Assembly (NCBI GenBank): GCA_000281235.1
Contig: CP003731.1
Coordinates: 199,500 to 223,499 of the forward strand
Source of the DNA: Candidatus Mycoplasma haematolamae str. Purdue
GTDB lineage: Bacteria; Bacillota_I; Bacilli_A; Mycoplasmatales; Mycoplasmoidaceae
DNA length: 24,000 nucleotides
Direction: 5' to 3'
In this document: positions 1 through 24,000 of the stretch, piece after piece
How positions within the stretch are numbered: position 1 is the first letter of the stretch
Layout: every line of letters starts with the position of its first letter
The notes under the pieces: generated by a model
Database searches by the model: none
What the model saw: the letters and a program-made list of their open reading frames with translations, nothing else
What the model was told of the DNA's origin: nothing
Position numbers and translations under genes: made by a program

Positions 1-806
1 AGAATCAACCTTTTATAGAACGACTATCTCTTCAGTTAGACGAATCAAAGTATTTTTGCGTAGTGGGCCATAACGGTTCTGGCAAAAGCACCTTTTCTAA
101 GCTCTTAACAGGTTTACTGAAGCCTGATGCTGGTGTCATCAAGGTATTCGGCCAACCTATCTCTAGGATTAGCTATCAACAGATCTTTTCCTACTTGGGA
201 GTTGTCTTCCAAAATCCTGACAGTCAGTTTATTACCTCTTCTATAGAGGAAGAATTGGCTTTTGGTCTTGAGAACAAGAAGGTGCCTCCTAATCAGATGA
301 AACAGATAGTTGAAAGACTAATAGATGCATTAGAGCTCAAAGAGTTAAGGGATAAGTCTCCTTCTACCCTTTCAGGAGGTCAGAAGCAAAAGGTAGCTAT
401 AGCTTCTGTATTAGCCTTTAATCCTTCGTTGTTCTTGTTTGACGAATCTAGCTCTATGTTGTCTCCTATAGAAAAGATAGAGATAGTCCAGTTGATGAAG
501 AAGTTAGTGGTTGATCATAAAAAAACAGTGATTTCGATTACCCACGATATGGAAGAACTCCTTTTGGCTGATGAGATCATCATATTCTCTCGAGGGAAGA
601 TCGTAGGTCACCTAAAGAGTCCTGCTGAGCTATTTGAGCTTCCTTTTTCCTTCTTTTATGACTTGTCTTTAAATCCTCCTTTTGCCTCCCAACTGTCTAA
701 GTTGTTGAGGGATAAGTACTCTATAAACCTGCCTTTTTCTGGCTCTGAAGATGAACTTATCTCTAATTTGGGAAGACTACTCCCTAAGAAGGAAAGCCCT
801 AAATAG
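1..806 (+). CDS. ecfA: ABC transporter ATP-binding protein, energy-coupling-factor (EcfA/CbiO) type; 5' end lies outside the window
   Basis: Frame is open from nt 3 (..LSLQLDESKYFCVVGHNGSGKST). Walker A GHNGSGKST, FQNPDSQF, ABC signature LSGGQKQKVAIA, Walker B LFLFDES, H-loop ITHD. TAG stop 804-806. Confidence 0.85.
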   Translation, partial: NQPFIERLSLQLDESKYFCVVGHNGSGKSTFSKLLTGLLKPDAGVIKVFGQPISRISYQQIFSYLGVVFQNPDSQFITSSIEEELAFGLENKKVPPNQMKQIVERLIDALELKELRDKSPSTLSGGQKQKVAIASVLAFNPSLFLFDESSSMLSPIEKIEIVQLMKKLVVDHKKTVISITHDMEELLLADEIIIFSRGKIVGHLKSPAELFELPFSFFYDLSLNPPFASQLSKLLRDKYSINLPFSGSEDELISNLGRLLPKKESPK

Positions 807-830
807 GCTAATTTTTAAGGTATCTAGATA

Positions 831-1307
831 GTGGGCTTTCAAGAACTTAGAGACAGGTTTCTTGATTGCATTAGCTTTTACTGAAAAAGATGGGGCTTTT
901 GAAAAAAATTTCTCTGCATCTTCATACTGCTGTTTGTCCTGTTCGGCTCTTCTTGGGTAGCCTTAATCTCTCTCCCCTTAATCTCTGGGACCTATTTCTG
1001 TACGTGCATCGTCAAGAACATTATGGAAATCTCAGCTAATTGACGCTGAGGACCTCTACTCCCCAAGAGAAGGAATAGACCTTCATCTAACGTAGCTTCT
1101 CAAAGAGAATTAGGGTACTTGCAAGTAGGTCTAAATGGTTGAGGAAGTCTCGGTAAAGTGGCTAAGCAAATAGAGACCTATCCTGTTAGCGCATCTACAA
1201 ATATAGACGACTTTGGAGTAGAACTTTCAGATATAGAGTCACTAAAATCTTTTCTGGAATCAAATCAACTAGAGAAGGGACTGTCTTCTCTTTCAACTAA
1301 TAGTTAA
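831..1307 (+). CDS. hypothetical small membrane protein (about 158 aa, one predicted TM helix FLCIFILLFVLFGSSWVALISLPLI)
   Basis: Frame 0 has no TAA/TAG from GTG 831 to TAA 1305-1307 when TGA (882, 900, 1041, 1047, 1140) is read as Trp. Its stop overlaps the next ATG (TAATG at 1305-1309). No recognisable family; start codon uncertain. Confidence 0.5.
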
Positions 1308-4300
1308 TGCAGATAAATAGCAAGGACTTTCACAGAGAGTTATTCGACTGTCTTCAAACCTTCTTAAACGGAGATAGAAAGAAGAGAGTCTACTTAGTCT
1401 CTGAAGCTACTGTTTACTACCTTATCTCTTTTGGGTACTTCAAGAAGGCAGAGAAGTTTCCTAAGTTACAAGATACATGGTTGCTAGAGTGAAAGACTAA
1501 GTCTTCTGAGGCCAGGAGAGGTTATGCGAAGAGACTAGACGAGTATCTCTATGTTCTTGCTAAGGAAAAAGACTTCAAGGAGCCTTTAATCAACCTCGAC
1601 GCTCTAGAACTAGGAAAGCAGTATAAGACAACACAACTAGAGAAGGAGTTAGAGGTACTTAAGGGCATAGATGTAGATGATCTTGTTCCCTCAGAGGATG
1701 TTGAGTTCCCTGAAATCAAGAAAAGGGCTAAGACCAAGAAGGAGGTAAAGATAGTTGAGGAAGAAGATGAAGGAGAGTTAGAGGAAGTTGTAGTAACCCT
1801 AAAGAAGTCTAAGAAGGAACTTAAGTTAAAGGTTGCCGATTTAGAAGCTGAAGCTGCTCAACAAAAGTTTAAAGAAGAAAAAGAATCAGAAAAAAGTACA
1901 GACAGCTTAGAGGGGAAAGAGAAAGACAGTAAGTCAGAATCAGAAGATTCAAGTTCCAAGGAAGATCAGCAAACAACTAGCGAATCCAAAGAGACAACAG
2001 ATTCTGCAGCAGTTGATGAAAAGCTTAGAGAGATCTCTAGCAAGCTAGATAAGTTAGTTAAGGAGTTTCCTGCAGCTGAACGAAAGAAGGCAGAGGTAGT
2101 TGAAGAGTCTATTGCTCCTGCAGAAAGACAGGCTCAAGAAGTTTTTCAAGATGATGTCTCTGAATCTTCGCTAAGGCTCCAAAAAGAGTTCAAGGAGATC
2201 GAGTCAAAGACAGATGACAAGAGGCAGTTGTCGGCTCACTTTGAGTCACCAGAACAGTTATTTAGCAGAGAGTTTTTAGGAGGTCGACCAGAGAGAGGAA
2301 GAGAATTCTCTAGCGTTCTACTAGATAAGACGAGAGAGAGTGATAAGTCTGTCTTTGACTTCATTCCTTCACCTGAAAAGGACTACACCAGTTGACTGAA
2401 GAATATGCCTAAAGACAAAGCTAGGGCTAAGTTTTTTAATCCTCACTATCCCCTGTCGTCAGTTGTAGAACTAAATAATTCTCATCACTTTTGGGCCTTA
2501 ATCTCCCCCCAATACAACACTGTAGATGCTTTTGCGCTTCAACTTAAGGAGTTTTATAGGTCATTAAGTCCATTCAAACTAGATCAACTAATAGAGAAGC
2601 AAGAGACTACAGGAAGAGTCACTCTCTGAGAAGAATTAGGCAAACAATCTGGTTTAAGTAGCTATGACGGCTCTGAGAATAACTTCAAGAAACTGCTTGA
2701 TGAAAAGATAAAAGAGCTTAAGTCTAAGAACGATGATCTGACAAGATACCTGACTACTCTGAAAGAACAGCTACAGGCGGAAGGAAAGCAGCCAGAGTCG
2801 AATGTGATGTACCTACATTCAATGAAGGAAAAGAGACAGATTCTTACAGAGATAGAACATACATTCAAGGTATTGAGGGAATACTCAACCAAAATAGGAG
2901 AGTTTTCGGCAACCCATCAGGGATTTAAGGCTAATTTCTATATTTCTATCTTTGGGTCTGAAGCTATTCTCTCCCAATATGACTCCTTGATCTGTAGTTC
3001 CCTACTAGACCTAAATGATCAACTGAATGAGATTGTCTACTACCAAAAAGAGATCGAAAGAGTCCTCTTTGAAAGATTGAGTGCGTTACATAAAGCCAGA
3101 AAGGCAGAGATTAAGTTAGAGTTTCTCTCTTCAGATCAACAGTTTTCTAAGTTAGTACTTCGTAAGTTAACAGAGTCTCAACGAGAAGAGAGAAATAGGG
3201 AACTTAAGAGACTGGAGATTCAAGGTTCGTTAGAGCTATCTAAGGCCAATATACAAAAGCAAATAAATCAGGAGAAGGCAAAGCTCTCTAGGTACCTAGA
3301 AAAGCTAAATAAGACTCCCTATATTGCTGACTATGAGGAACAATCTAGAAGCCTTAGAGAGAAAAAAGCAGCCTTCAATCAAAAGGTTGAAGACTACAGG
3401 GAAGAAATTTATGCTCTGAAGCTACAAGTTGAGAGCGCTGAGAGACAGTATTCGTCCTTTATCTCTGACCTAAGAGAGAAGATCTTGGAGTTCCAAAAAG
3501 AAGTTAGCGTTGCTTACTCTGATCATCTTTCTCTGATGAACTCTTCTGTTAATCAAATCTGGACCGATTGAGCCAATCAAGGTATTGACTACATAGAGCG
3601 AATACTCTCTCGAAAGAAGAAGTTAGTGAAGGAGTTTTCAGAGATTGTTGTTCTGAAGTTGAAGACGATGTATGCGGCTCAAGATAAGTTGTTAGAGGAG
3701 TCTAGAAGGAGAAAGCAAGAATGAGAGAGAGTCTACAGAGAGATGGTTGATGAATTTAAGACACTAGGCTATTACCTCGTTAATCCTAAGCCTTCTGAGT
3801 ACTACTACAAGCACTTTCCTAAGCTGGATAAGTCCCACTTTGAGTTAAGTCCTGAGATAAAGAAGCTTCTGTACTATAGACCTTCTCTGAAGTACACAAC
3901 TCCTAAGGTCAATGAATTAATAGGGTTATCGCCCAAGATAGTCAATGACGAAGACTTTCTTGTATTGGACCAAGTTTGAACTACTTTAACACCTATTCAG
4001 GAGCACAAGTTAAGGGAGAAGATAGCCAGAGACAACAAGCTACAAGATCAAAAGAGAATCGATCAATTACTTCAGAAGGCTAAGGACGAGTTGCAGGTTC
4101 GACTAAGTGACAAGCACTATACCTTCAAGACCCTCATTATGGAGAAGAATTTTCCTCAAGAAGCTGATGAAGAGGAAAGATACAGGAGATTGAAGCAATT
4201 TGAGAAGGCACAGTTTCACAATTGGAAGGAGACTCACTTTACCTCCTCGGAGATGAGATACAAGTTCAACAATATGCTCACCAGCCTTGCAAAGAAAACA

Positions 4301-4942
4301 TTTACCTTAAAGGGAGTTGAGACTTGAGGAAATCAAATCAACATCAGCGATAAGGGGAAGATGCCAGACCCTGATCTTGTCGAGAAACTCTCCGAATGGG
4401 ACTACTTCATGAAGACCAAGGAGATACTTACGTTGATAGAGCCTTACTCTGTTTCTGCATTTAAGGTAGATGAAACAGAACTTTATGAGATTGAAGATGA
4501 AGGTTATCTATCTATTCTTGAGGCCCTAGAGGAGAGGGCTGATGCTAGGAGAAAAGATGAAAAACCTCTTAAGAAACCAACTATGCCTGCTCTTGAAGAT
4601 TGGGCAAAGCTAAACCTAAAGAGATATAGGGAGGAAAAGAAGAGGATTGACATCATTGAGGTAAAAGAAGGACTGCTAGCTCTAGAGAAGGAAATTGCTA
4701 CCCTACAGAAGGCTTCTGGTAACTACAAAGAAGCTTGTGATATCGAAATGGCTAGAAGAGAAACTCTATTTGCAGATATGCAGAAGGAACTCAGTGAGTT
4801 GCAGAATTACCTAGAATCTGAAGAAAGGGAATTAAATGAAATCTTTACGAAGTCATCAGACATGATCGAGATGAGTTTTGAAGAATTGGATAAAAAATTA
4901 GAAGAGAGAAGAAAGAGAGCAGAAGAATATAAGAGAAAATAG
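1307..4942 (+). CDS. large (1211 aa) Glu/Lys-rich coiled-coil protein of unknown function, with an acidic Ser/Glu-rich low-complexity segment around 1880-2010
   Basis: Six track fragments (1307, 2405, 2804, 3743, 4091, 4361) share one frame. I walked the gaps codon by codon and found only TGA (1490, 2393, 2627, 3569, 3722, 3977, 4325), no TAA/TAG, until TAG 4940-4942. Heptad-like E/K/L-rich sequence throughout. No TM segment or nucleotide-binding motif seen. Confidence 0.75.
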
Positions 4943-4947
4943 ATAGT

Positions 4948-5151
4948 ATGGGTAGTCGTTTAGATAGAGTTACAGGAAGAGCATCTATTACAGGTAATAA
5001 TCGTTCGAAAGCAATGAACGCTACCAAGAGAGCCTGAAATTTGAATATTCAAAACTTTCAACTAGTGTGTGCTCAAACAGGCCTTCCTTTTAGGGTTAGG
5101 ACCTCTGTAAAGACAGTTCGAACCTGAAAGAAACAGGGAAAGATTAAGTAG
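4948..5151 (+). CDS. rpmB: 50S ribosomal protein L28
   Basis: MGSRLDRVTGRASITGNNRSKAMNATKRAW*NLNIQ..VRTSVKTVRTW*KKQGKIK (W* = TGA). Matches the L28 pattern TG..(x)GNNxSxAxNxTKRxW. Missed by the track because of two in-frame TGA. TAG stop 5149-5151. Confidence 0.9.
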
Positions 5152-5155
5152 TTCT

Positions 5156-5764
5156 ATGTCTAGATATCTAGGACCTATGTACAAGAAGGCTAGACAGTAT
5201 GGATTCTCCTTTTATGAAGACGGAAGGGAATTTGCTAAGGGAAAGCAGCGAGACTATCCTCCAGGACAACACGGACCTACTAAGTTCAAAAAAACAAGCT
5301 TACACGGCGAACAACTTAGAGAAAAGCAAAAGATGGCCCTACTCTATGGTCTTAGAGAAAAGCAGATGAGAAGACTATTTTCGATTGCCCAAAAGATGGA
5401 AGGTTCTCTAGCCTTTAACTTCCTTCTCTTGTTGGAAAGTAAGTTAGATAACTTAGTCTATAGGGCTGGAATGGCTAACACTAGACGTGCAGCAAGACAG
5501 CTGGTGTCTCACGGTCACATTCTCCTCAATGGAAGAAAAGTAGATATACCTTCCTACATAGTCTCTCCTAATTCTGTGATTGAAGTAGCCAGAAAGAGTA
5601 TTAACTTACCTGTCGTTAACTACTACGAAAACTTTATCCCTCTACCCTTTATGGAACTAGAAACCAGATATAAAGCTAAGTATGTAAGACATCCTCTCAG
5701 ATCTGAGTTAAACCTAGACCTCAATGAGGTATCAGTAACTGAGTGGTATAAGAGATACACATAG
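5156..5764 (+). CDS. rpsD: 30S ribosomal protein S4
   Basis: MSRYLGPMYKKARQYG.., S4 RNA-binding domain LDNLVYRAGMANTRRAARQLVSHGHILLNGRKVDIPSY. Intact ORF in the track. Confidence 0.95.
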   Translation: MSRYLGPMYKKARQYGFSFYEDGREFAKGKQRDYPPGQHGPTKFKKTSLHGEQLREKQKMALLYGLREKQMRRLFSIAQKMEGSLAFNFLLLLESKLDNLVYRAGMANTRRAARQLVSHGHILLNGRKVDIPSYIVSPNSVIEVARKSINLPVVNYYENFIPLPFMELETRYKAKYVRHPLRSELNLDLNEVSVTEWYKRYT

Positions 5765-5811
5765 TTTTCAGTAGTCTTAAGTAGTTAACTAACCTCTTTC
5801 CCTTTCACTAG

Positions 5812-6732
5812 TTGGGCAATTTCCTCAGAGCGTTAAAGGTAGTATCCAATCTAGAGAAGATAGATCCTAATTCACCTATAGTTTTTTGCTTTTTACGAAT
5901 AGAAACTACAGGAACTGACTTAAGTAATGATGAGCTCTTAGAAATAGCTTTAGTTAAGTATTCAGCAGGTAAAGAAATAGATAGGTATCACAGTTACGTA
6001 AGGTCTATAAAAGACTTAAGTGATGAAGTTGTCGCCAGTATAGGTCTAGATCCTAAGAAGTGATCGAAGTACGCAAGAGACAAGCACTCAGTCTTAGAAG
6101 AAGTTAAGAATTTTTTCGGCAACAGTGTCTTGGTGGGTCATAATTCCCATCAGTTTGAGCTTCCCTTTCTGAATTCTGAGTATCTAAAACTAGAGAAGCC
6201 AGGACTGGAACTAGCTGTATTAGATACTCTTCTACTATCTAAAGCTTTAGAGGGAGGGAGAGAACTAGAAAACTTTGAACTCTCTTCTCTAGTCAAGAAG
6301 CTAGAGATAAGCGTTTGAAAGCTTAATAATGCTCCTGCAGAGCTCTACCTAAAGAACCTAATCAAACTCTGAAAGGTCTGAGAGTCTCAGTTAAGGTATT
6401 TAGAACTTGATCCTTATTCGTTAGAGTCTCTGAAGATCTTTAATACTTTTTCACTAAAAGGAGAGTTACTTAGGCAATTTAGGAGGACCTTTAAGAAGAT
6501 ACCTATCTTGTTTCTCTACTTTGAATCAGAAGACTTAATCAGAGGGTTACTTTCCTATAGATTCTGTCCCTTACTTACCTTAAAATGAAGGAAATCTATC
6601 CTGAGTAAGAGGGTCTTAAAACTCAGTAAATCTAAAGGAGACTATGATTTGAGGAAAATTCAACCTAAGTTAAGCTTTAAAGACAATTTTGCTATCCTAG
6701 ATATACCTTTTAAGGACCTAAACAACCAATAA
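5812..6732 (+). CDS. PolC-exonuclease-like protein, paralog 1 (306 aa), DEDDh catalytic residues substituted
   Basis: Track fragments 5812 and 6130 share a frame and join through TGA 6061 and 6316, plus later TGAs, to TAA 6730-6732. Strong similarity to the polC exonuclease segment at 9263-9960: KYSAGKEIDRYHSYV vs [25 protein letters not shown] vs [17 protein letters not shown] vs KIWKVWE, LDPY. Motifs read LRIETTG, GHNSHQFELPFL, NNAPAE instead of [25 protein letters not shown]. Confidence 0.75.
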
Positions 6733-6734
6733 AT

Positions 6735-7370
6735 ATGGCTGCAGAGGTAATTACTTCGCTAGAAAACCTTAATCTAAGTCAACCTGTTGTTTTTTGTATT
6801 GTTGACCTAGAAACTACAGGATTAGATCCCTATAAAGATGAGATAATAGAAATCTACATTCTTAAGTATCGGCAGTGAGGTCAGTTGGAGTGTTTTCACA
6901 GTTTTGTTAAGTGTCAAGGAGGGGTTAGTGAGCGCATTACCAAGATAAATGGGATTACCCAAGAGAAGTTAGATAAGGAAGGTAGAGAGCCTGCTGAGGT
7001 ATATGCAGAAGTTAGAGAGTTTTTGGTTGACACGGTTTTGATTGCCCACAACGGCAAGAGGTTTGACTTTCCCTTCCTGGAGGAGTCATTTAAGAAGGCA
7101 GGCATAGAACCTCCTACAAGTCCTCAGTTGGATTCAATGTTGTTGGCTAAGTATCTCATGCCTGGACTTAAATCCTATGCATTAGAAGCTCTATTGGAAG
7201 AGAACAACATTACCTACGAACGAAGAGAGCTTCACTCAGCTAGATATGATGCTTCTTGTCTAGCTAAGCTGTGAAAAGACTGAGAACAGAGGCTTATCAA
7301 TACAGGCTTAGATCCTTTTCTTGCAGAAGACCTTAAAAATTTGAACGAACACCTAGAAGAAAACTTTTAG
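6735..7370 (+). CDS. PolC/DnaQ-type DEDDh 3'-5' exonuclease, paralog 2 (211 aa), catalytic motifs intact
   Basis: ATG 6735, in-frame TGA at 6876, 7272, 7281, TAG 7368-7370. Exo I VDLETTG, Exo II AHNGKRFDFPFL, Exo III HSARYDA. C-terminal LAKLW*KDW*EQRLINTGLDPF matches the PolC linker. Confidence 0.8.
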
Positions 7371-7379
7371 CTTACCTAG

Positions 7380-8051
7380 ATAAGGGTCCAAGAGATTAGG
7401 GAACTCCTCTCCGTAGAGCTGCAAGGCTCTGAAGAAGTTGTCCTAATCGACATAGGTTCTGATAGAGGTCATCTAGGAATCGACCTACTTCAAAGAAAGT
7501 TAATTAAGTCAGTCTGAAACGTTGAGATTAGCGAAAAAGCAATAGAGTTTTCAAAGGAACTTTACATAGACAAGAAGCTAGACGAACCTGCTACCTTCAT
7601 TCACTCAGACGGCTTTAAGTCATTGCCTAAGTGCATCTACTCTTTGATCACTCCAGATGCTCTAGTAGTTGTTGTCTTAGCTGGCTTAGGTTCTGCCAAA
7701 ATTCTCTCTATTTTGAAGGAGATGCCACAAGATTGATATTCTAGCCAATTGAGGATCGTCTGTCTCCCTCATACGTGCCCCTTAAAGCTCATGGATTGGA
7801 TGAAGTCCCAGAGGGTGCCTCTAGTTAGAGAGAGATATTTCGAGGATAGGGGAAGAATCTATCCTGTCCTCTTGTTTTCTGCAGGTTTTACCTATTATCC
7901 TGATGAAGAGAATGAAGAGCTCTCTGAGCTTTCTAAAAAATATTGAGATAACTACGCTCGGTGATTAAAGAAGACTCCTCAGAGGGCATTAGATCCCTTA
8001 ACTAGTAGGTGATTGAGTGAATACACTCTGAACAAGGATACAGTTACCTAG
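7380..8051 (+). CDS. trmK: tRNA (adenine22-N1)-methyltransferase TrmK-like SAM-dependent methyltransferase; start codon apparently non-canonical
   Basis: VVLIDIGSDRGHLGIDLL, VVVLAGLGSAKILSIL, RIVCLPH and EDRGRIYPVLL align with B. subtilis TrmK (DIGSDHAYLP, ITIAGMGGALI, LILQPN, EEDGKCYEVLV). Frame is bounded upstream by TAG 7377-7379. No ATG/GTG/TTG lies before the conserved DIGSD, so the candidates are ATA 7380 or ATT 7395. TAG stop 8049-8051. Confidence 0.75.
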
Positions 8052-8134
8052 ACAATCTAAAGCTAGCTCTTTGGAGCTAGTGGTCTTTAGTACCTAATTA
8101 AGATAAGTTAGGGATTCTGAATATCTCAGATAGC

Positions 8135-11100
8135 TTGGAGAAGCAGATCTTAGAGGAGAGATTTCGTCTACTTCTAGTTGAGGAGTTAAAGCTTTTTGAC
8201 CAGAATGAATATACCAACTTAAGAAAGAAGGCAGAGGTTAGTGGTAGATTTTCTAAGTGTTGAGATAGGTTTGACGTCTTTATTAGATTCTTTGACGAGC
8301 CTCTTTTTAGAGAGCTAAATAGGTGCTTTAACTACTACTCCAAGGTTTGCTATATCCACGTAAGGCTTGACTATCTCTATAACACTTCTTCCCTTTACAA
8401 GCTACTCCTTAGTTGATTTGATCAATTCCTAACTGAAGAGAGGGAAGATTTCAGAATACCTCGACTTAAGGAGGGAAATATCATCTTTGACTTTCCTCAG
8501 CTGATCATTAGGGTAGATAGTGATGTTCAGGAGAGGTTTATCTCTCCTCATCTAGAAAATCTTAGGTCTTTTTTAGAGTACATCTTTAGTTATCACAGGA
8601 TTAGTCTCTCAGTCAAAAAAGTTGAAAGTATACCTATTAGCGTTAGTCAGAGTGCAGGAGTTGCACAGGCTCTTTTCGACTCTTCAGAGTCAACTGTCTC
8701 CTCTATGAGGGAGGAGCTTAAGTCGATTATTGCTACTCAGACGAATGAACACAAGGGGGTGTTTCGTCTCTACTGTATAGAAGAGGAAGAAGGTTACGGA
8801 GCTAAAAGGTCTAAAAGTTATCGAATAGGTTTCACTAACTTCTCCGATCACTACTACCTCTTATTGGGCTCCAAGGTTAAAGAGGACAAAAAGAAGGAGA
8901 TTTTAGATGTTCTGAGGTTAGAAGAGTGATATGAGATTGAATACACCCTCGACTCTGCTGAGGGAAGAAGGAGCAGCCGAGTGACTATGAAGTGTGACGG
9001 TTGGCTTATGTCTTGCACACCTACAGAACCTCCTGAAGAGTATCGATTAGTTGATGATTCTCCTAAAAAGGCTTTTCCCCTGAATGTCTACACCAAATAC
9101 TCTAGTTTTGACGGTCTCTTCAGCTCCGATGAGTGAGCTATCCTGGCATCCAAATTAGGTCACAGTGTCCTTGCTTTAACGGATTTCAATAACGTTCACG
9201 TCTTTCCTGAAGCCGAGAAGAGCACCAAAAAAAATGGGTTAAAGCCTCTGTACGGTGCTGAGGTGGAGGTAATTTCTGAAGAGCTACAGATATGTACTAA
9301 CCTAGACTCCCTAGAGGAGAGATTTAGAGATCCTGTTATCTATTCGATATTTGACCTAGAGACTACAGGACTTCACCCTCTATTTGATGAGATTATTGAG
9401 ATTTATGTAATTAAGTATTCAGGAGGAAGGGAGATAGATAGCTATCACAGCTATCTGAAATGTGACAAGGAGTTAACTACTCAGATAGTTGACCTAACCA
9501 ACATAACTGCCGAGAAGCTAGACATAATGGGCAGGCCCAAAAGAGAAGTTCTCTCAGAAGTTAGAGAATTCATGACCGGCACTGTCTTGATGGCCCACAA
9601 TGGCTTGGATTTCGACCTTCCTTTCCTGAATGTTCAAATGAAGCTAGCGGGTCTAGAACCTTTAGATCAACCCTTACTGGATACCATTTTGCTAGCTAAG
9701 GCCCTTGATGGAGAAAAGAAGTCTAAGTCGTTTACCTTACATTCAGTTGCCAAAAAACTGTCAATCCCTGTAGCTGAGCGAGAGTTACACTCTGCTGAGT
9801 ACGACACTGGCTGTTTACTCAAGATCTGAAAGGTCTGAGAGACTCTTCTTATAGAGAAGGGACTAGATCCCTATGTCTATGAGAATCTAGAGGGAATAAA
9901 TAACTACTTTAGTCAAAAAAGCCTAATTAGGAATTATTTCGGAAGTAACGTAATCCTATTTGCAAAGAATCAGCAGGGCATCTACGATCTATTCGAGCTC
10001 ATTTCGGCGGCCCACACAGAGTGTTTTGTTGAGCGACCTAGGCTGACCTGACAGCTAATTGACTCTAAGAGAAAGAACCTAATAGTCCTATCATCACCGA
10101 CTAACAGTGAGTTAATTAAAGCTGCTTTTAGAGATGATTTCAGCGCATTTGAACGCGAAGGAAGGAAGCTGGACTATGTTTCTATCCCCCCTCCCTCTAT
10201 GTTCCTTCATGAGATGAATAGATTTGACCTCTCTTTGGAGCAAATACAGGGAATCATCAGACAGTTGTACGAATGAGGGAATGATTGCAAGTTTAAGTTA
10301 GTTGCCAACTATTGTCTAAAGTTTCAGTACTACAGAGAGGTAGAGCAGTACAAGGTATTAGTTCACGCGAAGATCATTGGAGGCAAGAGACACCCTCTTC
10401 ACTCAACTAAGTTCAGCAATGATGTTCTTCCTGATTACTCCCTAAGACTTACCAAAAACTTCATAGAAGAATTCAGTTTCTTAGGCCTAAATAAGAAAGA
10501 AATAGATTCACTCTTCTTTAGATACAGGGAGGAGATAGTGAAGTCTATTTCCTCAGATATCCAGATCAATAAACCTAATCTTTCTCTGCCTGTAATTGGG
10601 GATGCATTGGCCCAAATAAATCAGCATGTTGACAGAAAGTTAACAGAGAAATACGGACCTAGACCTCACTCCTATCTGAGAAGTACCCTAGATAGAGAGT
10701 TAAAGGGAATTAAAGAAAATGGTTTTGAATCCGTCTTTTGATGTGCCCATCTCCTCGTTGAGAGGTCCAAGAAGGAAGGCTATTTGGTCGGTTCTAGGGG
10801 CTCTGTAGGCTCCTCTTTTTTAGCTCACATGCTAGATATTAGTGAGGTAAACCCTCTACCCCCTCACTATTATTGCAGCTGTTGCTCCCACTTTGTGCTG
10901 GTAGAGAGCTTCAAGGAGTCAGGTTTTGACCTCGAGCCTAAACGTTGTCCTAACTGTTCTATCCCTCTATTAACAGATGGTCAGACAATCCCCTTTGAGA
11001 CTTTTATGGGACTCGAAGGTAACAAAGTGCCGGATATCGACCTTAACTTCTCTGGTCAGTATCAACAGGAGGCCCAACAGTTTTTGAGAGAACTCTTTGG

Positions 11101-12478
11101 AACAGAACACACCTTTCGAGCAGGAACTGTCTCTGCTATTGCTGAAAAGACAGCATATGCATTGGCCCAAAATTATGTGACTGACAATAAGGTCCAATAT
11201 AACAAGGGAAAGCTTCACTGACTCTCCTGGAGACTAGCTGATGTAAAACGTACTACAGGACAGCATCCAGGAGGGATTATCGTAATCCCAAAGGGTCAGT
11301 CAATTTATACCTACACCCCTGTTAACTATCCTGCAAATGACACTGAAAGTGAGTGATTGACTACTCACTTTGACAAGGATGCTCTCAAAGACTCCCTCTT
11401 TAAATTCGACATATTGGGTCAAGATGATCCAACTATCTTAGCCTTACTTTCTCGATTTACAGGAGTAAGTCTTGACAAGATCAGCCACAATGACAAGAAA
11501 ATCCTAAGAATGTTTAGTGATATCTCAGTCCTAGAGATATCTCCCAAAGATCAGGAGCTCATAGGGGAGTCAATAGGCACAATAGGTCTACCTGAGTTCG
11601 GCACTGAAAAGACACGAGAGATTCTTAGGGCCTGCAGAGAGAAGATAAGGCACTTCTCTGATTTGATACGCATTTCAGGGATAAGCCACGGAAAGAATGT
11701 CTGAAAAAACAACATAGAGAAGCTCATCTCTGATCACAAACACGACCTTCATGAGGTAATTACCTGCAGAGATGACATTATGAATTACCTATTAGACAAA
11801 AAAATCAGCATTCAACAGTCTTTCAAAATTACTGAGAGTGTTCGAAGGGGAGGAGGAATACCCCAAGAAGATATAAGAATGCTCAAAGAGGCAAAGGTAC
11901 CGGCTTGGTATATAGAGTGTGCAAACAAAATTACGTATATCTTTCCTAAAGCTCATGCAACTGCTTATGTCTTGATGTGTTGAAAAATTGCCTTCTTTAA
12001 GCTCTACTATCCTGTTGAGTTTTATGCAGCCTACCTGACGATTACCAATAAGCACTTTGATATAGAGACACTGTTAACTAATGACTTGGTTACCATCAGA
12101 GACAAGTACTCTGAGTGCAAGCGAATCATTAAGAGCAGAATCAACAAGGAGAACATAGAAAAGACAAAGTATCTCGTGATTATCTATGAAGTTGCCCTAG
12201 AGATGATCTCCAGGGGAATTAAGTTCAAGATGGTTGACATCAACTCATCCCTAGCTTCTACCTTTAAGCCTGATCGAATGGCTAGAACTATCCAACTACC
12301 TTTTTCTTGTATCCCCGGATTAGGGATCATCACAGCAGCACAACTGGAAGAAGAGCGAGAAGAAAAGGGAGATTATGTCTCCAGAGAAGACTTAGAGTCT
12401 AGGGTGAAGCTGAATGTAACTCTGCTGAAATCCTTTGAAAAATTAGGGATAATCAGCCCTAGATCTTCTAAGAGTTAG
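8135..12478 (+). CDS. polC: DNA polymerase III alpha subunit, PolC type (about 1447 aa)
   Basis: Seven track fragments (8705, 9263, 10538, 10784, 11357, 11780, 12086) share one frame and join through [16 protein letters not shown]; DEDDh exonuclease FDLETTG / [12 protein letters not shown] / HSAEYD; [13 protein letters not shown]; Cys cluster CSCCSH..CPNC; [10 protein letters not shown]; [14 protein letters not shown]; [12 protein letters not shown]; GLPEFGT; [15 protein letters not shown] 8135 is the first canonical start after TAA 8099. TAG stop 12476-12478. Confidence 0.93.
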
Positions 12479-13029
12479 CTCTTTAGGTGAGAAATTAACT
12501 GATCAAGTACAGGAACTAAGTCAAAAACATAGGGATAGGTAATCGATAGTTCAAAGGCCTTTACCTTTTTAAACTCCTCTAGGCTAAAGATTTTTCTCTT
12601 CTTTTCCGACCTCAACTTAAGTAATTGGGAGTAACTTATCAATCAAAAGGAACTTTCCTTGTGAAGAAAGTGAATTAGGAGAAGAGAGATTCCTCCACAA
12701 GAGCTAATCTCTTCCAGTTGGGTCCACTGATGCTCCTTTAACAGAGATAAGCAAAATTCCTGTCTCTTAGTTTCTTTGAGTTCGATCCCAAAATACTTTC
12801 CTTTGTAGACACCATAGTAGTCTAGGTCTCCTTTAGAAATAAGTCGAATCCTAAAGCTATCTTCATCTAGCATAGAAAGAGACGACCTACCCCTCTTGGA
12901 AACGTGACTATATTCTGGATTCGACTTTCTAAAGTAGGCAATACCGTTACTCCTGTAATACTCTGAGGTATTCAACATCAATTGCTCTACTATAGAACCT
13001 CGATTATTGTGAGTGATGTATCTCCCCAT
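12475..13029 (-). CDS. recU: Holliday junction resolvase RecU
   Basis: NRGSIVEQLMLNTSEYY.., catalytic region DLDYYGVYKGKYFGIELKETK, then EHQW. Track ORF 12643-13029 extends through TGA (complement of 12643-12645) to TAA (complement of 12475-12477). Confidence 0.85.
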
Positions 13030-13068
13030 ACATACTGTTAATTAGGGTCGAGGACATAAGGAGAAGAA

Positions 13069-13992
13069 TTACTCCTCTCTTTCTTTAGTGAAGGCCCACA
13101 GTTTAGCGCTTCTAGAGGCTCAATTAAGCTCTATTTCTTGTCTAGTAGGCAAAATCACTCCCCCAACCCTTAAGGAAAATAAGGGAGATAAGACCAAACC
13201 TAAATCTGGGATCTTCAGAGTTTGGCCTACCTTCTTCTTTCAGTCAAGGAGTAGCTCATCTTCGAGGGATTGAAAGGTTATGACTAAGAGTCGACCTCCA
13301 GAAACAAGCAATTTAGAGGCTTTTTCTAGCGCTCTTGAGAAATTGTTAAGCTCGTTGTTACATTCAATCCTTAGTGCTTGAAATATGAGCTTTAAGGGAT
13401 TTTTGTTCCTTCTAGGGCTAAAGATCTTTGAGCCTTCTACCAGTTCTTTGAGCTGCTGAACATTGACTATTGGTTCTTTCTTTCTAGAGAGGACTAATAG
13501 AGAAGCTAATTGTCTGTGCTCCCTTATCTGACCGTAATTTCTAAAGATAGAACTTAGTTTGCCTTCAGAGTACTCATTAAGTATTTCGTAGACACTAGTT
13601 CCCTCGAGACCGTATTTCAGTTCCAAAGTAGATGAAGCATTGTTGTAGCTGAAACTCCTTTTAGGATCTCCTAGTTGGGCTGTTGAAAAACCTAAGTCGA
13701 AGAGGATCCCATCTGCTTTAGGTAATCCATTAGAGCTGATGTAGGAAGAAAGATTCGTGTAATTAGTGTTGAGGTATGTAAACCTAGAATCTTGCTTTTC
13801 TAACTCCCGTCCTGTTTCAACAGTCATAGGATCGATGTCAATTCCTAAGACCTTAGAGTCCGAGTCTAGGTGTCGTAAAAGCTCTTTAGTGTGACCACCT
13901 TCGCCAAAAGTACAGTCTACATAGAAGCCAGAAGGATTAGTGATTCAGTTTTCTATGACTTCTTTTAGTAGAACAGGAATATGTTTAATCAC
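13069..13992 (-). CDS. rsmH: 16S rRNA (cytosine1402-N4)-methyltransferase RsmH/MraW
   Basis: GTG start (complement of 13990-13992) gives VIKHIPVLLKEVIENW*ITNPSGFYVDCTFGEGGHTKELL..GIDIDP..DGILFDLGFSTAQLGDPKRSFSY..; C-terminus ..SRSAKLWAF. Track ORF 13240-13827 extends in both directions through TGA. Confidence 0.9.
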
Positions 13993-14039
13993 TCTTAGGG
14001 TTTAGTCTCTCCAACAGGAGAGACCTTTTAGCTCCCTCT

Positions 14040-14501
14040 CTAGATAGAGGTGTCTTCTGCAGGTATGTCTTTTGGCATCTTACTTTCCTTTCAACTTTCA
14101 AAGAGTTCTTTGGTTCAGATTTCGATATAGTCTCCTACTCCTACAAAGTACATAAGATTGTCGTGTTGAAACAAAGTCACCAGGTCTTCAGGTATCAACA
14201 TTCTGTGCTTAGAGTCTATGTCGATGGTTCTAGCTCCCCCTATAAACAGTCTCTTAGTTATCTGTCTATCTTCTTCAGTTTCACATTGTTCTATTTTTAC
14301 CTTAGAAAAATACTGAAAGAAGTCTGTCGTTCAGAGCGCGTGAGACCCGTCTTGGTTCTTAGTTATTATTGCCTTGTCCTTTAGTATGTGTTGTCACTGA
14401 ACAGGTATAGATACCCTTTTCTTTTTGTCTATTTTTTCAAAGTAGGTTCCTGAGAAGAAGTACCTATATACTATATTTTTTGTTTCCCCTTTGAGTGCCA
14501 A
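14040..14501 (-). CDS. mraZ: transcriptional regulator MraZ
   Basis: FFSGTYFEKIDKKKRVSIPVQW*QHIL plus second repeat IDIDSKHRMLIPEDL, the duplicated DxxxR MraZ motifs. Absent from the track because of in-frame TGAs. Stop TAG is the complement of 14040-14042. Start uncertain: TTG at 14501, or ATA at 14474 closer to the conserved N-terminus. Confidence 0.8.
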
Positions 14502-14514
14502 AGAGGTAGTTAGA

Positions 14515-14847
14515 TTAGGAGAGTTTCTTTACCTCTGATACTTCTAGTAAGGTATGTTTAGCTCTGAAACCCATTCGCTTTCTGTGTCTCTTCTGAGAAA
14601 TTATGTGTATTATATGTAGTTTCTTGTTCTTTATGTGCTTAACAACTTTACATTTTACCTCTAGTTTAGGTATGTAAGGATTGCCTACTTTGTCTTCTCA
14701 GAGAAGTACATTTTGGAAGGCTAATTCATCTCCTTCTTTAGAGTCTGAAAAGAAATCAGAGATGAGTTGATCTCCTACCTTACATAGATACTGTTTGTTC
14801 TTAATTTCAAAGCAAAGATTAGGGGTAGAGGCTTCTTTTTTAGACAT
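14515..14847 (-). CDS. rplU: 50S ribosomal protein L21
   Basis: MSKKEASTPNLCFEIKNKQYLCKVGDQL..FQNVLLW*EDKVGNPYIPKLEVKCKVVKHIKNKKLHIIHIISQKRHRKRMGFRAKHTLLEV matches the L21 pattern (GGKQY.V..GD, G.P.., K..V.KHGKGKK). ATG overlaps the upstream stop (TAATG on the minus strand at 14849-14845). Confidence 0.9.
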
Positions 14848-15692
14848 TAGATAAGACCATCTCTTGGGTATTCAAATTGAATAGATTCAAAGTCTTGACT
14901 GTCATATTCATTCATGCTTGTTAACTTTTCAAGGTCATCATGCTCCAACTTAACATCTCTTGCCTTGATGATTTCTGAGATCTCAGCTTCAGAACCAGGA
15001 ACTGCAATAGGAGTGATTTCGTGGTGCAGTAGGTAGGAAACTAACAGTGCCTTGAGTGATACATTGTATTTTTTAGCCATATTGACAAGAACAGGATTTT
15101 TCTCATTTTGGGCCAAATTACCGTAAGGAGTGTGACCTTGTATCTCTATGTTGTGCTTTCTACAAAAAGCTATTCTGTCTCATCTCATGTTGTTCACAGA
15201 ACACTCATATTGAACAATGTCAGGCATCACCCCTGTTAGTTGAAAGAATCAGTTAATTGTGTCCTTGTCAAAGTTGCATAGACCTATCTTCTTGGTCAAA
15301 GAGTTATTTTTGCAGTAGATAAGTTGCTTATAAGCAGAGAGGTTTAATTCCATATTGCTTGAAGGTCTGTGCAAGAAATATGTATTCATAATCGAATCAG
15401 CACCAATCTTGTTAAGAGAGAACTTCAATGACTTAACAATTCCTCCTGAGAACTGAGAAGGTCATACCTTTGACTGAAAGTAAGGAGTGAATTCAAACTT
15501 AGATTCAGCCCTTCTTAGGCCCTTTAGTGCAAGACCAATAATAGCTTCATTACCGTATTTTCAAGCACAGTCTACAAAGTCGTACTTGTTGTCGTTAGCT
15601 GCTTTTAGATAGGGAGAAAGAATTTCAATGATTCTTAGAGAGTCAGTTCCAAAACCTATTCTAGGTACGAAAGGTGTCTTTGCTGAAGACAT
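14847..15692 (-). CDS. aldo/keto reductase family oxidoreductase (281 aa)
   Basis: MSSAKTPFVPRIGFGTD..DFVDCAW*KYGNEAIIG..SKVW*PS..FLHRP.. (Asp/Tyr/Lys/His tetrad context). The C-terminal 89 aa is track ORF 14847-15116; several in-frame TGAs join it to ATG at the complement of 15690-15692. Confidence 0.85.
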
Positions 15693-15693
15693 T

Positions 15694-16128
15694 CTACCTC
15701 TTGGTAAATTGAGGACTTCTTCTAGCTTTGTACTTACCTATCTTTTTTCTTTCCTTTATCCTGCTGTCTTGCGTAAGTAAATTAGCCCTTCTGAGAGAGT
15801 TTCTCATTTCAGGATAGTAGGTAAGTAATGCCCTAGCAATAGCCAGAGTTAATGCTTTAGCCTGAGAACTTAAACCTCCTCCCCTAGGATATACCTTTAT
15901 CGAATATTTTTGCGACAGTACTCTAGAAGGTAGATAGGAAAAGGGACTCGTAATAATCGGATACAAGAACTCATCCTTAAAGTACTCATTAACAGTACTT
16001 TCTCTGTATGTTCCGTCTTTCTTTATATAGATATATAGTTCGTGTTGCTTCGTTCCTTCTATAGGAGTAAGAATGATGTTTACCCTACATTTCTTCCTTC
16101 TTGAACAGGCTCTGATCTCTGAACTCAT
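15694..16128 (-). CDS. rpsI: 30S ribosomal protein S9
   Basis: ..SRRKKCRVNIIL..YPRGGGLSSQAKALTLAIARAL..LLTQDSRIKERKKIGKYKARRSPQFTKR. Intact ORF in the track. Confidence 0.95.
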   Translation of the reverse strand: MSSEIRACSRRKKCRVNIILTPIEGTKQHELYIYIKKDGTYRESTVNEYFKDEFLYPIITSPFSYLPSRVLSQKYSIKVYPRGGGLSSQAKALTLAIARALLTYYPEMRNSLRRANLLTQDSRIKERKKIGKYKARRSPQFTKR

Positions 16129-16242
16129 TACTCTTATTTAAATTTCTCTATTTAATTTTCTTCTTAAATCCTGAAAATGAATGCTTTAAATTTTATTTCT
16201 TGGATTTTTAAAAAACCCAAAAATTTTAATACCTGGATATCT

Positions 16243-16269
16243 TTAGCAATCGAACAAGACATTTGCTAA
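16243..16269 (+). promoter_or_regulatory. CIRCE-like inverted repeat (candidate HrcA operator) upstream of lon
   Basis: TTAGCAATC-N9-ATTTGCTAA vs CIRCE consensus TTAGCACTC-N9-GAGTGCTAA. The outer hexamers TTAGCA/TGCTAA and the 9-nt spacer are exact; the inner triplets diverge. Sits 40 nt upstream of the lon ATG. Confidence 0.4.
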
Positions 16270-16272
16270 AAT
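16243..16272 (+). promoter_or_regulatory. candidate lon promoter: -35-like TTAGCA, 18-nt spacer, extended -10 TGCTAAAAT
   Basis: TGnTAAAAT at 16264-16272 with TTAGCA at 16243-16248, in the AT-rich 180-bp divergent intergenic region between rpsI and lon. Pattern match only. Confidence 0.3.
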
Positions 16273-16308
16273 AATCAGTGAATCGATATTTAGGCACTTT
16301 CTAAGGCT

Positions 16309-18771
16309 ATGTCTGATCTGGTAGCAACAGAACTTTTTTCTAATTCTTTACCTCTATTAATCTCCAGAAACTTAGTTGTTTTTCCCAACTCAAAGAACAT
16401 CATCGAGATAGGTAGAGAATGCTCACTAGCTTCTATCAAGTGTTCTATTTCTGACTACAAGGGAGAAATAGTGGTAGTTGCTCAAAAGGATTATGATGTT
16501 GACTTTCCTCTACCTTCTGATCTATATAAGGTAGGTACTCTTTGCAAGGTAACTGTCCTTAAGCAAAACAAAGATGAATCTTTAACAGTAGAGGTAGAAG
16601 GATTTCAAAGGGTCAAGGTATCTAGCGTCAAATTAGTTAAGTTAGCAGGTCAAGAAGAGTTAGGTCAAATGTGAATTTCTGAATACGAACTACTTAAGGA
16701 AAAAAACACTTCACTTGTAAAGAACAGGGCAGATATAGACCAACTGTTTAAGTACTTTGAAGAACTATTTGAGGTAGAGGGAGAGGACTATACAGAACTA
16801 AAGAAACTCTTTTCTACAGATGAAGCAGGAAAAGGTTCGGACCTCGACTCTTGTTCTGTTCTAATTGACAAACTGTGCAGCATTTGACCTCAAAACGAAA
16901 AAGATGGTGTAGATGTCAAGCAAAAGTGATTAGAGGAGTTGAACTTAACAAAGAGAATCTCCCTAATGCTTGACTATGAATATCTATCTGAAGCTGAAAA
17001 AGATGAGATTAACAGCTCTATTACCAAGAAGGTCAACAAAAACATATCTAAACAACAAAGAGAGTTCTACCTAAGAGAAAGGATTAAGGTAATCAAGGAA
17101 GAGTTAGGAGAGAGTGTTACTCGAGATGGAGAACTTCAGAAATTTAAGGAATGACTAAAGAAGGAAAAAGCTCCTGAGCACATAAGAAATAGGGTTCAAG
17201 AAGAGGTAAAGAAGCTGGAGTATTCTGGTTCTATTTCTACCAATGAATCTCTGATCATTCACAACTACCTAAATTGGATCATCTCTCTTCCCTGATCTAA
17301 GAGCTCAAAAGACCAAAAGAATGTCTGAAAGGTCAAGGAAGAACTAAATAAGAATCACTTTGGACTTGAGAAGGTTAAGGAGAGAATCTTAGAACATGTC
17401 TCTGTACAGAAGAGAACTAAGAATCCTCAGGGAACAATCATCTGTCTAGTAGGTCCCCCTGGAGTAGGTAAAACCTCTTTGGCTCAATCAATTGCTAAAG
17501 GTCTGAATAAGGTATGCATAAAGATCTCCCTAGGAGGTATGAGCGATGAAGCTGAGATTAGAGGACACAGACGTACCTATGTAGGGTCTTTGCCAGGAAA
17601 GATCATTCAGTCTCTAAAGAAAGCTAAGGTCAATAATCCTGTAATTCTCCTGGACGAGATAGATAAGGTAGCTAGTCACAGACACGGAGATCCCTTCTCA
17701 GCTTTACTGGAGGTTCTCGATCCTAAGCAAAATAAGCAATTCTCTGACAACTATATAGAGGAAGAAGTAGACCTGTCCAAGATCATGTTTATAGCTACAG
17801 CTAACTATGAGGAAGAGATACCTGATGCTCTGTCAGACAGACTAGAGATGATTCGTCTAAGCTCCTACACAGAAAAGGAAAAGTTAGAGATAGCTAGAAA
17901 TAGCTTGGTAGCTGAAGTTCTTGCAGAGAATGGACTTAAGCCAGAGGAGTTAGTTTTTGATGAAGATTCACTTAGATACATCATTCAGAGATACACTAGA
18001 GAACCTGGAGTAAGAGCATTAAAACAGGTTATAGCTAGGATAGCTAGAAAGTTTGTGATGAAGCAAGAGGAAAATAAGGATTTAACTGCAGAAGTCTTAA
18101 ATGAGGAAAAGATACGAGGCTATCTAGGTAAGGAAGACTTTGATGTAACCATTAAAGACACAACACCTGTACCTGGAAGAGTGAATGGTATGGCCTACAC
18201 AGCTTCAGGAGGTGACCTTCTTCCTGTGGAGGTCAATATCTTCCCTGCAGGAAAAGGAGAACTTTCTAGAACAGGGAACCTAAAAGAGACAATAGTTGAG
18301 TCTGTAGAGGTAGCTAAGAACTATATAAGAAAGAATTCAGAGGCTTTCAACCTAAAAGACATTAAGTGAACAGACTTAGATATTCACCTTCACGTACCTC
18401 AAGGGGGAGTGCCCAAAGATGGACCCTCTGCAGGAGTAACAATAGCTACAGCTTTACTCTCTGAGTTACTTCAAATCTCTATTCCTTCCGAAGTAGCTAT
18501 GACAGGAGAAATTACCACTAAAGGGATAGTAGAGCCTATAGGAGGACTGAAAGAAAAGATCCTTTCGGCTGTTCGAGGAGGAGTAAATACTGTTTTCTTC
18601 CCTAAGAAGAATGAAAAGGACCTAGAGGATATTCCTAAAGATGTGTTGGAAAAGATAACTCTGAAGCCTGTAGAGTACTACACAGAGATCTTTGATGAAC
18701 TCTTTGCTTCCAAGTTGATCATCTCTTCTGCAGGGACTAACCCTAAAGTGGCTAACAATCAGTATTCCTAA
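16309..18771 (+). CDS. lon: ATP-dependent Lon protease (820 aa)
   Basis: Four track fragments (16309, 16939, 17479, 18409) share one frame and join through TGA. Walker A GPPGVGKTSLAQSIA, Walker B VILLDEIDK, YLNWIISLPW*S, catalytic PKDGPSAGVTIATAL and MTGEITTKGIVEPIGGLKEK. Confidence 0.95.
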
Positions 18772-18857
18772 AAAACTTTCTAGGTAATGAGAGAAAAGAG
18801 AGAGGACTAATTAGCGCTTTAAGCTCTTAAAAAACCTTTAATTACCATTAAGTCGTA

Positions 18858-19430
18858 GTGTTAGGTTTCAAAGAAGTTGCAATAGCTGTTGCAGCTACTG
18901 GAGCAGCAGGTAGTACTGTTGCGACTGCAGTTGCTTTGAATTCCAATCAGGATGTAGGTGTTTCAACTAAATCTGTTACCAACCCCAAATCGGAAGAATC
19001 TTTACTTTGAAAAAAGGAAGAAAAGCCAAGTTCACCTAAAGAATCTGATAAACGCATAACTACTTTCAAGGTTTCTAAGGAAATGGGCTATGGCACTTGA
19101 ACCAGAGAACTTACCTGTAAAGCAGATAAAGATAGATATCCAACCTTACTTCTTTGAAATCATGATAGGCAAGAAGTAATTCTTTTCTGTAATAGTTCCT
19201 TTCGAGAAACCAAGGACTTTCAACTAAACGAATCAGGTGTTAATGTGACTTGCAAAAAATCTGAAGGCTCAGGAGATTATTCATCAGAGTTCAATTGCGA
19301 AGTAGTTAGTCCCAAGATTTGGACTGTAAGATCAGATTATAGAAATGGTTTAGCTTTGATCTTTAAGTTAAAAAAGAGCAGATATCTTACTCATATCGGA
19401 GAGGACATAATCCATGATGATTGGCTATAA
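18858..19430 (+). CDS. family member Z: small membrane-anchored or secreted protein with a Gly/Ala-rich hydrophobic leader and a 4-Cys domain (190 aa)
   Basis: GTG 18858 is the first start after TAA 18849. MLGFKEVAIAVAATGAAGSTVATAVALNSN.. Three in-frame TGAs (19008, 19098, 19155) link it to track ORF 19245-19430. The leader is near-colinear with that of the gene at 23750 (MIFKELAIGVLGLGAVGGTVTTVTLSNSS). Confidence 0.7.
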
Positions 19431-19549
19431 ACGACTGTTAATTTAGATCCCTTACACTACAAAAACCTTTAATTTCAGCCAAGAAGAAGACCTAACAGTA
19501 AAGCAGGATACTCGCTCTCTTAGAGTCTCCTTAGTAAGAGGAGATTGAG

Positions 19550-19962
19550 GGAGAATGTAAGCCATATTCTGTTTCTACCTAATAGCAGTAGAAGTGAGTA
19601 ATTAATCTAACCTAGTTACCTAGATTTTTAAGTTCTGTTGGAATTCCAAAACTTAAAGTCCCTTACCATTATTTAGGTTTCTTGCTTGAGGGGTTTACCG
19701 CGTTTCACTCTCTTTATTTCTAAAGAGCTCGTCTCTGTGGCACCTTAAAGAAAATAGCATCATATAAGGAGGTTAGTCCTTACTTAGAAGTATTTTCTGC
19801 CATCAACTAGTTTCCTAGCCGTTGAGTTTTATTTTTTATGTACTCACACAAACACTATAGTCATCTCAGACTATGCAAGTATGGACTTTCCTCTACCTTA
19901 GAAAGACCTTTTTCTAGAAGAATCTATTCCTTCTAAAGCAGCTACTCACTCTCTCCCTCAAA
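19550..19962 (-). ncRNA. rnpB: RNase P RNA, type B (Bacillus/Mollicutes type); ends approximate (+/-15 nt)
   Basis: The minus strand reads GUAGAGGAAAGUCCAUACUUGCAUAGUCUGAGAUGACUAUAGUGUUUGUG.., ..GGUGCCACAGAGACGAGCUCUUUAGAAAUAAAGAGAGUGAAACGCGGUAAACCCCUCAAGCAAGAAACCUAAAUAAUGGUAAGGGA.., ..ACAGAAUAUGGCUUACA. It is nearly colinear with B. subtilis RNase P RNA as I recall it. A P1 helix is possible between UGAGGGAGA (5') and UCUCCCUCA (3'). Confidence 0.9.
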
Positions 19963-20129
19963 CATCACTAAGGGATGTAAAGAGTATCCCAATTTAATTT
20001 AAGTAACTGCTAAGAAAAGAAGCCTAAAAGGACTCCTTGTTTGTATGTGTAAAAATTAGATTTTAAATCTCTGCAGAAATACTGGCAAATAATCTCGATT
20101 TAAGTCGTTCAATCCTCTAACTTAGCATC

Positions 20130-20464
20130 ATGTTTAGCTTCTTTAAGTCCCTTTCTTGTGTAGTTGCTGGAGGAACTACACTCGGAGGAGGTGCTTACGG
20201 CACCTACAGAGCTCTTAATGTTGGGGGGGGCACTCTACAGAAAGAATAAAAGTGACTAATTATTCTGCTTCTGGTTTAACTGACCATAAACCTCATAGCA
20301 CTGGATTAGCGGGTTGCACTCGTTGCAATGATGAAGAAGACCATGAAATGCAGTGTGAGCTCAATAGAGATGGAGCTAGACTTGAGTGTGGCTACGTTTG
20401 TCCCTTCACCAATGCTGAGAACAATATCAATGCTGTGTATGCGAGACAAAGAGGTTCTTCATAA
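20130..20464 (+). CDS. family member A: leader ORF (20130-20249) and 6-Cys body (frame of 20231, to TAA 20462-20464) separated by a frameshift at a G8 tract; candidate phase-variable gene, OFF as sequenced
   Basis: MFSFFKSLSCVVAGGTTLGGGAYGTYRALNVGGG then TAA after 6 more codons. The body ..HSTERIKVTNYSASGLTDHKPHSTGLAGCTRCNDEEDHEMQCELNRDGARLECGYVCPF.. is open in the next frame, starting right after the tract. Confidence 0.6.
20223..20230 (+). repeat. homopolymeric G8 tract at codon 32 of family member A
   Basis: ttGGGGGGGGcac counted directly in the sequence. Confidence 0.95.
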
Positions 20465-20831
20465 TGTCTCTTTCTGTAGGTTTTTTAAAGGTACTTGTCC
20501 CTACTGCTCTAGTGGGCTCTGCAGTAGGCTTCGGGATCTACACAATTAACGGTTCTGGGGGGGGCAAATAGTTAAAGCGAAACGGTATCAGCGTCAACAA
20601 GGTAGTACAGACTCTTTTCAAGTAGACGGCGAAGTTACGATAGTTGTTCCTAGATATTATGTTCAGTATGAAAGTGAATATCTAGGAAAGAAAACAATCA
20701 CTTTCGAAGAGAGTACTGGCAAGACCTGTTGAAATTCTCGAATTAATGAAGAAACTGGAAAGGATTATGTCTTCAATTTGTCTGTAGGTACGAATTGGAC
20801 GGACTTTACTAAACTTCCTCGCTGTCAATAA
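20464..20831 (+). CDS. family member B: leader ORF (20464-20571) and body (frame of 20565, to TAA 20829-20831) separated by a frameshift at a G8 tract; candidate phase-variable gene, OFF as sequenced
   Basis: The ATG overlaps the stop of member A (TAATG 20462-20466). MSLSVGFLKVLVPTALVGSAVGFGIYTINGSGGGK* is followed in the next frame by QIVKAKRYQRQQGSTDSFQVDGEVTIVVPRYYVQYESEYLGKKTITFEESTGKTCW*NSRINEETGKDYVFNLSVGTNWTDFTKLPRCQ*. Confidence 0.6.
20557..20564 (+). repeat. homopolymeric G8 tract at codon 32 of family member B
   Basis: tctGGGGGGGGcaa counted directly in the sequence. Confidence 0.95.
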
Positions 20832-20842
20832 GGATACAATCT

Positions 20843-20859
20843 AGCCTCAAAGAGAGGCT
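20843..20859 (+). terminator. weak hairpin after family member B (AGCCTC-aaaga-GAGGCT), no U-tail
   Basis: 6-bp perfect stem 12 nt after the TAA of member B, followed by an A8 run (20866-20873) rather than a T-run. Confidence 0.2.
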
Positions 20860-20939
20860 GCATCGAAAAAAAAGAGAGGGCGAGTTAGAGAAACCTAACA
20901 CATTCACTTAGCTTGTCAGTTCTAGGTAATCGGTTGTTG

Positions 20940-20947
20940 CCCCCCCC
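20940..20947 (+). repeat. homopolymeric C8 tract in the 5' leader/intergenic region of family member C
   Basis: ttgCCCCCCCCagc counted directly. Lies 51 nt upstream of the TTG start at 20998, with an in-frame TAG (20959) between them. Confidence 0.95.
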
Positions 20948-20997
20948 AGCCACTTCTCTAGAAAGCGTGAACCGGCTCCACATGACTCTCATTAAGC

Positions 20998-22155
20998 TTG
21001 CTTCACCTAAAGACCAAATTAGCCCTTGTTGTTTTAGGTCTAGGAGGGGCCAATGGAGTTTCGATGCTGGTCTTCAAAGACGATCTTTTCCAGAACCTAA
21101 GAGGTACTGAATTAAAAGAACTATTTAGCAGTCTAGGTCCTTTTTCAGGCAATAATTCGTTAGATCTCAGGCAAACTACCAGAGAAAACTTAGGAACCTT
21201 AGGTGTCTCTAATCTCTCTTCTCCTGTTTTATCTCTTTATGCAGATGGTCAGTTAAATATAGGAAGTTTAGGCAATGCTTGAGGTTTTAAAGAACAAATA
21301 ACTAAATTTCAGGAGAGTAATTCCTCTCTAGAGGCTTCAAAACTTAAAGATGAAAAAGCGAGAAAGATTATTGGCCAGTTGTCAAAGTCAGATATCCAAC
21401 ACTTCTTAAAGGCTCTAGAGAAGATAGAGAGGTTTGCCAGAGGAGAAAACAACGTAGAAGCTTTAGATCAACAGGAGAGAAGGGTAGTTCTCAAGTACTA
21501 CAAGGTCTGATGTGAACTTAAGCAGATAGGTTTAGATATCACTGCTATCTTTTCTAAAGAGGGAGAAGTAGCTAAGCTGCAACAGAGAGATTCCTTTGAA
21601 GATTATGAGAGTCTCAAGAAAAAATTAAGTAAACTGGGCTGGGAGTGACCTAGTCTTAAGGTACTTGGTCTTCACAATAGATTTGTAGATGCTTCTAGAG
21701 ATTGAGGGTCTGTCAGGGACTGAGACTCCAATCAGTGAAGGGAATATTATGTTCGCGACTCCCATAATTGGGGATATGACCTCGAGTGAAGCAAGAATCC
21801 CTGGAAGGATTTTTTTGTAGATGAAGCTGAATGGAAGGTCTTTTGGAGGGAGAGATCTAAACTCAAAGAGAGGCTCTGAAGGGATTGGCACAACTCCAAA
21901 TCGGTGGTGTGATGAGACTATGGTTGCTTCAAGCCTGTTAATGGGGTTGAATTTTTTGAAGGTTGCTACGAGACTACCCAAAAGGAGTTAGCAGAGGTAA
22001 TTGATGGGGCCAATGCAAATATTGGTCTTCAAGTAGGGATGAAGACATTACTGTGAATGGGTTATCCCCTTCAAGGTAAGAGGGCAATAATTGCCTTAAA
22101 TGGAAGAAATGCTGCAACCTGAATAGAGTCTGGACTAGTTAACTTGAAGTCTTAG
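20998..22155 (+). CDS. family member C: 385-aa protein with Gly-rich hydrophobic leader, central helical region and Trp-rich C-terminal domain
   Basis: TTG 20998 MLHLKTKLALVVLGLGGANGVSMLVFKDDL.. Track ORF 20998-21282 extends through 13 in-frame TGAs with no TAA/TAG until TAG 22153-22155. Paralogous to member D (LDQQERRVVLKYYKVW vs LSLEERQAVMKVYEAW; EWSKNPWKDFFVDEAEWKVFWRERSKLK vs NWESNPWGKFFESENLWKSYWEERDFLK). Confidence 0.7.
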
Positions 22156-22158
22156 AGT

Positions 22159-23217
22159 CTGGTCTTTACTGCGAAGGCCCAGATAGGTGCTGCCCTAGTC
22201 GGTCTGGGGGGGGTAAACGCAGTTGCAGTCACTGCCTTTAAATCGCCCTTAAAGGACCTATTTTTTTCTGAGCCTCCTTCAGATCTAACTACCAGTTCTT
22301 ACCTAGAAGGAAAAAGACACACCTTAAGTCTCTCGACTTCATCTAGAGAAGGTTTAAAAGAAACGAAGATTGTTAGTGCTCTAGATAGCCCTAAATTAGC
22401 TCTAAAACAGGAAGTGCCTCCTGTTCAGTTAGGTGACTTAGCTGCTCCACTAGAAAACAGGGAGACTTTAAAGGCGCAAGTAGGTTCTTTTAAAGGAGCA
22501 TTAGACAGATCAGAAGCTATCTCTTCTATAGAGGAAGAAAGAGACGAAAAAGTGAAGAAGGCACAAGAGGTGCTTGAACAGTACAAGTCGCATTTTGACG
22601 AAGCTGTTAAGAAGGTTAAGGTCTATCTCTCTAAAGAACCTAACTCCAAATTAACCTCACTATCCCTAGAGGAGAGGCAGGCAGTAATGAAGGTTTATGA
22701 AGCTTGAGCATCTATCAAGACAGCAATTGCAACAGCTAACTCTAAATTGAAGAAATTAGGCGCTGATGTTCAAGAGGAGCAATCTTCTTGAAAAACAGAC
22801 TCTGAAGTTAGAAGTATGCTCAACAATATTCTGTGGACAACACAGGGAATTAAGTTTTTAGGGAATGTTCAGAAGTCAGGAGCTAATCGATCAAACAATT
22901 GGCACTACAGCATGAATTGAGAATCTAATCCTTGGGGTAAGTTCTTTGAGAGTGAAAATCTGTGAAAAAGTTACTGAGAAGAAAGAGATTTCCTTAAAAA
23001 TGAACTCTATTCTTTGTTTTCATTAAAAGAACAATGAAAGGATGGTAAGTGCAGCAAGGTGACGGGGGTTTCTTCAGAACAGAGAGAATTGTGTTTCGCC
23101 AGGGCAAGAGATACAAGTATCGGCATTTATTCTGAGGCAAATATCAAGATAGAATTGCATGTAGCTAAACAGGTTTTGTCTTGAATGGGCAAATTAGACG
23201 AGACTAAAGCTAAATAA
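22159..23217 (+). CDS. family member D: paralog of C with an in-frame G8 tract in the leader; no canonical start codon (CTG 22159 or ATA 22183 are the candidates)
   Basis: Same frame as member C and opens right after its TAG. SLVFTAKAQIGAALVGLGGVNAVAVTAFKSPLKDLFF.. includes track ORF 22414-22707, then continues through TGAs to TAA 23215-23217. Confidence 0.6.
22206..22213 (+). repeat. homopolymeric G8 tract encoding the GLGG motif of member D's leader (in frame as sequenced)
   Basis: ggtctGGGGGGGGtaaac counted directly. The homologous GLGG in member C is encoded by the interrupted ggt cta gga ggg. Confidence 0.95.
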
Positions 23218-23227
23218 AAATAGAGTC

Positions 23228-23250
23228 AGTAGGCCCTAAAGGGGTCTACT
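23228..23250 (+). terminator. imperfect hairpin between members D and E (AGTAGGCCC-taaa-GGGGTCTACT)
   Basis: 3 bp + 1-nt bulge + 6 bp (one G-U). Starts 11 nt after the TAA of D and ends 8 nt before the ATG of E. Only a short T-run follows. Confidence 0.25.
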
Positions 23251-23257
23251 CTTTGAA

Positions 23258-23749
23258 ATGACTAATGCAAGTGTGGGTCTCTGAATCCTTAAGTTAATGG
23301 CTGGAGGTGCTGCCTTTGGAGGAGGGTCTGCAGCTTTAGGATATTTCTCTGCCCTATTAGTAGATTTGAAGGAAGCTCCTCAAACTGATAAGGGATATCC
23401 TGATCCTGATTGAGGTAGAGAGGTTAACTACAAGATAAGAGTTTCTACTAAGGAAAAGAAAAATAAGGAAGCCTCTTTGGTTTGTGCAGGTCGATCTTGA
23501 TACTTTGCGAATCTTAAGGCAGAAGTAGATAAAGAAGGAGAGAGATTGAGACTACTCTGTGACTACTCCAAGAAGAAGACCAACAAATTAATTGAAGAAA
23601 TGAACCCCAAAAAACAAATTTTAACCTGCTCTATCAGGGATAGAGAACAAGGATTCAAAGAAGTCTTCTGCTTTTTACCTGAAAAAGAACTTACCATGGA
23701 TTCTTCCACTTTAAGGGAGAAGAGGCACCTTTTGATCTCCTGATCCTAG
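23258..23749 (+). CDS. family member E: 163-aa protein with Gly-rich leader and a 4-Cys domain
   Basis: ATG 23258 MTNASVGLW*ILKLMAGGAAFGGGSAALGYFSALLVDLKEAP.. In-frame TGAs join it to track ORF 23546-23743; TAG 23747-23749. Cys spacing 24/22/13 vs 23/20/14 in member Z. Confidence 0.7.
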
Positions 23750-24000
23750 ATGATTTTTAAGGAACTAGCAATAGGGGTCTTGGGCCTGGGAGCTGTTGGA
23801 GGCACCGTTACTACTGTAACCTTATCTAACTCAAGTACAGATGGTTCTGTGAGCACTCAGAAGAGGGTAGTTCAGGATCCTGAGTACTTCGGAAAGCCTA
23901 TTAACTATAAGATGACAGTCAATAAGGGCATAGGAGGAGAACAAAACCAGTATTTGAAATGCTCTGGCCTAGCTAATCACTTCGCCTTCTTTAGGGTTCA
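23750..24000 (+). CDS. family member F (3' end outside the window)
   Basis: The ATG directly abuts the TAG of member E (TAGATG). MIFKELAIGVLGLGAVGGTVTTVTLSNSSTDGSVSTQKRVVQDPEYFGKPINYKMTVNKGIGGEQNQYLKCSGLANHFAFFRV.. The leader matches member Z and the body matches member E (EVNYKIRVSTKEK..SLVCAGRSWYFANL). Confidence 0.7.
   Translation, partial: MIFKELAIGVLGLGAVGGTVTTVTLSNSSTDGSVSTQKRVVQDPEYFGKPINYKMTVNKGIGGEQNQYLKCSGLANHFAFFRV

What the first reader, a model, noticed from the sequence alone, without database searches (positions are those of the whole stretch)
5812..7370. Two free-standing copies of the PolC proofreading-exonuclease segment lie in tandem just upstream of polC
Genes 5812-6732 and 6735-7370 both resemble the exonuclease insert of the polC gene 1.5-3 kb downstream (9263-9960). 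The resemblance covers the DEDDh core and also PolC-specific flanks. These flanks are the KYSxGxEIDxYHSY strand, the LK(I/L)W-K-(V/D)-W-E .. GLDP(Y/F) linker and, in paralog 1, the following segment (FNTFSLKGELLRQF..ILFLYFESEDLIRGLLS vs [32 protein letters not shown]). This points to internal-fragment duplication of polC rather than an independent dnaQ lineage. Three exonuclease modules for one replicase in a very compact genome is unexpected. It suggests trans-acting proofreading, RNA/DNA end processing or a regulatory role.
Basis: partly seen in the sequence, partly recalled or inferred. Interest (0 to 1): 0.65.

Follow-up and report, generated by a model that had tools for sequence, protein, structure and literature searches.

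The report
Free-standing copies of PolC's proofreading domain
A blood-parasite mycoplasma carries two extra stand-alone genes copied from the proofreading segment of its main DNA polymerase, one still looking active and one with a dead active site; related species show the same kind of copying and later decay, so this is a real but modest evolutionary curiosity, not a new system.

Summary
The window uses genetic code 4 (TGA = Trp) and matches 'Candidatus Mycoplasma haemolamae' (contig 756,845 bp, 39% GC). Under that code, 5812-6732 (exo1, 306 aa) and 6735-7370 (exo2, 211 aa) are intact ORFs. Both are clear paralogues of the DEDDh exonuclease insert of the polC gene downstream: 38% identity (E=1e-42) and 46% (E=2e-58). 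The match includes a lineage-specific LWKxWE...LDPY linker. An exhaustive HMMER search, NCBIfam scans, PDB matches and bootstrapped trees all place them with hemoplasma PolC inserts, not with stand-alone DnaQ, DinG or other DEDDh families. Two corrections apply. Exo1 has lost four of five catalytic residues (D>R, D>E, H>A, D>Y), yet keeps the fold and an open frame that neutral decay cannot explain. The claimed PolC similarity of exo1's tail beyond residue ~223 is not significant. Three syntenic relatives lack the pair (rpsD abuts trmK). M. haemofelis has its own free-standing copy, 60% identical to its own PolC. M. haemocanis keeps only a deletion remnant of it. Two uncultured relatives carry further copies, one also motif-dead. 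This is recurrent budding and decay of the PolC proofreading domain in paralogue-rich genomes. Function is untested.

The parts
5156..5764 (+). rpsD (ribosomal protein S4). It is the upstream neighbour and probably supplies transcription for the inserted block.
   Evidence: Code-4 ORF. It is 77-80% identical to the rpsD of L001, L004 and L005, and Pfam Ribosomal_S4/S4 hits the L001 orthologue.
5812..6732 (+). exo1: a free-standing 306-aa paralogue of the PolC exonuclease insert with a destroyed active site (R-E-E-A-Y in place of D-E-D-H-D). Its TTG start directly follows an in-frame TAG, and the protein has no Met. The tail (aa ~224-306) has no detectable homology.
   Evidence: sequence and motifs; no RNase_T hit; best NCBIfam hit is PolC. 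AF2 pLDDT >90 for aa ~10-210, and the top Foldseek hits are PolC structures; 0 of 20,000 shuffles lack an in-frame stop; no orthologue found.
6735..7370 (+). exo2: a free-standing 211-aa paralogue of the PolC exonuclease insert with all five DEDDh residues intact. Its ATG lies 2 nt after the exo1 stop.
   Evidence: 46% identity to PolC 385-594. RNase_T 99.4 bits. PolC model NF001688 132 bits is the top hit; 2p1j PolC-type exonuclease is the best PDB match; the best non-self hits are hemoplasma PolCs; motifs.
7380..8051 (+). trmK (tRNA m1A22 methyltransferase-like). It has a conserved ATA start and forms the downstream boundary of the inserted block.
   Evidence: The frame is open from 7380 and encodes the DIGSDRGHLG SAM motif, while the first ATG/GTG/TTG is only at 7623. 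Orthologues in L001, L004 and L005 start with ATAAGR within ~15 bp of rpsD. Pfam TrmK hits the L001 product.
8062..8081 (+). Terminator-like hairpin after trmK. It is the only such site on the + strand between rpsD and polC.
   Evidence: This is a consensus match only.
8135..12478 (+). polC (PolC-type DNA polymerase III, 1447 aa), the parent gene.
   Evidence: It is 63% identical to the M. ovis-like PolC P0122 over 1445 aa. Pfam PHP, RNase_T, DNA_pol3_alpha and finger domains hit the orthologues.
9284..9937 (+). The DEDDh proofreading exonuclease insert plus linker within polC (aa ~384-601). This is the segment homologous to exo1 and exo2, and its active site is intact.
   Evidence: tblastn 9287-9916. 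D-E-D-H-D present; residual nucleotide similarity to exo1 and exo2, 72-87% over 30-88 nt.

Best explanation
Exo1 and exo2 are lineage-specific 'buds' of the proofreading (DEDDh) exonuclease insert of polC. Origin: an internal polC segment was copied, running from about 20 residues before Exo I to about 35-40 residues after Exo III and including the clade-specific linker. The copy landed in the tiny rpsD-trmK spacer about 2 kb upstream of polC. It became two tandem genes, either by a second duplication or by a second bud; this is unresolved. The event lies at or near the base of the M. haemolamae lineage, within the subclade that also holds M. ovis, M. wenyonii and Ca. M. haemominutum. The same process happened independently elsewhere. 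One bud arose in the M. haemofelis/M. haemocanis ancestor and has decayed in M. haemocanis. At least two more occur in uncultured relatives. How it works (inferred, not shown): the pair is probably co-transcribed with rpsD and trmK, because the spacings are 47, 2 and 9 nt and there is no terminator until after trmK. Exo2 keeps every catalytic residue and is most likely an active, freely diffusing 3'-5' exonuclease. The most plausible substrate is a 3' DNA end that PolC's built-in domain cannot reach, for example a primer end made by the proofreading-less DnaE. In B. subtilis that job is done in trans by PolC's own exonuclease. Exo1 cannot catalyse hydrolysis but is kept as a folded protein, so it most likely acts as a non-catalytic binder, either of 3' ends or of a partner such as exo2 or a replisome protein.
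For: Origin (shown). Paralogy is highly significant and includes the linker. The best NCBIfam models for both proteins are PolC: exo2 scores 132 bits against 106 for the best non-PolC model, and exo1 scores 85 against 67. In an exhaustive search of 1.84 billion representatives, the top non-self hits are hemoplasma PolCs (183, 135 and 106 bits), with exo1 at 110 bits as the only stand-alone among them; the other proteins scoring between 145 and 104 bits are unrelated multi-domain exonuclease proteins or a PolC-like fragment. In NJ trees, exo1, exo2 and the four PolC inserts of the subclade group at 69-75% bootstrap, and no stand-alone copy groups with generic DEDDh or DinG proteins. Lineage-specific insertion. 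Synteny (ABC, large protein, rpmB, rpsD, trmK, polC, recU-like, rsmH, mraZ) is identical in the M. ovis-like contig, M. wenyonii and Ca. M. haemominutum, except that rpsD abuts trmK there. No orthologue of exo1 or exo2 exists in the protein databases. Recurrence. The M. haemofelis stand-alone copy is 60% identical to its own PolC (256 bits) against 31-39% to other PolCs, and groups with the Mhf/Mhc PolCs at 82-90%. M. haemocanis holds an in-frame deletion remnant at the same site. P0216 and P0168 are closest to the PolCs of their own lineages. Function (inferred). Exo2 has D-E-D-H-D intact and exo1 has R-E-E-A-Y. The exo1 fold is confident for aa 10-210 and best matches PolC structures. Exo1's open frame is non-random: 16.5 stops are expected and 0 of 20,000 shuffles have none. 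Trans proofreading of DnaE by the PolC exonuclease is established in B. subtilis (PMC5627055; PMC12926913).
Against: There are no expression, protein or activity data. M. haemolamae PolC keeps an intact exonuclease site, so nothing obvious needs complementing. The three closest relatives manage without the pair, and the M. haemocanis copy decayed, so any function is dispensable. Exo1 and exo2 branch just outside the four-PolC crown (75-77% bootstrap). The unique-residue test shows no special affinity to M. haemolamae's own PolC. The timing is therefore ambiguous between a gain early on the M. haemolamae branch and an older gain followed by loss. The trees are distance-based, with long branches for exo1 and P0216. 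M. suis, M. parvum and several other hemoplasmas were not sampled, and only about 10 kb on either side of polC was inspected in most relatives.
Confidence: 0.7

Rival explanations
1. Evolutionary debris. The pair is a by-product of the rampant local duplication typical of hemoplasma genomes, has no function, and is on its way to loss. Exo1 is already a pseudo-gene in all but name.
For: Exo1 has lost four catalytic residues. The M. haemocanis copy is a deletion remnant, and P0216 is also motif-degenerate. Close relatives lack the pair. In hemoplasmas 24.5-72.4% of CDSs fall in paralogous families.
Against: Both ORFs are intact despite more than 50-60% amino-acid divergence from the parent. Shuffles expect 16.5 in-frame stops for exo1 and 10.3 for exo2, and 0 of 20,000 have none. 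The other five frames of exo1 carry 6-38 stops. The exo1 core is predicted as a well-packed fold. Exo2 retains every catalytic residue. The M. haemofelis copy is listed under accessions from two M. haemofelis genome records.
Confidence: 0.2
2. An ancient stand-alone exonuclease gene of hemoplasmas is repeatedly homogenised by gene conversion with the resident polC insert. This would make each copy look like its own genome's PolC without any new duplication.
For: Each stand-alone copy resembles the PolC of its own lineage. The copies in M. haemolamae and M. haemofelis lie within 1-2.5 kb of polC, a distance at which conversion is feasible.
Against: The copies occupy different loci in different lineages: rpsD/trmK, frr/cdsA, and a separate contig next to greA. 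The syntenic sites in relatives are empty. The similarity extends through the PolC-specific linker. Identity to the resident PolC is only 38-46% in M. haemolamae, with only short stretches of nucleotide similarity, so there has been no recent conversion there.
Confidence: 0.07
3. Exo1 and exo2 belong to an independent, widespread stand-alone DEDDh family (DnaQ/epsilon, KapD, the DinG N-terminal exonuclease, PRK06807-like) and only resemble PolC through shared ancestry of the fold.
For: Hundreds of stand-alone DEDDh proteins hit exo2 at E of 1e-13 to 1e-23. Exo2 scores 71.1 bits on TIGR00573 (dnaq subfamily domain), against a cut-off of 71.5.
Against: The PolC models and PolC proteins score higher than any stand-alone family. 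The trees nest both proteins inside hemoplasma PolC inserts. The clade-specific linker is shared. There are no orthologues in related genomes.
Confidence: 0.03

Closest known systems
The DEDDh proofreading exonuclease domain inserted in the PHP domain of PolC-type DNA polymerase III (NCBIfam NF001688 / TIGR01405; structures 2p1j, 9qpc/9qrn)
   Same: This is the best sequence, profile and structure match for both proteins. The motif order is the same, the lineage-specific linker is shared, and exo2 has the identical catalytic set.
   Different: The copies are free-standing 211- and 306-aa proteins with no PHP, polymerase, OB or clamp-binding parts. Their scores are far below the PolC family cut-offs (132 against 873). 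Exo1 lacks the catalytic residues.
DnaQ / epsilon subunit of DNA polymerase III (TIGR00573, TIGR01406; structures 1j53, 2gui, 5fku)
   Same: It is a stand-alone DEDDh 3'-5' exonuclease of about 200 aa that proofreads for a separate C-family polymerase. That is the working model proposed for exo2 with DnaE.
   Different: It has a different evolutionary origin, since the trees put exo1 and exo2 inside the PolC inserts. Exo2 scores 73.5 bits against a 222.7 cut-off on dnaQ_proteo. No epsilon-type C-terminal alpha-binding tail or clamp-binding motif was identified, and no partner is known.
The M. haemofelis 216-aa protein annotated 'DNA polymerase III, alpha subunit, Gram-positive type (fragment)' / 'polC-type' (AEG72455.1, CBY92142.1, UniRef100_F6FFY9)
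   Same: It is the same kind of object: a free-standing, catalytically intact copy of the resident PolC exonuclease insert plus linker, encoded just upstream of polC.
   Different: It is an independent event: 60% identical to its own PolC but only 31% to exo2 and 36% (over 123 aa) to exo1. It sits at a different locus (frr-exo-cdsA-polC), is a single copy, and has no inactive partner.
Stand-alone DEDDh exonucleases of Firmicutes (B. subtilis KapD, YprB, the DinG N-terminal exonuclease; NCBIfam PRK06807, PRK08517, PRK07740)
   Same: They have the same fold and size class and occur in bacteria that use PolC. They hit exo2 at 79-99 bits.
   Different: They score lower than the PolC models, are not the sister group in the trees, and lack the hemoplasma PolC linker. 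In B. subtilis, null mutants of dinG, kapD and yprB showed no increase in mutagenesis, so those proteins do not supply the DnaE proofreader (PMC5627055).

Membership tests
DEDDh (DnaQ-like / RNase T, Pfam PF00929) 3'-5' exonuclease superfamily | RNase T/DnaQ alpha-beta fold recognised by the family profile | tested here: met
   Exo2 scores 99.4 bits on PF00929 against a cut-off of 24. Exo1 fails PF00929 and scores 24.7 on DEDDh_C against a cut-off of 27. Its AF2 model (pLDDT >90 for aa 10-210) matches PolC, DnaQ and DinG exonuclease structures at Foldseek E of 6e-12 to 4e-11.
DEDDh (DnaQ-like / RNase T, Pfam PF00929) 3'-5' exonuclease superfamily | Five catalytic residues: D and E (Exo I), D (Exo II), H and D (Exo III) | tested here: not met
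   For exo1 this is not met: it has R, E, E, A and Y at those columns. For exo2 it is met: D, E, D, H, D. Exo2 is therefore a full member by sequence, and exo1 is a structural member only (a pseudo-exonuclease).
DEDDh (DnaQ-like / RNase T, Pfam PF00929) 3'-5' exonuclease superfamily | Metal-dependent 3'-5' exonuclease activity | not testable with these tools
   This needs biochemistry.
PolC-type DNA polymerase III (NF001688 / TIGR01405) | Full architecture (N-terminal domains, split PHP, exonuclease insert, polymerase core, fingers, HhH) and a score above the family cut-off | tested here: not met
   Exo2 scores 132 bits and exo1 83-85 bits against cut-offs of 873 and 1043, and only profile positions ~423-604 are matched. 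Exo1's tail shows no similarity to the PHP segment that follows the insert. The two proteins are derivatives of one PolC domain, not PolC polymerases.
PolC-type DNA polymerase III (NF001688 / TIGR01405) | Exonuclease domain phylogenetically nested among PolC inserts | tested here: met
   NJ bootstrap is 69-75% for exo1, exo2 and the four subclade PolC inserts. The best hits in the 1.84-billion-protein search are hemoplasma PolCs.
DnaQ / Pol III epsilon subunit (TIGR01406, TIGR00573) | Score above the family cut-off | tested here: not met
   On TIGR01406, exo2 scores 73.5 and exo1 33.9 against a cut-off of 222.7. On TIGR00573, exo2 scores 71.1 and exo1 39.3 against a cut-off of 71.5.
DnaQ / Pol III epsilon subunit (TIGR01406, TIGR00573) | Physical association with a DnaE-type alpha subunit (PHP domain) and the beta clamp | not testable with these tools
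   DnaE is not in the window and no multimer prediction tool was available.
DinG-type exonuclease-helicase (TIGR01407, NF005981) | N-terminal DEDDh domain fused to a DinG/XPD helicase | tested here: not met
   There is no helicase region in either protein. Scores are 98 and 45 bits against cut-offs of 548-789.

The most novel reading that the evidence does not exclude
Hemoplasmas have repeatedly re-invented an epsilon-like subunit by excising PolC's proofreading insert. In M. haemolamae, the active exo2, possibly together with the inactive exo1 as a docking or regulatory partner, would bind the PHP domain of the proofreading-less DnaE (or another replisome or repair protein) and proofread in trans. 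That would be a natural, recent transition between the 'built-in' and 'separate subunit' solutions to replicase proofreading.
Probability: 0.12. Interest if true: 0.7.

Novelty: new member of a known kind. Interest (0 to 1): 0.35.

Why it matters
Replicative C-family polymerases get their proofreading either from a built-in DEDDh insert (PolC) or from a separate epsilon subunit (DnaE1). Here the built-in domain has been copied out as a separate gene several times within one small clade, and the copies are caught at different stages: active, active-site-dead but maintained, and deleted. If the active copies work in trans, they offer a natural system for studying how a proofreading domain becomes an independent subunit, and how DnaE errors are corrected in PolC-using bacteria. 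If they do not, the case is still a clean example of domain-level duplication, pseudo-enzyme formation and decay in paralogue-rich reduced genomes. It is also a caution for annotation, because these genes are labelled 'PolC fragment' and break up under the wrong genetic code.

Tried and rejected
(1) Table-11 ORF calling fragments every gene here, so I switched to code 4.

(2) A scan of genome contigs with exo2 found nothing, not even the source genome. The index search with a PolC segment returned only one fragment. I therefore relied on the exhaustive HMMER search, contig look-ups and a second genome scan with a hemoplasma-specific PHP segment.

(3) Exo1's tail as a PHP-derived segment: rejected by the pairwise shuffle test and the profile HMM.

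(4) An origin specifically from M. haemolamae's own PolC after speciation: the unique-residue counts are indecisive. Exo1 shares 8 of 48 Mhl-unique residues, while exo2 shares 4 of 48 against 10 of 48 for Ca. M. haemominutum.

(5) Exo1 and exo2 as sister genes: only 5 of 300 bootstraps support it, although they share 10 residues that all four PolCs lack. This remains unresolved.

(6) Exo1 and P0216 as orthologues of one old inactive family (both have 'LNNA' at Exo III): rejected. They score 66 bits against each other, but 169 and 129 bits against the PolCs of their own lineages.

(7) Flanking direct repeats or mobile-element signatures around the insertion: none found.

(8) P0134 and P0131 as further stand-alone copies: by inspection P0134 is a PolC fragment, since it continues into the PHP segment, and P0131 is a 309-aa PolC-like piece spanning the PHP N-terminal part, the exonuclease and the linker.

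(9) The first Biopython NJ run timed out and was replaced by a vectorised NJ.
Full report
SOURCE AND GENETIC CODE. Under table 11 the region breaks into short ORFs. Every in-frame 'stop' inside 5812-6732, 6735-7370 and the polC frame is TGA, at Trp-like positions such as [12 protein letters not shown]. Under code 4 the gene order is: an ABC ATPase (63-806), a 1211-aa protein (1307-4942), rpmB, rpsD (5156-5764), exo1 (5812-6732, 306 aa), exo2 (6735-7370, 211 aa), trmK (7380-8051), polC (8135-12478, 1447 aa), then a recU-like gene, rsmH and mraZ on the minus strand. The database copy of exo2 sits on a contig of 756,845 bp. That is the genome size given for 'Candidatus M. haemolamae' Purdue, with 39.3% GC, in PMC3958358. 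The window is 34-42% GC in 1-kb windows and 39.4% overall.

THE OBSERVATION. The paralogy is real and strong.
- Exo2 vs PolC aa 385-594: 46% identity, E=2e-58.
- Exo1 vs PolC aa 384-601: 38% identity, E=1e-42.
- Exo1 vs exo2: 33% identity, E=5e-36.
The match runs beyond the exonuclease core into the linker LWKVWE..(G)LDPY..E.L..(I/L/F)N. That linker is shared by the PolCs of the closest relatives, but the haemofelis-group PolCs have a different one. Short stretches of nucleotide similarity survive, at 72-87% over 30-88 nt. One of them crosses the linker, where both TGA Trp codons are conserved.

- Exo1 residues 224-306 show no significant similarity to the PolC segment after the insert. The pairwise score is 28 against a shuffle mean of 27, and a profile HMM of eight hemoplasma PolCs gives no hit.
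- Exo1 does not have a DEDDh core in the catalytic sense. The five catalytic columns read R, E, E, A, Y, and it does not appear among Pfam RNase_T matches.
Exo2 and PolC itself keep D, E, D, H, D.

FAMILY PLACEMENT. Among all NCBIfam exonuclease-containing models, the PolC models are the top hits for both proteins. Exo2 scores 132 and 129 bits against 106 for the next family, and exo1 scores 85 and 83 against 67. The best PDB sequence matches for exo2 are the Thermotoga PolC-type exonuclease 2p1j and the full PolC 9qpc. In the exhaustive HMMER search of 1.84 billion representatives, the best non-self hit to exo2 is the M. ovis-like PolC (183 bits), and the other hemoplasma PolCs score 135 and 106 bits. 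Exo1 is in the list at 110 bits and the M. haemofelis stand-alone at 94 bits. The other high-scoring entries are unrelated multi-domain exonuclease proteins or a PolC-like fragment. Neighbour-joining trees (Kimura distances, about 194 columns, 85-100 taxa, 300 bootstraps) separate most PolC inserts from the other DEDDh proteins. They place exo1, exo2 and the four PolC inserts of the subclade together at 69-75%.

DISTRIBUTION IN RELATIVES. I recovered polC neighbourhoods from an M. ovis-like metagenome contig (L001), M. wenyonii (L004), Ca. M. haemominutum (L005), Ca. M. haematobovis (L008), M. haemocanis (L006), M. haemofelis (L003/L007) and an uncultured 26%-GC relative (L002).
- In L001, L004 and L005 the gene order around polC is identical to the window, but trmK starts within about 15 bp of the rpsD stop. 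There are no exo genes, and tblastn finds no exonuclease remnant there. The 1.6-kb exo1-exo2 block is thus an insertion into a minimal spacer. No repeats flank it.
- No orthologue of exo1 or exo2 exists in the protein collections.
- M. haemofelis has one free-standing copy (216 aa, catalytically intact) in a different context: frr-exo-cdsA-polC. It is 60% identical to its own PolC insert (256 bits) but only 31-39% identical to other PolCs or to exo1 and exo2. It groups with the Mhf and Mhc PolCs at 82-90%. Public records already call it a PolC-type fragment.
- M. haemocanis retains only an 84-codon in-frame remnant at that site. It consists of the first 55 residues plus the last ~27, so Exo II and Exo III are deleted.
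- The organism of L002 carries, on another contig, a 222-aa copy (P0216). Its best BLAST hit is that organism's PolC, and its motifs are damaged in a different way (D-K-D-N-D, with HN changed to HY).
- P0168 (312 aa, with a hydrophobic N-terminus) groups with the M. fastidiosum PolC at 64%.
- Exo1 and P0216 are not orthologues. They score 66 bits against each other, but 169 and 129 bits against the PolCs of their own lineages.
The pattern is repeated, independent budding of the PolC proofreading domain, followed in some cases by loss of the active site or by deletion.

TIMING. Exo1 and exo2 branch just outside the crown of the four PolCs (75-77% bootstrap). They show no excess of residues unique to M. 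haemolamae's PolC. Because M. haemolamae is the earliest branch of that crown in the insert tree, two scenarios remain open: a gain early on its own branch, or an older gain followed by one loss. Whether the tandem pair arose from one bud followed by duplication, or from two buds, is also unresolved. The boundaries are nearly identical and 10 residues are shared exclusively, but sister support is only 5 of 300.

IS EXO1 A DEAD GENE? Its 306-codon frame contains no TAA or TAG. Composition-matched shuffles expect 16.5 stops, and none of 20,000 is stop-free. The other five frames carry 6-38 stops. The homology-free tail alone gives P=0.007. AlphaFold2 predicts a confident exonuclease fold for residues ~10-210 (pLDDT >90), a marginal segment at 211-248, and a low-confidence tail at 249-306. 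Foldseek's best matches are PolC structures (9qrn and 9qpc), followed by DnaQ, DinG and 2p1j. Exo1 therefore looks like a maintained pseudo-exonuclease, not a decaying pseudogene, although without orthologues or population data this remains an inference.

LIKELY MECHANISM. The spacings are 47 nt (rpsD to exo1), 2 nt (exo1 to exo2) and 9 nt (exo2 to trmK). The only terminator-like hairpin on the + strand follows trmK. This suggests one transcript, with exo1 and exo2 translationally coupled. Exo2 is most likely an active, diffusible 3'-5' exonuclease. The best-motivated role is trans editing of 3' ends made by DnaE. In B. subtilis, DnaE lacks proofreading and is corrected in trans by PolC's exonuclease (PMC5627055; PMC12926913). 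Exo1 would be a non-catalytic binder or partner. None of this is shown. The dispensability implied by the relatives, and the intact exonuclease site of the resident PolC, argue for an accessory role at most.

KNOWN OR NEW? Stand-alone DnaQ-like exonucleases are abundant (more than 3 per proteome). Hemoplasma genomes are unusually rich in paralogues (24.5-72.4% of CDSs), and 'DNA and RNA polymerase subunits' are listed among the functional paralogues. The M. haemofelis gene is already labelled as a PolC fragment. I found no paper that analyses these genes. What is new here is the demonstration that they are domain-level buds of the resident PolC, that this has happened repeatedly, and that one member of the M. 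haemolamae pair is a maintained inactive copy. I rate this a new member of a known kind, of modest interest.

Noticed in passing
window 7380-8051; L001 8724, L004 7871, L005 8297: trmK has no ATG, GTG or TTG near its true N-terminus. The first canonical start, at 7623, would remove the SAM-binding DIGSDxxxL motif. In all four genomes of this subclade the frame begins with a conserved ATA-AGR (Ile-Arg) a few bases after the upstream stop, which suggests a conserved ATA initiation codon. Gene callers truncate the protein, for example to 129 aa in L001.
   Followed up: partly
L006 8057-8311 (M. haemocanis str. Illinois): An 84-codon ORF between frr and cdsA is an in-frame deletion remnant of the M. 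haemofelis stand-alone PolC-exonuclease copy. Its N-terminal 55 aa are 76% identical and its C-terminal 27 aa are 52% identical, and Exo II and Exo III are missing.
   Followed up: yes
L009 8001-8669 (Logan SRR27853839 contig 1197); same sample as L002: P0216 is a 222-aa stand-alone PolC-exo-like gene with degenerate motifs (DIKTTG, AHYGSRFD, LNNAVDD). It lies on a different contig from polC, downstream of greA. It is followed by an abutting 457-aa ORF with no Pfam hit, whose start coincides with the last base of the P0216 gene.
   Followed up: partly
L011 8001-8939 / L012 2262-3200 (Logan SRR19632910, SRR19633010): P0168 is a 312-aa protein with a hydrophobic, membrane-anchor-like N-terminus and a charged linker, fused to a catalytically intact PolC-type exonuclease domain. 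It is closest to the Mycoplasmoides fastidiosum PolC. It may be a membrane-tethered bud of the PolC exonuclease.
   Followed up: partly
window 5812-5814 and the whole of exo1: Exo1 contains no methionine codon at all. Its only plausible start is a TTG that directly follows an in-frame TAG, 47 nt after rpsD.
   Followed up: no
L001 9241-9846 (minus strand): The M. ovis-like contig has a 201-aa ORF with hydrophobic stretches and no Pfam hit, on the opposite strand between trmK and polC. The window has only an 83-bp spacer with a hairpin there (8052-8134). This is another lineage-specific insertion in the same neighbourhood.
   Followed up: no
window 18858-19430, 23258-23749, 23750-24000: Several ORFs begin with similar Gly/Ala/Val-rich hydrophobic N-termini (for example ...KEVAIAVAATGAAGSTVATAV and ...KELAIGVLGLGAVGGTVTTV). 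They look like members of the hypothetical paralogous gene families typical of hemoplasmas.
   Followed up: no
protein searches: The word-indexed protein search did not return the window's own PolC or any other full-length PolC, even for a query made of the PolC exonuclease region. The exhaustive HMMER search did return them. Negative results from the indexed search for long proteins should be treated with caution.
   Followed up: partly

What the first reader, a model, noticed from the sequence alone, without database searches (positions are those of the whole stretch)
18858..24000. Accessory cluster of at least 7 paralogous small proteins with Gly/Ala-rich N-terminal hydrophobic leaders, arranged as coupled pairs
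Right after lon the coding style changes. Seven ORFs (Z 18858, A 20130, B 20464, C 20998, D 22159, E 23258, F 23750) each begin with a 20-30-aa Gly/Ala/Val-rich hydrophobic segment. Z reads MLGFKEVAIAVAATGAAGSTVATAVAL and F reads MIFKELAIGVLGLGAVGGTVTTVTL. A reads ..VVAGGTTLGGGAYGTY and E reads ..LMAGGAAFGGGSAALGYF. C reads ..LALVVLGLGGANGVSMLVF and D reads ..GAALVGLGGVNAVAVTAF. Divergent hydrophilic bodies follow. There is no lipobox. The genes are paired with coupled junctions: A/B TAATG, C/D stop plus 3 nt in the same frame, E/F TAGATG. None matches a family I recognise. The leaders resemble signal anchors. The combination of tandem paralogy, rapid body divergence and homopolymer switches (separate findings) is what is expected of a variable surface-protein system in a wall-less bacterium. 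The cluster continues beyond the window.
Basis: partly seen in the sequence, partly recalled or inferred. Interest (0 to 1): 0.8.

Follow-up and report, generated by a model that had tools for sequence, protein, structure and literature searches.

The report
Hemoplasma exported-protein paralogs with poly-G switches
This is a cluster of species-specific, probably exported "hypothetical" proteins from the published genome of the alpaca blood parasite 'Candidatus Mycoplasma haemolamae'; such paralog families are already known, but several genes here carry 8-base G or C runs placed where a one-base slip would switch them on or off.

Summary
- RNase P RNA lies between Z and A.
- A and B are each cut short after 39 and 35 aa by a G8 run that starts at nt 94 of the ORF. 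One more G restores 111- and 122-aa proteins.
- D has CTG exactly where its paralogs have their start codon.

All four G/C runs of 7 or more in the 24 kb are exactly 8 long and lie within 2 kb of the cluster (0.09 expected). My best reading is that these are Sec-exported or membrane-anchored variable proteins, several under slipped-strand ON/OFF control. That makes this a new member of a known kind. Surface exposure and tract-length variation remain untested.

The parts
18858..19430 (+). [not shown]
   Evidence: Table-4 ORF. Exact match to MHLP_01065. Its leader resembles F's (z=10.6).
20130..20249 (+). A, leader ORF as sequenced (39 aa plus stop). Type-2 leader (..VVAGGTTLGGGAYGTY), cut short after the G8 tract.
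   Evidence: The 39-aa product is listed only in MetaClust and is not annotated in GenBank.
20223..20230 (+). G8 tract in A, nt 94-101 of the ORF. G8 is OFF; G9 or G6 would be ON.
20231..20464 (+). A body in the G9 frame (77 codons plus a TAA that overlaps B's ATG). GenBank annotates only 20252-20464 as the leaderless 70-aa MHLP_01070. The body has 5 Cys.
   Evidence: It is the only open frame after the tract: 77 codons against 5 and 8. The codon-usage frame test favours it. MHLP_01070 identity.
20464..20571 (+). B, leader ORF as sequenced (35 aa plus stop). Unannotated.
20557..20564 (+). G8 tract in B, also nt 94-101 of its ORF. G8 is OFF; G9 or G6 would be ON.
   Evidence: Its context TCTGGGGGGGG[C/T]AAA is shared with D (family D1).
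20565..20831 (+). B body in the G9 frame (88 codons plus TAA). It has no usable internal start, so it is absent from public annotation.
   Evidence: The frame is open for 88 codons against 1 and 2 in the other frames. Frame test. Neither the G9 nor the G6 product is in any public protein set.
20940..20947 (+). C8 tract 51 nt upstream of C's TTG start, in the promoter or 5'UTR region. An A8 run lies at 20866-20873.
   Evidence: Any role is inferred, not tested.
20998..22155 (+). C = MHLP_01075, 385 aa, TTG start. C-type member of the 12-member species-specific family. The GLGG motif is encoded without a homopolymer.
   Evidence: 100% identity. Family. The AF2 model is helical from about residue 110 to 378.
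22159..23217 (+). D, 352 codons from CTG 22159. D-type member. GenBank calls only 22414-23217 (267 aa, MHLP_01080), without the leader.
   Evidence: CTG aligns with the start Met of the D-type paralogs MHLP_03355, 03370 and 03385. The region 22159-22413 has an in-frame coding signature. P0011 = MHLP_01080.
22206..22213 (+). G8 tract inside D's leader, encoding the family-invariant G-L-G-G. In frame (ON) at G8.
   Evidence: GLGG invariance.
23258..23749 (+). E = MHLP_01085 (163 aa in RefSeq, 150 aa in GenBank). Type-2 leader, 4-Cys body, no homopolymer.
23750..24000 (+). F, partial (83 aa, runs off the window). Z-like leader and E-like body motif (DPxxxGxxINYKxxV...LxCxG). Its ATG abuts E's TAG.
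   Evidence: No database protein matches it.

Best explanation
The locus holds hemoplasma-specific 'paralogous gene family' proteins. They are made with an N-terminal Gly/Ala-rich Sec-type leader, so the hydrophilic, Cys-pair-containing bodies end up outside the wall-less cell, either secreted or held by the uncleaved leader. There they face the host's blood.

There are at least three leader types: Z/F(/B), A/E and C/D. The genes sit in two-gene modules: A-B and E-F are type 2 followed by type 1, and C-D is a tandem duplicate.

Superimposed on this are four 8-base G/C runs that behave as contingency switches.
- In A and B the run begins at nt 94, just after the leader. Slipped-strand mispairing between G8 (OFF, as sequenced) and G9 (ON) would decide whether the body is translated. 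Because A's true stop overlaps B's ATG, A's state could also influence B.
- In D the run encodes the invariant GLGG of the leader and is ON at G8. However, D depends on a weak CTG start 4 nt after C's stop, so it may rely on re-initiation.
- The C8 run lies 51 nt upstream of C and could tune transcription.

Shown here: the organism, the ORFs, the leaders, the tract positions and their enrichment, the frame logic, and family membership and species restriction. Inferred: export, surface exposure, actual length switching, and a role in immune evasion.
For: -
- The leaders have 1-2 K/R, then 11-23 uncharged residues. The hydrophobic maximum is always N-terminal and there is no second hydrophobic segment.
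- Cys is enriched to 2.3-6.5% in the bodies of Z, A, B and E, against 0.98% in housekeeping proteins. Z and E have 4 Cys each, B and D have 2 each, and two Cys are invariant across the C/D family. This fits disulfide-bonded extracellular domains.
- No homology to any cytoplasmic or housekeeping family was found.
- The C/D family has 12 members, all in this species. Most lie in a second array, MHLP_03345-03420.
- All four G/C runs of 7 or more in the 24 kb are exactly 8 long and lie within 20223-22213. The Markov-1 expectation is 0.09.
- The A and B tracts sit at the identical ORF position. After each tract only the +1G frame stays open: 77 and 88 codons, against 1-8 codons in the other frames. 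That frame also wins the codon-usage frame test.
- A's TAATG coupling with B exists only in that frame.
- Published context: PGFs with positively selected codons and proposed immune evasion (PMC3958358); PGF members mostly carry a helix or signal peptide, and phase variation is proposed for M. haemofelis (PMC3196708).
Against: - There is no evidence that any tract varies in length. Only one assembly is available, no reads, and no ON-version proteins exist in public sets.
- Three of the seven genes are defective as sequenced (A, B and D's start) and F is unannotated. That equally fits decay.
- The leaders are only weakly hydrophobic (dG +1.0 to +5.7; A and E fall below the KD 1.6 threshold). 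No dedicated predictor (SignalP, DeepTMHMM) could be run.
- All four tracts read exactly 8, and both OFF genes need exactly +1. This could reflect systematic homopolymer under-calling.
- No plus-strand promoter consensus was found near the C8 run.
Confidence: 0.55

Rival explanations
1. Gene decay. The cluster is a graveyard of redundant paralogs in a reduced genome. The G runs are simply mutational hot spots that have already inactivated A and B. D has lost its start codon, and F may be broken. There is no switching function.
For: - A and B are truncated, D has only CTG, and F is unannotated.
- GenBank annotates only leaderless fragments: MHLP_01070 and MHLP_01080.
- The literature says it is unknown whether the PGFs are contracting or expanding.
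Against: - After each frameshift the original frame is still fully open for 77 and 88 codons. With about 5% stop codons per random codon this is roughly p~0.02 each (my estimate). That frame also keeps its coding signature.
- The A/B stop-start overlap is intact.
- Both tracts are a single reversible step from ON.
- Four tracts of identical length in 2 kb are far above chance.
- D's 85-codon leader region is still open and coding-like.
Confidence: 0.2
2. Assembly artefact. The tracts are real, but their lengths are mis-called in the deposited assembly. On this reading A and B are actually intact (G9) and constitutively expressed, and the 'switch' logic is an illusion of homopolymer sequencing error.
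For: - Both OFF genes need exactly the same +1 correction.
- All four tracts are reported as exactly 8.
- The organism is uncultivable and was sequenced from infected blood. The sequencing platform could not be checked because the genome announcement is not held.
Against: - D is in frame at the same reported length, so a uniform under-call would break D instead.
- Mis-calling does not explain why such tracts exist only here, at matching ORF positions, in a 39% G+C genome where GGG makes up only 13% of Gly codons in housekeeping genes (32 of 254).
- A mixed population is itself what a phase-variable tract would produce.
Confidence: 0.15
3. The proteins are small housekeeping membrane proteins, or precursors of another leader class (type IV prepilin-like, or double-glycine bacteriocin-like), rather than variable exported antigens.
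For: - Z starts MLG-FKE, which is superficially prepilin-like.
- The A and B leaders end in GGG.
Against: - The prepilin signature requires Glu at +5 after G|F. Z has Glu at +3 and F lacks the Gly.
- Double-glycine leaders are not hydrophobic.
- No peptidase or ABC-C39 partner lies in the window.
- The C/D family is restricted to one species and diverges fast, unlike housekeeping components.
Confidence: 0.05

Closest known systems
Hemoplasma paralogous gene families (PGFs) described by Santos 2011, Guimaraes 2011/2014 and do Nascimento 2012/2014
   Same: Same organism group, and in fact the same genome. The proteins are hypothetical, species-specific and tandemly arrayed. They are short, usually carry one N-terminal helix or signal peptide, and are proposed as an antigen pool.
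   Different: The papers treat the PGFs statistically, by BLASTclust counts and selection tests. In the papers I could read, I found no description of the leader types, the two-gene modules, or poly-G/C tracts at the 5' end of the genes. For M. haemofelis the papers invoke intergenic VNTRs instead.
Neisseria pilC (poly-G run in the signal-peptide coding region) and opa genes (CTCTT repeats in the leader coding region). This comparison rests on my own knowledge.
   Same: The logic is the same. A slippery repeat sits inside or at the end of the leader-peptide coding region of several paralogous surface-protein genes, so each gene switches ON/OFF independently at the level of translation.
   Different: There is no sequence or fold relationship. 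Switching is not demonstrated here. The host is a Mollicute with no outer membrane.
Mycoplasma phase-variable surface proteins that use homopolymers: M. hyorhinis Vlp (poly-A in the promoter), M. hominis Vaa and M. fermentans P78 (poly-A in the 5' coding region). This comparison rests on my own knowledge.
   Same: These are wall-less bacteria in which a homopolymer length change toggles expression of surface-protein paralogs. A promoter tract would be the analogue of the C8 run before C.
   Different: Those proteins are lipoproteins with a lipobox Cys, and often have tandem-repeat bodies. Here there is no lipobox and there are no tandem repeats. The tracts here are G/C rather than A/T.
Treponema pallidum tpr genes with upstream poly-G tracts, and Campylobacter/Helicobacter poly-G contingency genes. 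This comparison rests on my own knowledge.
   Same: G/C homopolymers of about 8 or more are concentrated in or upstream of variable surface gene families in a host-restricted pathogen.
   Different: The protein families are unrelated. Tract-length heterogeneity has been demonstrated experimentally in those organisms but not here.

Membership tests
Hemoplasma PGF (operational definition: BLASTclust, at least 30% identity over at least 70% length within the genome) | At least one other protein in the same genome meets the identity and coverage thresholds. | tested here: met
   C against MHLP_03415: 40% identity, 94% coverage. An HMM finds 12 members, all from this genome. D belongs by HMM (E=9e-16) but is only 28% identical to C.
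Hemoplasma PGF (the same definition), applied to Z, A, B, E and F | A paralog at 30% identity and 70% coverage or better. | tested here: inconclusive
   No pair inside the window reaches the threshold. E and F retrieve nothing but themselves, or nothing at all, from 5.8 billion proteins at E<=10. The genome DNA could not be fetched, so a sensitive genome-restricted search was impossible.
Simple-sequence contingency locus (slipped-strand phase variation) | A homopolymer long enough to slip (G/C of about 7-8 or more) and over-represented relative to composition. | tested here: met
   Four runs of exactly 8, against 0.09 expected per 24 kb. There are no runs of 7 and no G runs of 6.
Simple-sequence contingency locus | The tract is placed so that a length change of +/-1 toggles expression (5' coding region or promoter). 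| tested here: met
   A and B: nt 94-101 of the ORF, with only the +1G frame open downstream. D: nt 48-55, in frame. The C8 run 51 nt upstream of C is suggestive only.
Simple-sequence contingency locus | Observed tract-length polymorphism within a population or between strains. | not testable with these tools
   Only one assembly is available, with no reads and no second strain. ON-form proteins are absent from public sets.
Mycoplasma variable surface lipoproteins (Vlp, Vsa, Vsp, pMGA type) | A lipoprotein signal peptide ending in a lipobox [LVI][ASTVI][GAS]C. | tested here: not met
   No Cys occurs in the leaders, except A's Cys10 in the context K-S-L-S-C. That residue is too close to the N-terminus and has the wrong -3/-2 residues.
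Mycoplasma variable surface lipoproteins | Tandem-repeat, size-variable body. | tested here: not met
   TRF finds only one weak 11-nt repeat of 2.8 copies.
Sec (type I) signal peptide | A positively charged n-region, a hydrophobic h-region of 7-15 or more residues, and small residues at -3/-1. | tested here: inconclusive
   The n-region K/R and the uncharged h-region are present in all seven, and AxA-like sites exist (for example AVA|L in Z and AVA|V in D). Hydrophobicity is marginal (dG19 +1.0 to +5.7). These are heuristics only, and no SignalP was run.
Type IV prepilin-like leader | A G(-1)|F/M(+1) cleavage site with Glu at +5. | tested here: not met
   Z has G3-F4 but Glu at +3. F has no Gly before its Phe. 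The other leaders lack the motif.

The most novel reading that the evidence does not exclude
The Gly-rich leaders and the poly-G tracts may be two sides of one device. In 'Ca. M. haemolamae', GGG-GGG-GG runs encoding the conserved glycine motifs of export leaders (GLGG in the C/D family, GGG at the end of the A and B leaders) would act as independent translational ON/OFF switches across many PGF genes. Translationally coupled gene pairs would add combinatorial states. If so, this would be the first concrete molecular mechanism for the long-postulated antigenic variation and cyclic bacteraemia of hemotrophic mycoplasmas. A weak hint from the other array: two paralogs (MHLP_03380 and MHLP_03345) have annotated N-termini that fall out of register exactly at the GLGG motif.
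Probability: 0.35. Interest if true: 0.6.

Novelty: new member of a known kind. Interest (0 to 1): 0.38.

Why it matters
Hemoplasmas cannot be cultured, cause chronic relapsing anaemia, and devote up to about 70% of their genes to unexplained paralog families. So far the literature offers only a general idea (an "antigen pool", intergenic VNTRs).

A defined, checkable switch would make that hypothesis directly testable by amplicon sequencing of serial blood samples. The switch proposed here is a G8/G9 run at a fixed position in the leader-coding region of specific genes.

It also flags annotation errors. B is missing from the annotation, and A and D are annotated without their leaders. That would mislead any antigen or vaccine screen built on the deposited proteome.

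Tried and rejected
1. Table 11 ORF calling fragments every gene, so I switched to table 4.
2. Fetching genome context failed. The look-up of encoding contigs has no record for MHLP_01075 or MHLP_03415. Both genome-contig scans found nothing. The first probably failed because Trp was back-translated as TGG. The second used Trp-free patterns and also failed, so the genome appears not to be in that collection. As a result I could not do a genome-wide tract census or a leader-HMM search.
3. Searching 5.8 billion proteins with E and with F returned only E itself, or nothing. F's full length therefore stays unknown.
4. Exact look-ups of the G9 and G6 products of A and B, and of full-length D, found none.
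6. The profile search against PDB sequences, and Pfam on all 12 family members, gave only noise, such as 14-3-3 at E=0.04.
7. Multiple alignment of Z, E, F, B and A was not informative. My by-eye alignment of the four Cys of Z and E is not supported by BLAST.
8. There is no recent gene conversion: the Z and F leaders are only loosely similar at the DNA level, with scattered matches and no long identical stretch.
9. The prepilin-like, double-glycine and lipoprotein leader ideas were rejected on motif grounds.
10. The genome announcement (PMC3486355) is not held, so the sequencing platform is unknown.

Full report
**Identity of the sequence**

Under the bacterial code every long gene in the window is chopped up; lon falls into four pieces. 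Read with TGA = Trp (table 4), the window becomes a normal gene series:
- an ABC ATPase
- a 1211-aa charged protein
- rpsD
- two DEDDh exonuclease paralogs
- polC
- recU
- rsmH
- mraZ
- rplU
- an aldo-keto reductase
- rpsI
- lon (16309-18771)

**Checking the observation**

All seven ORFs and the quoted leader peptides are present at the stated coordinates.
- Each protein has exactly one hydrophobic segment, at the N-terminus. It is preceded by 1-2 Lys/Arg and is 11-23 residues long without charged or strongly polar residues. G+A makes up 20-43% of the first 30 residues, against 0-23% in the window's other proteins.
- There is no lipobox.
- The junctions TAATG (A/B), TAG+3 nt (C/D) and TAGATG (E/F) are real.
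- Pfam and NCBIfam find nothing for any of the seven.

1. RNase P RNA (class B, 219 bits) lies at 19553-19914 on the minus strand, between Z and A. This accounts for the 700-bp non-coding gap. A good promoter match for it sits at 20088-20060.
2. As sequenced, A ends after 39 aa and B after 35 aa.
3. D has no ATG, GTG or TTG before 22414.
4. Paralogy of all seven is not supported.

The shuffle tests gave:

| Pair | Region | z |
|---|---|---|
| C~D | bodies | 30 |
| C~D | leaders | 8.6 |
| E~F | bodies | 7.9 |
| A~E | leaders | 4.2 |
| C~F | leaders | 3.9 |

Everything else is at noise level. The BLAST E-value for the E~F body motif is 3e-5.

The picture is of three leader types: Z/F and perhaps B; A/E; and C/D. 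These are arranged as two 'type 2 then type 1' modules (A-B and E-F), a tandem duplicate (C-D) and a lone Z. F combines a Z-type leader with an E-type body motif.

**The C/D family**

A profile of C plus MHLP_03415, searched against 1.84 billion representative proteins, found only 12 proteins at E<1e-3. All 12 come from this one genome: MHLP_00385, 01075, 01080, 03345, 03355, 03370, 03380, 03385, 03390, 03395, 03415 and 03420. This is therefore a species-restricted family whose main array lies elsewhere in the genome. C-D is an outlying pair.

The alignment shows:
- two subtypes, C-type and D-type
- an invariant G-L-G-G in the leader (where the leader is present)
- a low-complexity Ser-rich linker
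- a conserved Trp-rich C-terminal half (SNPW..FF, W.MG)
- two invariant Cys

AlphaFold with this 12-sequence alignment gives a disordered first ~108 residues. A moderately confident helical domain follows, with one beta-hairpin flanked by the two Cys (pLDDT 62.9, pTM 0.63). Foldseek finds no PDB relative. Profile-against-PDB and Pfam searches on all members give only noise.

D-type paralogs begin M-[VFI]-L-T-x-K-x-Q-x-G-A-A-L-V-G-L-G-G. D's CTG at 22159 lines up exactly with their start codon. The stretch 22159-22413 also scores as coding in frame. The real D therefore includes the leader, and the 267-aa GenBank model is an artefact of the missing canonical start.

**The homopolymers**

The window has exactly four G/C runs of 7 or more. 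All four are exactly 8 long, and all lie between 20223 and 22213. A first-order model expects 0.09.
- In A and B the run occupies nt 94-101 of the ORF in both genes.
- With G8 the ribosome hits a stop after 5 codons in A and 1 codon in B.
- With one extra G (or two fewer) the frame stays open for 77 codons in A and 88 in B. The remaining frame closes after 8 and 2 codons.
- That ON frame is also the one favoured by a codon-usage frame test.
- In A the ON frame ends in the TAA that overlaps B's ATG.
- In D the run encodes the invariant GLGG and is in frame. In C the same motif is spelled GGTCTAGGAGGGGCC, with no run.
- B and D share the context TCTGGGGGGGG[C/T]AAA.
- The C8 run is 51 nt upstream of C's TTG.

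GGG is a minority Gly codon in the housekeeping genes here (32 of 254). These runs are therefore not a by-product of codon usage.

**Mechanism proposed**

The leaders look like Sec-type export signals. They are only marginally hydrophobic (Hessa sum +1.0 to +5.7 kcal/mol over 19 residues). That is more typical of signal-peptide h-regions than of stable membrane anchors. From my own knowledge, the pneumoniae-group Mollicutes lack an identified signal peptidase I, so such leaders might stay attached. This remains open.

The bodies are hydrophilic and, in the small proteins, Cys-rich (2.3-6.5% against 0.98% in housekeeping proteins). Z and E have four Cys each, and B and D two each. This suits disulfide-bonded proteins facing plasma.

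I infer that these are exported or surface-tethered, fast-evolving proteins of the published PGF class. I also infer that slipped-strand mispairing at the G runs switches A, B and D independently, with the C8 run possibly modulating C. This works like pilC and opa in Neisseria, or the poly-A switches of Vaa and P78 in other mycoplasmas (my own knowledge). The proteins are not members of those families: the lipobox and tandem-repeat features of mycoplasma variable lipoproteins were tested and are not met.

**Rivals**

- *Decay.* Three of the seven genes are defective and F is unannotated. Against decay: the long open, coding-like ON frames and the intact coupling.
- *Homopolymer mis-calling in the assembly.* Both OFF genes need the same +1 correction. 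Against it: D is in frame at the same reported length, and mis-calling cannot explain why the tracts exist at matching positions.

Neither rival can be excluded without reads or a second strain. I could not retrieve the genome DNA or the genome announcement.

**What is known and what is new**

The PGFs of hemoplasmas are published. This genome has 64 families covering 454 CDSs, with positively selected codons in 13 of the 20 families tested and immune evasion proposed. Members carry helices or signal peptides, and for M. haemofelis intergenic VNTRs are invoked for phase variation.

In the literature I could reach, I found no description of poly-G/C tracts in the leader-coding regions, of the leader types, or of the coupled modules. 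The finding is therefore a new, plausible example of a known kind of system, inside an already catalogued class of genes, and it comes with concrete annotation corrections.

**Verdict**

Interest is moderate (0.38). Interest would rise to about 0.6 if tract-length switching were shown genome-wide.

Noticed in passing
window 19553-19914 (-): RNase P RNA, class B (Rfam RF00011, 219 bits, full length) sits between Z and A. It has a sigma-70-like promoter match (TTGCCA-17-TAAAAT) at 20088-20060. It explains the 700-bp 'non-coding' gap inside the claimed cluster.
   Followed up: yes
whole window: The genetic code is table 4 (TGA = Trp: 48 TGA against 13 TGG in the housekeeping genes). Any table-11 ORF call fragments every gene. 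Back-translation searches that spell Trp as TGG probably fail on this genome for the same reason.
   Followed up: yes
window 5812-6732 and 6735-7370 (+), just upstream of polC (8135-12478): Two tandem DEDDh/RNase T-type exonuclease paralogs (Pfam RNase_T 4e-28; DEDDh_C 3e-5). Their motifs closely resemble the exonuclease domain inside the adjacent PolC (FCIVDLETTGLDP.. against [11 protein letters not shown]..). They look like a local duplication of the proofreading domain.
   Followed up: partly
window 1307-4942 (+): A 1211-aa, extremely Lys/Glu-rich, apparently coiled-coil protein. It is preceded by a 158-aa protein with a strong N-proximal hydrophobic segment (831-1307), whose stop overlaps the next ATG (TAATG-type junction at 1307). 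No homology search was run on the 1211-aa protein. The 158-aa protein has no Pfam match.
   Followed up: no
window 20252-20464, 20464-20831 and 22159-22413: Annotation errors in the public record. MHLP_01070 is only the leaderless tail of A. B (122 aa if G9) is not annotated at all. MHLP_01080 (D) is called from an internal GTG and lacks its 85-codon N-terminal region. E has three different starts in public sets (150, 158 and 163 aa).
   Followed up: yes
paralogs MHLP_03380 (P0010) and MHLP_03345 (P0012), in another locus of the same genome: Their annotated N-termini lose register with the family alignment exactly at the invariant GLGG motif (...SSRPRGANV.. and MGGATSS..). A frameshifting G run at that site would produce this. 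The DNA could not be fetched to check.
   Followed up: partly
UniRef names of MHLP_03420 (P0005) and MHLP_00385 (P0013): UniRef labels these two C/D-family members 'Lipoprotein', although their leaders contain no Cys. The label looks like an automatic mis-annotation.
   Followed up: no
window 20866-20873: An A8 run lies in the B-C intergenic region, 74 nt upstream of the C8 run. It is one of only two A/T runs of 8 or more in the window; the other is at 9227 inside polC.
   Followed up: no

What the first reader, a model, noticed from the sequence alone, without database searches (positions are those of the whole stretch)
20130..20464. G8 tract at codon 32 splits member A into leader and body: candidate slipped-strand ON/OFF switch (OFF as sequenced)
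The 31-codon leader runs into GGGGGGGG (20223-20230) and terminates 6 codons later (TAA 20247). The frame starting at the first base after the tract (20231) is open for 77 codons to TAA 20462 and encodes the Cys-rich body. A tract of 9 (or 6) G would fuse them into a 111-aa leader-plus-body protein with the architecture of intact paralogs. Assuming about 20% G and 20% C, a G8 or C8 run is expected roughly 0.1 times in 24 kb by chance, yet four are observed within 2 kb. Homopolymer-length phase variation is an established mechanism in Mollicutes and other host-adapted bacteria.
Basis: partly seen in the sequence, partly recalled or inferred. Interest (0 to 1): 0.85.

Follow-up and report, generated by a model that had tools for sequence, protein, structure and literature searches.

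The report
Poly-G frame switch in hemoplasma genes
Two neighbouring small membrane-protein genes of the alpaca blood parasite 'Candidatus Mycoplasma haemolamae' are each split at codon 32 by a run of eight G's, which looks like the familiar slipped-strand on/off switch of pathogens; this has not been described for hemoplasmas and I could not test it for actual length variation.

Summary
ATG 20130 opens a 31-codon hydrophobic leader that runs into G8 (20223-20230) and stops at TAA 20247. The -1 frame from 20231 is open to TAA 20462. G9 or G6 gives a 111- or 110-aa protein.

The window is 'Candidatus Mycoplasma haematolamae' str. Purdue (TGA = Trp). An intact paralog, MHLP_01640, has the same junction, V-GGG-HST, in frame. 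The next gene, B (ATG 20464), repeats the design: G8 at codon 32, needing +1 G.

Four G8/C8 runs lie within 2 kb where about 0.1 is expected in the whole window. GGG is the rarest glycine codon. Six A7/A8 runs in housekeeping genes keep their frame. Both halves of A and B score as coding. No frameshift-stimulating RNA structure follows either tract.

The best reading is a homopolymer phase-variable (contingency) locus, OFF as sequenced. It resembles M. hominis vaa but uses poly-G.

Only one genome of this uncultivable organism is public, and I could not retrieve its DNA. Tract-length heterogeneity, the defining feature, is therefore untested. Of the four tracts, only A and B split a frame. D's is in frame and the C8 is intergenic.

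It is a new member of a known kind and of moderate interest.

The parts
20130..20249 (+). Member A leader ORF as sequenced: 31 leader codons, the G tract, 5 out-of-frame codons and TAA. The product is a 39-aa stub, MFSFFKSLSCVVAGGTTLGGGAYGTYRALNVGGGTLQKE.
   Evidence: Translation. The same 39-aa peptide exists as a UniParc entry, P0005. The codon score is positive in this frame only. The leader is 20/31 identical to the leader of the intact paralog MHLP_00360 (my count on the alignment).
20223..20230 (+). G8 homopolymer at codons 32-34 of member A, the proposed slippage site.
   Evidence: G9 or G6 fuses leader and body; all other lengths from 5 to 11 give 38-43 aa stubs.
20231..20464 (+). Member A body: 77 codons plus TAA, in the -1 frame relative to the leader. 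It is annotated only from GTG 20252 as MHLP_01070 (70 aa).
   Evidence: It is 45% identical to MHLP_01640 over 97% of the fused query, and the similarity continues upstream of the annotated start through HSTERIKV and into the tract. The codon score is +6.6 in this frame against -10.9 and -34.0 in the other two.
20464..20571 (+). Member B leader ORF as sequenced. Its ATG overlaps A's stop (TAATG). It has 31 leader codons, then GGG GGG GGC AAA TAG, giving a 35-aa stub.
   Evidence: The 19-residue hydropathy maximum is 1.79. An AAAGAGG Shine-Dalgarno-like motif lies 9 nt upstream of the ATG (read).
20557..20564 (+). G8 homopolymer at codon 32 of member B. It is in the same OFF phase as A and needs +1 or -2 G.
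20565..20831 (+). Member B body: 88 codons plus stop, in the -1 frame. There is no ATG/GTG/TTG in this frame until codon 76 of the 93-codon stop-to-stop frame that begins at 20550, so it can be expressed only through the leader.
   Evidence: The codon score is +6.0 against -11.2 and -26.5. B is not annotated and has no detectable homolog.
20940..20947 (+). C8 homopolymer in the B-C intergenic region, 51 nt upstream of the putative TTG start (20998) of member C. It is not a coding switch and its role is unknown.
   Evidence: No frame through the tract is continuous with C. No promoter-like hexamer pair was found around it.
20998..22155 (+). Member C, a 385-aa paralog of D with an intact leader. 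Its GLGG motif is encoded GGT CTA GGA GGG, with no homopolymer.
   Evidence: 28% identity to D, E 7e-29.
22206..22213 (+). G8 homopolymer inside the leader of member D. It encodes part of GLGG and is in frame with the body.
   Evidence: G6, G7, G9 and G10 would each truncate within a few codons.
22156..23217 (+). Member D. The frame is open for 353 codons but has no canonical start before codon 87. It is annotated as the truncated 267-aa MHLP_01080.

Best explanation
Member A, and its neighbour B, is a small protein gene with an N-terminal membrane anchor or signal. Its expression appears to be gated by a hypermutable poly-G tract placed exactly at the leader/body junction.

During replication the G run would gain or lose a base by slipped-strand mispairing. 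Mollicutes lack MutS/MutL mismatch repair (general knowledge, not tested here), so such slips would go uncorrected.

With 9 or 6 G's, the leader (codons 1-31), a Gly2-3 hinge and the body are read as one 110/111-aa protein, which I take to be ON. With 8 G's, as sequenced, or any other length, translation stops a few codons after the tract and yields a 38-43 aa stub, which I take to be OFF.

B has the same design at the same codon, and its ATG overlaps A's stop codon. The two tracts could therefore give combinatorial ON/OFF states within one transcription unit.

Shown directly:
- the anatomy;
- the frames;
- the paralog support for the fused reading;
- the statistical excess of tracts;
- the use of a rare codon.

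Inferred:
- that the tract length really varies;
- that the protein is surface-exposed;
- that switching serves immune evasion or host adaptation.
For: 1. Anatomy: G8 sits at codon 32, and G9 or G6 restores a 111- or 110-aa ORF. Both wrong frames stop within a few codons of the tract.
2. The intact paralog MHLP_01640 (107 aa) aligns with the fused protein over 97% of its length at 45% identity. The junction V-G-G-G-H-S-T is identical, so the fused frame is the ancestral, functional one. A third paralog, MHLP_00360, has a leader 20/31 identical and a continuous body.
3. Gene B, unrelated in its body sequence, repeats the design: a 31-codon leader, G8 at codon 32 and the same phase. Its body has no internal start codon.
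4. Excess: four G8/C8 runs against about 0.1 expected, P about 4e-6. All lie in the paralog array, and no G6 or G7 runs exist in the window.
5. The tract is not explained by coding need. GGG makes up 12.6% of glycine codons, and none of the 20 Gly-Gly(-Gly) runs in housekeeping genes uses GGG GGG. A's own leader encodes another GGG tripeptide as GGA GGA GGT.
6. Leader and body each score as coding in their own frame and negatively in the other two. The frameshift at the tract is the only lesion.
7. Generic homopolymer miscalling is unlikely. All six A7/A8 runs in housekeeping ORFs, including an A8 in polC, preserve the frame.
8. The same laboratory's M. haemocanis genome of the same year was sequenced by Illumina at more than 3400x coverage (PMC3496576).
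9. Precedent in Mollicutes: the 5' poly-A tract of M. hominis vaa is ON at 8 A and OFF at 7 or 9, and switches at 1e-3 to 1e-4 (PMC524362). M. fermentans p78 is a second case (PMC2831843).
Against: - There are no data on tract-length variation. Only one genome (strain Purdue) exists in the protein collections. Neither the fused A nor the fused B protein is present among about 15 billion proteins.
- A and B are both OFF, and D lacks a start codon, so the array could simply be decaying.
- All four tracts are exactly 8, whereas independently slipping loci might be expected to show a spread of lengths.
- B has no homolog anywhere, so the reality of its body rests on the codon score and ORF length only. 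Long spurious ORFs are common under this genetic code.
- The C8 tract has no identifiable switch role.
- The sequencing platform for this particular genome could not be verified, because the genome announcement is not held.
Confidence: 0.6

Rival explanations
1. A and B are plain pseudogenes. They were knocked out by a one-base deletion at a mutational hotspot and are on their way to decay. The tracts are leftovers, with no adaptive or reversible switching.
For: Both A and B are out of frame, and D has no usable start codon. The authors of the hemoplasma comparison warn that many paralog-family members may be unrecognised pseudogenes (PMC3958358). B is an orphan.
Against: The frameshift at the tract is the only lesion in each gene. 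Leader and body still score as coding. A's leader remains 65% identical to that of an intact paralog. Four perfect 8-mers, with no interrupted or shortened G-runs, are hard to maintain without selection. By contrast, the C-run in housekeeping polC is interrupted, CCCCCCTCCC. In an organism without mismatch repair, an uninterrupted G8 would in any case be expected to revert often.
Confidence: 0.2
2. Sequencing or assembly miscall. The true tracts in A and B are G9, and both genes are simply intact in the sequenced population.
For: A and B need the same correction (+1 G). All tracts read exactly 8. The platform used for this genome could not be checked.
Against: A systematic undercall would also apply to D, whose G8 is in frame. 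If D's tract were really 9, it would be broken. Six A7/A8 runs in housekeeping genes are all frame-preserving. The same group's contemporaneous pipeline was high-coverage Illumina, which has low indel error at 8-mers (PMC3496576). That it was also used here is my inference.
Confidence: 0.1
3. Recoding at a fixed G8. RNA polymerase slippage adds a G to some transcripts, or ribosomes shift -1 on G GGG GGC. A constant fraction of full-length protein is then made alongside the leader stub.
For: The body lies in the -1 frame, and the run formally fits an X XXY YYZ pattern. Transcriptional slippage rescues frameshifted homopolymer genes in Buchnera (cited in PMC2831843).
Against: No stable structure lies downstream of either tract; the z-scores are -0.96 and +1.39 against shuffles. 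The paralog MHLP_01640 is encoded in frame, so frameshifting is not a conserved feature of the family. To my knowledge, known slippage cases use A/T runs of 9 or more.
Confidence: 0.05
4. The annotation is right. The body is an independent leaderless gene starting at GTG 20252 (MHLP_01070, 70 aa), perhaps reinitiated after the leader ORF stops at TAA 20247. The leader ORF would be a separate micropeptide.
For: GTG 20252 lies 2 nt after the leader's stop codon, a spacing compatible with termination-reinitiation (read).
Against: Homology to MHLP_01640 continues upstream of GTG 20252 through HSTERIKV, the GGG and the leader. B's body has no start codon at all until codon 76 of its 93-codon frame, so the same logic cannot apply to the twin gene.
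Confidence: 0.05

Closest known systems
Mycoplasma hominis vaa (variable adherence-associated adhesin): a translational phase switch at a 5' poly-A tract (Zhang & Wise 1997, as summarised in PMC524362 and PMC2831843)
   Same: Both are in Mollicutes. Both place a homopolymer of about 8 bases in the 5' coding region just after the N-terminal signal or anchor. A change of one base toggles between the full-length surface protein and a short truncated product.
   Different: The tract here is poly-G, not poly-A, in a 39% G+C hemoplasma. The proteins are small orphan proteins without a lipoprotein signal and are unrelated to Vaa. At least two adjacent genes carry the device. Switching has not been observed here.
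Mycoplasma fermentans p78: a poly-A tract at the 5' end of an ABC-transporter lipoprotein gene (cited in PMC2831843)
   Same: A homopolymer frameshift in the N-terminal coding region of a Mollicutes membrane-protein gene.
   Different: A poly-A tract of 7 bases in a single gene with a known function. Here the tract is poly-G8 in species-specific paralog-array genes of unknown function.
Poly-G/C contingency loci of Campylobacter jejuni, Neisseria, Haemophilus and Helicobacter (PMC8355987, PMC5084427; abstracts seen)
   Same: G/C homopolymers of 8 or more bases. They cluster in genes for surface structures. Several tracts per genome sit in different phases, and the wrong frames stop quickly.
   Different: Those organisms are Gram-negative proteobacteria or epsilonproteobacteria, and their variation has been shown experimentally. 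Poly-G switches have not been reported for hemoplasmas in the searchable literature. The hemoplasma genome papers proposed only tandem-repeat (VNTR) mechanisms (PMC3196708).

Membership tests
Simple-sequence-repeat (homopolymer) phase-variable / contingency locus | An uninterrupted homopolymer long enough to be hypermutable (about 7-8 G/C or more) | tested here: met
   Perfect G8 at 20223-20230 and at 20557-20564. This is about 40-fold more G8/C8 runs than expected.
Simple-sequence-repeat (homopolymer) phase-variable / contingency locus | The tract is positioned so that a length change of one unit toggles the reading frame (or the promoter), and the wrong frames stop early | tested here: met
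   G6 and G9 give 110/111 aa (A) and 121/122 aa (B). All other lengths from 5 to 11 give stubs of 34-43 aa.
Simple-sequence-repeat (homopolymer) phase-variable / contingency locus | The in-frame product is a real, otherwise intact protein | tested here: met
   For A: an intact paralog with an identical junction and positive codon scores. For B: codon score only, with no homolog.
Simple-sequence-repeat (homopolymer) phase-variable / contingency locus | Tract length differs within or between populations or strains | not testable with these tools
   Only strain Purdue is public. Its DNA is absent from genome contigs, metagenome contigs and the encoding-contig index. The fused proteins are absent from the protein collection.
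Simple-sequence-repeat (homopolymer) phase-variable / contingency locus | Reversible, heritable ON/OFF expression of the product | not testable with these tools
   This needs experiments, and the organism cannot be cultivated.
Simple-sequence-repeat (homopolymer) phase-variable / contingency locus | The product is exposed to the host (surface or secreted) | tested here: inconclusive
   The leaders are Gly/Ala-rich and hydrophobic, with 19-residue Kyte-Doolittle maxima of 1.1-2.0. There is no Pfam domain. The AlphaFold model is unusable at pLDDT 39.
Programmed -1 ribosomal frameshift site | A stimulatory RNA structure a few nucleotides downstream of the slippery run | tested here: not met
   The 100 nt after each tract fold no better than shuffles: z = -0.96 for A and +1.39 for B.
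Programmed -1 ribosomal frameshift site | The frameshift is conserved among homologs | tested here: not met
   MHLP_01640 and MHLP_00360 are annotated as single uninterrupted proteins across the junction.
Decayed pseudogene | Several independent disabling lesions and loss of coding signal | tested here: not met
   There is one lesion, at the tract. The frames are otherwise open over the full length of the paralog, and the coding score is retained.
Mycoplasma variable lipoprotein families (Vlp, Vsa, Vpma, Vaa type) | A prolipoprotein signal peptide with a lipobox cysteine | tested here: inconclusive
   By eye, A's leader has no canonical L-x-x-C lipobox after a hydrophobic core. UniProt labels MHLP_01640 'Lipoprotein'. 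No dedicated predictor was available.

The most novel reading that the evidence does not exclude
Hemoplasmas may possess a poly-G 'phasome'. In it, a short leader followed by a G tract at a fixed codon (32) would act as a modular switch placed in front of otherwise unrelated surface-protein bodies. Adjacent switches (A and B, with overlapping stop and start codons) would give combinatorial surface repertoires. That could underlie the cyclic bacteraemia and persistence of these uncultivable blood parasites. It would be a mechanism distinct from the tandem-repeat and paralog-recombination ideas in the hemoplasma literature.
Probability: 0.3. Interest if true: 0.65.

Novelty: new member of a known kind. 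Interest (0 to 1): 0.45.

Why it matters
Hemotropic mycoplasmas cannot be cultured and cause chronic, cyclic infections. How they vary their surface is an open question.

Published genome papers point only to large paralog families and tandem repeats, and mention no homopolymer switch.

These two tracts give a concrete, cheap test: amplicon deep sequencing of two 8-base runs from blood taken at different points of infection. They also show that public annotation of this genome mis-handles such genes. A is annotated as a truncated body, B is not annotated at all, and D is truncated.

The mechanism itself is textbook, so the conceptual gain is limited.

Tried and rejected
- **Retrieving the rest of the genome or other strains.**
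  - Two genome-contig scans found no relatives: the A-family alignment and Lon.
  - Two metagenome-contig scans found no relatives: the A family and the C/D family.
  - Five exact-protein look-ups in the encoding-contig index found nothing.
  - As a result, no genome-wide census of G tracts was possible. I could not get the DNA of the in-frame paralog MHLP_01640 to see whether it carries G9, and I could make no strain comparison.
- **Homology searches.**
  - B has no hits, and D hits only itself.
  - A full HMMER search with the A-family profile finds only three Ca. M. haemolamae proteins plus the 39-aa leader-only peptide encoded by this window.
  - There are no Pfam domains.
- **Structure prediction** of the A family gave pLDDT 39. 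I ran no fold search because it would be meaningless.
- **Looking for a role for the C8 tract.** No coding frame connects it to C. No promoter-like hexamers flank it. No convincing leader exists on the minus strand.
- **Shared leader DNA.** The leader DNAs of the family members do not align (45% mean column identity). The tracts are therefore not copies of one recent duplication.
- **The genome announcement** (PMC3486355) is not held, so the sequencing platform is unverified.

Full report
**Source and context**

The window uses TGA as a sense codon: every long conserved ORF contains in-frame TGAs. Proteins from it match 'Candidatus Mycoplasma haematolamae' (haemolamae) str. Purdue, a 756,845-bp hemotropic mycoplasma genome from an alpaca.

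- Positions 1-18.8 kb carry housekeeping genes such as polC, rsmH, mraZ and lon.
- A small leader-bearing gene follows lon at 18852-19430.
- The RNase P RNA lies on the minus strand at 19553-19914.
- Next comes a head-to-tail array of leader-bearing orphan genes that I call A, B, C, D, E and F (20130-24000).

**Checking the observation**

All coordinates in the finding are right.

- ATG 20130 is the first start after an in-frame TAA.
- Thirty-one codons encode MFSFFKSLSCVVAGGTTLGGGAYGTYRALNV.
- The G8 run at 20223-20230 follows, and the frame ends at TAA 20247, giving a 39-aa product.
- The frame beginning at 20231 is open for 77 codons to TAA 20462.
- Simulating tract lengths 5-11 shows that only G6 and G9 join the two parts (110 and 111 aa). 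Every other length gives a 38-43 aa stub.
- Three G8 runs and one C8 run lie between 20223 and 22213. The expectation for 24 kb is 0.09-0.10, so Poisson P is about 4e-6.
- The G-run length distribution jumps from 5 straight to 8, with nothing at 6 or 7.

**What the four tracts are**

- **A and B are twins in design.** B's ATG (20464) overlaps A's stop (TAATG). B's leader is also 31 codons, its G8 (20557-20564) also starts codon 32, and it also needs +1 or -2 G to join an 88-codon body. B's body has no ATG/GTG/TTG in its frame until codon 76 of the 93-codon stop-to-stop frame, so it can only be expressed through the leader.
- **D's tract is in frame.** The G8 at 22206-22213 lies inside the leader and encodes part of GLGG, in frame with the 353-codon body. 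However, D has no canonical start after the TAG that ends C, and it is annotated only as a 267-aa fragment.
- **The C8 is intergenic.** It lies at 20940-20947, 51 nt upstream of C's putative TTG. No frame links it to C, and no promoter-like hexamers flank it.

The 'four tracts' therefore show local enrichment, but only two are frame-splitting switches of the kind proposed.

**Is the fused reading the real protein?**

For A, yes.

- The fused 111-aa sequence finds MHLP_01640 (107 aa) at E 4e-23 in a database of 5.8 billion sequences, with 45% identity over 97% of the query.
- The alignment runs straight through the junction with V-G-G-G-H-S-T invariant.
- The public annotation of A (MHLP_01070) starts at GTG 20252 and misses the conserved HSTERIKV and the leader.
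- A full HMMER profile search adds MHLP_00360 (100 aa), whose leader is 20/31 identical to A's, and the leader-only 39-aa peptide deposited in UniParc.
- A codon-usage log-odds score trained on the window's long ORFs is positive for each leader and each body in its own frame and negative in the other two.
  - The A leader is the exception: its +1 frame also scores weakly positive.
  - The rnpB-containing spacer is negative in all three frames.
- For B there is no homolog. Its reality rests on that score, the open frame and the design it shares with A.

**Is the tract there for coding reasons or by error?**

- GGG is the rarest glycine codon, at 12.6% of glycine codons.
- None of the 20 Gly-Gly(-Gly) runs in housekeeping genes uses GGG GGG.
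- A's own leader encodes another Gly-Gly-Gly as GGA GGA GGT.
- All six A7/A8 runs inside housekeeping ORFs keep the frame, including an A8 in the 1458-codon polC.
- The only long C-rich run in a housekeeping gene is interrupted, CCCCCCTCCC.
- A uniform undercall of G9 as G8 would repair A and B but break D.

I could not verify the platform for this genome. The same laboratory's M. haemocanis genome of the same year was Illumina at more than 3400x coverage (PMC3496576).

**Alternatives at the RNA or ribosome level**

The body lies in the -1 frame. The 100 nt downstream of each tract fold no better than shuffled sequence, with z = -0.96 and +1.39. The paralogs are encoded in one frame. Programmed frameshifting is therefore unsupported. 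Low-level transcriptional slippage cannot be excluded.

**Mechanism proposed**

I propose a slipped-strand phase switch. Replication slippage would change G8 to G9 or G7, and in a mollicute lacking mismatch repair (general knowledge, not tested here) such slips would persist. G9 or G6 would make leader, Gly hinge and body in one protein. Other lengths would make a stub.

Because A's stop overlaps B's start, and B has its own Shine-Dalgarno-like AAAGAGG, the pair could give four expression states. Everything beyond the anatomy is inference, because no variation data exist.

**Comparison with known systems**

Functionally this matches the 5' homopolymer translational switches of M. hominis vaa and M. 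fermentans p78. In vaa, 8 A is ON, 7 or 9 A is OFF, and switching occurs at 1e-3 to 1e-4 (PMC524362). The p78 case is cited in PMC2831843. In base composition it matches the poly-G contingency loci of Campylobacter and Neisseria.

It differs in three ways:

- It uses poly-G in a mollicute.
- It sits in small orphan, non-lipoprotein genes.
- It occurs at the same codon in two adjacent unrelated genes.

Hemoplasma genome papers discuss phase variation only via tandem repeats and never mention homopolymers. No paper in the held library combines hemoplasma with homopolymer in a relevant way.

**Limits**

I could not obtain any DNA of this genome outside the window, nor any second strain. Three things remain undone:

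- the defining test, tract-length heterogeneity;
- a genome-wide census of G tracts;
- the tract length of the in-frame paralog.

The structure model of the A family was unusable at pLDDT 39.

**Verdict**

- The rivals are a fixed pseudogene (0.2), a miscall (0.1), recoding (0.05) and separate genes as annotated (0.05).
- It is a new member of a known kind and of moderate interest.

Noticed in passing
window 19553-19914 (-): Bacterial RNase P RNA, class B (Rfam RF00011, 219 bits, full length). It fills the apparently empty 700 bp between the gene at 18852-19430 and member A, so A's promoter must lie in the roughly 215 bp between rnpB and ATG 20130.
   Followed up: partly
window 20464-20831 (+): Member B (leader plus G8 plus an 88-codon body) is missing from the public annotation and from the 15-billion-protein collection. 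Both halves nevertheless score as coding. Its ATG overlaps A's stop (TAATG), with an AAAGAGG motif 9 nt upstream.
   Followed up: partly
window 22144-23217 (+): Member D has an open 353-codon frame with a normal-looking leader but no ATG/GTG/TTG before codon 87. A TTG at 22144 is followed by TAG at its fourth codon, which is also the stop of C. D either uses a non-canonical start (CTG 22159?) or is a nonsense pseudogene. It is annotated as the truncated 267-aa MHLP_01080.
   Followed up: partly
window 20940-20947: A C8 tract lies in the B-C intergenic region, 51 nt upstream of C's putative TTG start. It has no coding role and no recognisable promoter context. An A8 (20866-20873) and a 6-bp hairpin (about 20843-20860) lie just upstream. 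Its function is unexplained.
   Followed up: partly
window 20223-22213: All four G/C tracts are exactly 8 long, and the window has no G6 or G7 run at all. It is unclear whether this uniform length reflects an equilibrium of slippage, selection or a technical ceiling.
   Followed up: no
window 10186-10195: The only other long C-rich run is in polC and is interrupted (CCCCCCTCCC) and in frame. This is consistent with avoidance of perfect G/C homopolymers in essential genes.
   Followed up: no
window 18852-19430, 23258-23749, 23750-24000: Three further leader-bearing orphan genes (up1, E and F) flank the tract-bearing genes. Up1 and F share motifs after the leader (VSTKS / VSTQ), and E and F share NYK. 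None has a homopolymer at the leader end, and E encodes its Gly run as GGA GGA GGG.
   Followed up: no

What the first reader, a model, noticed from the sequence alone, without database searches (positions are those of the whole stretch)
20464..20831. Second G8 switch at the same codon position (32) in adjacent member B, also OFF and also needing +1 G
The member B ATG overlaps the stop of member A's body (TAATG). Its leader is again exactly 31 codons and then meets GGGGGGGG (20557-20564). The current frame stops at TAG 20569. The frame beginning at 20565 is open for 88 codons to TAA 20829, so 9 G would give a 122-aa protein. A and B have dissimilar leader sequences but the same tract length and position. 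This argues for selection for the switch rather than inherited sequence. B's initiation is coupled to the end of A's body frame, so the state of A's tract could also influence B's translation. That would make a two-tract combinatorial switch.
Basis: partly seen in the sequence, partly recalled or inferred. Interest (0 to 1): 0.85.

Follow-up and report, generated by a model that had tools for sequence, protein, structure and literature searches.

The report
Poly-G phase switch in hemoplasma genes
A run of eight G's just after the signal-peptide part of a small unannotated gene in the alpaca blood parasite 'Candidatus Mycoplasma haemolamae' puts the gene one base out of frame; similar runs sit in neighbouring genes and in related parasites in both on and off states, so it is most likely a slippage-driven on/off switch, a known device that I did not find described for these uncultivable bacteria.

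Summary
The window is 'Ca. Mycoplasma haemolamae' str. Purdue, which uses code 4 (TGA = Trp). B has ATG 20464, a 31-codon hydrophobic leader, G8 at 20557-20564 and a stop at TAG 20569. The -1 frame stays open for 88 codons to TAA 20829, so G9 would give 122 aa.

Only four G/C runs of 8 or more occur in 24 kb (about 0.08 expected). All four lie within 2 kb of hypothetical genes: A, B, a C8 upstream of MHLP_01075, and an in-frame G8 in MHLP_01080. GGG is the rarest Gly codon here.

The lon-linked gene array of M. wenyonii carries 11 such runs (7, 8 or 9 nt), 20-32 codons after hydrophobic leaders. Three genes are in frame and eight are out of frame, and all eight keep intact bodies. One orthologous OFF pair shows dN/dS 0.26. 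Housekeeping DNA in the loci with gene arrays has almost none.

The best explanation is a slipped-strand phase-variation locus. Tract-length variation in this organism could not be tested, because there is one genome and no reads. B has no homologues and only a weak codon signal. Coupling of A to B is plausible but untested. I found no prior description for hemoplasmas. It is a new member of a known kind.

The parts
20130..20222 (+). Member A leader: ATG plus 31 codons, hydrophobic (MFSFFKSLSCVVAGGTTLGGGAYGTYRALNV)
   Evidence: codon-usage score 0.24 bits/codon, like real genes
20223..20230 (+). G8 tract of A, starting at codon 32, phase 0; out of frame; in frame at G9 or G6
20231..20464 (+). 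Body frame of A (77 codons plus TAA); no homologue searched in the big databases; no Pfam or NCBIfam match
   Evidence: codon score -0.003; AF2 pLDDT 41
20462..20466 (+). TAATG: the stop of A's body frame overlaps B's ATG by one base
20464..20556 (+). Member B leader: ATG plus 31 codons, hydrophobic (MSLSVGFLKVLVPTALVGSAVGFGIYTINGS)
   Evidence: codon score 0.23 bits/codon
20557..20564 (+). G8 tract of B (the finding), starting at codon 32, phase 0; out of frame; in frame at G9 or G6
20569..20571 (+). TAG that ends the present 35-aa reading frame of B
20565..20831 (+). Body frame of B: 88 codons plus TAA, with TGA (Trp) at 20730-20732; orphan
   Evidence: no homologue; codon score -0.08, the best of six frames but below typical coding
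20940..20947 (+). C8 tract in the B-C intergenic region, 51 nt upstream of the TTG start of MHLP_01075; not in C's reading frame
20998..22155 (+). Gene C = MHLP_01075 (385 aa, TTG start), hydrophobic N-terminus, no tract of its own
   Evidence: (100% identity over the full length)
22159..23217 (+). Gene D = MHLP_01080. It is the paralogue of C over its whole length, including the N-terminal hydrophobic segment that the public annotation leaves out (annotated from GTG 22414). The only start candidate is CTG 22159.
22206..22213 (+). G8 tract inside D's N-terminal hydrophobic segment (ctg ggg ggg gta = LGGV), in frame; C has cta gga ggg gcc at the same place

Best explanation
B is a small gene encoding an N-terminal hydrophobic leader (signal peptide or membrane anchor) followed by an 88-residue orphan domain. 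Its expression is set by the length of a poly-G tract at the leader/body junction.

Slipped-strand mispairing during replication adds or removes a G. Mollicutes lack MutS/MutL mismatch repair (established knowledge, not tested here), which would favour this. At G8, the majority state in the sequenced population, translation ends after 35 aa (OFF). At G9 the 122-aa protein is made (ON).

B is one of four such tracts in a 2-kb cluster (A, B, the C8 ahead of C, and the G8 in D). It is also one instance of a device used in the lon-linked gene arrays of the haemolamae, wenyonii and ovis lineages: G/C runs of 7-9 nt placed 17-32 codons after the start. This would let each gene of an array switch independently and give a population mixed surface phenotypes.

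Shown here:
- the anatomy;
- the enrichment of tracts;
- the codon-preference violation;
- the recurrence in relatives with mixed lengths and frames;
- intact bodies and purifying selection on OFF copies in relatives.

Inferred:
- actual slippage and reversibility;
- surface location of the products;
- a role in immune evasion.
For: 1. Tract statistics: four G/C 8-mers within 2 kb against 0.076 expected per 24 kb, and none in the 18.8 kb of housekeeping genes.

2. GGG is only 12% of Gly codons. No Gly-Gly outside the tracts is encoded GGG-GGG. The run is therefore selected at the nucleotide level.

3. A and B each have a single lesion, exactly at the tract. Each has an open body frame of 77 or 88 codons (P about 0.04 and 0.03 each). 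A TAATG overlap joins the two.

4. M. wenyonii Massachusetts lon locus (L003): 11 G/C runs of 7-9 nt in 13 kb of hypothetical-gene arrays and none in 9.4 kb of housekeeping DNA. They sit 20-31 leader codons after the start. Three genes are ON and eight OFF, needing +1 in five cases and -1 in three.
   - In the seven-member family downstream of lon, every repaired body (five of them OFF) runs intact to the conserved C-terminus ..F.PKVI(I/L).
   - All other indels among these paralogues are multiples of three.
   - A tract-free paralogue has GAAGGGAGA at the same site.

5. An orthologous OFF gene in two wenyonii-like lineages (L005, L007) keeps a G8 and an intact body, with dS 0.78 and dN/dS 0.26.

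6. The tracts appear in independent sequencing projects and in a Logan assembly. The same laboratory's sister genome of the same year was Illumina at >3400x coverage.

7. The hemoplasma literature postulates phase or antigenic variation but names no such mechanism. No paper in the library holds both 'hemoplasma' and 'homopolymer'.
Against: - There is no direct evidence that the tract length varies in this organism. Only one genome exists, no reads were available, and there is no second strain.
- B and A are not annotated in the public record.
- B has no homologue among 5.8 billion and 1.84 billion proteins, and no Pfam or NCBIfam match.
- The body frames score only -0.08 (B) and -0.003 (A) bits/codon. 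Real paralogue genes score 0.22 +/- 0.15 and off-frames -0.25 +/- 0.15. Decay is therefore not excluded.
- Both A and B need the same +1 change, as a systematic undercall of G9 would also produce.
- The only orthologous comparison available (L005 against L007) shows the same length, G8, in both.
Confidence: 0.68

Rival explanations
1. A and B are decaying gene remnants. A homopolymer is a mutational hot spot, each gene was inactivated there, and neither is expressed any longer.
For: Neither is annotated in the public record. B has no homologue anywhere. The body codon scores lie between coding and non-coding. AF2 on A's body is unconfident. The comparative-genomics paper notes that many paralogous hypothetical CDSs of hemoplasmas may be unrecognised pseudogenes.
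Against: The tract is the only lesion in both genes, and both bodies are still open. A G8 should itself erode without selection in a 39% GC genome where GGG is the rarest Gly codon. In relatives, OFF copies are intact and under purifying selection.
Confidence: 0.12
2. The G8 is a fixed recoding site. Transcriptional slippage by RNA polymerase, or a -1 ribosomal frameshift on G GGG GGG, yields some full-length protein from an unchanging G8. The gene would then be constitutively expressed at a low level rather than switched.
For: A and B both need exactly the -1 frame. The run is a perfect slippery sequence, and a stop follows within 2-6 codons. The orthologous OFF gene in L005 and L007 keeps G8 and the same frame across dS 0.78 while under purifying selection.
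Against: There is no stimulatory RNA structure downstream of either tract (z +0.56 for B and -1.38 for A). In M. wenyonii the same tract occurs in frame in three genes, needs +1 nt in five and -1 nt in three, which a single programmed shift cannot serve. The two mechanisms are not mutually exclusive.
Confidence: 0.08
3. The tracts are homopolymer miscalls. The true lengths are G9, and A and B are ordinary intact genes.
For: Both need +1. There is a single assembly with no independent check.
Against: D's G8 is in frame at 8. The same laboratory's contemporaneous genome used Illumina at >3400x with Sanger gap closure (the platform for this genome is my inference). Relatives from independent projects show a mix of 7, 8 and 9 with ON and OFF states. 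An 8-mer is well within Illumina accuracy (my own knowledge).
Confidence: 0.07

Closest known systems
Poly-G/C contingency loci of Campylobacter jejuni, Neisseria, Haemophilus and Helicobacter
   Same: G/C homopolymers of about 7-13 nt inside the 5' part of genes for surface-related functions. A change of one base toggles the reading frame. There are many loci per genome and the tract-length distribution is bimodal (literature retrieved, e.g. PMC4965091, PMC2831843).
   Different: Here the tract sits at a fixed architectural position, the end of the leader. It lies in tandem arrays of hypothetical genes of a wall-less, AT-biased, uncultivable blood parasite. No switching has been measured.
Neisseria opa genes (CTCTT repeats in the signal-peptide coding region)
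   Same: The repeat lies in the leader-peptide coding part. It acts as a translational on/off switch. Each member of a multigene family has its own repeat, giving combinatorial expression (my own knowledge of the system).
   Different: That repeat is a pentanucleotide, not a homopolymer. The proteins are unrelated (no Pfam match). The host is Gram-negative.
Mycoplasma hominis Vaa and M. fermentans P78 (poly-A tract in the 5' coding region)
   Same: These are Mollicutes. A homopolymer near the N-terminal coding end of a surface protein gene causes reversible frameshifts (my own knowledge; Zhang & Wise 1997; Theiss & Wise 1997).
   Different: Those are poly-A tracts in single lipoprotein or adhesin genes. 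Here the tracts are poly-G or poly-C, which is unusual for AT-rich genomes. They occur in several neighbouring genes, and no lipobox is evident.
Treponema pallidum poly-G tracts upstream of tpr genes; promoter-spacer homopolymers (M. hyorhinis vlp, Bordetella fim)
   Same: This is relevant to the C8 51 nt upstream of gene C: a G/C homopolymer upstream of a member of a paralogous family in an uncultivable blood-borne pathogen (my own knowledge; Giacani et al. 2007).
   Different: No promoter could be recognised around the C8, so its role is open.

Membership tests
Homopolymeric-tract phase-variable (contingency) locus | Long G/C homopolymer (7-8 nt or more), over-represented relative to base composition | tested here: met
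   Four runs of 8 against 0.076 expected per 24 kb. The run-length distribution is bimodal.
Homopolymeric-tract phase-variable (contingency) locus | The tract is placed so that a 1-nt change toggles between a truncated and a full-length reading frame | tested here: met
   G8 gives 35 aa; G9 or G6 gives 122 aa.
Homopolymeric-tract phase-variable (contingency) locus | Tract length differs between strains or within a population | not testable with these tools
   One genome, no reads, and no other strain in any collection. Indirect evidence: lengths of 7, 8 and 9 at the homologous site of M. wenyonii paralogues. The one orthologous pair available has G8 in both.
Homopolymeric-tract phase-variable (contingency) locus | Out-of-frame copies remain functional genes (intact, under purifying selection) | tested here: inconclusive
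   Met in relatives: bodies are intact and dN/dS is 0.26. For B itself the frame is open, but the codon score is intermediate and there are no homologues.
Homopolymeric-tract phase-variable (contingency) locus | Reversible, heritable, high-frequency switching of expression | not testable with these tools
   This needs experiments or read-level data.
Programmed -1 frameshift or transcriptional-slippage recoding site | Slippery run that allows re-pairing in the -1 frame | tested here: met
   G GGG GGG, and the body is in the -1 frame.
Programmed -1 frameshift or transcriptional-slippage recoding site | Stimulatory RNA structure a few nucleotides downstream | tested here: not met
   Folding z-scores are +0.56 (B) and -1.38 (A) against shuffles.
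Programmed -1 frameshift or transcriptional-slippage recoding site | The same frame relation is conserved across homologous genes | tested here: not met
   M. wenyonii paralogues: three in frame, five need +1 nt, three need -1 nt.
Neisseria Opa-type leader-repeat switch | The repeat lies in the signal-peptide coding region of each member of a multigene family | tested here: met
   Tracts follow hydrophobic leaders of 15-31 codons in A, B, D and 13 genes of relatives.
Neisseria Opa-type leader-repeat switch | CTCTT pentamer repeat; Opa beta-barrel protein | tested here: not met
   The repeat is a homopolymer, and there is no Pfam match.
Mycoplasma Vaa/P78-type coding-region homopolymer switch | Homopolymer near the 5' end of a Mollicute surface-protein gene that causes a frameshift | tested here: met
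   The organism is a Mollicute and the tract starts at codon 32. Surface location is inferred only from the hydrophobic leader.
Mycoplasma Vaa/P78-type coding-region homopolymer switch | Poly-A tract; homology to Vaa or P78 | tested here: not met
   The tract is poly-G, and there are no homologues.

The most novel reading that the evidence does not exclude
The four tracts form one operon-level, hierarchical switch rather than four independent ones.

- A's tract state would gate B through termination-reinitiation at the TAATG overlap.
- The C8 would decide whether an upstream TTG-started frame stops 5 nt before C's TTG start (C9 or C6) or runs 128 nt over it (C8).
- D carries its own in-frame G8.

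Two kilobases would then encode a structured set of surface states. The same leader-junction device across the haemolamae, wenyonii and ovis lineages would be the long-sought basis of cyclic bacteraemia in hemoplasmas.
Probability: 0.15. Interest if true: 0.75.

Novelty: new member of a known kind. Interest (0 to 1): 0.58.

Why it matters
Hemoplasmas cannot be cultured, cause chronic infection with cyclic bacteraemia, and devote a quarter to nearly three quarters of their genes to paralogous families. The genome papers repeatedly suggest that these families serve antigenic or phase variation. They name no mechanism beyond generic tandem repeats and type I restriction genes.

A poly-G/C tract at the leader/body junction of neighbouring genes, seen here and in M. 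wenyonii-like genomes, gives a concrete hypothesis that can be tested by PCR. Tract lengths can be counted directly in blood DNA through the course of an infection.

It also has a practical consequence for annotation. A and B are missing from the public record. D, and several M. wenyonii genes, are annotated as N-terminally truncated proteins because the tract state was taken at face value.

Tried and rejected
- **Exact look-ups of window proteins.** Look-ups of the window's own proteins and of its Lon found no DNA record for this genome. The tool also refuses proteins that contain TGA-encoded Trp.
- **Genome-contig scan with Lon.** A genome-wide tract census in haemolamae was therefore impossible.
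- **Homologue searches.**
  - B repaired: nothing.
  - First 55 residues of B's body against 1.84 billion representatives: nothing.
  - C plus D profile: only the two genes themselves.
  - Pfam and NCBIfam: nothing.
  - Profile of the M. wenyonii family against the window proteins: nothing significant.
  - phmmer of window proteins against all ORFs of the related loci: only weak leader or junction similarities.
- **Strain comparison.**
  - L007 and L008 turned out to be the same data (100% identical).
  - The Lon sequences of the M. wenyonii lineages are only 83-91% identical.
  - M. suis, Ca. M. haemominutum, M. haemofelis and SRR27853839 have no gene array next to lon.
  - Metagenome scans with gapped patterns around B's tract and around the wenyonii-like tract found nothing.
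- **Promoter scan.** No + strand promoter was found near A or near the C8.
- **Minus-strand reading of the C8.** Rejected: there is no hydrophobic leader and no open body.
- **Structure prediction.** A's body gave pLDDT 41. B's body could not be submitted because of its TGA codon.
- **Genome announcement.** The haemolamae genome announcement (PMC3486355) is not held.

Full report
**Identity of the window.** The DNA uses genetic code 4. ORFs of at least 100 aa sum to 9341 aa under table 4 against 4303 aa under table 11. Lon, PolC and others are split by TGA under table 11. The Lon protein (16309-18771) is 100% identical to the Lon of 'Candidatus Mycoplasma haematolamae (haemolamae) str. Purdue', a 756,845-bp genome. 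The next relatives are M. ovis and M. wenyonii at 67-68%. The cluster under study follows lon and an RNase P RNA gene (19553-19914, minus strand, 219 bits). That gene explains the ORF-free gap upstream of member A.

**The observation.**
- B starts at ATG 20464, which overlaps by one base the TAA that ends A's body frame (TAATG).
- It has 31 leader codons and then G8 at 20557-20564. The present frame ends at TAG 20569-20571 (35 aa).
- The frame from 20565 is open for 88 codons to TAA 20829-20831, with one TGA (Trp) at 20730.
- G9 or G6 would give 122 aa.
- A is built the same way: ATG 20130, 31 codons, G8 20223-20230, a 77-codon body, and it needs G9.

**Is it more than chance?** G/C run lengths in the window fall geometrically to two runs of 6 and none of 7. 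Then there are four runs of exactly 8.
- A first-order model expects 0.076 per 24 kb.
- All four lie in 20223-22213, and none lies in the 18.8 kb of housekeeping genes.
- GGG is the rarest Gly codon (12%). None of the 28 Gly-Gly pairs elsewhere is written GGG-GGG. Gly-Gly-Gly is written GGA-GGA-GGN. The run is therefore a nucleotide-level feature, not a by-product of a Gly-rich peptide.
- Open frames of at least 77 and at least 88 codons starting at a given point in a non-coding frame occur with P about 0.04 and 0.03.

**The neighbourhood.** There are four tracts, not two.
- A C8 (20940-20947) lies between B and gene C, 51 nt upstream of C's TTG start. It is not in C's frame.
- C is MHLP_01075. 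The 385-aa model from TTG 20998 matches the public protein exactly.
- D is MHLP_01080. It is annotated from GTG 22414 (267 aa), but it aligns with C from the hydrophobic N-terminus onward.
- D's G8 (22206-22213) lies in frame in that N-terminal part (ctg ggg ggg gta, where C has cta gga ggg gcc). The only start candidate is CTG 22159, directly after C's stop.
- A and B are absent from the public protein set. B's repaired product finds nothing, not even itself, and the C/D profile search returns only C and D.

**Are A and B genes?** The evidence is mixed.
- The leaders score 0.23-0.24 bits/codon with a codon model trained on the window's housekeeping genes. Real paralogue genes score 0.22 +/- 0.15.
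- The bodies score -0.003 (A) and -0.08 (B). These are the best of six frames, but they lie between coding and off-frame values (-0.25 +/- 0.15).
- B has no homologue in 5.8 billion proteins. Its first 55 body residues have none among 1.84 billion representatives.
- There is no Pfam or NCBIfam match.
- AF2 on A's body is unconfident (pLDDT 41).

On their own, A and B could be young orphan genes or decaying ones.

**Evidence from relatives.** The lon neighbourhood of M. wenyonii Massachusetts (L003) holds tandem arrays of hypothetical genes on both sides of a conserved housekeeping block. In 13 kb of arrays there are 11 G/C runs of 7-9 nt. In 9.4 kb of housekeeping DNA there are none.
- Each run follows a hydrophobic leader of 20-31 codons.
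- Three genes are in frame (C8 at 870, G8 at 13810 and 16379). Eight are out of frame. Five of those need +1 nt and three need -1 nt.
- One of them (5077, minus strand) has a G8 starting at codon 32 in phase 0, exactly as in A and B. Its junction peptide, LTLGGGQSDRLIEVTN, resembles A's LNVGGGHSTERIKVTN, but the match is not significant.
- In the seven-member family downstream of lon, the repaired products of the five OFF genes run intact (194-198 aa) to the conserved C-terminus.
- All other indels among these paralogues are multiples of three. A tract-free paralogue has an interrupted GAAGGGAGA at the same site.
- The public annotation calls the OFF genes as N-terminally truncated proteins.
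- M. ovis and two wenyonii-like assemblies also carry G8 or C8 runs in such genes.
- One orthologous OFF gene, present in L005 and L007, keeps G8 and the same frame. Its body has diverged to 76% nucleotide identity with dS 0.78 and dN/dS 0.26. An 'OFF' gene is therefore under purifying selection.
- The lon regions of M. suis, Ca. M. haemominutum, M. haemofelis and an unnamed Logan hemoplasma have no such arrays. The first three hold 0-1 runs of 7 or more.

**Mechanism.** The pattern is the signature of simple-sequence contingency loci driven by slipped-strand mispairing:
- long G/C runs confined to arrays of leader-bearing hypothetical genes;
- a fixed architectural position;
- lengths of 7, 8 and 9;
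- about one copy in four in frame (4 ON and 12 OFF among the 16 scored);
- intact, constrained bodies.

Mollicutes lack MutS/MutL (established knowledge), which would favour slippage. I therefore read B as a phase-variable gene caught in the OFF state, with confidence 0.68.

**Rivals.**
- *Pseudogene* (0.12). The main support is B's orphan status and weak codon signal.
- *Fixed recoding site* (0.08). A and B both need the -1 frame on a perfect slippery run, and the L005/L007 gene keeps G8. Against this, there is no downstream structure, and M. wenyonii shows all three frame relations.
- *Assembly miscall* (0.07). D is in frame at 8. The same laboratory's sister genome used Illumina at >3400x. 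Independent projects show the same device.

**Coupling.** The TAATG overlap is real. When A is OFF, ribosomes stop at 20247-20249, which is 215 nt before B's ATG. B has a GAGG 13 nt upstream, but most genes in the window have no Shine-Dalgarno sequence at all. Nothing here tests coupling, so it stays a plausible inference.

**Literature.** The hemoplasma genome papers propose phase or antigenic variation through paralogue families, tandem repeats and type I restriction genes. None of those read mentions homopolymeric tracts. No paper in the 8-million-paper library contains both 'hemoplasma' and 'homopolymer'. An SSR survey notes only that G/C mononucleotide repeats are more abundant in blood-dwelling mycoplasmas. 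The haemolamae genome announcement could not be read. Prior description in subscription journals cannot be excluded.

**Verdict.** The switch interpretation is well supported by comparative evidence but not demonstrated for this organism. The coupling idea is untested. The mechanism is of a known kind (poly-G/C contingency loci; Opa-like placement in the leader; Vaa/P78-like in Mollicutes). Its use in hemoplasma gene arrays appears to be undescribed and makes an open question directly testable.

Noticed in passing
window 19553-19914 (-): RNase P RNA, class B (rnpB), 219 bits, full length. It fills the ORF-free gap upstream of member A. A's promoter must lie in the 215-nt divergent region 19915-20129.
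   Followed up: yes
window 20913-21000: The C8 (20940-20947) changes the fate of a TTG-started upstream frame. With C9 or C6 it stops at a TAA 5 nt before C's TTG start. With C8 it runs 128 nt past that start in another frame. With C7 or C10 it stops 39 nt upstream. This could gate C's translation, which is speculative. No promoter was recognised there.
   Followed up: partly
window 22156-22413: The public annotation of MHLP_01080 (D) starts at GTG 22414 and omits about 85 N-terminal codons. Those codons align with its paralogue C and hold an in-frame G8. There is no ATG, GTG or TTG start there, only CTG 22159 directly after C's stop codon.
   Followed up: partly
L004 639-1562 (M. ovis CP006935.1): A type I restriction specificity (Methylase_S) gene carries two G8 runs, at 995 and 1513. 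The second lies next to a small overlapping ORF. This is a candidate phase-variable hsdS.
   Followed up: no
L004 17540-17546; L010 16681-16689: A hypothetical gene inserted between rplW and rplB in the ribosomal-protein operon has a C7 right after an ATG in M. ovis. In Ca. M. haemominutum the gene in the same position carries a G9 near its 3' end.
   Followed up: no
window 18772-24000 versus L003, L004, L006, L009, L010, L011: The array of hypothetical genes between lon and rplJ is present in the haemolamae, wenyonii and ovis lineages. It is absent in M. suis, Ca. M. haemominutum, M. haemofelis and the hemoplasma in SRR27853839.
   Followed up: yes
L003 (M. wenyonii CP003703.1) 12689, 15363, 17405, 18406, 1450: Public gene calls begin at or after the tract, so they are N-terminally truncated, because the out-of-frame leaders were not joined to the bodies. 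The same annotation artefact probably affects many hemoplasma 'short paralogue fragments'.
   Followed up: partly
window 5812-7370: Two adjacent exonuclease-like genes (..ETTG.. motif) lie in tandem and overlap by 19 nt in the stop-to-stop frames. They were seen only in the ORF list.
   Followed up: no
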